64,000 nucleotides of DNA from Dehalococcoidia bacterium (GTDB taxonomy: Bacteria > Chloroflexota > Dehalococcoidia > Plut-88900): positions 288,001-352,000 of the forward strand of contig CBDBLV010000004.1 of NCBI GenBank assembly GCA_965207225.1, read 5' to 3'. The notes under the pieces were generated by a model. It did not search any database and was not told where the DNA came from. It worked only from the letters and a program-made list of their open reading frames with translations. The translations under genes and the position numbers were made by a program. Shown piece by piece: positions 1-64,000 of the stretch (positions within the stretch are counted from its first letter, which is position 1; every line of letters starts with the position of its first letter).

Positions 1-597
1 ACCGCTGCTGATGTGGAAGTTCGCCGGCACACCCACTTCCTCGATTGCTGCCCAGAGGGGGTCGTACTCGGGGCGGTTGTAGGGGACCGTCGGCTTGCTG
101 GGCAGGAACATGGACCCGAGACCCATCTTCGCAGTCCTGTACACCTCGTCCACCGCGCCCTCGATATCCAGCACGGGAATCAGAGCCGCCAGCGCGAATC
201 TGTCCCTGTGTGTTCCAAAGAGCTCGGCGGCCCAGTCGTTGTAGGTGCGGGCAGCGGCAAGCTGGAACCCGGGGTCCGGAGACGCCGTCAGTTCAAGGCC
301 GTAGTTGGGGTAGATAACCTCTCCGGCCACGCCGTCCGTGTCCTGGGCCTCGAGCCTGACTTTCACGTCCCACCCGTCCTCAACGGCGTTCTCCCGAAGC
401 AGGTCGTCCTTGTCCATCTCCTCTGTGCCCAGCTCTACGCGTCTCGGGCGCATTCCGTCGCGGATCTCGAGGAGCTTTCCATCTACAACCTTACGGTGCG
501 GCGCCTTATGTCGGAACTCCGCCGGCATCCTTTCCTGCCACATGCTCAATGGTTCGTTTACGTGGGAGTCCGCCGATATCAGCTTGTAGTCCATCAT
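1..597 (-). CDS. Amidohydrolase family protein (Amidohydro_2-like), 3' end runs off the window
   Basis: Manual translation of the minus strand (not in the ORF track): M(M)DYKLISADSHVNEP...DGVAGEVIYPN...YNDW...YDPLWAAIEEVGVPANFH; AGGAG upstream. Confidence 0.85.
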   Translation of the reverse strand, partial: MMDYKLISADSHVNEPLSMWQERMPAEFRHKAPHRKVVDGKLLEIRDGMRPRRVELGTEEMDKDDLLRENAVEDGWDVKVRLEAQDTDGVAGEVIYPNYGLELTASPDPGFQLAAARTYNDWAAELFGTHRDRFALAALIPVLDIEGAVDEVYRTAKMGLGSMFLPSKPTVPYNRPEYDPLWAAIEEVGVPANFHISSG

Positions 598-655
598 TCC
601 CCTGCTCCTTTCAGTCCCCGCTCAACTCGTCGCTCTCGAAGTCTGGGCGTCCAGT

Positions 656-1864
656 TTAGCCGAATGCTCCTTCTCCCTTCAATCGGGCGACCTCCTCCGC
701 ACTGTACCCCCCGACACCCGTCATCACCTCTTCATTGTGCTCGCCCAGGCCCGGCGCCGCCGAAACCCGACCCACCGGCGTCCCCGAAAAGGCCAGGGGC
801 ACCCCGGCCGAAGCCATCTTTCCCCTAGTCGGGTGGTCTACGTCGACGATGTAGTTGTTGGCCCGGGCCTGGGGGTCGGCGGCCAGTTCCGCTGTTGAGT
901 TGACAGGAGAGTAGGCCATTTCCAGCCCAGCTTCCTTGAGTGTGTCCAGCCATTCGGCGAGGGTCTTCTTCGCGAAAATGTCGTCCAGTTGTCCCATCAG
1001 GCTTGCCCAGTTCTCATCCTGCGGCGATGTCGCCGCCAACCCCTCCGCCCCGATGGCGCTGCAGAACTCACCCCACCACCTGTCGGGGTCCGGTTCGCAG
1101 AACATGATCCACCGGCCGTCGGCGCACTGGTACCAGTTATAGAGGAGGCTCGTGGCTTTCTTCCTGTCATTGCGGGAATACAGAGGAGACCCTTCACCGG
1201 GCGGCAGGTTCAGGTCGGGAAACTTCTCCGCCCACAGCGCATAGTTCACCGCCCCGTGCTGGAAGTGCATCGCGCTCCCCAGCAGCGACCCCTGCACCAT
1301 CTGCCCCCGACCCGTCCGCTCCCGGCTCACCAGCGCTGCCAGTATGCCGTAGGTCATCACCGTGGCCGTCGTCTGGTCGAATAGCCCCCCTTCCAGGAGC
1401 AGCGGTTCGGCTTGCAGGCCCCCGCTGACGATGGACGTAAAGCCGCTCCGGGCCTGTACCAGAGCCTCGAAGGCGCGCCGGTCCTTGTCCTTGCCCATCG
1501 GGCCCCAGGCCCCGACCTGCCCATACACCAGCCTGCTGTTTATCCCCGAAAGGGTCTCGTAGTCCGCCCCCAACCGTTCCAATAGGGCAGGAGGGAAGTT
1601 GGAGACGAAGATGTCGGCCTTGCCGATGAGCCGGTGCAGCGCCTCCCGCCCCGACTCCTTCTTCAGGTCCAGGGTTACGCTCTTTTTGCTGCGGTTGACG
1701 GCGTCGAACCAGAAGGTGCCCCGGGAGCGGGTGGGGTCTCCGCCGTCGGGGCGCTCAATTTTGATAACCTCCGCCCCCAGGTCTCCCAGTATGTACCCGA
1801 TGGGAGGCCCGACGTGTATCACCGCCATCTCAACGACTCTGATTCCATCTAACGGTCCGGGCAT
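656..1864 (-). CDS. Family III CoA-transferase (CaiB/BaiF)
   Basis: PLDGIRVVE, LGDLGAEVIKIERP, NRSKKSVTLDLK and APGLGEHN motifs. Confidence 0.92.
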   Translation of the reverse strand: MPGPLDGIRVVEMAVIHVGPPIGYILGDLGAEVIKIERPDGGDPTRSRGTFWFDAVNRSKKSVTLDLKKESGREALHRLIGKADIFVSNFPPALLERLGADYETLSGINSRLVYGQVGAWGPMGKDKDRRAFEALVQARSGFTSIVSGGLQAEPLLLEGGLFDQTTATVMTYGILAALVSRERTGRGQMVQGSLLGSAMHFQHGAVNYALWAEKFPDLNLPPGEGSPLYSRNDRKKATSLLYNWYQCADGRWIMFCEPDPDRWWGEFCSAIGAEGLAATSPQDENWASLMGQLDDIFAKKTLAEWLDTLKEAGLEMAYSPVNSTAELAADPQARANNYIVDVDHPTRGKMASAGVPLAFSGTPVGRVSAAPGLGEHNEEVMTGVGGYSAEEVARLKGEGAFG

Positions 1865-1885
1865 GGCTCTTCTCCCATCATGTTT

Positions 1886-3286
1886 CTATCTGGCGATATC
1901 CGGAACTTTATCGGCCCACGGCCGCGCCTTTTCCAGCGCCGCCGACGCCCGCAGCACGCTCATCTCATCCCCCCACCTGCCCACGATCTGCAACCCAATC
2001 GGCATCCCTTCCGAGGAGAAGCCACACGGCACACTCGCTGCCGGATTACCCGACAAATTAAAGCTGGCCGTAAAGGGAGTCGCGCCCCAGAGTTTGTTGA
2101 CCCGCTGGCCCATGATATCTCTAGGTCTCGATCCGATTGGGTAGGCCGGAACCGCCGTGGTGGGAGTCAGCAGCAAGTCATACTCCTCGAAAAAGTCCTC
2201 CATGCGCGCCCTGAACTTCCAGAGCTTGGCCATTGCCCGGGCGTAGTCCGCTCCCGTGGCCCGGCTACCGGCCTCGATAGTGGATTTGACGTAGCCCATC
2301 AGCTCGTCGGGATGGGACTTAAGGAGGACACCCGAGCCAACGTAGTCTTCCACTATCACTATCGTCCCAAAGATCTCGAAGGGCGCACCCGACTCCGGTG
2401 TCGCATCCTCAAGAGTACAGCCCATGCCTTCGAACAGTTCAGCCGTTTCCCTGGTTACAGAGAGCACCTCTGGGTCTACTGTCCCAAACCCGAGGTCTGA
2501 GCTCCAGGCAATCTTGAGCCCCTTCACGTCGCCGTCCAGGGCTTTTAGATAGTCCGGCGGCTGAGATCGTATGGCGAGGCTGTCTCCGGAGTCGTGCCCT
2601 GAAATCAAGTTGAGCATTAGGGCCGAGTCCCTTACCGTCCGGCTCATGGGGCCCGGGTCCGAGAAGAGGGACCAGCCGTTGTCACGCGTCGGGACGCGCC
2701 CGTGGGTGGCCTTGATGCCGTACAAACCGCAGAAGGATGAGGGAATCCTGATAGAGCCTCCTCCGTCACTTCCCGTAGCCAGTGAGCACATATAGGAGGC
2801 TAGAGCAGCCCCCGACCCTCCGCTGGAACCGCCGCTCGTGCGGGTCGGGTCCCAGGGATTCCGGCAGTCGTCGCCCAGCCGGTTCTCCGTGCTGGTCGAC
2901 TCTCCAAACTCCGGTGTGTTCGTCTTCCCCAGGACAATGGCCCCGGCCTTCTTCAGCCGCTCTACGATTATCGAGTCCTGGTCCGGCACCCAGTCCTTGA
3001 ACACCAGGGACCCGAAAGTGGTCCTCACCCCCTTGGTAGCCTCCAGGTCCTTCACCGCTACGGGTATACCGTGAAGGGGCAGGGAGTCGGAGCCCGCGGT
3101 TGCCTCTGCTTCTCGCGCCGACTTTAAGGCCTCGTCTCCGCACACTGTAAGAAAGGCGTTGAGGGTCGGGTTGAGAGCCTCAATCTGCCGAAGGCACACC
3201 TCCGTAAGTTCAACAGGAGACACTTTGCGTGCAGATATCAGTTGAGCCAGTTCGGTTGTGTCTTTCTTAAGAAGGTCTTGGGTCAT
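1886..3286 (-). CDS. Amidase signature family protein
   Basis: PLHGIPVAVKD, GKTNTPEFG, SGGSSGGSG and GSDGGGSIRIP. Confidence 0.93.
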   Translation of the reverse strand: MTQDLLKKDTTELAQLISARKVSPVELTEVCLRQIEALNPTLNAFLTVCGDEALKSAREAEATAGSDSLPLHGIPVAVKDLEATKGVRTTFGSLVFKDWVPDQDSIIVERLKKAGAIVLGKTNTPEFGESTSTENRLGDDCRNPWDPTRTSGGSSGGSGAALASYMCSLATGSDGGGSIRIPSSFCGLYGIKATHGRVPTRDNGWSLFSDPGPMSRTVRDSALMLNLISGHDSGDSLAIRSQPPDYLKALDGDVKGLKIAWSSDLGFGTVDPEVLSVTRETAELFEGMGCTLEDATPESGAPFEIFGTIVIVEDYVGSGVLLKSHPDELMGYVKSTIEAGSRATGADYARAMAKLWKFRARMEDFFEEYDLLLTPTTAVPAYPIGSRPRDIMGQRVNKLWGATPFTASFNLSGNPAASVPCGFSSEGMPIGLQIVGRWGDEMSVLRASAALEKARPWADKVPDIAR

Positions 3287-3409
3287 GGATCAAGCGTCCT
3301 TGTGAGTTGGGCCGCACAGATGCTCCCGTGCGGTCGTGGCGATTATAGGAATCGCCCAACAACACGGTCAAGAAACTCCGCCTCCCTCCCCGTCCCTCCC
3401 CCTAATCCG

Positions 3410-3740
3410 CCATTCCGGCCCCCGACCCGGAATCCATCCCCCTCCCCTCCGTCATTCCCGAGTAGTCGGGAATCCAAGGGTGGGGTGGTGCGGGGTGTCC
3501 AATCCCCTCCCCGTAGGGGCGACCGGCGGGTCGCCCTGGGGCGGGGCCGCTCATGCTGAGGTCGCTCGAAGCATGTCCTGAGCTACGTCGAAGGGTATGA
3601 GCGGGGGGGAGGCCCGCGCCTTGCCAATTGTCACCCCCTGTCAGTACAATCCAAATCCCTCCAACCCATCACGCTTGTCTTCCACCATTCCGCGCCCTCC
3701 CCTGTAATTCCGATGCCCCGCGAGGAATCTGGGGAGGGGT
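3410..3740 (+). repeat. Cluster of short palindromic REP-like repeats
   Basis: ATTCCC-N8-GGGAAT at 3454-3473; GTAG-led palindrome at 3513-3537; CCTGAG..GTCGAAGG unit at about 3575-3596; 24-mer ATTCCGATGCCCCGCGAGGAATCT at 3707-3730. These unit types recur at 17.3-17.6 kb and 44.5-45.6 kb. Confidence 0.8.
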
Positions 3741-3759
3741 GGGCGGGCCCCTCTCCCCC

Positions 3760-3960
3760 CAGTACCGAACTAGAGGCAGGGGTTGGCGCATAAGCGCCAA
3801 CCCCTGCCTCTGTTTTTTCTCCCCCTCTCCCTTATAGGCCCTAAGGGAGAGGGGGATCAAGGGGGTGAGGGTTCCCCCTGCTACACGCGAAATCCCCCGC
3901 AATCCCTTCAGCCGTCATTCAATCAAACCAGCTACGAGTTCAATCAACGTTCAATCAAAA
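3760..3960 (+). repeat. Composite ~200 bp dispersed repeat, copy 1 (two hairpins plus TTCAATCAA array)
   Basis: Homologous to 45640-45878; 18-bp stem at 3772-3811 followed by a T-tract; CCCCTCTCCC/GGGAGAGGGG hairpin; three TTCAATCAA copies. Confidence 0.85.
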
Positions 3961-4021
3961 CTCTCCCGGTCGGCGACCCATTTGTAACCCCGAAACCTCG
4001 ACCCTATAATTGAAACCCGCC

Positions 4022-4759
4022 ATGCCCGACTCCAAGGCCCGCGCCTCCATCTTTATCACCTGCCTCGTGGACCAGTTCTACCCCCAGGTCGGCGAGGCCA
4101 TGGTCAAGGTGCTGAGGGACCAGGGCGTGCAGCTATCCTTCCCCCAGGCCCAGACCTGCTGCGGCCAACCCGCCTTCAACGCCGGCTACCAGTCCGAGGC
4201 CCGGGACCTCGCCAAGCGCTTCATCTCCATCTTCGACGGCGACTCCTATGTCGTAGCCCCCTCCGGCTCCTGCACGTCCATGGTCCGGGTCTTCTACCCC
4301 GACCTCTTCAAGGATGACCCGAATATGCTTGAAAAGGCCCAGATCCTTGGCGCCCGGACCTATGAGTTCTCCGAGTTCCTGGTCAAGGTGCTCGGCGTCA
4401 CGGAGGTCGGAGCCTCACATTCAGGCTCGGTAGCCTATCACCCCTCGTGCCATCTCCTCCGGGAACTCAAGGTCAGATCGGAACCCGGGCAGCTCCTCCA
4501 GAACGTGAAGGGTCTAGAGATCAAAGACCTCCCCGACGCTGAGCAGTGCTGCGGGTTCGGCGGTTCCTTCGCCGTGAAGTACCCTCACATCTCCGGCTCC
4601 ATCCTTGAGCGCAAGTTGGACTGCATCCGGAAGTCGGGCCCCGACACCTTAGTCGCCAACGACGCCGGCTGTCTCATGCACATGGCCGGGGGCCTTAAAC
4701 GCCAGAAAATCCCCGTCCAGGCCCGACATATTGCCGAAATCCTCGCATCCAGGGAGTAG
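4022..4759 (+). CDS. lutA: L-lactate utilization protein A (CCG-domain Fe-S protein)
   Basis: FITCLVD, QTCCGQP, SGSC, YHPSCH and CCGFGGSF motifs; first gene of the lut trio. Confidence 0.9.
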   Translation: MPDSKARASIFITCLVDQFYPQVGEAMVKVLRDQGVQLSFPQAQTCCGQPAFNAGYQSEARDLAKRFISIFDGDSYVVAPSGSCTSMVRVFYPDLFKDDPNMLEKAQILGARTYEFSEFLVKVLGVTEVGASHSGSVAYHPSCHLLRELKVRSEPGQLLQNVKGLEIKDLPDAEQCCGFGGSFAVKYPHISGSILERKLDCIRKSGPDTLVANDAGCLMHMAGGLKRQKIPVQARHIAEILASRE

Positions 4760-4772
4760 CCCAACCCCTCTA

Positions 4773-6221
4773 ATGAAAATCAAGACCAGGGAATTCAAAT
4801 CCGGCTCCCGACGCGCCGTCAATAACGTGCGCGTTCAGCAGGCCGCACGTCGGGCCACGGGCAACCTCCTCCGCGAACGCAACAACGCCGCCGCCGAACT
4901 CCCCGAATGGGAAGACCTCCGCAACCGCGCCCGTGAAATCAAGGCCCACACAATTGAATGGCTGGACGAGTACCTCGCCCGGTTCGCCGACTCCGTGGAG
5001 AAGGCAGGTGGCAAGGTCGTATGGGCCAGCACCGCCGAGGAAGCTTCGGACTATGTTGTTTCCCTGGCCCGGGAAAAGGGTGTCCGGACCGTCGTCAAGG
5101 GCAAGTCCATGGCCACCGAGGAGATTGACCTCAACCACAGGCTGGCGGGGGTCGGGGTGGAGGCTATAGAGACCGACCTCGGCGAGTACATGATCCAGCT
5201 CGCCGGCGAGACCCCGTTCCACATCATCGCCCCCGCCATCCACAAGACCCGGCAGGACTTCGGCCAACTCTTCTCCGAACACCTCTCCATCCCCTACGAG
5301 GAGGACCCTCAGCGCCTCACCCAGATCGCCCGACACGCCCTCCGGGAGAAGTTCAGCCATGCCGACATGGGTATAACGGGCGCCAATTTCGGTATCGCCG
5401 AGACCGGCACCATAATCCTCGTCGAAAACGAGGGCAACCAGCGCCTGTCCACCGCCCTGCCTCCCATCCACGTTTCGATCATGGGTATGGAAAAGGTCAT
5501 CCCGACCCTCCAGGACCTCTCTGTATTCCTCGCCCTGCTCCCGCGCAGCGCCACGGGCCAGAAGGCCAGCTCCTACGTCTCCATGATTACCGGCCTCCGG
5601 GGCCCGGGTGAAGTCGACGGTCCCGAAGAGTTCCACATGGTCATCCTGGACAACGGCCGCTCGCGCATCCTCGCCGACCCAACAATGCGCGAGTCCCTGT
5701 ACTGCATCCGCTGCGCAGCCTGCCTGAACATCTGCCCCGTGTACAACTCGGTCGGGGGCCATGCCTACGGCTGGGTCTATTCCGGCCCAATTGGCTCGAT
5801 AATCACCCCCGAGCTTGTCGGCGTAGGAGAGGCTAAGGACCTGCCCGCCGCCTCCACATTGTGCGCCGCATGCCGGGACGTATGTCCCATCAAGATCGAC
5901 ATCCCCCACATGCTGCTGAAGCTGCGCCACAAGTCCACCGAGCCCAGTCCTCAAATTCATGCCTCCAACGAAGCCCGACCTTCCCGCATGGAAAAGTGGT
6001 TAGTCCGGGCCTGGGCCTCTGCCATGAAGAGCCAAAGGGCGTACTCCTTCACTACGGCCTTAGCCAGGCTGGCCCAAAGGCCCCTTCTGAAGAACGGTCA
6101 CTTTCGATGGCTGCCGCCCTTCCTCAGGGGCTGGACAGACCATCGGGAGTTCCCCGCCCTCGCTCCCCGCCCCTTCCGTCAGATCTGGAACGAAAGGCTC
6201 TCCAAAGATGCCCCCGACTAG
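4773..6221 (+). CDS. lutB: L-lactate utilization protein B (LUD domain plus 4Fe-4S)
   Basis: KGKSMATEEI, ETDLGEY, CIRCAACLNICPVY and STLCAACRDVCPIKI. Confidence 0.92.
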   Translation: MKIKTREFKSGSRRAVNNVRVQQAARRATGNLLRERNNAAAELPEWEDLRNRAREIKAHTIEWLDEYLARFADSVEKAGGKVVWASTAEEASDYVVSLAREKGVRTVVKGKSMATEEIDLNHRLAGVGVEAIETDLGEYMIQLAGETPFHIIAPAIHKTRQDFGQLFSEHLSIPYEEDPQRLTQIARHALREKFSHADMGITGANFGIAETGTIILVENEGNQRLSTALPPIHVSIMGMEKVIPTLQDLSVFLALLPRSATGQKASSYVSMITGLRGPGEVDGPEEFHMVILDNGRSRILADPTMRESLYCIRCAACLNICPVYNSVGGHAYGWVYSGPIGSIITPELVGVGEAKDLPAASTLCAACRDVCPIKIDIPHMLLKLRHKSTEPSPQIHASNEARPSRMEKWLVRAWASAMKSQRAYSFTTALARLAQRPLLKNGHFRWLPPFLRGWTDHREFPALAPRPFRQIWNERLSKDAPD

Positions 6222-6909
6222 CCGGGAAGCCTTCCTGGCAACCGTCCGCCGAAGCCTCGATAGGCCCGGAACTGTCAGCTCGCAATCAAACGGAGACCCC
6301 TCAGTCGCCGCTCAAGAGGTCGCTCCCCAGCAGACCCCCGACCGCGAGCAACTGGTCAAGCGATTCGAGGAAGAGGTGAAGAAGGTACACGGCGTCGTGA
6401 GCCGGGTCTCGGGCCCCGAGGAGCTGACAGCTTTGCTCGGTGCACTTATCGAGGAAAAGGCTATCCACAGGATTGTAAGGTGGGACACCCTCGCCCTCTC
6501 TCACCTCGACACCGCCCTTACGAGCGCCGGGGCCGAAGTCTTCCCCATCAATCTGAACGAAGATGAATCCTCCCGGCTTGACCACAGGAACGCCCTGATT
6601 GAAGCGGACATGGGGCTTACGGAAGTCGATTACGCTATCGCAGACATTGGTTCCCTGGTGTTGAAGGCCTCGGGGCCCCAGAGCCGCCTTGCCTCCGTCC
6701 TTCCTCCTATACACGTAGCCATTGTCACCCCCGACAAAATTGTCCCCTCTCTCAGCCACCTTCTTCCGCTGCTGACATCCGAAGGTGGCCTCCCATCCGC
6801 CGTGTCCCTCGTCACGGGCCCCTCGCGCACCGCCGATATAGAGACCATCCGAACGGTCGGGATTCACGGACCGATCGAGCTGCAAGTCATCATCCTCGAA
6901 GATGGTTGA
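6208..6909 (+). CDS. lutC: L-lactate utilization protein C (LUD domain)
   Basis: TGPSRTADIE and GIHGP motifs; overlaps the lutB stop. Confidence 0.88.
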   Translation: MPPTSREAFLATVRRSLDRPGTVSSQSNGDPSVAAQEVAPQQTPDREQLVKRFEEEVKKVHGVVSRVSGPEELTALLGALIEEKAIHRIVRWDTLALSHLDTALTSAGAEVFPINLNEDESSRLDHRNALIEADMGLTEVDYAIADIGSLVLKASGPQSRLASVLPPIHVAIVTPDKIVPSLSHLLPLLTSEGGLPSAVSLVTGPSRTADIETIRTVGIHGPIELQVIILEDG

Positions 6910-7029
6910 ATATTTATGTCAACATCGTCGATGATGTTGACGAAATCAACCCAACTCGCTATATTGCGCCCCATAGTCCCGTCCTGCGACCCGACCCGGT
7001 GGGTATAGGTTCTGTTGTAAGGAGGGTGT

Positions 7030-8217
7030 ATGAGAATCCAGAAGAAACTTCCTCTAATTCTGCTTGGACTTTTGGCAGTCCTTGCAATCGTGGCTTTCGC
7101 CTGCGGCGGCGACGATCCCGCTGACGATGAGCCGTTCCGGATCGGTGTCATGGAATCGGTCACGGGCCCCGGCGAAACATACGGCGTCATGGCCGTCCAG
7201 GCCAAACAGATGGCCGTTGACGAGATCAACGAAGCCGGTGGCATTAACGGCCGCATGCTCGAAATCATCGTCGAAGACGAAAAGTGCAACGCCCAGGACT
7301 CCATCACCGCCTACAACAAGCTGACCGACGTTGACGGCGTGAAGATCATCCTCGGCACCTCCTGCAGCGGCGCCATGCTGGGAGCCGCTCCCCTGGCCGA
7401 AGAGGACGGCGTTGTCATGTTCTCCGGTCTGGCCACCAACCCCGACATCGCAGACGCCGGTGACTACATCTTCCGCACCTCTCTGAATGACGCTCTGGTG
7501 GGCACCGACACCGGAAACGCCATGTGGGTCGACGGCCACCGCACCCTGGCCACCATTACCGAGAACACCGACTACGCAGAGGGTGTCCGGCGCACAACCG
7601 TGGCGAGGTTTGAGGAGCTCGGCGGCTCGGTCGTTGCCGAAGAGCACTACGCCTCGGACGTTACCGACTTCAGGACCCAGCTCACAAAGATCATCGGTGA
7701 AGAGCCTGACGCTTTGCATGTCTCAGCGCAGTCTGAGTTCACCGGCGGCACGATAATCAAGCAGGTCCGGGAACTCGGATGGGAAGGCCCCATCTACGCC
7801 GAGATTGTAGCCGTCGGACCTACTGCCCAGGAGATCGCCGGCGAAGCGATCACCGGTGCAAAGGGAATCGCCGCGGCGGGTCTGGACCCGAACAATGCAA
7901 GAGCTATGGAAGTCCTTGCAAACTTCCAGGAGCGCTATGACTACGTAGTGTTCCCCTGGTACCTCGGCTCTGCGTACGATGACGTGTACATCACCGCCGA
8001 GTGCCTGAGGCAGACCAATGACGACCAGGACGCCGACGGCTTCAGGGACTGCCTGTACGACATCACCTTCAGCGGCGCCATAGGAGAGAACTACGGCTTC
8101 GACGACAAGGGCGAAGTTGAAGGTCTTTCCAACGTAGTCGTCGAGGTCCTGCCCGTGAGCGAGAGGACAGGGGACAACCAGGGATTCAGGATCCTCGGCC
8201 CTGCGCCCACCCCCTAG
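7030..8217 (+). CDS. Branched-chain amino acid-type ABC transporter substrate-binding lipoprotein
   Basis: Lipobox AFAC; EINEAGGINGR; LivK/LivJ-like fold motifs; GGAGG RBS. Confidence 0.9.
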   Translation: MRIQKKLPLILLGLLAVLAIVAFACGGDDPADDEPFRIGVMESVTGPGETYGVMAVQAKQMAVDEINEAGGINGRMLEIIVEDEKCNAQDSITAYNKLTDVDGVKIILGTSCSGAMLGAAPLAEEDGVVMFSGLATNPDIADAGDYIFRTSLNDALVGTDTGNAMWVDGHRTLATITENTDYAEGVRRTTVARFEELGGSVVAEEHYASDVTDFRTQLTKIIGEEPDALHVSAQSEFTGGTIIKQVRELGWEGPIYAEIVAVGPTAQEIAGEAITGAKGIAAAGLDPNNARAMEVLANFQERYDYVVFPWYLGSAYDDVYITAECLRQTNDDQDADGFRDCLYDITFSGAIGENYGFDDKGEVEGLSNVVVEVLPVSERTGDNQGFRILGPAPTP

Positions 8218-8235
8218 ACCCGACAAAAGCTGGAA

Positions 8236-8265
8236 GCGGATGGCCGGCCCGGGTCGGCCATCCGC
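8236..8265 (+). terminator. Strong intergenic hairpin after the binding-protein gene (partial terminator or mRNA stabiliser)
   Basis: GCGGATGGCCG / CGGCCATCCGC 11-bp stem. Confidence 0.55.
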
Positions 8266-8331
8266 CTAGCTTCTCCCGAGTCCCGAAAACAGAACCTGTC
8301 CAGAATCACCCCATATCCTGCAGGTCCAAGG

Positions 8332-9720
8332 TTGATAAGACAGCGCGAAGGCAGCAATAACCGGGTGCCGGGCATATCCCGGTATTCGGGCAGTCAGGTC
8401 CTGGCCACAGTCATGGTCGTGGCTGCTGTCGGGTACCTGGCCTGGAAGATCTCCGAATCGTCGACCCAGGCACTACAGTTCGCCTTCAACGGCGCGTCCG
8501 TCGGGGCTATTTATGCTCTCCTAGCCATCGGCTTCACCCTTGTTTACAGCACCGTTTGGTTCTTCGACCTGTACTACGGCGCAGCCGCAGCCGTAGGCGC
8601 CTACGGAGTCTTCTACCTCCGCGCCAATGAGGCCCTGCAGGTAGGCCAATTCGACGTTAACGAAGTCTACGTCAATGTGGTATTCGCCCTGGTCATGGCC
8701 GGGGTTTCCGCATGGGCCCTGAGACTCATTCTGGACTCGCGCTTCAGACGCTCCCTCGGCCGCCGCGGAACCCTGATGTTGTCCGGCCTGGGTGGTGCCG
8801 GAGTCGGCATATACTCGGGCTTCGTCCTCAGCTACCCCGATGAGCTGAATGTCCTGCTCAGCCCCGTGGTCGGTGCGTTGACCGGTCTTGCAGCCTTCTG
8901 GCTGGCAAGACGAGGCACCGACCGGTTTGTCCCGAAGGGCGCCCGTCTGCCCTTCCTCGCCGTCGCTACAGTCGGGGGGGCTGCTCTGGGGGCGTACTGC
9001 GGTCTATTGGTTGCTCAGGCTCCTGCCTCGAGCCTATACCTCAGTTGGGCAGTTTCCTGCCTCCTCGCGGGCGCAGTGAGTCTTGCGCTCTACCGAGGCC
9101 TCTACGTCTATATGCGGCGCAGAGCTCGGTCCCCCCTTATTATGCTCGTTGCCTCTCTCGGAATTCTCCTGGCTCTGACCGCCTTTACGACGGTGATATT
9201 CCAGTCGGCCCCACGCCCCCTCCCCGAAGCCTTCGGCAGCGCACCATGGAACGCCGCCGGAGCCTTTATCAAGCCTTTCAACGTTTTTTCAATTGGTGTT
9301 GCCGTCGTCGGGTTCATCGCCCTGATGGTCTTCCTGAGGGCCACGGCATTCGGGAAGGCGGTACGTGCCATCGGCGATGACGAAGAGGTTTCCAAGGTTG
9401 TTGGCATCAACACGACGGTTGTCATTGCCATCGTGTTCTTCATCGGGGCCATCTACGCCTCTATGGCCGGCATACTCAGCGGCCACGATACCGCCATACA
9501 GCCTCGCATGGGGCTGCTGCTCCTTCTTAAGGGCTGGATAGCCTCGGTGGTCGGCGGCATCGGCAACATGTACGGCGCCATCGTCGGGGGATTTGTACTG
9601 GGCTTCGTCGAGCAGTTCGGCATCTGGGACCTGGCCGGAGAGTGGCAGAACGCCATTTCCTTCGTGTTGCTCATAATCTTCCTGGCCTTCTGGCCCAAGG
9701 GCCTGATCCCGAGGAAATAG
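8332..9720 (+). CDS. livH: LivH-type ABC permease, unusually long (start uncertain)
   Basis: GAIYALLAIGFTLVY, FGKAVRAIGDD and VVGGIGN motifs. Confidence 0.85.
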   Translation: MIRQREGSNNRVPGISRYSGSQVLATVMVVAAVGYLAWKISESSTQALQFAFNGASVGAIYALLAIGFTLVYSTVWFFDLYYGAAAAVGAYGVFYLRANEALQVGQFDVNEVYVNVVFALVMAGVSAWALRLILDSRFRRSLGRRGTLMLSGLGGAGVGIYSGFVLSYPDELNVLLSPVVGALTGLAAFWLARRGTDRFVPKGARLPFLAVATVGGAALGAYCGLLVAQAPASSLYLSWAVSCLLAGAVSLALYRGLYVYMRRRARSPLIMLVASLGILLALTAFTTVIFQSAPRPLPEAFGSAPWNAAGAFIKPFNVFSIGVAVVGFIALMVFLRATAFGKAVRAIGDDEEVSKVVGINTTVVIAIVFFIGAIYASMAGILSGHDTAIQPRMGLLLLLKGWIASVVGGIGNMYGAIVGGFVLGFVEQFGIWDLAGEWQNAISFVLLIIFLAFWPKGLIPRK

Positions 9721-9723
9721 CCG

Positions 9724-10791
9724 ATGGCTGTGGAAGTTCAAGCCGAGGAGCAGCCACGTCCGGGCATCGGGGATATTCTTCGTGACCCGACCCTGCTGAT
9801 TACCAACGCCCGTTCCAACCTGGAAGTCTGGGTCAACATTATCGTCATAGTCTGGGCCTTGGCTTTCATGATCTGGCAGGGGACCGGATTCGCCATCACC
9901 GTCGGCACGGTATTCGCCATCTGGGCCATATTGGCCGTAAGCCTCAACTTAGTGGTCGGCTTTGCAGGTCTGCTCTCGGTGGCGCATATCGGCTTCTTCG
10001 GGATCGGGGCCTACACCGTAGCCATATTCACCTCAGACGCTTCATACGAGCAGCTCCGCACCGAGACCATCCCAACCTTCGGCTGGCCCTTCTTCGCCGC
10101 ACTGCCCATTGCCGTGGTGCTTGCCGGGATCGTAGCCGTAGTTGTGGGAGCCGTGTTTAACCGGTTCCGGGACGATATCTTCGTCCTCGTGTCTTTCGGC
10201 TTCGCGATTATCGCTTTCAACGTATTCCTGAACTGGCGCCCCGTCACCCGAGGTGCATTCGGCATCCACGAAGTGGCCCGACCCGCCATCGGCGGCTGGG
10301 TATTCGATGGCGAGCTCGAATTCCTGATATTGACCCTGGTATTCCTTGCGCTGGTCATGCTTATTTCCTGGTTCATCGTGTCATCTTCCTTCGGACGGGT
10401 GCTGACGGCGATCCGGGAAGACGAGCAGGCGATCCAGGTGTTCGGGTATCGAGTCACCTTCTACAAGCTGGCCATCTGGGTGATGTCGGCGATGATGGCA
10501 GCCCTCGCCGGAGGGTTCTTCTCCAGCTGGACTACCTTCATCGACCCCAACTCCTTCATCCTCCTTGAGTCTATTTTGATGGTATCCATTGTTATCCTGG
10601 GCGGCCTGGCCAACATCTGGGGCTCTCTCCTGGGCGCCATGGTCTTCGTGCTCCTGGAAGAGGGGATGCGCTTCATCCCCTTCCTGCCCACTGAGTACAT
10701 TGGCCAGGCTCGACAAATCGTGCTCGGCATCCTCCTGGTGCTCCTCATGCTCTTCAGGCCCCAGGGCCTGGTTGGGAGATACAAGCTGTGA
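9724..10791 (+). CDS. livM: LivM-type ABC permease
   Basis: SLNLVVGFAGLLSVAHIGFFGIGAY, FGRVLTAIREDE and FRPQGL. Confidence 0.9.
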   Translation: MAVEVQAEEQPRPGIGDILRDPTLLITNARSNLEVWVNIIVIVWALAFMIWQGTGFAITVGTVFAIWAILAVSLNLVVGFAGLLSVAHIGFFGIGAYTVAIFTSDASYEQLRTETIPTFGWPFFAALPIAVVLAGIVAVVVGAVFNRFRDDIFVLVSFGFAIIAFNVFLNWRPVTRGAFGIHEVARPAIGGWVFDGELEFLILTLVFLALVMLISWFIVSSSFGRVLTAIREDEQAIQVFGYRVTFYKLAIWVMSAMMAALAGGFFSSWTTFIDPNSFILLESILMVSIVILGGLANIWGSLLGAMVFVLLEEGMRFIPFLPTEYIGQARQIVLGILLVLLMLFRPQGLVGRYKL

Positions 10792-11543
10792 CCACGTCTG
10801 ACACAACCATTGCTTCGGCGCTGTCAACCGACAAGGTCTCCAAGCACTTCGGGGCCGTTCGGGCCGTCGACGAGCTTTCGATTGCGATTCCCTCAACCGG
10901 TATGACCAGCATTGTCGGGCCTAATGGGTCGGGCAAGTCCACCTTGGTAAATCTGCTCTCCGGCACCCTCCCCCTGGACGGCGGCCTGGTCATCATAGAT
11001 GGCAAGGGCCTCCGGGTAGTCCACGCCTTCGAGACCCCAGACCACGGGCTAACCCGCACCTTCCAGGAAGTCCGCCTTTTCGACCAGATTACAGTCTGGG
11101 ACAACATCATGGTCGTCCTCACCAGCCGGCCCTGGCTTCCGGCCCTCTTCGAGCGGGCCAAGCCCGACTTTCGGCAGAAGGCGGAGGAGATCCTTAAGAA
11201 AGTGGGGATGTGGGAGAAGCGTAAGGCGCTGGCCCAGAACCTCTCCTACGGGCAGCGCAAACTGCTGGAGATAGGCCGGGCGATGGCCATGGATGTCAAG
11301 GTCTACCTGTTCGACGAGCCCTTCGCCGGCCTGTTCCCACAGATGCTGGAGCGGGTCAAGGACTTGATGAAGGAGATGCGGGACCAGGGCCACACCATTG
11401 TCTTCATCGAGCACAACATGGACATCGTGCGGGAGCTTTCCGACCACATATTCGTGTTGGATAGCGGCGCCCTCCTGGCCGAGGGAGAAGTCGAAGACGT
11501 CCTGAACCGCCCCGAGGTCATTGAGGCCTACCTGGGTGACTAG
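10788..11543 (+). CDS. livG: ABC ATP-binding protein, LivG type
   Basis: GPNGSGKST, RTFQ, LSYGQRKLLE and DEP. Confidence 0.9.
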   Translation: MTTSDTTIASALSTDKVSKHFGAVRAVDELSIAIPSTGMTSIVGPNGSGKSTLVNLLSGTLPLDGGLVIIDGKGLRVVHAFETPDHGLTRTFQEVRLFDQITVWDNIMVVLTSRPWLPALFERAKPDFRQKAEEILKKVGMWEKRKALAQNLSYGQRKLLEIGRAMAMDVKVYLFDEPFAGLFPQMLERVKDLMKEMRDQGHTIVFIEHNMDIVRELSDHIFVLDSGALLAEGEVEDVLNRPEVIEAYLGD

Positions 11544-11563
11544 CCCCGAGAGGACAACCCGAG

Positions 11564-12304
11564 ATGGCAGAGAATAACGGCAACGGCGAAATGAGAATAC
11601 TGGAGCTCGTCGACATCTCCGTTCATTATGGCGCGGTCATCGCTCTGAACGAGGCTTCGCTGGGCGTGGACAAAGGCGAGGTGGTGGCCGTGATGGGCCC
11701 CAACGGCGCCGGTAAGTCCACGGTCCTCAAGGCTATCATGCGGCTGGCCCCGGTGGTCGGGGGGCAGGTCTACTGGCAGCAGGGCCTGTTCGAAGCCGAG
11801 ACCCACGAAATCGTCAAGGAAGGCATCGCCTTCGTTCCCCAGGGCCGCCGCGTTTTCACCCACCTCACCATCGAAGAAAACCTTGAGATGGGCTGCCTCT
11901 ACTTGAACGACAAGGCAGAGAAGCGCCAACGCCTCGACGGTGTGATGGAGCTCTTCCCCATCCTTCACGAAAAGCGCCGAGACTACGCCAGCCAGATGTC
12001 CGGCGGCCAGCAGCAGATGCTCGCCCTGGGTCGGGGGCTCATGGCCAATCCCGAGGTCCTGCTCCTTGACGAGCCCACCCTCGGCCTCGCGCCCATCATC
12101 GTCAAGGAAGTCTTCGAGAAGGTCTCCGAGATCAGCGACAGGCTCGGCACTACCATCCTCGTCGTCGAGCACAACATCAAGGGCGTTCTCGACATCGTGG
12201 ACCGGGCCTACGTGCTGGACAAGGGCCGCGTCGTCCACGACGGCACGCCTCAAACCGTCCGGGACACCGACATCCTCACCCGGGTCTTCCTGGGCGCAGC
12301 CTAG
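11564..12304 (+). CDS. livF: ABC ATP-binding protein, LivF type
   Basis: GPNGAGKST, MSGGQQQMLA and LLDEPTLGLAP. Confidence 0.9.
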   Translation: MAENNGNGEMRILELVDISVHYGAVIALNEASLGVDKGEVVAVMGPNGAGKSTVLKAIMRLAPVVGGQVYWQQGLFEAETHEIVKEGIAFVPQGRRVFTHLTIEENLEMGCLYLNDKAEKRQRLDGVMELFPILHEKRRDYASQMSGGQQQMLALGRGLMANPEVLLLDEPTLGLAPIIVKEVFEKVSEISDRLGTTILVVEHNIKGVLDIVDRAYVLDKGRVVHDGTPQTVRDTDILTRVFLGAA

Positions 12305-12310
12305 GCTTTC

Positions 12311-13366
12311 CTACTTCTTCGCCTTCTCCAGCGCCAGCCCCGCCATCAGGTACATGATCACGTACACGATCACCCGGTAGATCACCGCAGACCCCGGCGG
12401 GATGCAGATGAAGGACATCCCGCTCAGCCCCCGTCGCCCGACCTCGTGGGCTATCCTGATCACTTCGTAGTCCGTCAGGCCGATCGGTTCGGCCAACTCA
12501 CCCATTATGTCGCCGGAAGCCGGGCCCGCCCCGCCGAGCACGTCCATGTCGAAGTGGACGTACACGCCGTCAGTGCCCTGGTAGGCTCGGTCGAGCTCGT
12601 TGACCACACCCTCGATGCCAAGGCTTCGGACCTCCCACGAGGAGATGAACCGGGCCCCTTCCCTCAGGTACCGACGCACGATGTCCTTCTTCTCCAGCAT
12701 CCCCCGCTCCCCGATCTCCACCAGCGTGCTCGGGTGCATGTTCTCCAGGAACTCGTACATCTTGTGCTTCCAGCTGCCGCTTCCCGCGATGCGGGGATCG
12801 TTCGTCATGCGGTCGAGCTTGGCAGCGTCCCAGTGGGTATCGAGACTCACGCACCCGACCTGCCCCGCCGTATGTTCCGATATTGATTTGGCAATCGCGA
12901 AGGACCCCATCGGCGAGTTCTGCCCAATCACAATCGGGATTCCTCCCGCCTCCAGCACATCTCCGACCTTCTCCTCCACCGACGCCTGCGCCTTCAGGAT
13001 GTTTTCGGGGGTCTGGGAGATGTTTACCTCCTCAGGAATATCCGCGTCTCCGTAGTCGACTACGTTCAGGTGCTCGAACACGTCTATGTCGAAGTCCTGG
13101 ATGTAACCCGACCCATACCTCACCGACTGCTGCCTAACCCTCTTCGGCCCCGAGATCCATTCCCACTTGTCCACCCCCGCGTACCTGTCCGTGGCCGTCG
13201 CAACGTAGGGCGCCCCGATAATCACCACGTCCTGGCCCTTCAGTTCATCCTTGGAAGTGACGTGGGGAACGCCCAGGAATGTGGGCAGCTCGTCCGTGAT
13301 CATGGGGAATTTGTGACGGCCTATAAAGGTGTGCTCCAGCAGCTCTTCCCAGCCGGGGTATTTCAT
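12311..13366 (-). CDS. Arginase/agmatinase (ureohydrolase) family protein, divergent
   Basis: TFLGVP, GPKRVRQQS, VVDYGD, LDTHWD and HFDMDVL. Confidence 0.85.
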   Translation of the reverse strand: MKYPGWEELLEHTFIGRHKFPMITDELPTFLGVPHVTSKDELKGQDVVIIGAPYVATATDRYAGVDKWEWISGPKRVRQQSVRYGSGYIQDFDIDVFEHLNVVDYGDADIPEEVNISQTPENILKAQASVEEKVGDVLEAGGIPIVIGQNSPMGSFAIAKSISEHTAGQVGCVSLDTHWDAAKLDRMTNDPRIAGSGSWKHKMYEFLENMHPSTLVEIGERGMLEKKDIVRRYLREGARFISSWEVRSLGIEGVVNELDRAYQGTDGVYVHFDMDVLGGAGPASGDIMGELAEPIGLTDYEVIRIAHEVGRRGLSGMSFICIPPGSAVIYRVIVYVIMYLMAGLALEKAKK

Positions 13367-13406
13367 TGAACACATATTGGTCCTCCTGGGGAATATTGGG
13401 GCGAAT

Positions 13407-14576
13407 TTATCCCATTACTTTCGATGCGTATCCGATGTCGTGCAGGGCGTCCTCACCAAACCGGGTCATCCCGAGACTCGAGATATCAATGCTCCTCGCC
13501 TCCCCATCCACGATCATCTCGGCAACCAGCTTGCCCACCGCCGGCGACTCCTTGAACCCGTGCCCGTTGAAGCCCGTGCAGATGTACAGCCCGTCCACGC
13601 CTTCAACCTTGTCGATTATCGGGTGTCCGTCCGGTGTGTTGGTATAGAGCCCCGCGTACCCTGTGAAATACTCTGCCTGTTCCAGCCCCGGCGCCCGTTT
13701 CGCCACCCGACCCCACATCCTCTCGATATAGTCCATGCCCGGCTTCTGGTCGTATTCGTCGGGATCGGCCTCTATCTCCAGTTCCACATCTCCGACCAGG
13801 GTGAGGTCCGGGCTCTCGGGCCGCATGTAGGCCATGTTCACCAGGTCGCCGATCACCGGGTGATCGGGTATGACCTCCATCCTGCGCTTCAGGAAGAAAA
13901 CCTCGTGCCGGGTAGCCTTCAGTGGCAGCTCAATCCCGATCTTCCGCATCAGCTGGACAGACCACGGCCCCGCGGCCACGACCGCCGTGTCAGTCTCGAC
14001 TCTCCCCGCCCCTGTCTCCACCGCAACAACCCCGTCATTAAGAATCTCAACGTCGAGAGCCGGTGTGTCCAGCAGCAACTCCGCCCCCCTCCATCGCGCA
14101 TCCAATGCAAAGCCCTGCCCTACGCTCGGCGGGTCCGCGTAGCCCGACTGCGCCTCAAAGCAGATCGTGTCCGACTCGTCAAACTCCAGGTGAGGCGCAA
14201 CCTCTTTGGCCTGCTTTGCATCCAGGACCCGTGTGTCGATGCCCAGGGACTGCTGCATGGCGATGTTGCGGTAAAAGTCTTCCTTTGCCTGCGGCGGCGC
14301 TATGAACATCGCCCCCGAGTTCACGAACCCCGAGTCACTCCCTGTTATCTCTTCAAAGTCCCGGATGGTCTTCAGGCTGGCGAAGGCGATCCTGGCGTTG
14401 ACCTCGCTGGAGTAGTGCATCCGCACGATGCCCGACGACCGCCCCGTAGACCCCGCGCCAAGCGACTCTTTTTCTACGAGCACGGTGTCGGTCACGCCGC
14501 GTCGGGCGAGGTGGAACAGAATGCTGCACCCCATCACACCGCCGCCTATGACTACTACATCAGCCCTGGATTTCAT
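13407..14576 (-). CDS. FAD-dependent oxidoreductase (DadA/sarcosine oxidase beta family)
   Basis: VVIGGGVMG, GSTGRSSG, TPDGHPII and GFNGHGFK. Confidence 0.9.
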   Translation of the reverse strand: MKSRADVVVIGGGVMGCSILFHLARRGVTDTVLVEKESLGAGSTGRSSGIVRMHYSSEVNARIAFASLKTIRDFEEITGSDSGFVNSGAMFIAPPQAKEDFYRNIAMQQSLGIDTRVLDAKQAKEVAPHLEFDESDTICFEAQSGYADPPSVGQGFALDARWRGAELLLDTPALDVEILNDGVVAVETGAGRVETDTAVVAAGPWSVQLMRKIGIELPLKATRHEVFFLKRRMEVIPDHPVIGDLVNMAYMRPESPDLTLVGDVELEIEADPDEYDQKPGMDYIERMWGRVAKRAPGLEQAEYFTGYAGLYTNTPDGHPIIDKVEGVDGLYICTGFNGHGFKESPAVGKLVAEMIVDGEARSIDISSLGMTRFGEDALHDIGYASKVMG

Positions 14577-14709
14577 GCCTGCCTCTGAGAGTATGTGGGA
14601 CTGGATCCGCCGGTCGCATGATATTGCCCCGCCTGCCCTCCGTCAATCAATCAGCCCCGACCCCCATGCTATACTGCCCCCATTCCCGACATCCGATGAA
14701 AGGCCCTCA

Positions 14710-15915
14710 ATGCTGCCTCTTGACGGCATAAGAGTCATCGACCTCTCTCAAGGCATCCCCGGCCCCTTCTGTTCAAGGCTCATGGCCGACCAGGGCGCCG
14801 ACGTAATCAAGATCGAATCCCCCTCCGGCGGAGACCCCGCCCGGCGGCAGGCCCCTTTTCCCGGCATGGTCCCTCAGCCGGAAGCAAGTGGGACGTACCA
14901 GTACGTCAATCTCGGCAAGCGAGGCATAAGTCTCAACCTGAACAGTGAGTCAGGTAGGAGAATTCTGAAAAAGCTGGTCTCCGGCGCGCATGTCATCGTT
15001 GAGGGCTTCGAACCGGGCGTTTTGGACACTTTGGGTCTCGGTTTTGCGGATCTATCGGAGATAAACCCGGGGCTGGTGATGACATCGGTCACCAACTTCG
15101 GGCAGTCGGGGCCCTACAAACACTACAAGTCCGACGAAATTACGCAGTACGGCATGGGCGGGCCCATGTCCCTTACCGGCACCCCCGACCATCCGCCTTT
15201 GAATCTGGCCGATGGCATAGTCTTTCTTCAGGCTGGGACAGCCGCAGCGCTGGCTGCAATGATTGCATTCTTTGAGGCAGAGGTGTCGGGGGTGGGAGAG
15301 CACGTGGACATCTCCATTATGGAAATCCAGGCCGGCAACATAGACCGCCGTGCCCTCAGCCTTCTTGCCTATCAATACACGGGCGAGCGCGGCACACGCA
15401 TCGATGCGGGAGGAAGTGCGGTAAGCGGTGTCCTGCCCACCAGCAACGGCTACATTGCCTTCGATGCTGCGACCCCGGCAGCGCTGGAGAATCTCCCAAC
15501 TCTGTTAGAGGCGCCTGAACTGGCACAGGACCCCCGCTTCACGGACCCCAACGCCCGAAACGAACCCGAGAATTCAGAGATGCTGGCGTCCCGAATCCTG
15601 GAGTGGGCCCTCGGCCAGGACAACCAGGTCGCATGGCGCAAGGCCCAGGCACACAGGTCGATGGCTGCACCTATCAACAATGCATCCGACCTCCTCGCCG
15701 ACCCCCACTATGCTTACCGTGGATTCTGGAACCGCATCGAAAGTCCGGTGGGGCTCGTACCATATCTGGGGTCGCCTTTGACCATGAACGGCGCCCGCGT
15801 CTCCGTCAAGCGACCGGCGCCAATGCTGGGCCAGCATAATGGCGAGGTCCTTGGAGGTGAATTGGGATTCAGCCGCGAAGAGTTAAGCACGCTCAAACAA
15901 GCGAGGGTGATCTAG
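14710..15915 (+). CDS. Family III CoA-transferase subunit (BbsE-like)
   Basis: PLDGIRVIDLS, ADQGADVIKIE, NLGKRGISLNL and APMLGQHN. Confidence 0.88.
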   Translation: MLPLDGIRVIDLSQGIPGPFCSRLMADQGADVIKIESPSGGDPARRQAPFPGMVPQPEASGTYQYVNLGKRGISLNLNSESGRRILKKLVSGAHVIVEGFEPGVLDTLGLGFADLSEINPGLVMTSVTNFGQSGPYKHYKSDEITQYGMGGPMSLTGTPDHPPLNLADGIVFLQAGTAAALAAMIAFFEAEVSGVGEHVDISIMEIQAGNIDRRALSLLAYQYTGERGTRIDAGGSAVSGVLPTSNGYIAFDAATPAALENLPTLLEAPELAQDPRFTDPNARNEPENSEMLASRILEWALGQDNQVAWRKAQAHRSMAAPINNASDLLADPHYAYRGFWNRIESPVGLVPYLGSPLTMNGARVSVKRPAPMLGQHNGEVLGGELGFSREELSTLKQARVI

Positions 15916-15918
15916 TCG

Positions 15919-17214
15919 ATGCCTAGTCTGCCATTGGAAGGAGTCCGTGTCCTGGACATCACCCAGATCTGGGCGGGGCCATACACCACCCAGCTTCTTG
16001 CTGACTGGGGCGCCGAGGTCATTAGAATCGAATCGACGCAGATTGCCCCCATTTCCACGCGGGTGTGGTCCCATGAATGGATAGAGCCCACTCCTGGCAT
16101 CTTTTGGCTCGCTTATCCCGATGGAAAGATGGGAGAAAACCGGGCCAATCGGTGGGCCCTCTTCAACATCCACGCCCGCAACAAGCACAGCGCGACAATG
16201 GACCTCACCCGACCCGAAGGCCGCGCCGTCTTCGACAGCCTTCTCCAAATCAGCGATGTACTGGTCGAAAACAACACCCCGACTACAATGGCAAAGCTGG
16301 AAATAGACTACGAATCTGTCCGCAGGCAGCGGCCCGACATCGTCATGGTCCGCATGCCGGGATTCGGGTTGGATGGGCCATACACGGACTATAGATCCAT
16401 GGGCAATCATGGTGAGGCCATCGCGGGGCACACATGGCTCAAGAACTACACTGACACCGACTTCTCGGAAATCAGCACTACCGTCGTCGGGGACGGGGTT
16501 GCGGGCCTTTACGCCGCCTTCGCCGCGATGAGCGCCCTCAGAGCCCGGCGCCGCACCGGCAAAGGCGCCCTGATTGAGCTGGCCCAGTGTGAGTCCATGG
16601 CCTCCTTCATGCCCCGGCAGGTCCTGGAATACGCCATCAACCGCCGTATACCCAACGCCATCGGCAACCGGCACTGGTCCCTGGCGCCCCACGATTGCTT
16701 TCCGTGCAAGGGCGAGGACCAGTGGGTGACTATAGCCATCGGGACGGACGATGAATGGGACAGCTTCGTAAGGACACTCGGGAGTCCCGAGTGGGCCCTA
16801 GACCCTCGCTTTGCCACCGTTACCGGCCGCTACAACAGCCAAACCGAAATCGGCGAACACATAGCGCGCTGGACCCGGGAGCGTGACCCCTACGAGGTCG
16901 CCAACCTGCTCCAGACCCACGGCGTCGCCGCAGGCCCCGTCATCTTCGATAAGGAGGCCTTCTCCGACCCGCAATATAACGCCCGGGGCTTCTTCGAGCA
17001 GGTAACCCAGGTCGACTGCGGAACTCACTTGTACCCCGGCATCATGTGGAAGGCGTCGGGACACCCCAACGAGATACGTATGCCGCCATGCAGGCTCGGC
17101 GAACACAACGATTATATCTATTCAGACCTCTTGGGGCATAACGCTGAATACCGGGCGCAAATGGAGGCCGAGGGACATATCGGCACCTCATACGTCATAG
17201 ACAATCCCGGTTAG
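15919..17214 (+). CDS. Family III CoA-transferase subunit (BbsF-like)
   Basis: PLEGVRVLDIT, ADWGAEVIRIE, RNKHSATMDL and GDGVAG. Confidence 0.9.
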   Translation: MPSLPLEGVRVLDITQIWAGPYTTQLLADWGAEVIRIESTQIAPISTRVWSHEWIEPTPGIFWLAYPDGKMGENRANRWALFNIHARNKHSATMDLTRPEGRAVFDSLLQISDVLVENNTPTTMAKLEIDYESVRRQRPDIVMVRMPGFGLDGPYTDYRSMGNHGEAIAGHTWLKNYTDTDFSEISTTVVGDGVAGLYAAFAAMSALRARRRTGKGALIELAQCESMASFMPRQVLEYAINRRIPNAIGNRHWSLAPHDCFPCKGEDQWVTIAIGTDDEWDSFVRTLGSPEWALDPRFATVTGRYNSQTEIGEHIARWTRERDPYEVANLLQTHGVAAGPVIFDKEAFSDPQYNARGFFEQVTQVDCGTHLYPGIMWKASGHPNEIRMPPCRLGEHNDYIYSDLLGHNAEYRAQMEAEGHIGTSYVIDNPG

Positions 17215-17269
17215 AAATGTCTCCCTGAACCCACTTCGCGTCCCGCCTCCCCCACCCTCCCCATTGCTC

Positions 17270-17650
17270 CCTCATCCGTCATCCCAGAATCCGATCGAGA
17301 ATCAATTCTCTGGGGTGGTGCATTCCGCTCGTCCTGAGCGGAGTCGAAGGGTCTCAAAAGCGGAATAGGTGGGGTGTCCCCCTCCCTTGAGGAGACTTTT
17401 GAATAACTGTCATTCCGATGCCCCGCGAGGAATCTGGGGTGGGGGCCTCCTTCCGTTCCCTCCCCCGTAGGGGCAATCCCTCGTGGTTGCTCTAGGGCGG
17501 GGGGTGGCCCACGCCTCGCCAACCCGTCTCGCCCCTCCAAAACTAACCACCACATTCTCCCCTGTCATTCACAATTCCGATGCCCCGCGAGGAATCTGGG
17601 ACGGGGTCCGTCCTCTCCTTGTAGGGGTGGCCCACACCGGCCACCCCGCC
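17270..17650 (+). repeat. Cluster of palindromic REP-like repeats
   Basis: GTCCTGAGCGGAGTCGAAGGGT at 17331-17352; 24-mer at 17412-17435 and 17574-17597; GTAG-led palindromes at about 17467-17493 and 17621-17647. Confidence 0.8.
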
Positions 17651-17687
17651 ACTTATGCCTCCCTCAAAAAATGGAAGGGGAAAACCC

Positions 17688-17715
17688 TTGACTCCTATAA
17701 CAGTCGTGCTAAACT
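17688..17715 (+). promoter_or_regulatory. Sigma70-type promoter of candidate ncRNA A
   Basis: TTGACT-16 bp-TAAACT with extended -10 TG; no credible protein ORF before katG, about 650 bp downstream. Confidence 0.7.
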
Positions 17716-17721
17716 ATCTCT

Positions 17722-18285
17722 AGTTCGAACTAATAAGCTGTGACATAAGGAGGAACCAAAAAACCCAGGGAAGCCCCCGAGACCCGCCCCAGAGGATGTA
17801 ACCCCCGAGACGTCCGGGACGCCATCCCCTCACACGGGTCCCGTGCCCCTTCCCTACCCATCCAGGCGATGGAAGGTCCACAACATTAAGCGGCACGCTC
17901 CTCACTTAGGAGACCTGCCGAAAAACCTCGGGCCTTACGGCCCTTGAAAAATCTCCCCCGTCGTTCCCCTCGGAGATTCCCATAAACCCAGCGACGGCAG
18001 CGAGAAAACACCCACCCACCCCTCCGAGTGGGTCGGGAAAACTGAAAAACTGGTGGCAGAGACGCCCTCTGGCGAGACCCCCTCGCTTGTCTGCCACGTG
18101 ACACAGGAACACGGGGCTGAACCAGGTGGGCCTCCCGCCCCCTGAAAACCGAGTCCCGGACCTTCCATCGCCGACCCAAAACCAGACAGACAGAACGGAA
18201 AACGAGCCCCACAACAAGAGAAAACACCGGTGCCTCATCAACCCACCGAGCCATCGCAAACTCTTCCAAATGGCGGTTGTTGATG
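17722..18285 (+). ncRNA. Candidate large structured ncRNA, paralog A (family unrecognised; ends approximate)
   Basis: 15-bp long-range helix 17865-17879/18158-18172 encloses several hairpins with A-rich linkers; architecture shared with 44897-45466. Confidence 0.7.
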
Positions 18286-18292
18286 CTACTAT
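18264..18292 (+). promoter_or_regulatory. Putative katG promoter
   Basis: TTCCAA-17 bp-TACTAT with extended -10 TG, about 70 bp upstream of the katG ATG. Confidence 0.45.
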
Positions 18293-18307
18293 GTCGGCAG
18301 CGCGTAG

Positions 18308-20482
<2,175 letters not shown>

Positions 20483-20521
20483 ATGCAGGGAATAATCGCA
20501 GAGACCAAACGCGAGTTAACC

Positions 20522-20560
20522 GTGTGGGTGAGGGATGTATCCCTCACCCACACCATTTTC
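20522..20560 (+). terminator. Intrinsic terminator after katG
   Basis: GTGTGGGTGAGGGAT / ATCCCTCACCCACAC inverted repeat followed by CATTTTC. Confidence 0.7.
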
Positions 20561-20613
20561 TCCGGGAATTCAGACGGTAGCGCTGGAGTCGGAATTCAAC
20601 TGGGAGCAACAAT

Positions 20614-21216
20614 ATGACCACCGCTATAGACCTTCGCCCCGAAAAGCTCGCCCGCTTCGTGGAGGGCGTCGTAGAAGTATCAAGAATGGGCCTTCCACCC
20701 GAGCAGTCCATCGAGCGCATCTACCCGAACTTCCAGCAAATGCTCGACTCCCCGGACTGGCTCGCCGACGAATACAAGGTCCCCATCCCCGACAAGTTCG
20801 CCCAGTACCTCCTCCATCGTGAGGAAGACGCTTCCCTGTCCGTAATGGCTATGGTTGTGCCCGCCGGCTGCACCACCCCCGTCCACGATCACCTCGCCTG
20901 GGGCCTTGTCGGCGTATACCAGGGGAGCCAGTTGGAGACCGTCTACCACCGGGAAGATGACGCCTCAGACCCGGATTACGCCAAACTTACCCACGTAGCC
21001 ACCAACGTCTTGAATGTGGGAGACATCACCCGCCTCGTCCCCCCCGAAGGTGACATTCACAAGATCGAGACCATGGACAAGGACCAGCCGTCCATCTCCA
21101 TACACATCCTGGGTAACGACATCGGTTGCCGCTGGCGTCACGCCTTTGAGGTCGAGGAAGAGAAGGTCTTGGACTTCAGGTCGGGGTACGTGAACGCTCC
21201 CTGCCGGGAAGACTAG
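20614..21216 (+). CDS. Thiol dioxygenase family (3-mercaptopropionate dioxygenase-like cupin)
   Basis: QYLLH, TPVHDHLAWG, GDIH and SISIH. Confidence 0.8.
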   Translation: MTTAIDLRPEKLARFVEGVVEVSRMGLPPEQSIERIYPNFQQMLDSPDWLADEYKVPIPDKFAQYLLHREEDASLSVMAMVVPAGCTTPVHDHLAWGLVGVYQGSQLETVYHREDDASDPDYAKLTHVATNVLNVGDITRLVPPEGDIHKIETMDKDQPSISIHILGNDIGCRWRHAFEVEEEKVLDFRSGYVNAPCRED

Positions 21217-21227
21217 ACGGAAGCTGC

Positions 21228-22223
21228 TTACTGCAGGGCTATGGCGTAGGCGTCCCCCACCACCGAGAACCCCGGCCCGACACTCCCGCCAATCGAATAG
21301 GCGATGCCGTCTACGTTTGCCATGGCCGCACCATGCACGGTCAATGGCAGCGGCTGGAAAGTCTGCCACCGCCCCGACTTGGGATCAAAGGCCCGCACCG
21401 AGTCCAGGGCAATGTCTATGTTCTCGCCGCCCAGGATGTACACCCGACCATTGTGCTCCAGCGCTCCCAGGTTAGCCCGTGCAACGCTCAAGCCTTGGAC
21501 TGCCGCCCAAACTCCGGAAGTCGGGTCAAGGGTCTCAACCAGGTCCACGGTCGAGCTACCCGTCTCATTCTTGCCGCCAATTACATATATGAGCTTGCCC
21601 ACCGTGACGGCGCTCATGTGGCTCCGCTCCGTTTGCAGCGACGGGCCTCGACGCCAGGAATCCGATTCAGGGTCATAAATATCGATGCGAGAAGAGGCGG
21701 TGTTCTCATCTACCCCACCAATCAGATAGACTCGGTTGCCGTAAACGGTTGCTGCAAGGGCGGCTCGGGGGTAGGGCATCGGAGCCACCTCGCTCCAGGC
21801 ATTCGAATGTGCATCGTACTGATAAACCCCACCCGACACCTCACCTCGCCTCCCCACAAACCCACCGAACAAGAATACCTTGTCCCCGCCTTCCCGGCTG
21901 AGACCGACTGCAGCCGCATTATGTACGGCCTTGGGCAGGGACGCGGTGACCTTCCAGGTCTTGTCCCGCGGATCGAATACCTCAACTTTCCTCGAGGGCC
22001 GACCAAGCTCGTCCAGACCGCCCATCACGTACACCTTGCCATCGGCCACTGCCACCGCGGCGGCTGTTCTTGGGGTGGGGAGAGGCGGGAGTGGCGCCCA
22101 AGCCTGAGCGGTAACAGGGATGTCTGTGGGTTCGGGGGTGGGGCTGGGGGAGATGGAAACCGTGGAGCATCCGGCGATGACAAGGGCAAGGATAGCAATC
22201 AGTGTGAGGGCCGGACGTTTCAT
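21228..22223 (-). CDS. Kelch-repeat lipoprotein
   Basis: Signal peptide with lipobox IAGC; six Kelch repeats with Y.hGG and YDP..W. Confidence 0.85.
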   Translation of the reverse strand: MKRPALTLIAILALVIAGCSTVSISPSPTPEPTDIPVTAQAWAPLPPLPTPRTAAAVAVADGKVYVMGGLDELGRPSRKVEVFDPRDKTWKVTASLPKAVHNAAAVGLSREGGDKVFLFGGFVGRRGEVSGGVYQYDAHSNAWSEVAPMPYPRAALAATVYGNRVYLIGGVDENTASSRIDIYDPESDSWRRGPSLQTERSHMSAVTVGKLIYVIGGKNETGSSTVDLVETLDPTSGVWAAVQGLSVARANLGALEHNGRVYILGGENIDIALDSVRAFDPKSGRWQTFQPLPLTVHGAAMANVDGIAYSIGGSVGPGFSVVGDAYAIALQ

Positions 22224-22246
22224 CGCGCTTATGATACCAAAAGGAA

Positions 22247-22278
22247 AGGGGCCTTTCGATATGAAAGGCCCCTTTTGG
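22247..22278 (-). terminator. Intrinsic terminator of the aor operon
   Basis: AAAGGGGCCTTTC / GAAAGGCCCCTTT inverted repeat; T-rich tail on the minus strand. Confidence 0.7.
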
Positions 22279-22318
22279 CTCGATGGATTTTTCATCAGCC
22301 TTGCATGAGAATCGACAC

Positions 22319-22573
22319 CTAGGAGCCGCCAGCCAGAGGCGGGAAAACGCTAACTATGTCGCCATCCTGAAGCTTCTTCTGTTCCCGCCATTCCTGCTCT
22401 GCGGGACAGTGCTGGCCATTAACGAGGGTCATGTGGGCCAATTCCGGTGGAATTTCCAATTGGGCAATTACATCCCAGAGGCTGGTCCCCTCTTCCAGTT
22501 CCAGTACCCCCTTGCCCGTGCCGTTGCCCATCTTCGCCCGAAGGCTGGCGAACAGTTTTATCTCTACTTGCAT
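22319..22573 (-). CDS. MoaD/ThiS family ubiquitin-like sulfur carrier
   Basis: IKLFASLR, LVNG and C-terminal FPPLAGGS. Confidence 0.88.
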   Translation of the reverse strand: MQVEIKLFASLRAKMGNGTGKGVLELEEGTSLWDVIAQLEIPPELAHMTLVNGQHCPAEQEWREQKKLQDGDIVSVFPPLAGGS

Positions 22574-22580
22574 GGCCTAT

Positions 22581-23978
22581 CTATTCGGCTGCCTCTTCGG
22601 GCTCGGGGATGCCTGAGACCAGCACGCCGTGCCATTCCGAGACCTGTGTCTTTGCAGCGACATTGCCGTCCCTGTAGCCCCGGTCGGCAGACTGGCCGCC
22701 GGTCAGTGTGCTCTTGAGGAGGCCCTCTGCTACTTTGCAGGCGATGTAGGGCTTGCGAACGTCAAGGGGGTTGTTGTTGAGGTAGTCCTTCCACTTGCCG
22801 AGTTGGGTACCGGCCTGGATGAAGCCCTTGACCATGCCTACGTCGTTCAGGGCCCCGACGTCGGAGGCCCGACCCACCATCACCGCTCCGACTATCCGGT
22901 CACCGTCCCAGGACAACCGCCTGTAAACCGACGTGATGGAGCTTGAAACTACTGTCGTATCCGCATCGCTCTGCCAGTCCCCAAAGCTTGCCACTTGGAG
23001 CCCTACCGCGTCGACAACGTTGAACCCGATGCTTCCAGCGTAGCTCACATCCTGACCTGCCATGTTAGAACCTGCCACACGCCCGTGTTCGAAGGCGGTG
23101 GGCTGAATGGCATGGACAGCCTTGGAGTCGGAGTGGAGAACAGGACCCTCTGCCACGTCTCCGGCGGCGTAGATGCCGTCCACGTTGGTCGCCATTTTGC
23201 TGTCAACTAGTATGCCGTCACCGGTAGCTATGCCAGCACTCGAGGCGAAGTCCAGGTTGGGTCGGATGCCCGTGGCCATGACAACGGCATCGGCTTCCAT
23301 CTTGTCGCCGCTGCTCAGCTTAACGTCGCGATGGGAATCATGCTGGCCGATGCTGGAGACGCTTGTCCCGGTTATGCACCTGACTCCGTTCTTCTCTAGC
23401 CATGCCTCCACCACCTCTGCCGCTTCGGAGTTGATCATCCTCGGGAGGATGTGCTCCTCCAGTTCAACAAAGGTGATAGTGTGGCCCCCGCCGTGAAGTC
23501 CGTCGAGAATAATCAGACCAATAAACCCTGCACCGACAATTACTACCCTGCTCCCCGACGAGACGTTGTTCTTGAAGTTCCGGGCGTCCTCCAGGTTCCA
23601 CATATTCTGGACGCCCGCACCGTCGGATCCATCAATGGGCGGGGTGGTGGCGGAGGAACCGGTGGCTATCAGCAGGTTGTCATACCCTATGGAGGAGCCG
23701 TCACTCAGGGTTACGGCCTTGCCCGCCGCATCGATGCTTGTGACGTGGACCCCGTATTTTGTCTCCACGTTCAGGCCCGAGAGGTAGTCTTCATCGGCCG
23801 TTTTCACCGCCTGTTCACTTATGTCCCCTGCCAGGTAATAAGGCAAAGCCATCCGTGAATAGGGAGGCTCGTTGCCGATTAGGGTAATCGAAGAGTCAGA
23901 CTGGAGTCCCCTGATAGTCTCAATCGCCCGAATCCCTGCGGGACCCGTTCCGAGGACTAAGTGTCTCGTGTTCGCCAT
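22581..23978 (-). CDS. NAD(P)/FAD-dependent oxidoreductase (AorC-like)
   Basis: GTGPAG, PYSRMAL, LLIATGS, GAGFIG and IYAAGD; lies in the aor operon. Confidence 0.88.
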   Translation of the reverse strand: MANTRHLVLGTGPAGIRAIETIRGLQSDSSITLIGNEPPYSRMALPYYLAGDISEQAVKTADEDYLSGLNVETKYGVHVTSIDAAGKAVTLSDGSSIGYDNLLIATGSSATTPPIDGSDGAGVQNMWNLEDARNFKNNVSSGSRVVIVGAGFIGLIILDGLHGGGHTITFVELEEHILPRMINSEAAEVVEAWLEKNGVRCITGTSVSSIGQHDSHRDVKLSSGDKMEADAVVMATGIRPNLDFASSAGIATGDGILVDSKMATNVDGIYAAGDVAEGPVLHSDSKAVHAIQPTAFEHGRVAGSNMAGQDVSYAGSIGFNVVDAVGLQVASFGDWQSDADTTVVSSSITSVYRRLSWDGDRIVGAVMVGRASDVGALNDVGMVKGFIQAGTQLGKWKDYLNNNPLDVRKPYIACKVAEGLLKSTLTGGQSADRGYRDGNVAAKTQVSEWHGVLVSGIPEPEEAAE

Positions 23979-23982
23979 GTTG

Positions 23983-24273
23983 CTAACCTCCCGGAAATCC
24001 TCTTACGCCGTGGTAGAGCAGGGTGACCCTGTCTTCTTGTCCCAGCGTCGTCGCCATTCCGTCCAGGAACTTTATGTTTCTGCCGTTTACCAGTACCTCT
24101 ACGTCGTCGTTAAGCTCTGATTCGTCACCATCCACAAAGAGCAGTTCTCTCAACTCAGTGCGACTTCCGTTGGACAACTCTACCAGAAGCGCCTGCACCC
24201 GTGGCTGGTCTATGTCTTCTTCGGCTACGCTGGCTAATTCTCTCAGTTTTCCCAAGTATTTTATCGTGGTCAC
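23983..24273 (-). CDS. MoaD family protein
   Basis: VLVNGRNI; C-terminal FPGG. Confidence 0.82.
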   Translation of the reverse strand: MTTIKYLGKLRELASVAEEDIDQPRVQALLVELSNGSRTELRELLFVDGDESELNDDVEVLVNGRNIKFLDGMATTLGQEDRVTLLYHGVRGFPGG

Positions 24274-24289
24274 GATATCGACAAGTTCG

Positions 24290-26137
24290 CTAGGCGATGC
24301 CTAGCGCTTCCAGCTTTTCTTCCGTCGGGGCGCCGTCCTGGTCCCAACCTCGCAGGCTGTAATACTCAGGCAGCATCTTGTCCAGCAGCCCCACCCTACC
24401 CCGGGCCGGATTATCGTCTCCGCGAATTGCATCCTTCAGTATGCGGTCGGGCAGAGTATCGTCGGCTTTTGTCAGGCCGGCCTTCAGGTTGAATAGCCTC
24501 TCCAGGTTCCAGACCCGCTCACCGATGGTATTCATGTCATCCATGGTGAATTCAATGCCCGTGACCCTCACCAGCAACTGTCTAATGTCTTCCAGGTCGT
24601 TGCCGGCGGAGATGAAGAGGCAGAGGCCCGTGGAATCGTGGATAGAGTTTTCGTTCTGGAGGGACACGACCAGCTCGGCTTTACCATCGGGGGAGGCGGG
24701 ATCCAGCATGTAAGGCATTCCAAAGATCTCGGCGGCGGGGGTGAAGGCGCGCAGGTGATCGGCGCCCCGGTTGTTGGTGGCGTAAGCCAAGCTCATGCCG
24801 TTGTAGGCCCGGGGGTCGTAGGCCGGGAACTCCTGGCCTTTGGCGCCCATGTGAACGCCGGGGTTGCCGTACTTGATTGCCATGCGCTTCGAACCTTCGG
24901 CCAACGTGTCCCCGATACCCTCCCGATAGCTAGTTTTTTCAACCAGGGAGACAAGGGCCTCGCCGCTGCCGAAGTCCATCTCCATCCCAGCCTCAGCCTC
25001 GGAGATGGCGCCCTCCCCATAAAGTTCCATCGCTGCGGAGACGGTCGCGCCCATGGATATGGTGTCGACTCCCAGGTCGTTGCACATCCAGTTGGCTTTT
25101 ATCAGGGCGTCCAGGTCTGAAACGCCGCACTGCGCCCCCAAGGCCCAAGCCGTTTCATACTCCGGGCCTTCGGCGGCGATATTCCAGTTGCGAGGATGCG
25201 TATTTACCATGTATTTCCCGGCCGCTCCATCGGGAAGGTGAGTGACCCTTCCACAGGCAATGGTGCAGCTGAAGCAGGCTTTATTGGAGACAAGTCGGGT
25301 CTCGGAAAGGGCCTCGCCGTTGATGTACTCTTCTCCCTCGAACTGGGTCTCAAGGTGATTACGGGTCGGGAGTCCGCCAGTCTCATTGATGATCCCCATA
25401 ATTTCGAGGGTGCCGTACATCTGCATCCCCATTACACCGGGGTTGTCGGTCAGTTTGCCGTGCTGAGACCCGATCGCCTGCATTGCCCCGTCGGCTGACG
25501 CTACCTGTACACTCCCCGTACCCCGAACTGCTATGGCTTTCAGGTTTTTGGACCCCATCACGGCCCCGACCCCCGAGCGGCCAGCGGCACGGTGAAGGTC
25601 GTTCACTATGCAGGCAAACCTGACCAGATTCTCACCGGCGGGACCGATGCTTCCTATCACGCAGTCGGGAACGCCGGTCTCCGTCCTAATCAGTTCCTCT
25701 GTTTCCCAGACCGTACTACCCCAGATGCGCTCCGCCGACAGAAGTCTCACATCGTCGTCATAAATCCAGAGGTAGACTGGGCTTGGGGCCCGACCCTCCA
25801 CAATAACCATATCGTACCCGGCGAATTTGAGCTCTGGGCCCCAGAAGCCCCCCGAGTTGGACCCGGCCATGCCGCCCGTCAACGGGCTCTTGGTCACAAC
25901 CGAGTACCGGGAAGATGCCGAAGCCCCCGTACCGGTCAGCGGGCCCGTTGAGAAAACCAGGACGTTGTCCGGGTGCAGGGCGTCGACGGTGGGGTCTACC
26001 ATCTCCTCGTAGAGGTACTTGGCCCCGAGACCTCTCATGCCAACATAGTCCCGGGCCCAGTCCATGTTCAGGTCTTCCTTTTCGACCACACCATTGGTCA
26101 GGTCAACCCTCAGGACTTTTCCGGTCCAGCCATTCAT
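24290..26137 (-). CDS. Tungsten aldehyde:ferredoxin oxidoreductase family catalytic subunit (paralog 2)
   Basis: TKSPLTG, RAAGRSGVGAVMGSKNLKAI, CFSCTIAC and PEYE. Confidence 0.93.
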   Translation of the reverse strand: MNGWTGKVLRVDLTNGVVEKEDLNMDWARDYVGMRGLGAKYLYEEMVDPTVDALHPDNVLVFSTGPLTGTGASASSRYSVVTKSPLTGGMAGSNSGGFWGPELKFAGYDMVIVEGRAPSPVYLWIYDDDVRLLSAERIWGSTVWETEELIRTETGVPDCVIGSIGPAGENLVRFACIVNDLHRAAGRSGVGAVMGSKNLKAIAVRGTGSVQVASADGAMQAIGSQHGKLTDNPGVMGMQMYGTLEIMGIINETGGLPTRNHLETQFEGEEYINGEALSETRLVSNKACFSCTIACGRVTHLPDGAAGKYMVNTHPRNWNIAAEGPEYETAWALGAQCGVSDLDALIKANWMCNDLGVDTISMGATVSAAMELYGEGAISEAEAGMEMDFGSGEALVSLVEKTSYREGIGDTLAEGSKRMAIKYGNPGVHMGAKGQEFPAYDPRAYNGMSLAYATNNRGADHLRAFTPAAEIFGMPYMLDPASPDGKAELVVSLQNENSIHDSTGLCLFISAGNDLEDIRQLLVRVTGIEFTMDDMNTIGERVWNLERLFNLKAGLTKADDTLPDRILKDAIRGDDNPARGRVGLLDKMLPEYYSLRGWDQDGAPTEEKLEALGIA

Positions 26138-26184
26138 AGGTATCGCATCCTTAAAAGGCCCCGAAATCGAAAGGTAGCGACCCT

Positions 26185-28029
26185 TTACAGGATACCGAGT
26201 TGGACCAGCTTTTCTTCGGTGGGCTCCCCGTCCTGGGTCCAGCCCCGGGCCTCGTAGTACTGGGGCAGCATCTCGGACAGCCGATTGACGCGGCCCTTGG
26301 CGGGACCTGCCGGAATAGCTTCGTTTAGCAACCGTTTGGGCAAGGTGTCCATGGTTCCGGGGACGCCGGCCTTGACGTTCCAGACACGCTCCAGGTTGTA
26401 GATCCGCTCCCCAACTTCCAGCAGTTCTTCCATCGAGTAGTCCAGGCCCGTGGCAGCGTTCAACTCAGGCTGGATGTCGTCCAGCCCAATGCCGAAGGTA
26501 AGGAACAGGCACAGACCTGAGGCATCGACAGCAGAAGTCACGTCCTGGAAGATCTTGGTCAGTTCGGCCTTGCCTTCGGTGGCCGTGGGGTCGGCCTGCT
26601 GCGGGATTCCGAATACCTCCGCGGCAATGGTGTATGCCTTCAAGTGGCACGCGCCCCGGTTGGATGTTGCATAGCCGAGGCCAATGCCCTGAAAGGCCCG
26701 AGCATCGTAGGCCGCCACTTCCTGACCTTTCACGCCTATGAAGAGGTCGGGGTGGCCATATTTCTCGGTCATCCTCTTGGCGCCCTCGGCCAACTCGTTG
26801 CCGAATCCCTCCCGGAGGCAGGTCTTTTCAGCCATGGCTACCAAGGCCTCTCCGCTACCGAAGTTCAGGGGCATTCCCGTCTCTTCTTCGTTGATGACCT
26901 CTTTTTCGTACAGTTCCATCGCTGCGGCCAGGGTGCCGCCGTAGGAAATGGGGTCGATGCCCAGGTCATTGCAGACCCAGTTGGCCTTGATAAGCGCATC
27001 GAGATCGCCGATACCGCAGTCTGATCCCATGGCCCAAGCTGCCTCGTATTCAGGCCCCTCGCCCGACACTTTCCAGTTGCGGGGAGTGGTGGTGACCATG
27101 TATTTGTCGGCGGCATCGCCCGGCAGGTGCGTCACCCGGCCACAGGCGATGGTGCAGGCAAAGCAGGCCTTCGGACCCGTGAGACGGGTGTCGGTCATCG
27201 TTTCTCCGCTTATACCCTCGGCCTCTGCGAACTCGCCATACTGGTGGTTGTTGGTCGGGAGTCCGCCGTGCTGGTTTATCACGTTGACAAGGACCGGGGT
27301 GCCGTACACCCGGAGGCCTTCTCCGGTAACAGGAGAAGCAGCCAACTTTTGCTTAGCAGCGAACGTGGATGTCATCATGGCGTCGCCATTCGCTACCTGT
27401 ACCGCTCCCGTGCCCCGAACGCCGATGGCCTTGAGGTTCTTGGAGCCCATCACAGCGCCAACACCGTTACGGCCTGCGGCCCGGTGCTTGTCATTCATGA
27501 TGGCGGCGAACCGCACCATGTTCTCACCGGCAGGGCCAATGCTGGCAACTACGGCGTCGGGTACGGCGGTCTCCTCTCGGATGGTGTCCTCGGTCTCCCA
27601 GACTCCCTTGCCCCAGAGGTGAGACGCGTCGATGAGCTGGACGTCATCGTCATAAATCCAGAGGTATACGGGCTTAGGTGATTTGCCGTTCAGGATCACC
27701 ATGTCGTAGCCGGCAAACTTGAGCTCGGGGCCCCAGTGCCCACCCGAGTTGGAAGTGGTAATGGTGCCGCTCAAGGGGCTCTTGGTGATCACCATGTACC
27801 GGGCCCCGCACGAGGCGTTGGTCCCCGTCATGGGACCCGTGGCGAAGATCAACTCGTTTTCCGGGCTTAGTGGCTCGACCGTCGGGTCCATATCCTCGTG
27901 GAGATACCGGGCCCCCAGGCCCCTACCCCCAACGTATTGCCGGGCCCACTCTTCGTTAATGTCTTCTTTCTTTATGGTACCGGTGCTCAGGTCTACCCGG
28001 AGCACTTTCCCAGACCAGCCGTATGCCAT
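26185..28029 (-). CDS. Tungsten aldehyde:ferredoxin oxidoreductase family catalytic subunit (paralog 1)
   Basis: TKSPLSG, RAAGRNGVGAVMGSKNLKAI, CFACTIAC, PEYE and RGACH; GGAG upstream of the ATG at 28029. Confidence 0.93.
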   Translation of the reverse strand: MAYGWSGKVLRVDLSTGTIKKEDINEEWARQYVGGRGLGARYLHEDMDPTVEPLSPENELIFATGPMTGTNASCGARYMVITKSPLSGTITTSNSGGHWGPELKFAGYDMVILNGKSPKPVYLWIYDDDVQLIDASHLWGKGVWETEDTIREETAVPDAVVASIGPAGENMVRFAAIMNDKHRAAGRNGVGAVMGSKNLKAIGVRGTGAVQVANGDAMMTSTFAAKQKLAASPVTGEGLRVYGTPVLVNVINQHGGLPTNNHQYGEFAEAEGISGETMTDTRLTGPKACFACTIACGRVTHLPGDAADKYMVTTTPRNWKVSGEGPEYEAAWAMGSDCGIGDLDALIKANWVCNDLGIDPISYGGTLAAAMELYEKEVINEEETGMPLNFGSGEALVAMAEKTCLREGFGNELAEGAKRMTEKYGHPDLFIGVKGQEVAAYDARAFQGIGLGYATSNRGACHLKAYTIAAEVFGIPQQADPTATEGKAELTKIFQDVTSAVDASGLCLFLTFGIGLDDIQPELNAATGLDYSMEELLEVGERIYNLERVWNVKAGVPGTMDTLPKRLLNEAIPAGPAKGRVNRLSEMLPQYYEARGWTQDGEPTEEKLVQLGIL

Positions 28030-28034
28030 TGCTC

Positions 28035-28526
28035 CTAGCTCCCTTCTAAGGACCTTGCGTAGTTGGCGTCCACCTTGTCGCCCCACGGGCCAAGCCAATC
28101 AGAGCCGTTTGCCTCGGCAACCTCAATGGCGTTTGTCGGGCAGGCCCGGGCGCAGGCGGGGTCGCCACCGCATAGGTCGCACTTTACTGCCTTCTTGGTA
28201 GCGGGGTTCAGGAACACCGTCCCGAATGGGCAGGCGATGACGCAGAGCTTGCAGCCCACGCAGGTGTCTTCTATGACGATCTTGGCCTGGGTGTCGGGGT
28301 CCACGCCGATGGCGTTGACCGGGCAGACCTGCAGGCACCATGCCTCCTCGCATTGGAAGCAGGTGTAGGGACTGTAGCTGGACTGCTCATCAAAGATGTG
28401 CACCCTTATCAGGGACTGTGAGGGCTGGAATGTGCCGGTCTGCACCCATGAGCAAGCCAATTCACACTGAATACAGCCGGTGCATCGGTCAGGGTGAATT
28501 TCGAGCATCTTGACAGTGCTTCCCAT
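28035..28526 (-). CDS. Polyferredoxin Fe-S subunit with four [4Fe-4S] motifs (AorA-like)
   Basis: CTGCIQCELAC, CFQCEEAWCLQVCP, CVGCKLCVIACP and KCDLCGGDPACARACP. Confidence 0.92.
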   Translation of the reverse strand: MGSTVKMLEIHPDRCTGCIQCELACSWVQTGTFQPSQSLIRVHIFDEQSSYSPYTCFQCEEAWCLQVCPVNAIGVDPDTQAKIVIEDTCVGCKLCVIACPFGTVFLNPATKKAVKCDLCGGDPACARACPTNAIEVAEANGSDWLGPWGDKVDANYARSLEGS

Positions 28527-28606
28527 GCTTGCCTCCTTCTCGAAGGTACGCTATAAGGTAACGCGGGCTAGTTTTACATCAGGCGAGGCCTGATGGAGGG
28601 AGCATT

Positions 28607-28635
28607 AGAATAGGGCTGGAGAGGGAATTTGTCAA
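28607..28635 (-). promoter_or_regulatory. Sigma70-type promoter of the aor operon
   Basis: Minus strand TTGACA-17 bp-TATTCT. Confidence 0.65.
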
Positions 28636-28680
28636 TTAGAATTCGCATTAGAATCACTCACAGAAAGTAATTCCACTTCA

Positions 28681-28710
28681 TTGACGCGCAACAAATGTGT
28701 TGTGTATACT
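28681..28710 (+). promoter_or_regulatory. hicAB promoter with palindromic operator in the spacer
   Basis: TTGACG-18 bp-TATACT; CAACA-AATG-TGTTG inverted repeat at 28689-28702. Confidence 0.65.
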
Positions 28711-28750
28711 GTTCCCATCAAGGCCAAGGAGGTAAAGACGTGAATAGCTC

Positions 28751-28936
28751 ATGAATGCGAGTCAATTTAGGCGGTGGTTGTCAAAACACGGTTGTACTTT
28801 CGAGACACACAAGGGCGGCAGCGGGCACCTGACCGTCAGACTCGGAAGCAAGACTTCTCAATTGCCCATACACGGTGGAAAAAACCAGCTAAACACTAAA
28901 CTCATTGCAAAAATCAAAAAGGACTTGCAACTATAA
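28751..28936 (+). CDS. hicA: Type II toxin HicA
   Basis: 61 aa basic protein; GGSGH motif; IKKDLQL end. Confidence 0.88.
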   Translation: MNASQFRRWLSKHGCTFETHKGGSGHLTVRLGSKTSQLPIHGGKNQLNTKLIAKIKKDLQL

Positions 28937-28981
28937 ACTTGAATTACAACAACCGATTCATTCGGAGAAATAGAAACATTA

Positions 28982-29419
28982 ATGCTTGCATATCCGATAT
29001 CTCTTGAAGAAGATGAAAACACAATTCTGGCTACATCCCACGACTTCCCGGAACTTACCACCTTTGGTGAGGGCCGTGATGAGGCTCAATACCGTGCCCT
29101 AGACGCCCTCCAGGAGGCCATCGCCGCCCGGATCCACGACAGAAGGGACATTCCCCCTCCGTCTCCGGGCGGCGATGTCCGCATCACCTTGCCTACCCTC
29201 ACCGCCGTCAAAGTTATCCTGTACCAGGGAATGAGAGACCAGCAAATATCCAAGACGGATTTGGCGCGTCGTCTCGGATGGCATCTGCCACAGGTGGACC
29301 GGGTCCTGGACGTCAATCACCATTCGCGGCTCGACCAGATGGATGCCGCGCTGCAAGCTATAGGTTGCCGTCTGAGTGTGAGTCCAGTATCGTCGACCTC
29401 AGAACTTGTACGGACCTAG
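28982..29419 (+). CDS. hicB: Type II antitoxin HicB
   Basis: DFPELTTFG, ALDAL and a C-terminal HTH (DLARRLGWHLPQVDRVLD). Confidence 0.9.
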   Translation: MLAYPISLEEDENTILATSHDFPELTTFGEGRDEAQYRALDALQEAIAARIHDRRDIPPPSPGGDVRITLPTLTAVKVILYQGMRDQQISKTDLARRLGWHLPQVDRVLDVNHHSRLDQMDAALQAIGCRLSVSPVSSTSELVRT

Positions 29420-29443
29420 TGATGCAGTCGCTTTAGGGAGATA

Positions 29444-31111
29444 GTGTTGTCGGAAACTCCTCAACTGGACACCCTCCAGCAAGCCAAGGCGAATTGGGCC
29501 GAGAAATACGAGGCCTCCAGGAAGCGCGACGCCCTGTACACGACGATTTCCGGCGCGCCCGTCGAACCCCTCCACACCCCTCCTCTCGACCCCTACTCCA
29601 ACTTCGATGAGCAGATGGGGATGCCCGGACAGTACCCATTCCTGAGAGGGATTCACCCCACGGGTCATCGGGGCCGGCTCTGGACCATGCGTATGTTCGC
29701 AGGGTTCGGGACTGCGGAAGAGACTAACGAGCGGTTCAAGTTCCTCCTGGGGCAGGGAGAGACGGGCCTCAGCACCGCCTTCGACATGCCCACCCTCATG
29801 GGTTACGACCACGACGACCCTATGGCCACCGGTGAGTTCGGCAAGTGCGGCGTCGCCGTTTCCTCCATGGCCGACATGGAGGTGTTGTTCGACGAAATCC
29901 CGATCGACCAGGTCACTACGTCCATGACCATAAACGGTCCCGCCGCCATCATCTGGGCCATGTTCATTGCAGCAGCGGAAAAGCGGGGCGTTCCGAGGGC
30001 TAAGCTGGGCGGGACGTTACAGAACGACATCATCAAGGAATACACGGCCCAGAACGAGTACATCTTCCCAGTAGAGGCCTCCATGCGCCTGGTCACCGAC
30101 ACCGTTGAGCTGGCCACCAAGGAGATGCCCCGATGGAACCCAATCAGCATTAGCGGCTACCACATCCGGGAGGCGGGCTCCAATGCCGCCCAGGAACTGG
30201 CATTTACCCTGGCCGATGGTTTCGAGTACGTAGACTGGGCCCTTGAACGTGGTCTCGACATCGACGAGTTTGCGCCTCGGCTCAGTTTCTTCTTCAACGT
30301 CCACGACGACTTCTTCGAGGAGATAGCCAAGTTCCGCGCCGCCCGAAGAATCTGGGCCCGGGAGCTTCGCAACAGGTACGGAGCGAAGAATGAACGGTCT
30401 CTTTGGCTTCGGACCCATGCGCAAACTGCCGGGGTCGCGCTCACAGCCCAGCAGCCCGAGATAAACGTCTCCCGGGTCGCGATCCAGGCCTTGGCTGCCG
30501 TTATGGGCGGCGTTCAGTCTCTTCATACCAACTCCATGGATGAGGTCCTGGCCCTTCCATCGCAGGAAGCAGTGCTTGTGGCGCTTAGAACGCAGCAGAT
30601 CATTGCTCACGAAAGCGGTGTCGCTGACCTCGCCGACCCCCTCGGCGGAAGCTACCACCTGGAAGCCATGACAGACCGAATAGAAGAGGAAGCCTACGAG
30701 TACTTCCGCCAGATCGAGGACCAGGGAGGCGTGATAGCTGCGGTCAAGAATGGCTACTTCCAACGTCAGATCGCCGATTCCGCATTCAAGTACCAGCGTG
30801 AAATCGAGCAAGACCAACGCATCAAGGTCGGGATAAACGGCTATGCCGAGGATAGAGACCCAGAAATCCCCATCCTGGAAATGGATCGAGAAGGCGAGCG
30901 GCACCACTTGGAAAGACTGCACCGCATCCGGGACACCCGGGACCAGGCTGCCGTAGACCGTGCGCTCTCGGCGCTCAAGCGGGCCGCCCTTGGCAGCGAG
31001 AATTTGATGCCGTATCTGTTGGAAGCGGCGCGGGCGTATGCGACCCTCGGGGAAACTACAAACGCCCTTCGAGATACACTGGGCGAGTCTGAGATCTATA
31101 ACGTGGCGTAG
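29444..31111 (+). CDS. B12-dependent acyl-CoA mutase large subunit, isobutyryl-CoA mutase-like
   Basis: [10 protein letters not shown] (Phe), [13 protein letters not shown] (Gln), [11 protein letters not shown] and [10 protein letters not shown]. Confidence 0.85.
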
Positions 31112-31257
31112 GCCTTCATTCCCTCCAATTTTCTTGTAGCCTTCCGGCACAATTGCGGCCGCAGACTTGATTGCATCCGGTGGCATAACGCGGATTACGC
31201 GTTTATCATAAGCACGGGAGGATCGCCCTGAACTCTACCTACGGATAAGGACGCCCT

Positions 31258-32922
31258 ATGCTCAAAAGCGAGGACCTAAAAGTTATTTCCCAACGCCAGG
31301 AAGAATGGCAGGAAAAAGCGGGCAAAGCCCGGCAGCGTGACGGACTTTTTGCCACTTCCTCCGGGTCTCCCGTCAAGGCCGCATACTCCCCCCTAGACAT
31401 CGCAGAGCAAGACTATGTGTCTGAAGTCGGGATGCCTGGCGAGTACCCTTTCACCCGAGGCATTCATCCCTCGGGATACCGTGGAAGGCTTTGGACCATG
31501 CGCCAGTACGCGGGCTTCGGTTCGGCGAGGGAGTCGAACAGGCGGTATCGCTACCTACTGGAGCAGGGCCAAACCGGGCTGAGCGTCGCATTTGATCTCC
31601 CTACCCAGATGGGTTATGACTCCGATCATCCTATGGCGCGGGGCGAGGTGGGCAAGGTGGGGGTGCCCATAGATACACTCGCTGACATGGAAGTGCTTTT
31701 CGAAGAGATCCCCCTGGAAAAAGTCACGACCTCCATGACCATCAACGCCACCGCATCGATACTGCTGGCCCTTTACGTAGCCGTGGCCAAGAAGCAGGGA
31801 GCGGACCTGTCCAAGCTGGGTGGCACAGTCCAGAACGATATCCTCAAGGAGTACATAGCCAGGGGCACTTACATTTATCCGCCCCGCCCCTCCATGCGCC
31901 TTATCACGGACCTCTTCCGCTACTGTGGGGAGAGCCTTCCGGCCTGGAATACTATCAGTATCAGCGGCTATCACATGCGGGAGGCGGGCTGCAATGCGGT
32001 CCAGGAGCTAGCCTTTACTTTCTCCAACGCCATCGCCTACGTACAGGCTGCGGTGGAAGCTGGAATGGACGTTGACAAGTTCGGGGCCCGGCTTTCCTTC
32101 TTCTTTGTCAGCCAGAACAACCTCCTGGAAGAGGTCGCCAAGTTCCGGGCAGCCAGGAAGATATGGGCTCACATAATGAAGGAGCGCTTTGGCGCCCAGA
32201 ACCCCCGCTCCTGGATGGTAAGGTTCCACACCCAGACAGCAGGGGCGGCCCTTACCGCTCAGCAGCCTGAGAACAATATCGTCAGGGTTACGATCCAGGC
32301 CCTTGCCGCGGTGCTCGGGGGAACGCAGTCATTGCACACCAACTCCATGGACGAGGCCCTCGCACTCCCGTCCGAGAAAGCAGCCACCATCGCCCTCCGA
32401 ACCCAGCAGATCGTTGCTAATGAGTCCGGTTGCGCCGACGTTATAGACCCGCTGGCCGGGTCATTCTATGTGGAAAGCCTCACCAGGCAACTTGAAGAGG
32501 AAACGTTCAAATACATTGAGCGGATCGACGACTTTGGAGGCGCCTTGGGGGCCATCGAACGAGGGTTTATCCAGCAGGAGATCCAGGATAGTGCCTTCCG
32601 ACTCCAGCAGGAGATAGAGGCGAACAAGCGCATCGTCGTCGGTGTGAACGCACACGAAAGTCCTCAACCGCCATTGCAAGGCACGTTGAAGATTGACCCA
32701 CAGCTGGCTCGGGAGCAGGTGGAAAACCTTGGGAAAATCAAGCAGACCCGAGACCAGGACGCCGTAGACAACGCCCTGAGCTCCCTTAAGGATATTGCCT
32801 TGGGAGACGGCAACACCATGCCCGCAATCCTGAACGCCGTCGAATCCTACGCAACACTGGGAGAAATCAGCGACGTGCTTCGGGACGTATTCGGCGACTA
32901 CGAGCCTTCGGCGACCTTCTAA
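31258..32922 (+). CDS. Methylmalonyl-CoA mutase large (substrate-binding) subunit
   Basis: [10 protein letters not shown] (Tyr) and [16 protein letters not shown] (Arg). Confidence 0.9.
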
Positions 32923-32982
32923 TATTCCCGGAGTTTTCGGAATCTCAATCTCGTCTATTTCATACAAGTAAGGATTATCTGT

Positions 32983-34131
32983 ATGGATTTCAGTCTCACA
33001 GAAGAACAGAAACTGTTACAGACCAACGTGCGGGACTTCGCCAAGAGAGAAATCGCCCCTTCGGCAGCCAGGATTGACAGGGACGAGGAGTTTCCGTGGG
33101 ACAATATTCACAAGATGGGTGAAATGGGGCTGATGGGCGTCTCCATAGATACACGGTATGGCGGCTCGGGAGGAGGGTATGCTGAACTGGCCATCGTAGT
33201 TGAAGAATTAGCCCGAGTCTGTGCCTCGACCTCTCTCATCTACATCGCATCCCTTTCGCTGGCTTCGAAGTGCATCGAGGCTTTCGGCACCGCTGAGCAG
33301 AAGGCCTCATACCTCACTCCCCTCGCCCGAGGCCAACGCCTCGCCGCATTCGCCCTGTCGGAACCCAATGCCGGAAGCGACGTTGCCGCACTCCGCACCA
33401 GTGCTACTTCCCACGAGGGCGGTTATTTCCTCAACGGCAGCAAGACCTTCATCACCAACGGTGATCTGGCCGACACCATTGTCGTCTTCGCCACCGAGAA
33501 CCGGAGTCTGGGATCCAAGGGCATCTCCGCCTTCATAGTAGAAAAGGGCTACGAAGGTTTCATCGGACGCAACGAGCCTGGAAAGATGGGGATGCGCGGG
33601 TCCAACACGGCTGAGTTGTTCCTGGAAGATTGTCGGGTGCCGCCCGACAACCGTCTCGGAGAAGAGGGAAAGGGCATGCGTATAGCCCTGTCAACCATTG
33701 ATGCCAGCAGGATAACCATAGCAGCCCAGGCAGTGGGGATTGCCCAGGCTGCATTGGAGGCAGCGCTTGAGTATGCGCGGACCCGGCAGGCCTTCGGCCA
33801 GCCCATAGCCGACTTCCAGGCCATTCAATGGATGCTGGCCGATATGGCCACACAGGTCAACGCAGCGAGGCTCATCACCTACCAGGCCGCCGACAAAAAG
33901 GAGCGTGGGGAACCCTTCGGCCGGGAGTCGGCCATGGCAAAGGTCTACGCATCCGAAGTCGCAGGGTTCGTAACGTCCAAGGCTATCCAGATTCACGGCG
34001 GTTACGGCTACTTCAAGGAAAGCCCCGTCGAAAGATATTTCCGTGATGCCAAGGTGACGGAGATTTACGAAGGCACCTCGGAAGTCCAGCGGTTGGTCAT
34101 ATCCCGCGACATCATTCGATCGGGCCTATAG
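32983..34131 (+). CDS. Acyl-CoA dehydrogenase (short/branched chain)
   Basis: FALSEPNAGSD, NGSKTFITNG, QIHGGYGY and EIYEGTSEVQR. Confidence 0.93.
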   Translation: MDFSLTEEQKLLQTNVRDFAKREIAPSAARIDRDEEFPWDNIHKMGEMGLMGVSIDTRYGGSGGGYAELAIVVEELARVCASTSLIYIASLSLASKCIEAFGTAEQKASYLTPLARGQRLAAFALSEPNAGSDVAALRTSATSHEGGYFLNGSKTFITNGDLADTIVVFATENRSLGSKGISAFIVEKGYEGFIGRNEPGKMGMRGSNTAELFLEDCRVPPDNRLGEEGKGMRIALSTIDASRITIAAQAVGIAQAALEAALEYARTRQAFGQPIADFQAIQWMLADMATQVNAARLITYQAADKKERGEPFGRESAMAKVYASEVAGFVTSKAIQIHGGYGYFKESPVERYFRDAKVTEIYEGTSEVQRLVISRDIIRSGL

Positions 34132-34152
34132 ACCTCTATAGAGATCATCAGT

Positions 34153-34587
34153 ATGGAAAACAACACTCCCATTTGCCAGGCAAAGCACATCAATCACGTG
34201 GCCATAGTAGTGAAGGACGCGGCGGAGACTCTTCGCTTTTACCGGGAGACCTTCGGAGTCTCCAATGCTGCAATAGAAGAGGTCGCAGACCAGGGGGTGC
34301 TGGCTTCCCTGGTGGCCGTCGGCGGAACAAACCTGGAACTAATCCAGCCCGTGCGCCCCGACACCGGCGTGGCCCGTTTCCTTGACTCCCGCGGTGAGGC
34401 CCTTCACCACGTCTGCTTCGAAGTGGAAAACCTGCAAGGGACTTTGGACTCTTTAAAATCGAACGGGACCCGACTTATAGATGAATCTCCCCGCGAGGGC
34501 CTCGCCGGGATGATTGCCTTCTTACACCCCAAGTCAACACGCGGTGTACTTGTCGAATTGGTTGACAAAGACACAGTGAAATCGTAA
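34153..34587 (+). CDS. mce: Methylmalonyl-CoA epimerase
   Basis: [22 protein letters not shown] and [14 protein letters not shown]. Confidence 0.92.
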
Positions 34588-34610
34588 CTCTTCAGCCGGG
34601 GGCAGCGACG

Positions 34611-35033
34611 ATGACACAGACGGGAACAGAAACGATAAGGGTCCTGGTAGCCAAGCCGGGCTTGGACGGGCACGACAGGGGCGCAAAGGTGATAGCCCGA
34701 GCCCTTCGGGACGCAGGGATGGAGGTGATTTACACCGGCATCCGCCAGACCCCCGAGATGATCGCCGAGGCCTCTCTGCAGGAAGACGTGGACGTTGTCG
34801 CCATCAGCATCCTTAGCGGCGCTCACATGGAGCTATTGCCCCTGATAATTGGTGAGCTCAGGGACCGTGGCCTCGATGATCGGCTCGTCCTGGCGGGCGG
34901 AATAATTCCCGAAGACGACGTCTCTCCGCTGAAAGAGATGGGCGTTGGTGAAGTATTCGGGCCTGGCACATCCACCACAGATATAATCGACTACATCAGG
35001 TCGCACCAAGCCGAAAGCTCAGATCCAGACTAG
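34611..35033 (+). CDS. Cobalamin-binding mutase small subunit
   Basis: [19 protein letters not shown] and GGIIP. Confidence 0.93.
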
Positions 35034-35074
35034 CAGGCCCAAGTCCTTGATTCAGGCTGCAGGGCTCCATTTCC

Positions 35075-35884
35075 ATGCCTGAAAGCTCCTCACCAACAAG
35101 CCCCCTGACCGACCGTATCCTGTCTACCCTCAAGGAGTTGGGGCGCGATCGCGATTCCCTCACTTACCGAGATCTGATTCCTGTCAGCGAGCTTCACAAC
35201 CGGGGCAAGCAAGCTACCTCCGACTTGGCCCGGTTGGCAGGGGTTCAACCACATCACCATGTGCTTGATGTCGGCTGCGGCATCGGAGGGCCGGCCCGGA
35301 CCCTGGCCGCCGAGTTTGGGTGCCGGATCACCGGGGTGGATATTTCAGAAGAATTCTGTACTGCCGCCCGTTCCCTAAATGAATTGGTAGGCCTTTCGCT
35401 GCATATCGAGATTCGCCAAGCTGACGCCCTGGCTCTCCCCGTCGAAGACAATTCTTTCGACATCGTCTGGACACAGCACGCTTCCATGAACATCGCTGAT
35501 AAACCGGGCTTATTTACCGAAATGTACCGGGTCCTGAAGCCCAACGGCAAACTCGCTCTCCACGACGTGATGGCAGGCCCGGTTCAGCCCATTCGCTTCC
35601 CCGTCCCCTGGGCCCCGGACCCATCCGTCAGCTTTCTTGTCACCCGCGACGAAGTGCGCACCTTTGCCCAAGCCTCCGAATTCCGTGAGCTTGCCTGGCA
35701 AGACCATACCCGGTTGACCGAGGAGTGGTGGCAGAACATGCATGAACGCGCATCCGGGCAAAAGCCTTCACCTCTCAATCCGGGTCTCGTAATGGGGTCG
35801 CAATTTCCCGTGATGGCGAATAATATGTACCGGAACATCAGGGAGCGCCGGGTCGCCATAGTACAGGCCGTATTCCGGAAATAG
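35075..35884 (+). CDS. Class I SAM-dependent methyltransferase
   Basis: VLDVGCGIGGPAR, FDIVWTQH and RVLKPNG. Confidence 0.88.
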   Translation: MPESSSPTSPLTDRILSTLKELGRDRDSLTYRDLIPVSELHNRGKQATSDLARLAGVQPHHHVLDVGCGIGGPARTLAAEFGCRITGVDISEEFCTAARSLNELVGLSLHIEIRQADALALPVEDNSFDIVWTQHASMNIADKPGLFTEMYRVLKPNGKLALHDVMAGPVQPIRFPVPWAPDPSVSFLVTRDEVRTFAQASEFRELAWQDHTRLTEEWWQNMHERASGQKPSPLNPGLVMGSQFPVMANNMYRNIRERRVAIVQAVFRK

Positions 35885-35930
35885 CCGACCCTCGGACCCC
35901 CGTCAATCGCATGATTGGAGATCTCTGCCC

Positions 35931-36779
35931 ATGCAAATTGGAGCCCACGTATCAACCGCAGGCGGCCTGGATAACGCCATAGGGAATGCCCAAAACATCG
36001 GGGCAGAGTGTGTACAAATCTTCGCGTCGGCACCCCAGAGCTGGCGGTATAAAGTGCCTGCCGAAGACATGATCACCTCGTTCAAGGAGAAGGCCCAGGA
36101 GGCCGACATCACGTCCGTATTCTTCCACGGGGTCTATTTGATCAACCTGGGCACGGAGAAGGAAGAACAACTTGATAAGGGCGTCGACTCCCTCGTCAGC
36201 CACATGTCACTGGCCTCAGATATCAACGCACAGGGCGTAATCTTTCACCTTGGCAGCCACAAGGGCCGGGGCTTCGATGGCGTCCTGCCACAAGTTGTGT
36301 CCGCCATGTCCCACGTCCTCCAAAACACCCCCGAGGACACCTGGCTCATCATCGAAAACGCTGCCGGAATGGGCAATCATATAGGTGCGGGGTTCGGGGA
36401 AATCGGCCAGGTGATAAAGGGTTTGACCGACGACCGCGTAAAGGTCTGCCTGGACACGGCCCACACCTTCGCCGCCGGATACAACATCGCCGACCCATCG
36501 GGCATCGAGGACGCGATGAACGAGTTCGACTCAGAAATCGGATTCGACAAGCTTGTTGCCGTTCACGCCAACGACTCCAAGATCCCTCTGGGCGGCGGCA
36601 AGGACCGCCACGAGAACATTGGCGAGGGATATATCGGTCGGGAGGGCTTCGAGGTCATAATGGCCCATCCTGCCTTTGCCGACGTGCCCTTCCTCCTGGA
36701 GGTGCCCGGCTTCGAAAGAAAGGGCCCCGACCGCCAGAACATCGAAATCCTCCAGTCCATCCGGGACGCCAACGCCTAA
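35931..36779 (+). CDS. nfo: Endonuclease IV
   Basis: IGAHVS, HGVYLINL, CLDTAH, HANDSK and DRHENIG. Confidence 0.93.
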   Translation: MQIGAHVSTAGGLDNAIGNAQNIGAECVQIFASAPQSWRYKVPAEDMITSFKEKAQEADITSVFFHGVYLINLGTEKEEQLDKGVDSLVSHMSLASDINAQGVIFHLGSHKGRGFDGVLPQVVSAMSHVLQNTPEDTWLIIENAAGMGNHIGAGFGEIGQVIKGLTDDRVKVCLDTAHTFAAGYNIADPSGIEDAMNEFDSEIGFDKLVAVHANDSKIPLGGGKDRHENIGEGYIGREGFEVIMAHPAFADVPFLLEVPGFERKGPDRQNIEILQSIRDANA

Positions 36780-37777
36780 TGCCTCGACCACCTTTCCTCA
36801 CCCTTCTCGTTGTCCTAACCCTCGGCCTGCTTTTCGTCTCTTGCGGCCCGGGTAGGGGCGATTTGCTAGTCTTTACTTCTGAAGACGAGACCCGTCACGT
36901 TTACATCCGCGAGAAAGACAGTCCTCCCCTTCAAGTAACCGACGGCTCTTCCGACAACCACTCGCCTCGCTTATCCCCCGACGGCGATCTCATAGCCTTC
37001 GTCTCGGACAGGGACGGCAACCCTGACGTTTACGTCATGGACCGGGATGGGGAGAACATCAGGAAGATATCCCATGAGGTGGGCGCCGTTTCTCATCCCA
37101 GATGGGCCCCAGACGGTGCCCGGCTCGCCTTCCTGGCCCGGGATGAAGAGGGCAGGACGCAGATTTACCTCTCCAGCGTCGAGGAGCCGGAGGCCCAGCG
37201 CTTGACGGTTGAAGGCTACGTGGAGGGCTCGCCCGCATGGTCCCCGGACGGGGAATGGGTCGCCTTCACGCTTACGGATGAAGAGGGTTCGGGGCTGGGG
37301 ATATACCTCCGGAATCCCGGCGGTGTCAACCAGATAGCCCTCACCGATGGGCCCGACTTCAGCCCCACCTGGTCCCCCGACTCCGACCAGATAGCATTCC
37401 AGTCATCCAGGAACGGCAACGATGACATCTACGTCATCGACATCGAGGAGGACTTTTCGGGCCAGCCCCGACGTATCACTACCAACTCCGCCCGCGACTA
37501 CAACCCCACATGGTCTCCTGACGGCGATCATATCGCCTTCATCTCCGAACGTAACGACAACCCCGAAATCTACGTGACCGAGCCCGACGGCACCGTCGTC
37601 TCCCGCTTGACGAGCAACCAAGCCGAAGAGACCGAGGTAGTATGGATGGCTGACGGCCAAATCGCTTTCGTCTCCCACCTGCACGGCAACGCCGACATCT
37701 ACATCATGGATGTCGAGGGTGAGGCACAGGCCCAGGTCAGCAGCCACCCGGGCCCCGACACCCAGCCCCACGGATAG
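36779..37777 (+). CDS. TolB-like beta-propeller lipoprotein (PD40 repeats)
   Basis: Lipobox FVSC; repeated P.WSPDG..IAF.S.R. Confidence 0.88.
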   Translation: MPRPPFLTLLVVLTLGLLFVSCGPGRGDLLVFTSEDETRHVYIREKDSPPLQVTDGSSDNHSPRLSPDGDLIAFVSDRDGNPDVYVMDRDGENIRKISHEVGAVSHPRWAPDGARLAFLARDEEGRTQIYLSSVEEPEAQRLTVEGYVEGSPAWSPDGEWVAFTLTDEEGSGLGIYLRNPGGVNQIALTDGPDFSPTWSPDSDQIAFQSSRNGNDDIYVIDIEEDFSGQPRRITTNSARDYNPTWSPDGDHIAFISERNDNPEIYVTEPDGTVVSRLTSNQAEETEVVWMADGQIAFVSHLHGNADIYIMDVEGEAQAQVSSHPGPDTQPHG

Positions 37778-37812
37778 CCCCCCTTCCATCTCTTTTCTAG
37801 TCGCCCTATAAT

Positions 37813-37846
37813 TTGATCAAACCCCCACCCCAGGGGTATGGGTCAA
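37813..37846. promoter_or_regulatory. Putative CsoR operator
   Basis: C-tract/G-tract pseudo-palindrome (ACCCC...GGGGTAT) just downstream of TATAAT and upstream of csoR. Confidence 0.55.
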
Positions 37847-37857
37847 GGAGATCACTG

Positions 37858-38124
37858 ATGAAACCCGACGCCAGGGAAGAAACCCTCCGCCGACTTAACT
37901 ATATTGAAGGGCATTTGGACGGGATCCGTCGTATGGTCCGGGAGGACAAGTATTGCGTCGACATCCTCAAACAGACCTACGCCGTCCGAAAGTCCATCGA
38001 GAAACTGGAGCAGGTAATGCTTGGCAGCCACATGGAGACCTGCGTAATCACTGGAATACAGCAGGGCAGAGAGGCCCAGGTGGTTACGGAGCTCAAGGAG
38101 TTATACAAGGTGGCCGACAACTGA
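37858..38124 (+). CDS. csoR: CsoR-family metal-sensitive repressor
   Basis: RLNYIEGH, YCVDILKQ and HMETC; upstream of copA. Confidence 0.88.
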   Translation: MKPDAREETLRRLNYIEGHLDGIRRMVREDKYCVDILKQTYAVRKSIEKLEQVMLGSHMETCVITGIQQGREAQVVTELKELYKVADN

Positions 38125-38149
38125 TCCCAACGGGGATGGAGAAAACCCA

Positions 38150-38353
38150 ATGAGCATTCTGTCCATATTCAAGAAGAAGCCGGAACTGGCCCGAGACCCA
38201 ATCTGCCACATGATGGTTGATCCGGCCAAGGCCCGGGCATCGAGCGAATTTGAAGGCGTCACCTATTACTTCTGTGCTCCCGGCTGCAAGATGCTATTCG
38301 AAGAAGACCCGGCCGGGCACATATCCTCTGAAAAGCCCGCCTTAGAGATGTAG
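38150..38353 (+). CDS. YHS-domain protein
   Basis: DPICHM and YYFCAPGC. Confidence 0.85.
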   Translation: MSILSIFKKKPELARDPICHMMVDPAKARASSEFEGVTYYFCAPGCKMLFEEDPAGHISSEKPALEM

Positions 38354-38368
38354 GCCCCTACTCCCGAC

Positions 38369-40762
38369 ATGGCATTCGACCTCGCCCTATCCCTCGGCGC
38401 CCTCGCCCTTGCCGCCGTCGTCCTCTGGTTTTTCCTCGGAAAGAGGACGCCATTGCCCGCTGCAGCGCAGATGCCGCAGTCATCCTTGGGTGATCTCACC
38501 GAGCCTCCAGACCATCTGGAATCAGACTCAGCAGCCGATACCGAGCAAGCCCGACTCTCCGTCCTGGGCATGACCTGCGCCTCATGCGTTCTGGCCATCG
38601 ACCGTACGCTGCGGGCGGTACCTGGGGTTGCCGATGCCAACGTTAACCTCGCTGCGGAGCAGGCCTCGGTCAGCTTCGACCCGCGACAAGTGACTCCTGC
38701 CGAGATGATCACTGCTATCCAGGATGTGGGGTACGACGCCCGCATAGCCGGGGGACTCCAGGAGTCGCAGGAAGCCGAAGAGAGCGCCAGGCAAAGGGAC
38801 ATGCGCCTTTTGATGCTCAAGTTTGGCGTCGGGGCGCCGCTTGCAGTGTTGCTGTTTATCGGAAGCAGCGGAGACTTGTTGAGGTGGGACCCGGGCTTGC
38901 TGGCCAATCACTACCTGCAATTCGGGCTGGCGGCGCCGGTTCAGTTCTGGGTCGGGTGGCAGTTTCTGGCTTCGGCCTGGAAGTCGGCCCGACACCGCAT
39001 GGCCGACATGAACACCCTGATCGCTGTAGGCACCATGGCTGCGTTCACTTTTAGCGCCGTGGCGACCTTTGCCGAAGGGGCTTTGCCGGATACGGTCTCA
39101 AGCAAGGTGTATTTTGATACGGCGGCAATCATCATCAGCCTCATATTACTGGGTCGCCTCCTCGAGGCCCGGGCCAAATCCAGGACATCCGAGGCCATTC
39201 GAAAGCTGGTCGGGCTCCAGCCCCAGACTGCCAGGGTTGTCAGGAATGGTGAGGAGCTGGAGGTCCCGATTTCCGAGGTCAGAGTCGCCGACCATCTCCT
39301 GGTAAAGCCCAGTGAAAAAGTCCCCGTCGACGGTGTAATGCTCTCAGGCACTACCTCCATCGACGAGTCGATGGTGACGGGAGAGAGTGTGCCGGCGGAC
39401 AAGGGCCCCGGGGACCGGGTTATAGGCGCGACTCTTAACACGGTTGGCGCCTTCACTATGGAGGCGACGCGTACAGGAGAAGAGGGGCTGCTGGGACAGA
39501 TTGCCCTCATGGTCAGGGACGCCCAGGGGTCCCGGGCCGCCATCCAGCGCCTCGTAGACGTTGTGGCGGGCTACTTTGTGCCGGGGGTGATGCTGGTGGC
39601 CTTCGCCACCTTCGCCGCCTGGACCCTCGCCCCTTCGGACCCAGAGCTTAACCGCAGCATTGCCGCCGCGGTTGCCGTTCTGATCATCGCCTGTCCGTGT
39701 GCACTCGGCCTGGCAACGCCCACGTCCATAATGGTCGGGACCGGCAAGGGCGCCGAGTACGGTGTCCTAATCCGAAACGCCGAGACCCTGGAAACCGCCC
39801 ACCGCATCGACACCATAGTCTTCGATAAAACCGGCACCTTGACCCACGGACAACCCTCCTTGACCGAAATCAGACCGGCGCCGGGATTCGCTGCCGAACA
39901 ATTCCTGGCCCTTGCCGCCTCCGCCGAACGCGTTTCCGAGCACCCCGTGGCCCGGGCCATCACGTCTTCCGCATTGGAAAGGGGCCTCAGCATCTCCGAG
40001 CCATCGGAATTCGAGATGAAGCCGGGGCAGGGGATTCGGGCCACGGTGGACGGGAAGGCGGTCGCGGTGGGCAACCAGGCGCTTATGACAAGCCTCGGCG
40101 TGCCCGTCGAATGCCTGCTGGATGATTTCGATACCCTGGCCAAGGCTGGAAACACGCCCATGTTTGTCGCCATAGACCAAGAGCCGGCGGCGGTCATAGC
40201 CGTAGCGGACACCTTGAAGGAAGATGCCGCCCAGGCGGTCCGAGATATGAAGCGCATGGGTATGCGCACTATCATGATCACGGGCGACAACCGATTCGCG
40301 GCCCAGGCAATCGCCGACAGCGTAGGGATTGATGAGGTGATCGCAGAGGTGCTGCCCCAGGACAAGGCAAGGCGAATATCAGAGCTCCAGGCGGAAGGCA
40401 GAATCGTGGCCATGGTTGGGGATGGCATAAACGATGCCCCCGCCCTCGCCCAGGCCAATGTCGGCATCGCCATCGGCGCCGGCACCGACATCGCTATCGA
40501 AGCGGCCGACGTGACTCTAATGGGTGAACGACTCTCGGGGGTGGTCACGGCTATAAAACTCAGCGCCGCTACCATGCGGAACATCAAGCAGAACCTGTTC
40601 TTTGCATTCGTCTATAACACCGCCGGCGTCCCCATTGCAGCCGGTGTGCTCTTCCCGCTCTTCGGGTTGCTGCTGAATCCTGGAATCGCCGCTCTGGCCA
40701 TGGCCGCCAGTTCTCTCTCAGTTCTGACTAACGCCCTCCGCTTGCGTGGGTTTAGGCCCTAG
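38369..40762 (+). CDS. copA: Cu(I)-translocating P1B-type ATPase
   Basis: [36 protein letters not shown] and MAASS. Confidence 0.95.
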
Positions 40763-40885
40763 CCCCGACTCTTCTCCAACCCCAGGCCTAGCGCTTTCGA
40801 CTCCACGGGTATCGGGCGCGGAACCGCGCCCGTAACCGAAAATGCTGTACCATTACCGCCAAATTCCTCTGGAAAGGCGCTATTG

Positions 40886-41971
40886 ATGCAGCTTCCCGAA
40901 TGGGACAAGTCCCTCATCGACAAATGCAAGGCTGCCAACATCCTCTACCTCTCCATGTGCAGCGCCCTGGAGCTTTCAACGCTGCGAGCCCACGGACAGG
41001 AAGCTGCCGCTACCCTTATGTTCAAGATGCTTCGCCGGCACCAGCTCGATCATTTCCTGCCGGGCCTGAAGAAGCTGGGAATCGACAAAGACCCGTCCGA
41101 CGCCGTCAAGTCCGCGAAATACCACTATTTCTCCAATATCCTGGGTGGGCTGGAAGTCGAGTTCATGGAAGAGACCCCCGAAAAAGCCTGGGTCCGATAC
41201 CCGCCGCCCTTCGCAATGTCCGACAGCCCGTTCACGCCCAGCGCCGCCGTCGCCGCCTACGCCCCGGAGGTAGGACACGCCGTGTTCCGGGCCTGGCACG
41301 CTCACAACGGCGTCTCGCTGGGGAACCCGAGGCTCGGGTTCGTCATGACCCAGGTCGCCCACCAGGGGGACCCGTGCCTCGAGGGCTACTTCAAGATCTT
41401 CGACCGGGACCTGGAACCCGACGAACGTCTCCAGTTCAGCCCCACCGAGCGCGGCCCGGCCTTTGATCCCTCAACAGCGCCGAAACTCCCCGTAGAGGAG
41501 TGGACCGAGGTCCGTGCAGCCCGGGCCCTCCGCAACTACGCAGTGGAATACGTCACCAGCCACGTTAACGCCCTCATGGAGATGTACGGCATCAGCGGCG
41601 CCCGACCCATCGTGGAACACGCAAGTCGGGTGATCTACGCCCAGCTGTCCCGCAAGGTCATCGACGACTACAACCTCGGAGACGTAGACCCAGGCCCCGA
41701 GGCCCTCGCCCTTTTCATCAAACGGGACCGCGAGTCGCTCCACGAAGAAGTCGAGGTTGAGAAGTTAAGCGATGGGGCCTTTCGGGTCCGGCAGCACTCC
41801 CGAAACCCGAGGCTCTTCCCACCCTCCAACCCCATGCCCGTAGAGATAGAGGACGCCCTGCACCAGGGCTGGCGCATCCTGGCCGGCGAGATGCAGTTTG
41901 GCATGGACGTGAAGATGACTTCTATGCTAGCCGCCGGGGATCCGTGCAACGAGTGGGTCATTCGGGCCTAG
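40886..41971 (+). CDS. Hypothetical protein
   Basis: Long ORF with protein-like composition; no motif I can name. Confidence 0.7.
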   Translation: MQLPEWDKSLIDKCKAANILYLSMCSALELSTLRAHGQEAAATLMFKMLRRHQLDHFLPGLKKLGIDKDPSDAVKSAKYHYFSNILGGLEVEFMEETPEKAWVRYPPPFAMSDSPFTPSAAVAAYAPEVGHAVFRAWHAHNGVSLGNPRLGFVMTQVAHQGDPCLEGYFKIFDRDLEPDERLQFSPTERGPAFDPSTAPKLPVEEWTEVRAARALRNYAVEYVTSHVNALMEMYGISGARPIVEHASRVIYAQLSRKVIDDYNLGDVDPGPEALALFIKRDRESLHEEVEVEKLSDGAFRVRQHSRNPRLFPPSNPMPVEIEDALHQGWRILAGEMQFGMDVKMTSMLAAGDPCNEWVIRA

Positions 41972-41999
41972 AACGTCTCAGGAAACCAAGGAGGACACC

Positions 42000-42404
42000 A
42001 TGGCTCCCAAATATTGGAAAGAATCGGACTCCACGGGCATCATATCCCGGCCCGTTCACCACGGCGAAGGTGATATAGACATGCGCGGCTTCTTCGATAC
42101 CGTCTCCAGCCTTCCCGTCAAGTTCCACGTCTGGGAGATGGCCCCGGGAGTCAGCGAAGGAGCCCACATCCACGAAGGCGAAAACTCGCTGGAAGAGCTG
42201 TACTACTTCCTGGATGGACGCGGCGAAATGTGGTTCGGGGAGGAGACGTTGCAGGTCAAGGCCGGGGACGCGGTCCTCGTACCGCAGGACGTAGACCACG
42301 GGATGCGCAACAACTCAGACAAACCCATGAGGGTGATCGTAGTCTGGGGTAAGCCCGACCGTCAAGCCGCGGGCGTGCTCTCAATGGGACGGGGGAAGGA
42401 TTAG
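42000..42404 (+). CDS. Cupin domain protein
   Basis: HIH...EELYYFLDGRG and GDAVLVP..HGMRN; GGAGG RBS. Confidence 0.85.
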   Translation: MAPKYWKESDSTGIISRPVHHGEGDIDMRGFFDTVSSLPVKFHVWEMAPGVSEGAHIHEGENSLEELYYFLDGRGEMWFGEETLQVKAGDAVLVPQDVDHGMRNNSDKPMRVIVVWGKPDRQAAGVLSMGRGKD

Positions 42405-42419
42405 GGTCTGGGGGCCCAG

Positions 42420-42671
42420 CTAGTCTTCTTGGAAGAAGTTGACGTTGATGTCGTAGTACTGGGCCCAGTACTCGGGGACCTCTGACTCTTCGAAGATCGC
42501 CGTGACCGGACAGACGGGCTCGCATGCGGCGCAGTCGATGCACTCGTCGGGGTCGATATAGAGCATGTCCTCGCCCTCACCGTCGGAGGGGTGGATACAG
42601 TCGACGGGGCAGACCTCCACGCATGCCAGGTCTTTAACTCCTATGCAGGGCTCAGCGATTATGTAGGTCAT
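42420..42671 (-). CDS. 7Fe-type ferredoxin
   Basis: [18 protein letters not shown] and [12 protein letters not shown]. Confidence 0.92.
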
Positions 42672-42763
42672 TTAGGCGAGGCCTCCAAGCTTTAGGGTCC
42701 GAATGGTCTATATCCAGGGTGCAAACCCGCTCTATTCTAATATCTTATCGCCGGTGACTCAAT

Positions 42764-51062: not shown

Positions 51063-53150
51063 ATGGGACTTAGACTTGGGGTCGACATCGGAGGAACTTT
51101 CACGGACCTCGCAGTAGTCGACGAAGATACCGGCGAGCAGACCACTTATAAACTCTCCTCAACGCCTTCCGACTACTCAGCCGCCGTAATTGAGGCCATA
51201 AAGGCTCTCTCTACCGACCACGGCATCGCACCGTCTTCCCTGTCATTCCTTTCCCACGCAACCACCGTAGTGACCAACGCCATCCTGGAGTCGAAGGGCG
51301 CCCGAGCTGCGCTGATTACCACCGACGGCTTTCGGGACATTCTTGAGATCCGGAGACAGTCTCGTGCGAAGCTGTACGACATTTTTCAGCCTCCACCCCA
51401 AGTGATCATCCCCAGGCACCTGCGCCTGGAGGTCTCCGAGCGGATCGATGCCTACGGAGACGTTTATAAGCCATTAGACGAGTCCGAGCTTGACCGAATC
51501 GTAGCCTTTCTGAAGGCCCATGAAGTCAAGGCCGTTGCGGTGTCCCTGCTCTTCTCCTTCCTGAACCCCGTTCACGAGCAGGCCATAGGGGAAGTTCTGC
51601 GTCGGGAGCTTCCGGAAGTCCGGACCTTCCTCTCCTCAGAGGTGCTCCCGGAGATGCGGGAATACGAGCGCAGCAGCACCGTGGCCGTTTGCGCTTACGT
51701 GGCTCCTGTCCTGGAAGGTTACCTGAAGCGCCTCAATGACTTTCTAGCCACAGACAATTATCCGTCGCTCTACCTGACGGGTTCCAGCGGCGGCGTATTC
51801 AGCGTAGAAGAGGGATTGCGGGTGCCGGCCATGCTGACAGAGTCTGGGCCGGCGGCGGGGGTTACTGCAACCGTTGCACTAGGCAACGTGCTGGGGCTGG
51901 ACCAGCTCATCTCATTCGACATGGGGGGCACCACTGCCAAGGCGTCCCTGGTGAACAATGGTGAGGTAAGCGTCACCACGGAGTACGAGGTCGGGGGGTC
52001 GGGCAACGTTCGGCGCTGGTTGCAGGGAACCGGCTATCCCATCAAGGTGCCGGTTGTAGACCTCGCGGAGGTTAGCGCAGGTGGCGGCAGCATAGCCTGG
52101 CTGGACGATGCGGGAGGCCTGAGAGTTGGGCCACAGAGTGCGGGCGCATCGCCGGGGCCTGCATGCTACGGACTCGGGGGGCAGGACCCGACGGTAACGG
52201 ATGCAGATGCGGTGCTCGGGTATCTGGATCCTGGACACTTTCTCGGGGGACGGATGGCCTTATCACTGGACGGTGCGGCAAAATCTATTGAAAAGACCGT
52301 TGGCAAGCCCCTTGGCCTGGAGTTGATGCAGGCGGCCCAGGGCATCGTGGACATCGTCAACTCCAACATGGCCGACGCCATACGCATGATTTCAATCGAG
52401 AGGGGCCACGACCCCCGGGAATACGCTTTAGTCGCTTTCGGGGGTGCGGGTCCCGTCCATGCGGGGCGTATCGGCGAGGAGTTGGGGATCAAGAAGGTAA
52501 TCATTCCACCAAATCCAGGGGTCTTTTCCGCCATGGGCCTCGTGTGCACGGACTTGAAGCGGGACTATGTGCGCAGCCTGTACACCCTTATGGCCGAAGA
52601 CGGTGTAGACGACCAGATGCGGCAGGTCCGGGACGAGATAACCACCGAGGCCCGGGACATGCTGGCCAGGTCGGGCATATCCAAAGAGAACTGGGAGTTC
52701 CGATATTCGATAGATATGCGCTATGGGCACCAGGCTTACGAGCTCACGGTGCCAGTCGAAAATTCGGAGATCGAAGCGGGAGCGTTGGATGCCATTGCCG
52801 AGCGGTTCCACGCCCAGCATTTCACAACGTATGACTACAATGCCCCCGACGAACCTATCCAGCTAGTGAACCTCCGGGTATCGGCTATCGGGAAGTTTGG
52901 GGCAGACTTCATCGCTTCCCGGAATTCCAATGGGAGAGGTAGTGGGAGCATATCGCCTCGCTCCCATCGAGAAATCTATTTCAAGGAAACGGGTCTGTCG
53001 TCCTGCCCAGTCTACGACAGGGGTGACCTGTACCCGGGCGCCGAGATTGAAGGCCCGGCTATTGTCCAGGAAAGCAGTTCAACCGTCATCGTTTATCCCA
53101 ACCAACGGGCCGCGGCAACGGAGTTCGGGACCATCGAGATCACAGTCTAG
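51063..53150 (+). CDS. Hydantoinase A / oxoprolinase family protein
   Basis: GVDIGGTFTD, ESGPAAG, DMGGTT, GPQSAGA and FGGAG. Confidence 0.93.
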   Translation: MGLRLGVDIGGTFTDLAVVDEDTGEQTTYKLSSTPSDYSAAVIEAIKALSTDHGIAPSSLSFLSHATTVVTNAILESKGARAALITTDGFRDILEIRRQSRAKLYDIFQPPPQVIIPRHLRLEVSERIDAYGDVYKPLDESELDRIVAFLKAHEVKAVAVSLLFSFLNPVHEQAIGEVLRRELPEVRTFLSSEVLPEMREYERSSTVAVCAYVAPVLEGYLKRLNDFLATDNYPSLYLTGSSGGVFSVEEGLRVPAMLTESGPAAGVTATVALGNVLGLDQLISFDMGGTTAKASLVNNGEVSVTTEYEVGGSGNVRRWLQGTGYPIKVPVVDLAEVSAGGGSIAWLDDAGGLRVGPQSAGASPGPACYGLGGQDPTVTDADAVLGYLDPGHFLGGRMALSLDGAAKSIEKTVGKPLGLELMQAAQGIVDIVNSNMADAIRMISIERGHDPREYALVAFGGAGPVHAGRIGEELGIKKVIIPPNPGVFSAMGLVCTDLKRDYVRSLYTLMAEDGVDDQMRQVRDEITTEARDMLARSGISKENWEFRYSIDMRYGHQAYELTVPVENSEIEAGALDAIAERFHAQHFTTYDYNAPDEPIQLVNLRVSAIGKFGADFIASRNSNGRGSGSISPRSHREIYFKETGLSSCPVYDRGDLYPGAEIEGPAIVQESSSTVIVYPNQRAAATEFGTIEITV

Positions 53151-53168
53151 GCACGAAGGACTGACGCC

Positions 53169-54911
53169 ATGCATGAGGACATCGATCCCATCACCTTCCA
53201 GGTCATCAAGAACAGCCTTCTGTCGGCCGCCGAGGAGATGAAGGTAGTCCTTGCGAAGACGGCGTACTCGCCCATTCTGAAGCTGGCGGGCGACTATTCA
53301 TGCGGGATTTTCGATGCGTCGGGGAACATGGTGGCCCAGGGCCCAGACATCCCCATTCACCTCGGGTCCATGCCCCTTTCCGTGAAGGCCATACTTGCTC
53401 GAGCCGACGACATTTCCCCCGGTGACGTATTTATTCACAACGACCCCTATTTCGGTGGATCACACTTACCGGACGTGAATGTCATTACGCCAATCTACCT
53501 GAACGACGACCTGCTTCTGGGGTTTACATGCGTGAGGGCCCACTGGCCGGACGTCGGGTCTGCAAGCCCCGGCTCCTACGGCGCTACGACCGAGATCTAC
53601 GGTGAAGGGCTTCGGCTCCCGGGGGTGCGGCTGTTCACCCAAGGGACGTTGAACCGGGACATCGACGACCTGATCTTTTCCAACGTTCGCACACCGGAGG
53701 AGAGGAGAGGCGACCTCCGGGCCCAGGTGGCGGCCAACCATCGGGGCTCGCTGCGGGTACAGGGGCTGGCTGAGAAGTATGGGGTCGACATGATACGGGA
53801 GATGATGCAGGGGATCCAGGACTACTCCGAGCGGATGATCCGCAACCAGCTCGACCGGTTCGAGGACGGTGAGTTCTACTACGAAGACTTCTGCGACGGC
53901 GACGGCATCCTGGGAATCGGCCAGACGGAGGACGAGAACATCAACATACGTCTCCGGGTAAACAAGGTCGACGACCACCTGACGGTGGATTTCACGGGGT
54001 CGGACGGGCAGGTAGACGGACCTATGAACGCGCCTCTGGCTGTGACTGCGTCGGGGGTGTACACGGCGGTGAAGATGATCGCCGACCCCAACGACCTTAT
54101 CCCGCCCAATTCAGGCACGTGGCGGGCCATAGGCGTGAACGCTCCTGAGGGCTCGGTGGTCAACGTGCTTCCGCCGGCGCCGGTGGTATTCGCGAATCAT
54201 GAGATGACCCACCGGATCTGTGACATGGTGTTCGGGGCCGTGGCGCCAGGGTACCCCAATAATGTGCTGGCCGGCTCTCAAGGCACCTCCGCAATACTGA
54301 CCGTCGGAGGGTTGCATCCCAGGACCAAAAAACGATACGTGAGCTACGAGACTGTAGCCGGCGGTATGGGCGCCCGGCCCAACCAGGACGGCATCAGCAG
54401 CGTGAAGGTCGGCATATCCAACACCATGAACTCGCCGGTTGAGCAGATCGAGATGCGGTTCCCGATCATGATTGACCGCTATGAGCTGATAAATGACTCG
54501 GGCGGGGCGGGGAAGTACAGGGGGGGTCTCGGGGCGAGGCGCGTGACCCGGGTCATGGGGCACACGGCCATGGTGACCACCTGCTGCGAGCGCATGATAT
54601 CGCCGCCCTTTGGGCTGCAGGGCGGCAAACCGGGCGCGGTCAGCCACATCACCATGAGGGACAAGGAAGGCAACGAGAGCGCAGTGGCGGGCAAGGGGCC
54701 ACCGTTCCCCATAGGTGACGGGAGCGAGATCTGGTACGACGTTGCTGGCTCGGGGGGGTACGGAGACCCCAGGGAGCGGGACCCGGAGGCCGTGCGCCAG
54801 GACGTAATCAACGAATACGTCTCGGAGGAAGCGGCGGCCCGGGACTATGGTGTCGATCCGGCAGAGATGCGCTGCCCGTACTGCGGTGCGGAGTCGGAAG
54901 CTGCGGGATAG
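53169..54911 (+). CDS. Hydantoinase B / oxoprolinase family protein
   Basis: DYSCGIFD, HLGSM, NDPYFGGSHLPD, SGGAGKYRGG and GGYGDP. Confidence 0.93.
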   Translation: MHEDIDPITFQVIKNSLLSAAEEMKVVLAKTAYSPILKLAGDYSCGIFDASGNMVAQGPDIPIHLGSMPLSVKAILARADDISPGDVFIHNDPYFGGSHLPDVNVITPIYLNDDLLLGFTCVRAHWPDVGSASPGSYGATTEIYGEGLRLPGVRLFTQGTLNRDIDDLIFSNVRTPEERRGDLRAQVAANHRGSLRVQGLAEKYGVDMIREMMQGIQDYSERMIRNQLDRFEDGEFYYEDFCDGDGILGIGQTEDENINIRLRVNKVDDHLTVDFTGSDGQVDGPMNAPLAVTASGVYTAVKMIADPNDLIPPNSGTWRAIGVNAPEGSVVNVLPPAPVVFANHEMTHRICDMVFGAVAPGYPNNVLAGSQGTSAILTVGGLHPRTKKRYVSYETVAGGMGARPNQDGISSVKVGISNTMNSPVEQIEMRFPIMIDRYELINDSGGAGKYRGGLGARRVTRVMGHTAMVTTCCERMISPPFGLQGGKPGAVSHITMRDKEGNESAVAGKGPPFPIGDGSEIWYDVAGSGGYGDPRERDPEAVRQDVINEYVSEEAAARDYGVDPAEMRCPYCGAESEAAG

Positions 54912-55352
54912 CTACTTTCGCCAGACTGACGAACCCCCGACCTTTACCACCGGCACGTTGTCCTGGTTGGTGAACAGGGCTTCCTTCTTCAGGAAGACCA
55001 TCGGCCCGGAACGTCCGGTTTTCGGATAGACGTCCGTGACTCTAATGGTGGCCCTGAGCACGTCCCCGGGCACTATGTCGGCGATGGGCTCTACCCAGTA
55101 TCCCGCCAGGTACAGGACCCCGTCGAAGTCGAGCTGGAGGTCGGGGGGGTCCCAGTTGTCTATCAACACCACGGGCAAGGAGGGCGGCGCAATGACGTTT
55201 TGGGAACCTCCATTGGGGTTGAACTTTGGGTTAGCATCGCCGGTGGAAGAAGAGTAGAGGCCTATCATCTCCCGGGTGATGTAGAACGGGCCAATACTGT
55301 ACTCGGTGTCCAGGATTTCCCGGTTGAATCGGACTTCAAAGAGTTCAGCCAT
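54912..55352 (-). CDS. MaoC-like hotdog-fold dehydratase
   Basis: TGDANP, IAPP, KTGRSGPMVF and FTNQ. Confidence 0.8.
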   Translation of the reverse strand: MAELFEVRFNREILDTEYSIGPFYITREMIGLYSSSTGDANPKFNPNGGSQNVIAPPSLPVVLIDNWDPPDLQLDFDGVLYLAGYWVEPIADIVPGDVLRATIRVTDVYPKTGRSGPMVFLKKEALFTNQDNVPVVKVGGSSVWRK

Positions 55353-55357
55353 GGCAG

Positions 55358-56011
55358 CTACCGGGCCGGGGCGAGGTCTTCCAGCCGGACTGCTTCGAAA
55401 GCGCCCTTTTTGAGCTCTTCGACCAACTCTTCCATATTGTCGACTGAGGTTTCGAATCGGGTTGCGTATTTGCCTATGGCGTTGACAAAGTGGGCATCAC
55501 TCCCCCCGATACCCCTAAAGCCCCGCTGTTCCGCCAACTCCTGGGCCCTCTCGTTCTCTGCGGTCGAGCTGCCGCCGTTCAGGATCTCCACCACTTGAAC
55601 GTCGGGCGCCGATGCACCATTTTCGATGAACTCACGAAGCCCGATCCTCTTGCGGCCGGGGTGGGCGGGGACACAAAAGGCGCCCGAAGCGTGAGCTTCT
55701 CGAACGAGGGCCACTGCGTCCATTGTCACGTCAGTAAAGTCGAACTTGTTTAGCAGGTAGTCGTTGACCCCGTACACAAGGATATGGCCCCGGTTGGTGT
55801 CCAGCTCAGTGGCCTTGAATATCCGGATGCTGTACTCCTCCTCGAGGTCAGAGTAGTCCCCGTCCTTGTCGAAGCCACGGTGCTCGGTGAGGACTATCGC
55901 GTCCAGGGATCCCTTCTTCCTGACCACTTTGGAGATCCACTTGGCATATTGTTCAACCGTCGCCCGAGAGTCGTCGGAGAAGACGGAGTGGGAGTGCATG
56001 TCGATGATCAT
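55358..56011 (-). CDS. PHP-domain metallophosphoesterase family protein
   Basis: IDMHSHS, LTEH, GHILVYG, AHP and GGSDAH. Confidence 0.88.
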   Translation of the reverse strand: MIIDMHSHSVFSDDSRATVEQYAKWISKVVRKKGSLDAIVLTEHRGFDKDGDYSDLEEEYSIRIFKATELDTNRGHILVYGVNDYLLNKFDFTDVTMDAVALVREAHASGAFCVPAHPGRKRIGLREFIENGASAPDVQVVEILNGGSSTAENERAQELAEQRGFRGIGGSDAHFVNAIGKYATRFETSVDNMEELVEELKKGAFEAVRLEDLAPAR

Positions 56012-56102
56012 ATAGGCTGGTACCCGCTAGTTTAGGTTCGGGAGCGCGGAGCTACTTTAGCAACGGGCCAAATCGGGGTCAAGGATGGGGAGCGCTTTCG
56101 CT

Positions 56103-57116
56103 TCACCTGGCAAAGGCGTCGAATACGGCGTCCAGGTAACGTTCTTTGCTAATCCCGGAGCCATAGCTGTTCTGGGCAAACTGGATGGAATCCACGAATT
56201 CCCCGTACTCCCCGACCCGGCGCCGCACCTCGTCCACTGAGCCGACGACTGCAAATGCTTCGACCATCTCGTCGGGGACGGCCTCTATGACTTCAGGGCA
56301 ATAACCCTTCTCCAGGAAGATGTCCCTGATGTTCGCGGCCTCTTTCCCAAAACCGTGCCAGTCGAATATGGGTTGGTAGAGCCTGGTTACTGCGGAGAAG
56401 GCGATGGTGTCCTTATAGTCGTGGATTCCCTGTCGTCTGTCGTTGGTGATGGCCACGCTTATGCAGGCGCAAAAGTCGAAGTCTTCTCTACGTCGACCCG
56501 AGCGGGCCAGGCCCTTCTCGACGTTGGGTAGCATGACTTCCTTTATCCATGACGGGGAGCAGATCGAGTGGGGCATCAGTCCGTCGGCGACGTCTCCGGC
56601 CATCCGGCACATGCCTTGCTGCATGGCGCCGACGTATATGGGGATGTTATCGCGGGGCATCCTTTGAGCCCGATGCCAGCCATCAATGTTCACATCGTAA
56701 TAATCGCCCTTGAACCTGACCGGCCTGCCTTTTGAGGCGTCCTCGATAACGGCCCTGGTCAACTGGATACACTCCTTCATGTGGGGAGCGGGCCGGCCGT
56801 GGGGAACGCCGTACCATCGTTCGTTGATGGTGCGGAATGCCGGGGCCAAGCCCAAGGTGAAGCGCCCGTTAGAGAGGGAATCCAGGTCGAGGGCCGAGAG
56901 CGCGGTCTCCATGGGGCTGCGGGTAAAGGCATAGGCGATGTTAGTGCCTATGCCAATAGATTTGGTCTCACGGGCGATGGCTGCAAGAGGAATGAAGGGC
57001 GAGTTGTAGTAGTGGGTGGACCAGATGCCATCAAAGCCTGAGTTCTCCGCCCGTTTGGCGAGGGAGATCTGGTCTTCCAGGTCGGCGTCTATGTTGAGGC
57101 CAAGGTAGTATTTCAT
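56103..57116 (-). CDS. LLM-class (luciferase-like) flavin-dependent oxidoreductase
   Basis: AENSGFDGIW, LDSLSNGRFTLGL, PIYVGA and AGDVADG. Confidence 0.88.
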   Translation of the reverse strand: MKYYLGLNIDADLEDQISLAKRAENSGFDGIWSTHYYNSPFIPLAAIARETKSIGIGTNIAYAFTRSPMETALSALDLDSLSNGRFTLGLAPAFRTINERWYGVPHGRPAPHMKECIQLTRAVIEDASKGRPVRFKGDYYDVNIDGWHRAQRMPRDNIPIYVGAMQQGMCRMAGDVADGLMPHSICSPSWIKEVMLPNVEKGLARSGRRREDFDFCACISVAITNDRRQGIHDYKDTIAFSAVTRLYQPIFDWHGFGKEAANIRDIFLEKGYCPEVIEAVPDEMVEAFAVVGSVDEVRRRVGEYGEFVDSIQFAQNSYGSGISKERYLDAVFDAFAR

Positions 57117-57159
57117 ACCAGGCCGCCGATCATCCCGGCACATTCAGCGATCTCATCCA

Positions 57160-58185
57160 CTAGTTCGCGAACACCTCGAAGAGGCGCTTTTCGTATTCTT
57201 CGTGGACATCATCGGGGATGAAGTTGTGGGGAACTTCCAGGTCGACGGCGTCGCAGAATTCTTCGAACTGGGCCACGCGGGCCCGGGCCTCGTCTGCGTT
57301 GCCGACCACTACGAAGGTGTCGACCATCTCATCGTGGATGGGCTCCAGCACCTCGTCACCGAAGCCTTGCAGCTTCACGAAGGCTTCCCTGATCTGGTCA
57401 GCCTCTTTTTCGTAGCCGTGCCAGTTTACTAAGGGCTGGTATGTGCGGATGGTGGTGTAGAAGCCGGGTGTGCCCCTCGCGTCCCGGTAGCCCTGCTTCT
57501 TGTCGTTGGTGATGGCAACGGTTACGGCAGCGCGGATCTCGATGTCCTTGCGCTCTCTGCCGGAGCGGCTCAGCCCCTTGGCTATGTTCGGTATAACCAT
57601 CTGCTTGACCCATTCAAGGGACCACATGGGGAATCCAAGAACGCCATCGGCGACATCTCCCGCGGCGCGGAGCATTCCATCCCGGACAGCCGCCATGTAT
57701 ATCGGGACCCGGCCGTTAATTGGCTTGTGGGGCCCTTCCCAGCCCCGCATGTCGATATCGTAGTACTCCCCTTCGAACCTGACGGGTTCGCCCGACGATA
57801 CACCGTCTATGATCGACCGGATGGCCCGAACGCATTCCTTGAGGTGAGGGGCAGGTCTCCCGTAGTTAGGGACACCGTGCCACATCTCGTTGAGCCGCCT
57901 GACGCCCGATCCCAGGCCCAGTATGAAGCGTCCGTTGGTGATTGCGTCCAAGTCCAGGGAGGTGATGACGGTTTCCAGGGGACTGCGGGTGAAGCCGTAA
58001 GCGATGCTGGAACCCAGCTTGATCCTGCTGGTGTGGGGAGCGACGGTGGCGAGAGGTACGAAAGGCGACGTGAACAGCTCGTTAGACCAGGCTGCATCGA
58101 AGCCTGCGTCCTCGATTTTGCGGGCCTTGGCGATGAGGGCCTCCGGTTCCATGGTGTCGCCCAGTGCGTATCCGTATCTGCCCAT
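57160..58185 (-). CDS. LLM-class flavin-dependent oxidoreductase
   Basis: EDAGFDAAWSNE, TSRIKLGS, GRFILGLG and AGDVADG. Confidence 0.9.
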   Translation of the reverse strand: MGRYGYALGDTMEPEALIAKARKIEDAGFDAAWSNELFTSPFVPLATVAPHTSRIKLGSSIAYGFTRSPLETVITSLDLDAITNGRFILGLGSGVRRLNEMWHGVPNYGRPAPHLKECVRAIRSIIDGVSSGEPVRFEGEYYDIDMRGWEGPHKPINGRVPIYMAAVRDGMLRAAGDVADGVLGFPMWSLEWVKQMVIPNIAKGLSRSGRERKDIEIRAAVTVAITNDKKQGYRDARGTPGFYTTIRTYQPLVNWHGYEKEADQIREAFVKLQGFGDEVLEPIHDEMVDTFVVVGNADEARARVAQFEEFCDAVDLEVPHNFIPDDVHEEYEKRLFEVFAN

Positions 58186-58309
58186 GCGATGGTCCTCCCT
58201 GGAGTCTTTGTGAGTCTCGGGGCTGCGGGCTAATATACAGGCCGGTTCCCGAGGGTGGCAATCGCGTTACAATGAACGGAGGCGGCTACGTTTAGCTTTG
58301 GAGGTTGAC

Positions 58310-58768
58310 ATGGCAATCAAACCTACTCGGTTGGGACACCTGGTACTCAGGGTCCGGAACGTTAAAAAGTCGAAAGAGTTTTACGGCGGTGTTCTCGGGC
58401 TGGAGGTGAAGGAGCCGGCCGGGGACAAGATGGTGTTCTTCAGGAGCAACCCCGAGGTAGACCATGACCTGGCAGTGATGGAGATTGGGGAAGAGGCGTC
58501 GGGACCCGACTCTAATGGGGTAGGGCTGTACCACTTCGCGTATGAACTCGGGTCATTCGAGGAGCTTCAGGACGCTTACAGGACGGTCCTGGACAACGAT
58601 GTTCGAATTGCCGGTTACGGCGACCACGGTGACACCAAGGGCCTGTATATATTCGACCCCGACGGGAACGAGATCGAACTCTACGCCCTGGCCCCGGGGA
58701 GCGAGGACCTGAAGCTGGAGTCGATGCTGAAGGAGGGGGTTGGGGCGCCGAGCGGCGTAGCAGGCTAG
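58310..58768 (+). CDS. VOC/glyoxalase family protein
   Basis: LGHLVLRV, HDLAV, LYHFAY and DPDGNEIELY. Confidence 0.88.
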   Translation: MAIKPTRLGHLVLRVRNVKKSKEFYGGVLGLEVKEPAGDKMVFFRSNPEVDHDLAVMEIGEEASGPDSNGVGLYHFAYELGSFEELQDAYRTVLDNDVRIAGYGDHGDTKGLYIFDPDGNEIELYALAPGSEDLKLESMLKEGVGAPSGVAG

Positions 58769-58879
58769 GCTGCACCCGCCCTATGCTATAATCGCCCACG
58801 ATTTCACCCCCGGCACACTGGCTTTCTGCAGTGTCACTGGGGGTCCGGCCCGTACCTGCAGCGCATCCCTGGAGGAACT

Positions 58880-60247
58880 ATGAAGACCGCATTGGCAGAG
58901 GAACAGTTTGTAAAGACTCACCCGAAGTCCCAGGCCCTGGCTGAGAGGGCCAAGAGCCTGTTCCCGGACGGGGTGACGCACGATGGGCGAAAGCTCAATC
59001 CCTTTCCCATCTACATGGAGAGGCTGCAAGGCGCCAGGAAGTGGTGTGTAGATGGAGACGAGTACATTTGCTACGTAACGGGGCACGGGGCCTCGATATT
59101 GGGGCACGCTCACCCGGAAGTGGTTGAGGCGGTACAGCGGCAGGTCGCACTCGGCAGTCACGGGAGCGGCTCCAGCGCCCAGGAAATCGAGCTGGCGGAA
59201 CTTATCCTCAAGCTATATCCATCTGCCGACAAGCTGCGCTTTACAAGCTCGGGAACGGAGGCCAACATGATGGCCGTGCGTCTGGCCCGGGCGGCGACAG
59301 GACGGCCCAAGCTGGCCAAGCTGCAGGGCAATTTTCACGGCTGGGCCGACGCTCTCTATGCGGGCATCGATCCGCCGTTTGACATGCCTTCCGCGGGCCT
59401 GGCCCCGGGTGTACACGAGAGCGTGATCACTCTCCCCACGAATGATGTACAGGCCCTTGAAAACGCCCTGTCTAACCGGGACGTGGCCGCGCTCATCATC
59501 GAAGGGGCAGGGGCGCACATGGGGTCGGTTCCCACTTCAGCTGAATACGCTCACGCTGCTCGGGAGCTATGCACCAAGTACGGCACCGTCTTTATCATCG
59601 ACGAGGTGGTGAGTGGGTTCAGGTGGGCGCCGGGCGGGTGGCAGGAGACCATCGGGGTCGAGCCGGACATCTCGACGATGGCCAAGATCCTCATGGGGGC
59701 CATGCCGGGGGGCTGCGTGGCGGGCAAAGAGGAGCTGCTGAATGTCATCCAACACACGGATGATCCGGCGCGGGACCGGGCCAGGAGGATGCCCCATCCC
59801 GGCACCTTCAACGCCAACCCCGTATCGCTGGCCGCGGGAATTGCATGCCTGAATATAATCGCCACGGGGGAACCCCACCGTATTGCGAACGCTGCAGCAG
59901 AGACGATTAGGCAGCAGATGCACGCGGCGATACAGGAGCGGGGAATCTCGGGGTTCTGCTACGGGGATGCGTCGATGTTCCACGTATATCTCGGGGACAC
60001 GGACTCGGACCCCACGCAGTATTCCAAGCTACCCGCAGCGACGGCGGAGACCCTGTTCAAGGGTGGCAACGGCCTGGCCACGGGGAACCTGAGGAAGCAG
60101 ATGCTGTTCAACGGCGTCGACTGCTGGCTCCGCATCGGGATTTGCTCCATGGCCCATGACGACGAAGCCATCGAAAAGACGATGGATGCCTTTAACAAGG
60201 GGCTGGATGCGATTCTCGAGGATGGGGTTGCGCCGTTGAGGGGTTGA
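58880..60247 (+). CDS. Class III PLP aminotransferase (glutamate-1-semialdehyde aminomutase-like)
   Basis: ILGHAHP, SSGTEA, FHG, IDEVVSGFR, MAKILMG and GTFNANP. Confidence 0.88.
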   Translation: MKTALAEEQFVKTHPKSQALAERAKSLFPDGVTHDGRKLNPFPIYMERLQGARKWCVDGDEYICYVTGHGASILGHAHPEVVEAVQRQVALGSHGSGSSAQEIELAELILKLYPSADKLRFTSSGTEANMMAVRLARAATGRPKLAKLQGNFHGWADALYAGIDPPFDMPSAGLAPGVHESVITLPTNDVQALENALSNRDVAALIIEGAGAHMGSVPTSAEYAHAARELCTKYGTVFIIDEVVSGFRWAPGGWQETIGVEPDISTMAKILMGAMPGGCVAGKEELLNVIQHTDDPARDRARRMPHPGTFNANPVSLAAGIACLNIIATGEPHRIANAAAETIRQQMHAAIQERGISGFCYGDASMFHVYLGDTDSDPTQYSKLPAATAETLFKGGNGLATGNLRKQMLFNGVDCWLRIGICSMAHDDEAIEKTMDAFNKGLDAILEDGVAPLRG

Positions 60248-60268
60248 TTCTCTTTTCCGCCACCGATG

Positions 60269-60306
60269 AAAGACGAGGCCCCTGTGTGACAGGGGCCTCG
60301 TCTTTT
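60269..60306. terminator. Bidirectional intrinsic terminator
   Basis: AAAGACGAGGCCCCTGT / ACAGGGGCCTCGTCTTT between convergent genes. Confidence 0.85.
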
Positions 60307-60322
60307 GCTGTGGATAACGAGT

Positions 60323-61540
60323 CTAGCTTTTCACGACGATCCATTCGTTGGTGGGGGCGGAGGTTAGGATTTCGCAGCCGGATTCGGTGACGGCGATGCT
60401 TTCGCTGGCTCCGATGACGAAGCGGGCCGGGACCCGGAAGGAGTGGGGGGTGTGGAAGGTCATGCCGGGTTCCAATACCCGGTGATTGCCCTCGGCGATG
60501 TACATGGGGCCGTCAGTCCAGGTCGGGGGGAAGCCGAGACCTATGGAATAGCCGAAGTGGCCTGACCTGAAGATCTCTTCGTCTACATCCTTAACGCCTC
60601 TTTTCACCTCAACTGCGACCTCGTGGGCGGTGCGGCCTGCGCGGACGTTGGAATAGACCAGTTCCAGGGTTGCGCGGTTCGCGTCGATTATCCGCTTGGC
60701 GGTGTCGGAGGGCTTGCCGAGGACTACGGTGCGCATCTGGGGAGCGGTGTAGCGGTGCCAGCAGCCTCCGAACTCCAGCAGGACGTGGTCTCCCGCGCCG
60801 ATGGCCTGGCGCTTGAAGGTTGTGTGGAACCACCCGGACCTGTGAGCAGCGCTGGTTATGGGGTCGATGGAGAAGGGTTCGGAGCCAAGGTCGATCATCT
60901 TCTTGGACGCAAGGGCCGAGATCTGATTTTCGTTGGTACCGGCATCCGTCGCCTCTATGGCGGCAGCCATGCCAGCGGCAGTGATCTCTGCGGCTTTTCT
61001 CATGTGTGCAAGCTCGGCCTCCGATTTGGTGACCCGGATGTCGAACATCAGGGTGGTAGCATCTACAAACTCAGCATTCGGGAGGAGTTCTTTGAGGCGG
61101 AGGTAGGCCCGGGCGTCGAGGGGGCCGCGCAAGCCCATCTCGATGCTGCCCAACTGGACGCCGATGTTGCTATTGGCGAAGCCGCGGTCTGCGAGTAACT
61201 GTGCTAACTGCGTAGGCGCAACGTCGGCGCCCACCCAAGAGAAGGTGACGATGTCCTTAACGTAGCCCTGCAGGACAGCCAGGGCACCTTCAATCTCTCC
61301 AACCTGCATGAAGGGCTCGCCGTGACGGGGGACTATGAGGCAGGCGTAGGCCTCGGGCCAGAGGCTCTGGTAGCCGCTCAGGTAGCAGTTGTCGACGATG
61401 GCGTGGACGAGCAGCACGTCGATGCCGGCCTGGTCCATGGCTTGACGGGTCTTTGCCAGTCGGGCTCGGTATTCGGACTCGGGGAAGCTCCACTCCCGGG
61501 GAACGGGCTCTTTGAGGCATTCTTGCAGGTAGTCGACCAT
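60323..61540 (-). CDS. M24 (creatinase / ectoine hydrolase DoeA-like) family protein
   Basis: EYRARL, YLSGY, KSEAE, EFGGC..RY and GYSIGL..PP.W. Confidence 0.8.
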   Translation of the reverse strand: MVDYLQECLKEPVPREWSFPESEYRARLAKTRQAMDQAGIDVLLVHAIVDNCYLSGYQSLWPEAYACLIVPRHGEPFMQVGEIEGALAVLQGYVKDIVTFSWVGADVAPTQLAQLLADRGFANSNIGVQLGSIEMGLRGPLDARAYLRLKELLPNAEFVDATTLMFDIRVTKSEAELAHMRKAAEITAAGMAAAIEATDAGTNENQISALASKKMIDLGSEPFSIDPITSAAHRSGWFHTTFKRQAIGAGDHVLLEFGGCWHRYTAPQMRTVVLGKPSDTAKRIIDANRATLELVYSNVRAGRTAHEVAVEVKRGVKDVDEEIFRSGHFGYSIGLGFPPTWTDGPMYIAEGNHRVLEPGMTFHTPHSFRVPARFVIGASESIAVTESGCEILTSAPTNEWIVVKS

Positions 61541-61574
61541 TACGACCTCCCAGGTAAATTTAGACAGCCGGTGG

Positions 61575-62426
61575 CTACTTCGGACAAGACCATGAGCCCG
61601 AGCCTAAGTCGGGATTCCATTGACCTTGCCAATGAGGTCTCCAATCGTAGCGCTTGGGGAACTCCCGGGGCTCGATTCCCGTGTCCAGGATTTCGACGCC
61701 GACAGGCCTAAGCGTGACTTTCTCGGGGGTTGTTGCGGCAAAACTGCCATCACCCATTGGACATACGGACACTGCGACCAGCAGGTCTATCTCTGCGTAG
61801 AAGGCAACGTAGTCGCCGGGTCGGGCCCTGGTGGCGGTAATCTCCATTTTCCCTGTCTCATCGTTGATTCGGCTAGGCATACACACACAGAAGTTGTCCT
61901 GGATGTTCATTTCGGCAAGGCCGAAGGGTTCGATGGCCTGGAGGAAGTTAAGGTGACAAGAGTTAAGCCTTTTTCTTTCGGACCGCATTTCGAGGAATTC
62001 GGATGTGCAGTGAGAACCGAGCACGAGGTGGTTATGCCATCCTTCAAGGACTTCGACCGTGTCTTCGATGCAGGTGGCCATTGGCCTAAAGTATGGGACA
62101 TCGGACCAGAGCCTGGTGTTTTCCCTGATGAACCAGCCTTCAATGAGGAAGCTGTGTTCGGGCCTGAAGAACTCGCGGGGCTCGTGGAGATTCAAGAGAG
62201 CAACGTCGACCACCTGGGGCCCGGTCTCCTGAATGATGCGGAATACCTGACCCTTCTTCACTTCGAAACCCTGGCCGTTGTTAGGGGGGATGACAGATTT
62301 CTCGGTGAGGGTGTAGTCGGGCTTGGCGTTGCGAACGGCCTGGTAAAAGTCGGGGTCGAGGGCGTACTGGGGAAGCAAGGTCTTGGACGGGACTATGGTG
62401 ACTTTATCCTTCGATTCTTCAGCCAT
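61575..62426 (-). CDS. Urea carboxylase-associated family protein (DUF1989)
   Basis: GPQVVD, SHC, SCHLNF, GDYVAFYAEIDLLVAVSVCP. Confidence 0.85.
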   Translation of the reverse strand: MAEESKDKVTIVPSKTLLPQYALDPDFYQAVRNAKPDYTLTEKSVIPPNNGQGFEVKKGQVFRIIQETGPQVVDVALLNLHEPREFFRPEHSFLIEGWFIRENTRLWSDVPYFRPMATCIEDTVEVLEGWHNHLVLGSHCTSEFLEMRSERKRLNSCHLNFLQAIEPFGLAEMNIQDNFCVCMPSRINDETGKMEITATRARPGDYVAFYAEIDLLVAVSVCPMGDGSFAATTPEKVTLRPVGVEILDTGIEPREFPKRYDWRPHWQGQWNPDLGSGSWSCPK

Positions 62427-62575
62427 GTCTTATCATCCTCCTTGCCGAGGATATGTCCGGCACATTCATGAATGGCTCACTGCGCAGCGGTAAAGATAAT
62501 AGCTCCGTGGGAATCCACCTCGTCCTCGAATGTTACAATCCTGCGCAGATTAGGGAAAGTTTGGGGGTGACAATC

Positions 62576-63580
62576 GTGAAATTCAGCCTTGAACTGGGCA
62601 ACGAGCTTCCCGTAGATCGGGCCCCGGGGCCCCATGTCGACGACCTTGTCGAGCAGATTCGGGCGGTGCGGGACTTTGGTTTTCACGGCCTGCTGTTTGG
62701 TCAGCATTACCTGTCCCATCCACTGCAGACGCTTCAGCCATTTCCGCTAATTGCCCGCATGGCCGCTGAGGCGGGGGATATGTGGCTCGGGACAGGCATT
62801 TTGCTGCTGCCGCTGCTTCACCCGGTGGACGTGGCCGAGCAGGTCTCGACGCTGGACATCATCTGCAAAGGCAAGTTCTTCTTCGGCCTGGGGCTCGGGT
62901 ATGAGATCGAGGAGTTTCAGGCCTTTGGAATTGAGAGAAAGACCAGGGTCAGCCGTTTCGAGGAGTCTCTCGAGGTCGTCAGGATGCTTTGGACACAGGA
63001 CACGGTGACCTTTCACGGGCGACATTTCAACCTGGAGAACGTCAAGCCCACGCTGCGGCCCATTCAAAAGCCTCATCCTCCAATCTGGATAGCGGCAAAC
63101 AACTACCCGGCGATACGTCGGGCGGCGAGGCTGGGGGCAGTGCTCTTTGCCAGCCCCCACGCACACAACGGCACCCTAAAGGAACAGATCGCGGTTTACA
63201 AGGAAGCCGTTGCGGAGTCTTCGGCGCCGACGCCGGAGGACATAGCAGTCCTCAAAGACACCTTCGTTGCCGAGACGGACGAAGAGGCCTTTGCCGCCTG
63301 CCAGCCCTACTTTGAGAACAGGTACAAGGTCTACGAGGACCAGGGACAGGACCAGGAGCTTCCCGAAGGAGACAGGTTCAACCTGCCCTTCGAGGAGTTG
63401 GCCAGGGACAGATTCCTCATCGGAAGCCCGGAGACGGTGATCAGGGGTGTCGAGGAGATGCTGGACATCGGCTACAACCACATCATCTTCTACACGCAGC
63501 ACCCGGGCCTGCCGGGAGACCTGGCCCTGAAATGCTACAAGATGCTGGGAGAGAGGGTGCTGCCGGCGTTCAGGTCATAG
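62576..63580 (+). CDS. LLM-class flavin-dependent oxidoreductase
   Basis: GQHY, LLPLLHPVDVAEQ, GLGLGY..EF, PIQKPHPPIW and RRAARLG; GTG start inferred. Confidence 0.9.
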   Translation: MKFSLELGNELPVDRAPGPHVDDLVEQIRAVRDFGFHGLLFGQHYLSHPLQTLQPFPLIARMAAEAGDMWLGTGILLLPLLHPVDVAEQVSTLDIICKGKFFFGLGLGYEIEEFQAFGIERKTRVSRFEESLEVVRMLWTQDTVTFHGRHFNLENVKPTLRPIQKPHPPIWIAANNYPAIRRAARLGAVLFASPHAHNGTLKEQIAVYKEAVAESSAPTPEDIAVLKDTFVAETDEEAFAACQPYFENRYKVYEDQGQDQELPEGDRFNLPFEELARDRFLIGSPETVIRGVEEMLDIGYNHIIFYTQHPGLPGDLALKCYKMLGERVLPAFRS

Positions 63581-64000
63581 GATGGACAGGAGGCTTTTCA
63601 GGTCCGGGAATTCGTAGTCGGGGCGGGCCTCGCCCCACGGCTGTCGGCCATGGCGATTTATCCAGGCCATTTTGAAGCCGAGGCCCGTGGCCGGCACAAC
63701 GTCGTGATAGTAGCTCTGGGCGACGTGTAGGACCACGTCTTTCGATACTCCCAGGGTCTCCATCATGCGGTCCCAGTGGCCCCGGGCGGGCTTGTAAGAG
63801 CCCACGGCTTCGGCGGTGATTACCTCGTCGAACTCGACCCCTATGGTCTCAATGGACTGGCGGATAAAGTTCTCGTCGGTGTTGGAGAGGATAACTAGCT
63901 TGTAGCCGCGGTTTTTCATTTCGGTGAGGGCCTCGGTTGTGTCCGGGAACTTGGGCCAGGAGGCGAGGCTGTCGCCGAAGATACCGGCTTCTTCATCGGT
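63575..64000 (-). CDS. HAD-family hydrolase (haloacid dehalogenase type II-like), 5' end outside the window
   Basis: ILSNTD, SYKP, LHVAQSYYHD and WINR; frame open to the window edge. Confidence 0.88.
   Translation of the reverse strand, partial: TDEEAGIFGDSLASWPKFPDTTEALTEMKNRGYKLVILSNTDENFIRQSIETIGVEFDEVITAEAVGSYKPARGHWDRMMETLGVSKDVVLHVAQSYYHDVVPATGLGFKMAWINRHGRQPWGEARPDYEFPDLKSLLSIL

Follow-up and report, generated by a model that had tools for sequence, protein, structure and literature searches.

A folded element upstream of katG in a Dehalococcoidia bacterium belongs to a genus-specific repeat family of probable terminase-gene descent

Introduction

The Correia/NEMIS elements of Neisseria and the REP, BIME and ERIC repeats are dispersed units of 30-160 nt bounded by their own inverted repeats; they are often co-transcribed with their neighbours and may supply promoters or form stems in messages. 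MITEs consist of inverted arms present in many copies, with subfamilies that differ in their interiors. In the pilS/pilE system, conserved flanks enclose diverged partial copies of a gene segment, which are exchanged between loci. Small RNAs that arise from prophage genes or pseudogenes are single-copy and short and descend from coding sequence of phage origin. The packaging motor of phage phi29 contains a structured RNA (pRNA) that is single-copy and phage-encoded and is not derived from the ATPase gene. Putative mobile promoters, in the accessible part of the report that describes them (PMC3575422), are highly similar promoter-bearing regions upstream of unrelated genes, found both within a genome and between relatives.

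Here we analyse a 308-nt segment upstream of katG in a Dehalococcoidia bacterium, together with its relatives. The window is the whole 64,000-nt stretch that was analysed, and coordinates are counted from its first letter. A first-pass annotation of the window had described the segment as a single-domain paralog of a structured locus at 44.9-45.5 kb, and both as members of a multicopy, modular, standalone ncRNA family. We find that the element is most likely an RNA module that is transcribed and under constraint on its fold, that was exapted from part of a gene and that spread through recombination; its function is putative. Literature searches returned nothing linking Dehalococcoidia, terminase and sponge and no terminase large subunit gene fragment described as a noncoding RNA repeat; a search on gene transfer agents and Dehalococcoid gave nothing on the present subject among the matches listed.

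Results

A 308-nt element is closed by a perfect helix and strongly folded

The core of the element (17865-18172, + strand, 308 nt; S1 type) is non-coding and folded, and probably descends from the nuclease domain of a terminase-large-subunit-like gene (terL; see below). Direct reading confirmed that a perfect 15-bp long-range helix joins its ends: the 3' arm GGACCTTCCATCGCC (18158-18172, + strand) is the exact complement of the 5' arm GGCGATGGAAGGTCC (17865-17879, + strand). The inner hairpins proposed at first inspection were likewise all in place, namely CGGCAC...TGCC at 17891-17919, GGGCCTTACGGCCC at 17930-17943, the pairing partners CCGTCGTT (17958) and AGCGACGG (17990), ACCCAC (18014) with GTGGGT (18028), and the block GGTGGCAGAGAC...GTCTGCCAC...GGGGCTG spanning 18052-18119. 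The CCGTCGTT/AGCGACGG helix forms part of a sub-domain termed Pa/Pb (17949-18011, + strand), which also comprises an outer helix of 4-6 bp and a C-rich loop.

Folded as RNA, the + strand of 17860-18177 reached -136 kcal/mol compared with -100.1 +/- 4.9 kcal/mol for 100 dinucleotide shuffles (z -7.33), none of which was equally good; the - strand folded more weakly (z -3.34). RNAalifold predicted 74 pairs from the alignment of the 308-nt type, one of them with a double change. No Rfam 15 covariance model, those of the large bacterial ncRNAs among them, matched anywhere in the window at its gathering score, and at E values up to 10 the 17.9-kb and 44.9-45.5-kb loci gave noise-level matches only.

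The element belongs to a multicopy family found throughout one genus

A genome-wide count bore out the proposed multicopy family. Fourteen full-length S1 copies, 90-100% identical, are scattered over all five contigs of the 4.03-Mb genome, which holds at least 48 related helix-closed elements (43 arm pairs plus five copies of the S7 type described below; 49 arm pairs were found and six poor ones were dropped by eye). The family is also modular, with subfamilies that range from 305 to 570 nt. The 15-bp arms are common to subfamilies with differing interiors, and both arms vary in concert. Concerted change in both arms is also expected of transposon ends.

The repeat extends past the helix: an alignment of the 14 copies with their flanks and a repeat-coverage map showed that ~150-500 nt on the 5' side and ~60 nt on the 3' side are still conserved. 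The S5 and S6 types share only this scaffold, without the terL-derived core; none of nine S5/S6 cores showed similarity to TerL, and searched against the rest of the genome these cores matched only their own copies and low-complexity sequence.

By BLAST, the family is present in all eight other species of the genus (nine of nine genus genomes) and in none of three other genera of the same family, with one weak match among 29 other families. The perfect-helix pattern at S1 size occurred 14, 8, 4, 2, 1, 1, 1, 0 and 0 times across the nine genomes of the genus; in three sister genera it had no match, and a reversed control pattern occurred in none of all these genomes. S1-like copies are ~76-80% identical across clades. 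A 17-mer across the 3' arm had one match on viral contigs; the S1 profile did not recognise it, and we therefore judge it to be chance.

The core appears to descend from a terminase gene segment

The relative at 44897-45466 (+ strand; S7 type) is a fragment derived from terL whose two core domains lie in tandem, at 45044-45106 and 45206-45268. Its likeness to the S1 element is above chance: in a search of the 4.03-Mb genome, a profile built from 34 copies of the 308-nt type matched 45023-45206 (E 6.6e-6, profile positions 63-256) and also 45211-45372 (E 0.16, positions 91-260). A 63-position covariance model of Pa/Pb matched 17949-18011, 45044-45106 and 45206-45268, all three loci being among its 17 seed sequences, so that these matches hold by construction. 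The earlier count of one core domain at 17.9 kb versus two in tandem at 45.0-45.4 kb agrees with both the profile and the model matches. The S7 copy is preceded by a promoter (44611-44639, + strand; TTGCAC, 17-nt spacer, TG-TATAAT) and a Shine-Dalgarno sequence, AAAGGAGT (44691-44698, + strand), followed by an ATG at 44702. A 1-nt deletion interrupts its frame after 82 codons; frames are open in four of the five S7 copies, the copy in the window being the broken one. Conceptual S7 translations are 40-52% identical to a TerL-like ORF (BLASTP, E 1e-17 to 1e-21) and include KLRSTNGGHGSSL, which is near the ELRSTNAGHGS(T/P)L of terL lineage C.

A fold search with a structure model of the TerL-like ORF (mean pLDDT only 65.6) returned large terminases as all of its top 31 matches, among them T4 gp17 (E 1e-13), HK97 (4e-12), D6E (4e-12) and Sf6, over a range of 1e-13 to 1e-9. 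The ORF also matches the PHROG 'terminase large subunit' (E 1.5e-4), PF17289 is recorded on its homologues, and a portal gene adjoins it. A Pfam search of the ORF itself and a PDB sequence search gave no match, and the three best results of a PDB profile search were terminase nuclease domains at E 0.7-0.8. The TerL identity therefore rests on the fold search, PHROG, the PF17289 homologues and the portal neighbour. None of the PADLOC defence-system models was matched by the TerL-like protein, by the small 134-aa ORF1 or by the N-terminus of the portal.

Sequence comparison points to the descent of the S1 core from the nuclease-domain coding segment of such a gene. The S1 profile (34 copies) matches an intact terL gene with E 1.5e-6, TerL matches the S3 and S1b types by tblastn, and two helix-closed copies sit within intact TerL-like ORFs of 462 and 464 aa. 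When 332 flanking ORFs were clustered, terL genes were the only protein-coding carriers of the helix arms; at the equivalent places, intact terL encodes DDGRF (5' arm) and G(T/P)SIV (3' arm). The S1 copy is not itself a terL gene: it spans the nuclease-core segment only, the corresponding frame is interrupted by stops after 14 and 78 codons, and the 34 copies of the 308-nt type differ by indels of 1-2 nt. terL is amplified in the genus, with 12-24 protein-level matches per genome versus 1-2 elsewhere. TerL relatives with 50-56% identity were found on 245 viral contigs, none of the genus type.

Within the genus, the nuclease segment of terL folds with unusual stability, intact paralogues included, and a long-range helix closes the fold. 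These paralogues carry the same closing helix as 9+6 pairs with a bulge, compared with 15 perfect pairs in the non-coding copies. With 24 shuffles each, the fold z was -6.7, -5.9 and -6.7 for the S1, S2 and S3 types, -4.7 and -5.7 for the terL genes of genome G000, and -4.2 to -9.4, with paired ends, for the terL genes of four further congeneric species; 17 terL orthologues from outside the genus had no comparable fold (z -2.4 to +1.5, 24 shuffles each). Non-coding copies no longer have the reading frame but retain the fold. The 'RNA architecture' shared by the 17.9-kb and 44.9-45.5-kb loci is inherited from terL coding sequence, and a protein-coding segment seems to have given rise to a family of structured RNA-like elements.

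Pairing is kept across subfamilies

The proposal that primary sequence has diverged while pairing is kept is moderately supported: it held across subfamilies, by covariation score, double-change cells and paired share, and failed within the 308-nt type, which shows no covariation. Pair counts within the S1 type equalled those of shuffles (99.2% versus 99.2%, 223 of 500 as high), which leaves most of the 74 predicted pairs unsupported by covariation. In a gapless alignment of 17 diverse coding and non-coding sequences, scored on a structure derived from the sequences under test, as were all the structures tested, 85.1% of cells were paired versus 80.4 +/- 1.1% in shuffles (0 of 500 as high), and the covariation score was 0.245 versus 0.170 (0 of 500); sliding the partners by 1-3 columns left 31-49% paired. 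An alignment of 77 distinct sequences, fitted to the model, gave 86.5% versus 80.4% paired and 72 versus 37 double-change cells, and 23 terL segments gave 96.8% versus 95.6% (0 of 500 as high). Compensatory change did not occur in more pairs than in shuffles, whether among the 17 sequences (6 versus 4.2, 68 of 500), the 77 sequences (7 versus 5.7, 106 of 500) or the terL segments (3 versus 3.0, 359 of 500). There are many G:C/G:U alternations, which are compatible with one strand only.

A predicted promoter and RNA-library contigs point to transcription

The element had been credited with its own promoter, and a consensus scan located one at 17688-17715 (+ strand; TTGACT, 16 nt, TG-TAAACT). 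The scan found two promoter-like sites versus 0.3 +/- 0.6 in shuffles, and in the 14-copy alignment the other copies have -35 and -10 boxes at the aligned position, in three sequence types. The leader that follows (17716-17864, + strand) is predicted to be transcribed and is common to most subfamilies according to the same alignment and the repeat-coverage map; it contains AAGGAGGAACC at 17747-17757, which no start codon follows, and CACGGGTCCCGTGCCCCTTCCC immediately 5' of the helix. By eye the leader had seemed derived from the upstream part of terL, of S7 or of truncated copies; this origin was rejected, with z no higher than 1.3 in all eight comparisons (local alignment against 200 shuffles).

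On the other side of the helix, an A/C-rich, G-poor tail common to the copies (18173-18240, + strand; GACCCAAAACC...CCCCACAAC...) holds no intrinsic terminator, and no + strand terminator-like site was found between the element and katG. Contigs from three RNA libraries (two studies) cover the family leader, helix arms and cores, with DNA carry-over possible, and also span the tail-to-katG junction; the contigs give neither strand nor transcript ends. The region 17300-17700 had no cover in three RNA runs, and as it is not conserved among relatives it is uninformative on the transcript start. A standalone ncRNA, as first proposed, is plausible but putative: no terminator stands before the next gene, and the transcript evidence consists of RNA-library contigs.

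Copies lie upstream of unrelated genes

The downstream neighbour katG (706 aa; 18362-20482, + strand, in the ORF list) lies outside the element and is present in nine of nine genus genomes. The suggestion that it has a separate promoter agrees with its conservation: within the region 18268-18322 (+ strand), TCTTCCAAA...TGCTACTAT is kept in all nine species, including four without the element, and the scan marks TCGGCA-17-CATAAT at 18294-18322. A benefit in cis is therefore not required at the katG site. The element is also not a katG leader, as the first-pass annotation had held; ten other copies precede leuS, nusA, moaA, fructose-1,6-bisphosphatase, PrpD, CoA-transferase, M24 peptidase, amidohydrolases and others, and four of the nine species lack it at katG. 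Across the nine species the katG site is occupied by S1 in three and by an S3-type core in two, and is empty in four. Five other orthologous sites hold cores of differing size; cores are swapped among copies at orthologous sites and differ by species at the same site.

The ten downstream proteins represent nine different Pfam families (two share Amidohydro_2), in addition to katG; the downstream genes are mutually unrelated, and the neighbours of the copies show no functional theme. A near-identical promoter-bearing upstream region thus stands before non-homologous genes, which is what defines a putative mobile promoter; the conserved association with a single gene family or pathway that marks a riboswitch or gene-specific leader was not found. 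According to gene calls from a crude custom ORF filter, the gene downstream runs in the direction of the element in 38 of 47 copies; on the upstream side, 22 genes share that direction and 26 are opposed to it. The copies occupy promoter-side intergenic DNA. No replication-strand bias appeared along the contigs, where GC skew was irregular and the elements followed no strand pattern.

Other repeat modules make up a mosaic in the intergenic DNA of the genome, and one site filled in two relatives carries such other modules in the present genome. No mechanism of first insertion was found, and comparison of filled with empty katG sites gave no exact insertion edges, the clades being too diverged. 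There was no recurrent transposase-like neighbour among the 332 clustered flanking ORFs. Reverse transcriptase (PF00078) gave six matches at four genome loci, none of them close by coordinates to the listed elements; the adjacent reverse transcriptase that marks the RNA of a retron or diversity-generating retroelement was thus not seen.

Discussion

We read the 308-nt element as an S1 copy in a genus-specific, terL-derived, promoter-equipped structured family whose effect would most likely be in cis, and give this reading, taken whole, an even chance. A sigma-70-type promoter of the element would drive a structured RNA of ~0.5 kb, which would end through Rho action in the C-rich tail or read through into the neighbouring gene. 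Selection would maintain the sense-strand fold, and homologous recombination over the shared leader, helix and tail would spread the copies and exchange their cores. For the downstream gene, the likeliest consequence would be the gain of an additional promoter and of a long upstream transcript that is stable and structured, in effect a 'mobile promoter' whose body is structured RNA. The element is not a ligand-sensing or katG-specific device.

The same copies could instead be a selfish or neutral repeat, that is, a terL pseudogene fragment with a chance promoter and inverted repeats, copied by recombination between the many small intergenic repeat modules. Its RNA would have no role, and its fold would be inherited or would aid just the copying of the repeat itself, for instance as a single-stranded DNA recombination hot spot. 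The high identity and cassette-like swaps of the copies, the repeat mosaic around them, neighbours without a theme, an S1 type without internal covariation and S7 copies that look like decaying pseudogenes, four of five open and the one in the window frame-broken, all fit this account. It fits less well with intact terL genes of three lineages, which retain over many synonymous changes a fold not found outside the genus, and with the improvement of the closing helix to 15 perfect pairs in non-coding copies. The three promoter sequence types at one position and the strong orientation bias (38 of 47) also argue against it, as do S1-like copies that remain ~76-80% identical between clades while the katG intergenic DNA is too unmatched to show insertion edges. 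We consider a roleless repeat unlikely, though a serious contender. A trans-acting element of the terminase-portal module, whose fold, as RNA or folded DNA, would be recognised by the small ORF, the TerL-like protein or the portal, with the dispersed copies as decoys, regulators or packaging-start signals, seems improbable to us. It would explain why intact terL paralogues bear the same fold and helix in exactly the genus in which the copies have multiplied and terL is amplified (12-24 versus 1-2 matches per genome), and why subfamilies follow terL lineages, as with the S7 KLRSTNGGHGSSL close to lineage C. However, G:U-dependent pairing and the weaker antisense fold speak against a double-stranded DNA site, S5 and S6 share the scaffold and not the terL-derived core, the 17-mer of the 3' arm occurs in no true family member on viral contigs, and any binding or packaging role is putative. 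More speculative still is the idea that the fold is the recognition signal of a terminase-portal packaging module, present in the amplified terL and in some fifty promoter-driven copies ahead of host genes, and acting as the start site of a domesticated packaging machine akin to a gene transfer agent or as a decoy for the terminases of invading phages; this we regard as a long shot.

Perfect 15-bp arms shared by subfamilies with different interiors, concerted arm variants and dispersal over all five contigs would suit a MITE with terminal inverted repeats bound by a transposase. Conservation runs ~150-500 nt and ~60 nt beyond the arms, however, so that the arms are not the element ends; the alignment shows no direct repeats flanking them (the outer ends of the larger unit are undefined), they lie within the reading frame of intact terL genes, and no recurrent transposase-like ORF stands beside the copies. 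With its arms internal both to the conserved unit and to intact terL, the MITE explanation is largely refuted and very improbable. Scarcely credible at all is a katG leader or riboswitch-like sensor of oxidative stress. The element does lie on the same strand, 190 nt upstream of katG and with no terminator between, but near-identical copies precede leuS, nusA, moaA and other unrelated genes, katG is element-free in four of nine species and carries a different core in two of nine, and Rfam gave no match; the copies before other genes and the element-free katG refute it for practical purposes.

If the preferred reading, a terL-derived structured family acting in cis, is true, it would be an unusually clear case of a protein-coding segment giving rise to large, structured non-coding elements that form a family. 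The genomes concerned would still hold the intermediates, from intact paralogues through truncated copies with an open frame and a pseudogene whose domain is duplicated to types that are wholly non-coding. terL itself would exemplify a coding gene in which a conserved enzyme domain is overlapped by a strong nucleic-acid fold specific to the lineage. With about fifty natural promoter-plus-structure insertions per genome, before housekeeping and catabolic genes, effects in cis are testable. Were the packaging-signal idea true, the copies would form a genome-wide network of terminase-derived signals. The family also carries a warning for annotation, as candidates for 'novel ornate RNAs' spotted by eye may be gene-fragment repeats.

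Compared with the Correia/NEMIS and REP, BIME and ERIC repeats, the elements described here are larger (300-570 nt), contain 8-12 helices, have conserved flanks past the helix and can be traced to a gene. They differ from MITEs in that the arms are internal to a conserved unit and to an intact gene, and neither a target duplication nor a partner transposase was found. The link between structured RNA and a packaging motor seen in phi29 pRNA bears only on the trans-acting alternative. As in pilS/pilE, many partial copies lie between conserved flanks and exchange segments; here, however, most copies are out of frame and unable to donate coding sequence, promoters are present, and no recipient expression locus is evident. 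Small RNAs of prophage origin share with the family the phage-origin coding ancestry of a non-coding element, whereas here each genome has ~50 large copies, and the intact parent genes already possess the fold. Putative mobile promoters, as far as the accessible part of their description goes, have in common with these elements a near-identical promoter-bearing region before unrelated genes; the unit here is ~0.5-0.7 kb, with a highly folded body that derives from a coding segment and with diverged subfamilies whose cores are exchangeable.

The katG-proximal element and its fold

The element upstream of katG (17865-18172, + strand, 308 nt) is closed by the 15-bp helix that the first-pass annotation had described: direct reading of the sequence showed that the arms 17865-17879 and 18158-18172 are exact complements, and the inner hairpins listed there were found at the assigned positions. 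The predicted minimum-energy fold of the + strand RNA was -136 kcal/mol, compared with -100.1 ± 4.9 kcal/mol for dinucleotide-shuffled sequences (z = -7.33); the - strand gave z = -3.34. No Rfam family matched the element. Only short ORFs overlap it on the + strand; the frame corresponding to terL, a terminase-large-subunit-like gene, reads GDGRSTTLSGTLLT before a stop, with a second stop further on, and many 1-2-nt indels separate the 34 copies of its type (S1-like). By its sequence, the katG copy is non-coding.

A repeat family with a common scaffold

Fourteen full-length copies of a 318-nt stretch, 90-100% identical, are spread over all five contigs of the 4.03-Mb source genome. A search for arm pairs (at most 3 mismatches per arm, pairs within 1.5 kb) returned 49, of which 6 with poorly matching arms were dropped. 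The 43 helix-closed elements (305-488 nt) and five copies of the 44.9-kb type (S7) gave 48 elements of 305-657 nt, falling into subfamilies S1 (308 nt, 14 copies), S1b, S2, S2b, S3, S5, S6, S7 and 'S4'. All have a one-strand composition of C>G and A>T. The copies are alignable well beyond the helix on both sides, and the helix is not the edge of the repeat. Upstream lies a -35/-10 promoter of three sequence types, followed by a leader carrying AAGGAGGAACC and CACGGGTCCCGTGCCCCTTCCC; downstream is an A/C-rich tail of ~60 nt. The helix itself comes in three or more compensated forms, represented by S1, by S5/S6 and by the terL lineages.

The S5 and S6 types (C1:69717-70023, C1:91119-91579, C5:911761-912219 and relatives) keep the leader and the tail of the other elements and close with a compensated helix variant (GGCGATGGAAAGACG...); they have cores of 305-467 nt that show no detectable similarity to terL or elsewhere in the genome. 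Because tblastn with the TerL protein misses them, they have only the scaffold in common with the rest of the family. A 435-nt subtype in relatives (L053, L060, L062, L065) contains two tandem shortened Pa/Pb sub-domains of ~45 nt each (Pa/Pb being the inner part of the core, 17949-18011 in the katG copy), so that domain duplication must have occurred repeatedly in the family.

BLAST with the repeat unit detected it in 8/8 other species of the genus and in none of three other genera of the family, with a single weak match in 29 other families. The exact pattern of arm, 270-300 nt and arm occurs 14 times in the source genome, 8, 4, 2, 1, 1, 1, 0 and 0 times in eight other genomes of the genus and 0 times in three sister genera; the reversed control gave 0 in every genome searched.

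Relationship to terL

Two helix-closed copies ('S4') lie within intact ORFs, 462 and 464 aa long. The element there corresponds approximately to residues 229-365; DDGRF is encoded by the 5' arm and G(T/P)SIV by the 3' arm. The best 31 Foldseek matches of an AlphaFold model of this ORF, a model of modest confidence (mean pLDDT 65.6), were all large terminases, among them T4 gp17 (1e-13), HK97 (4e-12), D6E (4e-12), Sf6 (1e-10) and the G20c nuclease domain (TM 0.69). The PHROG 'terminase large subunit' matched it with an E of 1.5e-4, PF17289 was found on some of >3300 homologues, and a portal gene follows in one copy (PHROG portal, E 3e-7) and in 17 of the 30 loci examined. By these matches the ORF is a large terminase.

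The conceptual translation of S7 matches the TerL-like protein in one frame (40-52% identity, E 1e-17 to 1e-21), and its central part is present twice. S7 carries a promoter of its own, followed by a Shine-Dalgarno sequence and an ATG; its frame is open across the terL-like part in four of five copies, with in-frame indels of 78, 162, 6 and 3 nt, and the copy in the window (44897-45466) has a 1-nt deletion leading to a stop after 82 codons. Truncated terL copies with a near-intact nuclease core were also found. The S1 profile directly matched an intact terL gene (E 1.5e-6) as well as S2 (1e-11), S3 (5e-7) and S7 (2.6e-10), the two domains of the window S7 copy giving 6.6e-6 and 0.16. By tblastn, TerL matched S3 (9/9), S1b (5/6) and three further clusters, and gave no match to S1 (0/34), S2 (0/7), a shorter S3 cluster (0/7) or the S5/S6 types (0/9). 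The core of the S1 type, the katG copy included, descends from the nuclease-domain part of a terL gene; similarity between the leader and terL was not significant.

Searching with the TerL-core protein gave a single match, on rare occasions two, in 134 of 201 Dehalococcoidia genomes and 12-24 in each of the seven genus genomes searched. In the genus (G000, the source genome, G001, G003 and G005-G008; loci L125-L138), terL is amplified to several intact full-length paralogues per genome, forming three protein lineages (VSDDGRF..., VTGNGRFLNSN... and VTGNGRFIDHN...); truncated copies have a frame-shifted upstream part and a nuclease core that is still open. A small module, present once in 134 of the 201 Dehalococcoidia genomes sampled, very small complete genomes included, combines ORFs of 134 aa and 78 aa, the latter of membrane type, with the TerL-like gene, and a portal-like gene often comes next (C1:233071-235075 and C5:239473-243300 in the source genome; loci L095-L124). 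Relatives occur on 245 IMG/VR contigs. The module may represent the conserved remains of a prophage or packaging machinery resembling a gene-transfer agent.

Conservation of the fold in coding and non-coding members

With 24 shuffles each, fold z-scores were -6.7 (S1), -5.9 (S2), -6.7 (S3), -3.9 (S5) and -4.4 (S6), -4.7 and -5.7 for terL segments of the source genome and -4.1 for a truncated terL copy. In four other species of the genus terL scored -5.1, -9.4, -7.8 and -4.2, and 11-12 of its first 18 bases pair with the 3' end. The 17 orthologous segments from other genera ranged from -2.4 to +1.5, with 0 of the first 18 bases so paired in 11 of them; their proteins have GGGGF at the 5'-arm position, whereas those of the genus have DDGRF. 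By these predictions the strong fold is genus-specific and is carried by intact terL genes too.

A pairing test within S1 was blind (99.2% paired in data and shuffles alike). Among 23 gapless terL segments, 96.8% were paired compared with 95.6 ± 0.2 in shuffles (0/500 as high) and 34-53% with slid partners; double-change cells numbered 25 against 8.3, with no excess of pairs showing a double change (3 against 3.0). In a hairpin that overlies a hypervariable protein loop, a single pair occurs as CG, GC, UA, GU and AU. A gapless MAFFT alignment of Pa/Pb from 17 coding and non-coding members gave 85.1% paired (80.4 ± 1.1 in shuffles; 31-49% with slid partners), and a score of 0.245 against 0.170 (0/500); double changes were seen at 6 pairs, compared with 4.2 in shuffles (68/500). 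The covariance model built from it found 92 instances in 428 kb, non-seed S3 types included; its 77 distinct rows, in a model-fitted alignment, were 86.5% paired against 80.4%, with 72 double-change cells against 37. As the structures were taken from the tested sequences themselves, the sequences are related and one alignment is model-fitted, these tests lend moderate support to a fold maintained on the sense strand.

Transcription

The promoter of the katG copy lies at 17688-17715, and no + strand terminator was found between the element and katG. The - strand of 17675-18033 contains five terminator-like sites, compared with 2.1 ± 1.5 expected from shuffles; read antisense, each GC hairpin of the element is followed by a T run. 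With such sites, the element could stop transcription arriving from the opposite direction and let sense transcription through. The genome encodes Rho. Contigs of three RNA libraries from two studies span the leader and 5' arm and continue into S3-type cores; others span an S1-like core, and two overlapping contigs connect the 3' arm, by way of the tail, with the start of katG, all being assembled contigs from which strand, ends and a single transcript are not readable. One contig of an S1-like relative (run X22) is without 86 nt at window 18016-18103, the GGTGGCAGAGAC...GTCTGCCAC arm; the relative may naturally carry this deletion, or assembly may have produced it.

Genomic context and interpretation

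By a crude ORF filter, 38 of 47 elements point the same way as the gene downstream; the gene upstream runs in the direction of the element in 22 cases and against it in 26. Intergenic DNA at 3380-3990 and 45480-45760 is pieced together from further repeat modules: short hairpins (GTCATTCCCGAGTAGTCGGGAATCC; ATTCCGATGCCCCGCGAGGAATCTGGGG), a strong terminator-like module (CAGTAYYGAACTAGAGGCAG...CTGCCTCTGTTTTT, then CTCCCCCTCTCCCTT...GGGAGAGGGGGATC) and a short tandem module of the TTCAATCAA type, all of which are found again next to many elements and next to terL genes. The source genome has four reverse-transcriptase genes (C2:158087-158773, C5:1548409-1549095, C5:1553608-1554405 and C5:1671488-1672288), of which two share the same search scores and have open frames of 586 aa; the open frames of the other two are ~640-650 aa long, and no element lies near any of the four.

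A katG leader is a reading to which we give scarcely any credence. The promoter region belonging to katG itself is conserved across all nine species, and the site holds S1 in three of these, an S3-type core between flanks of the same kind in two and a bare 230-nt spacer in four. KatG of one S3-type species is 99% identical to that of the source genome. The genes 3' of ten S1 copies encode leuS, nusA, moaA, fructose-1,6-bisphosphatase, PrpD, a family III CoA-transferase, an M24 peptidase and three amidohydrolases. A MITE, consistent with dispersed, helix-closed copies, is very improbable, the repeat extending past its helix on both sides.

That the element serves the terminase-portal module as a signal or decoy would fit the kinship with terL and is improbable; S5 and S6 keep the scaffold around cores without detectable terL similarity. 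A selfish repeat whose RNA has no function would fit the high identity among copies and is less improbable, though still unlikely; the fold kept in intact terL genes speaks against it. The reading we favour, at about even odds, is an exapted, transcribed RNA module: a terL fragment would have come under fold constraint as RNA, recombination would spread and reshuffle the copies, with core size differing in relatives at five other orthologous sites, and each copy would act in cis through its promoter and structured upstream transcript. The closest described concept to such a module is promoter reuse (PMC3575422).
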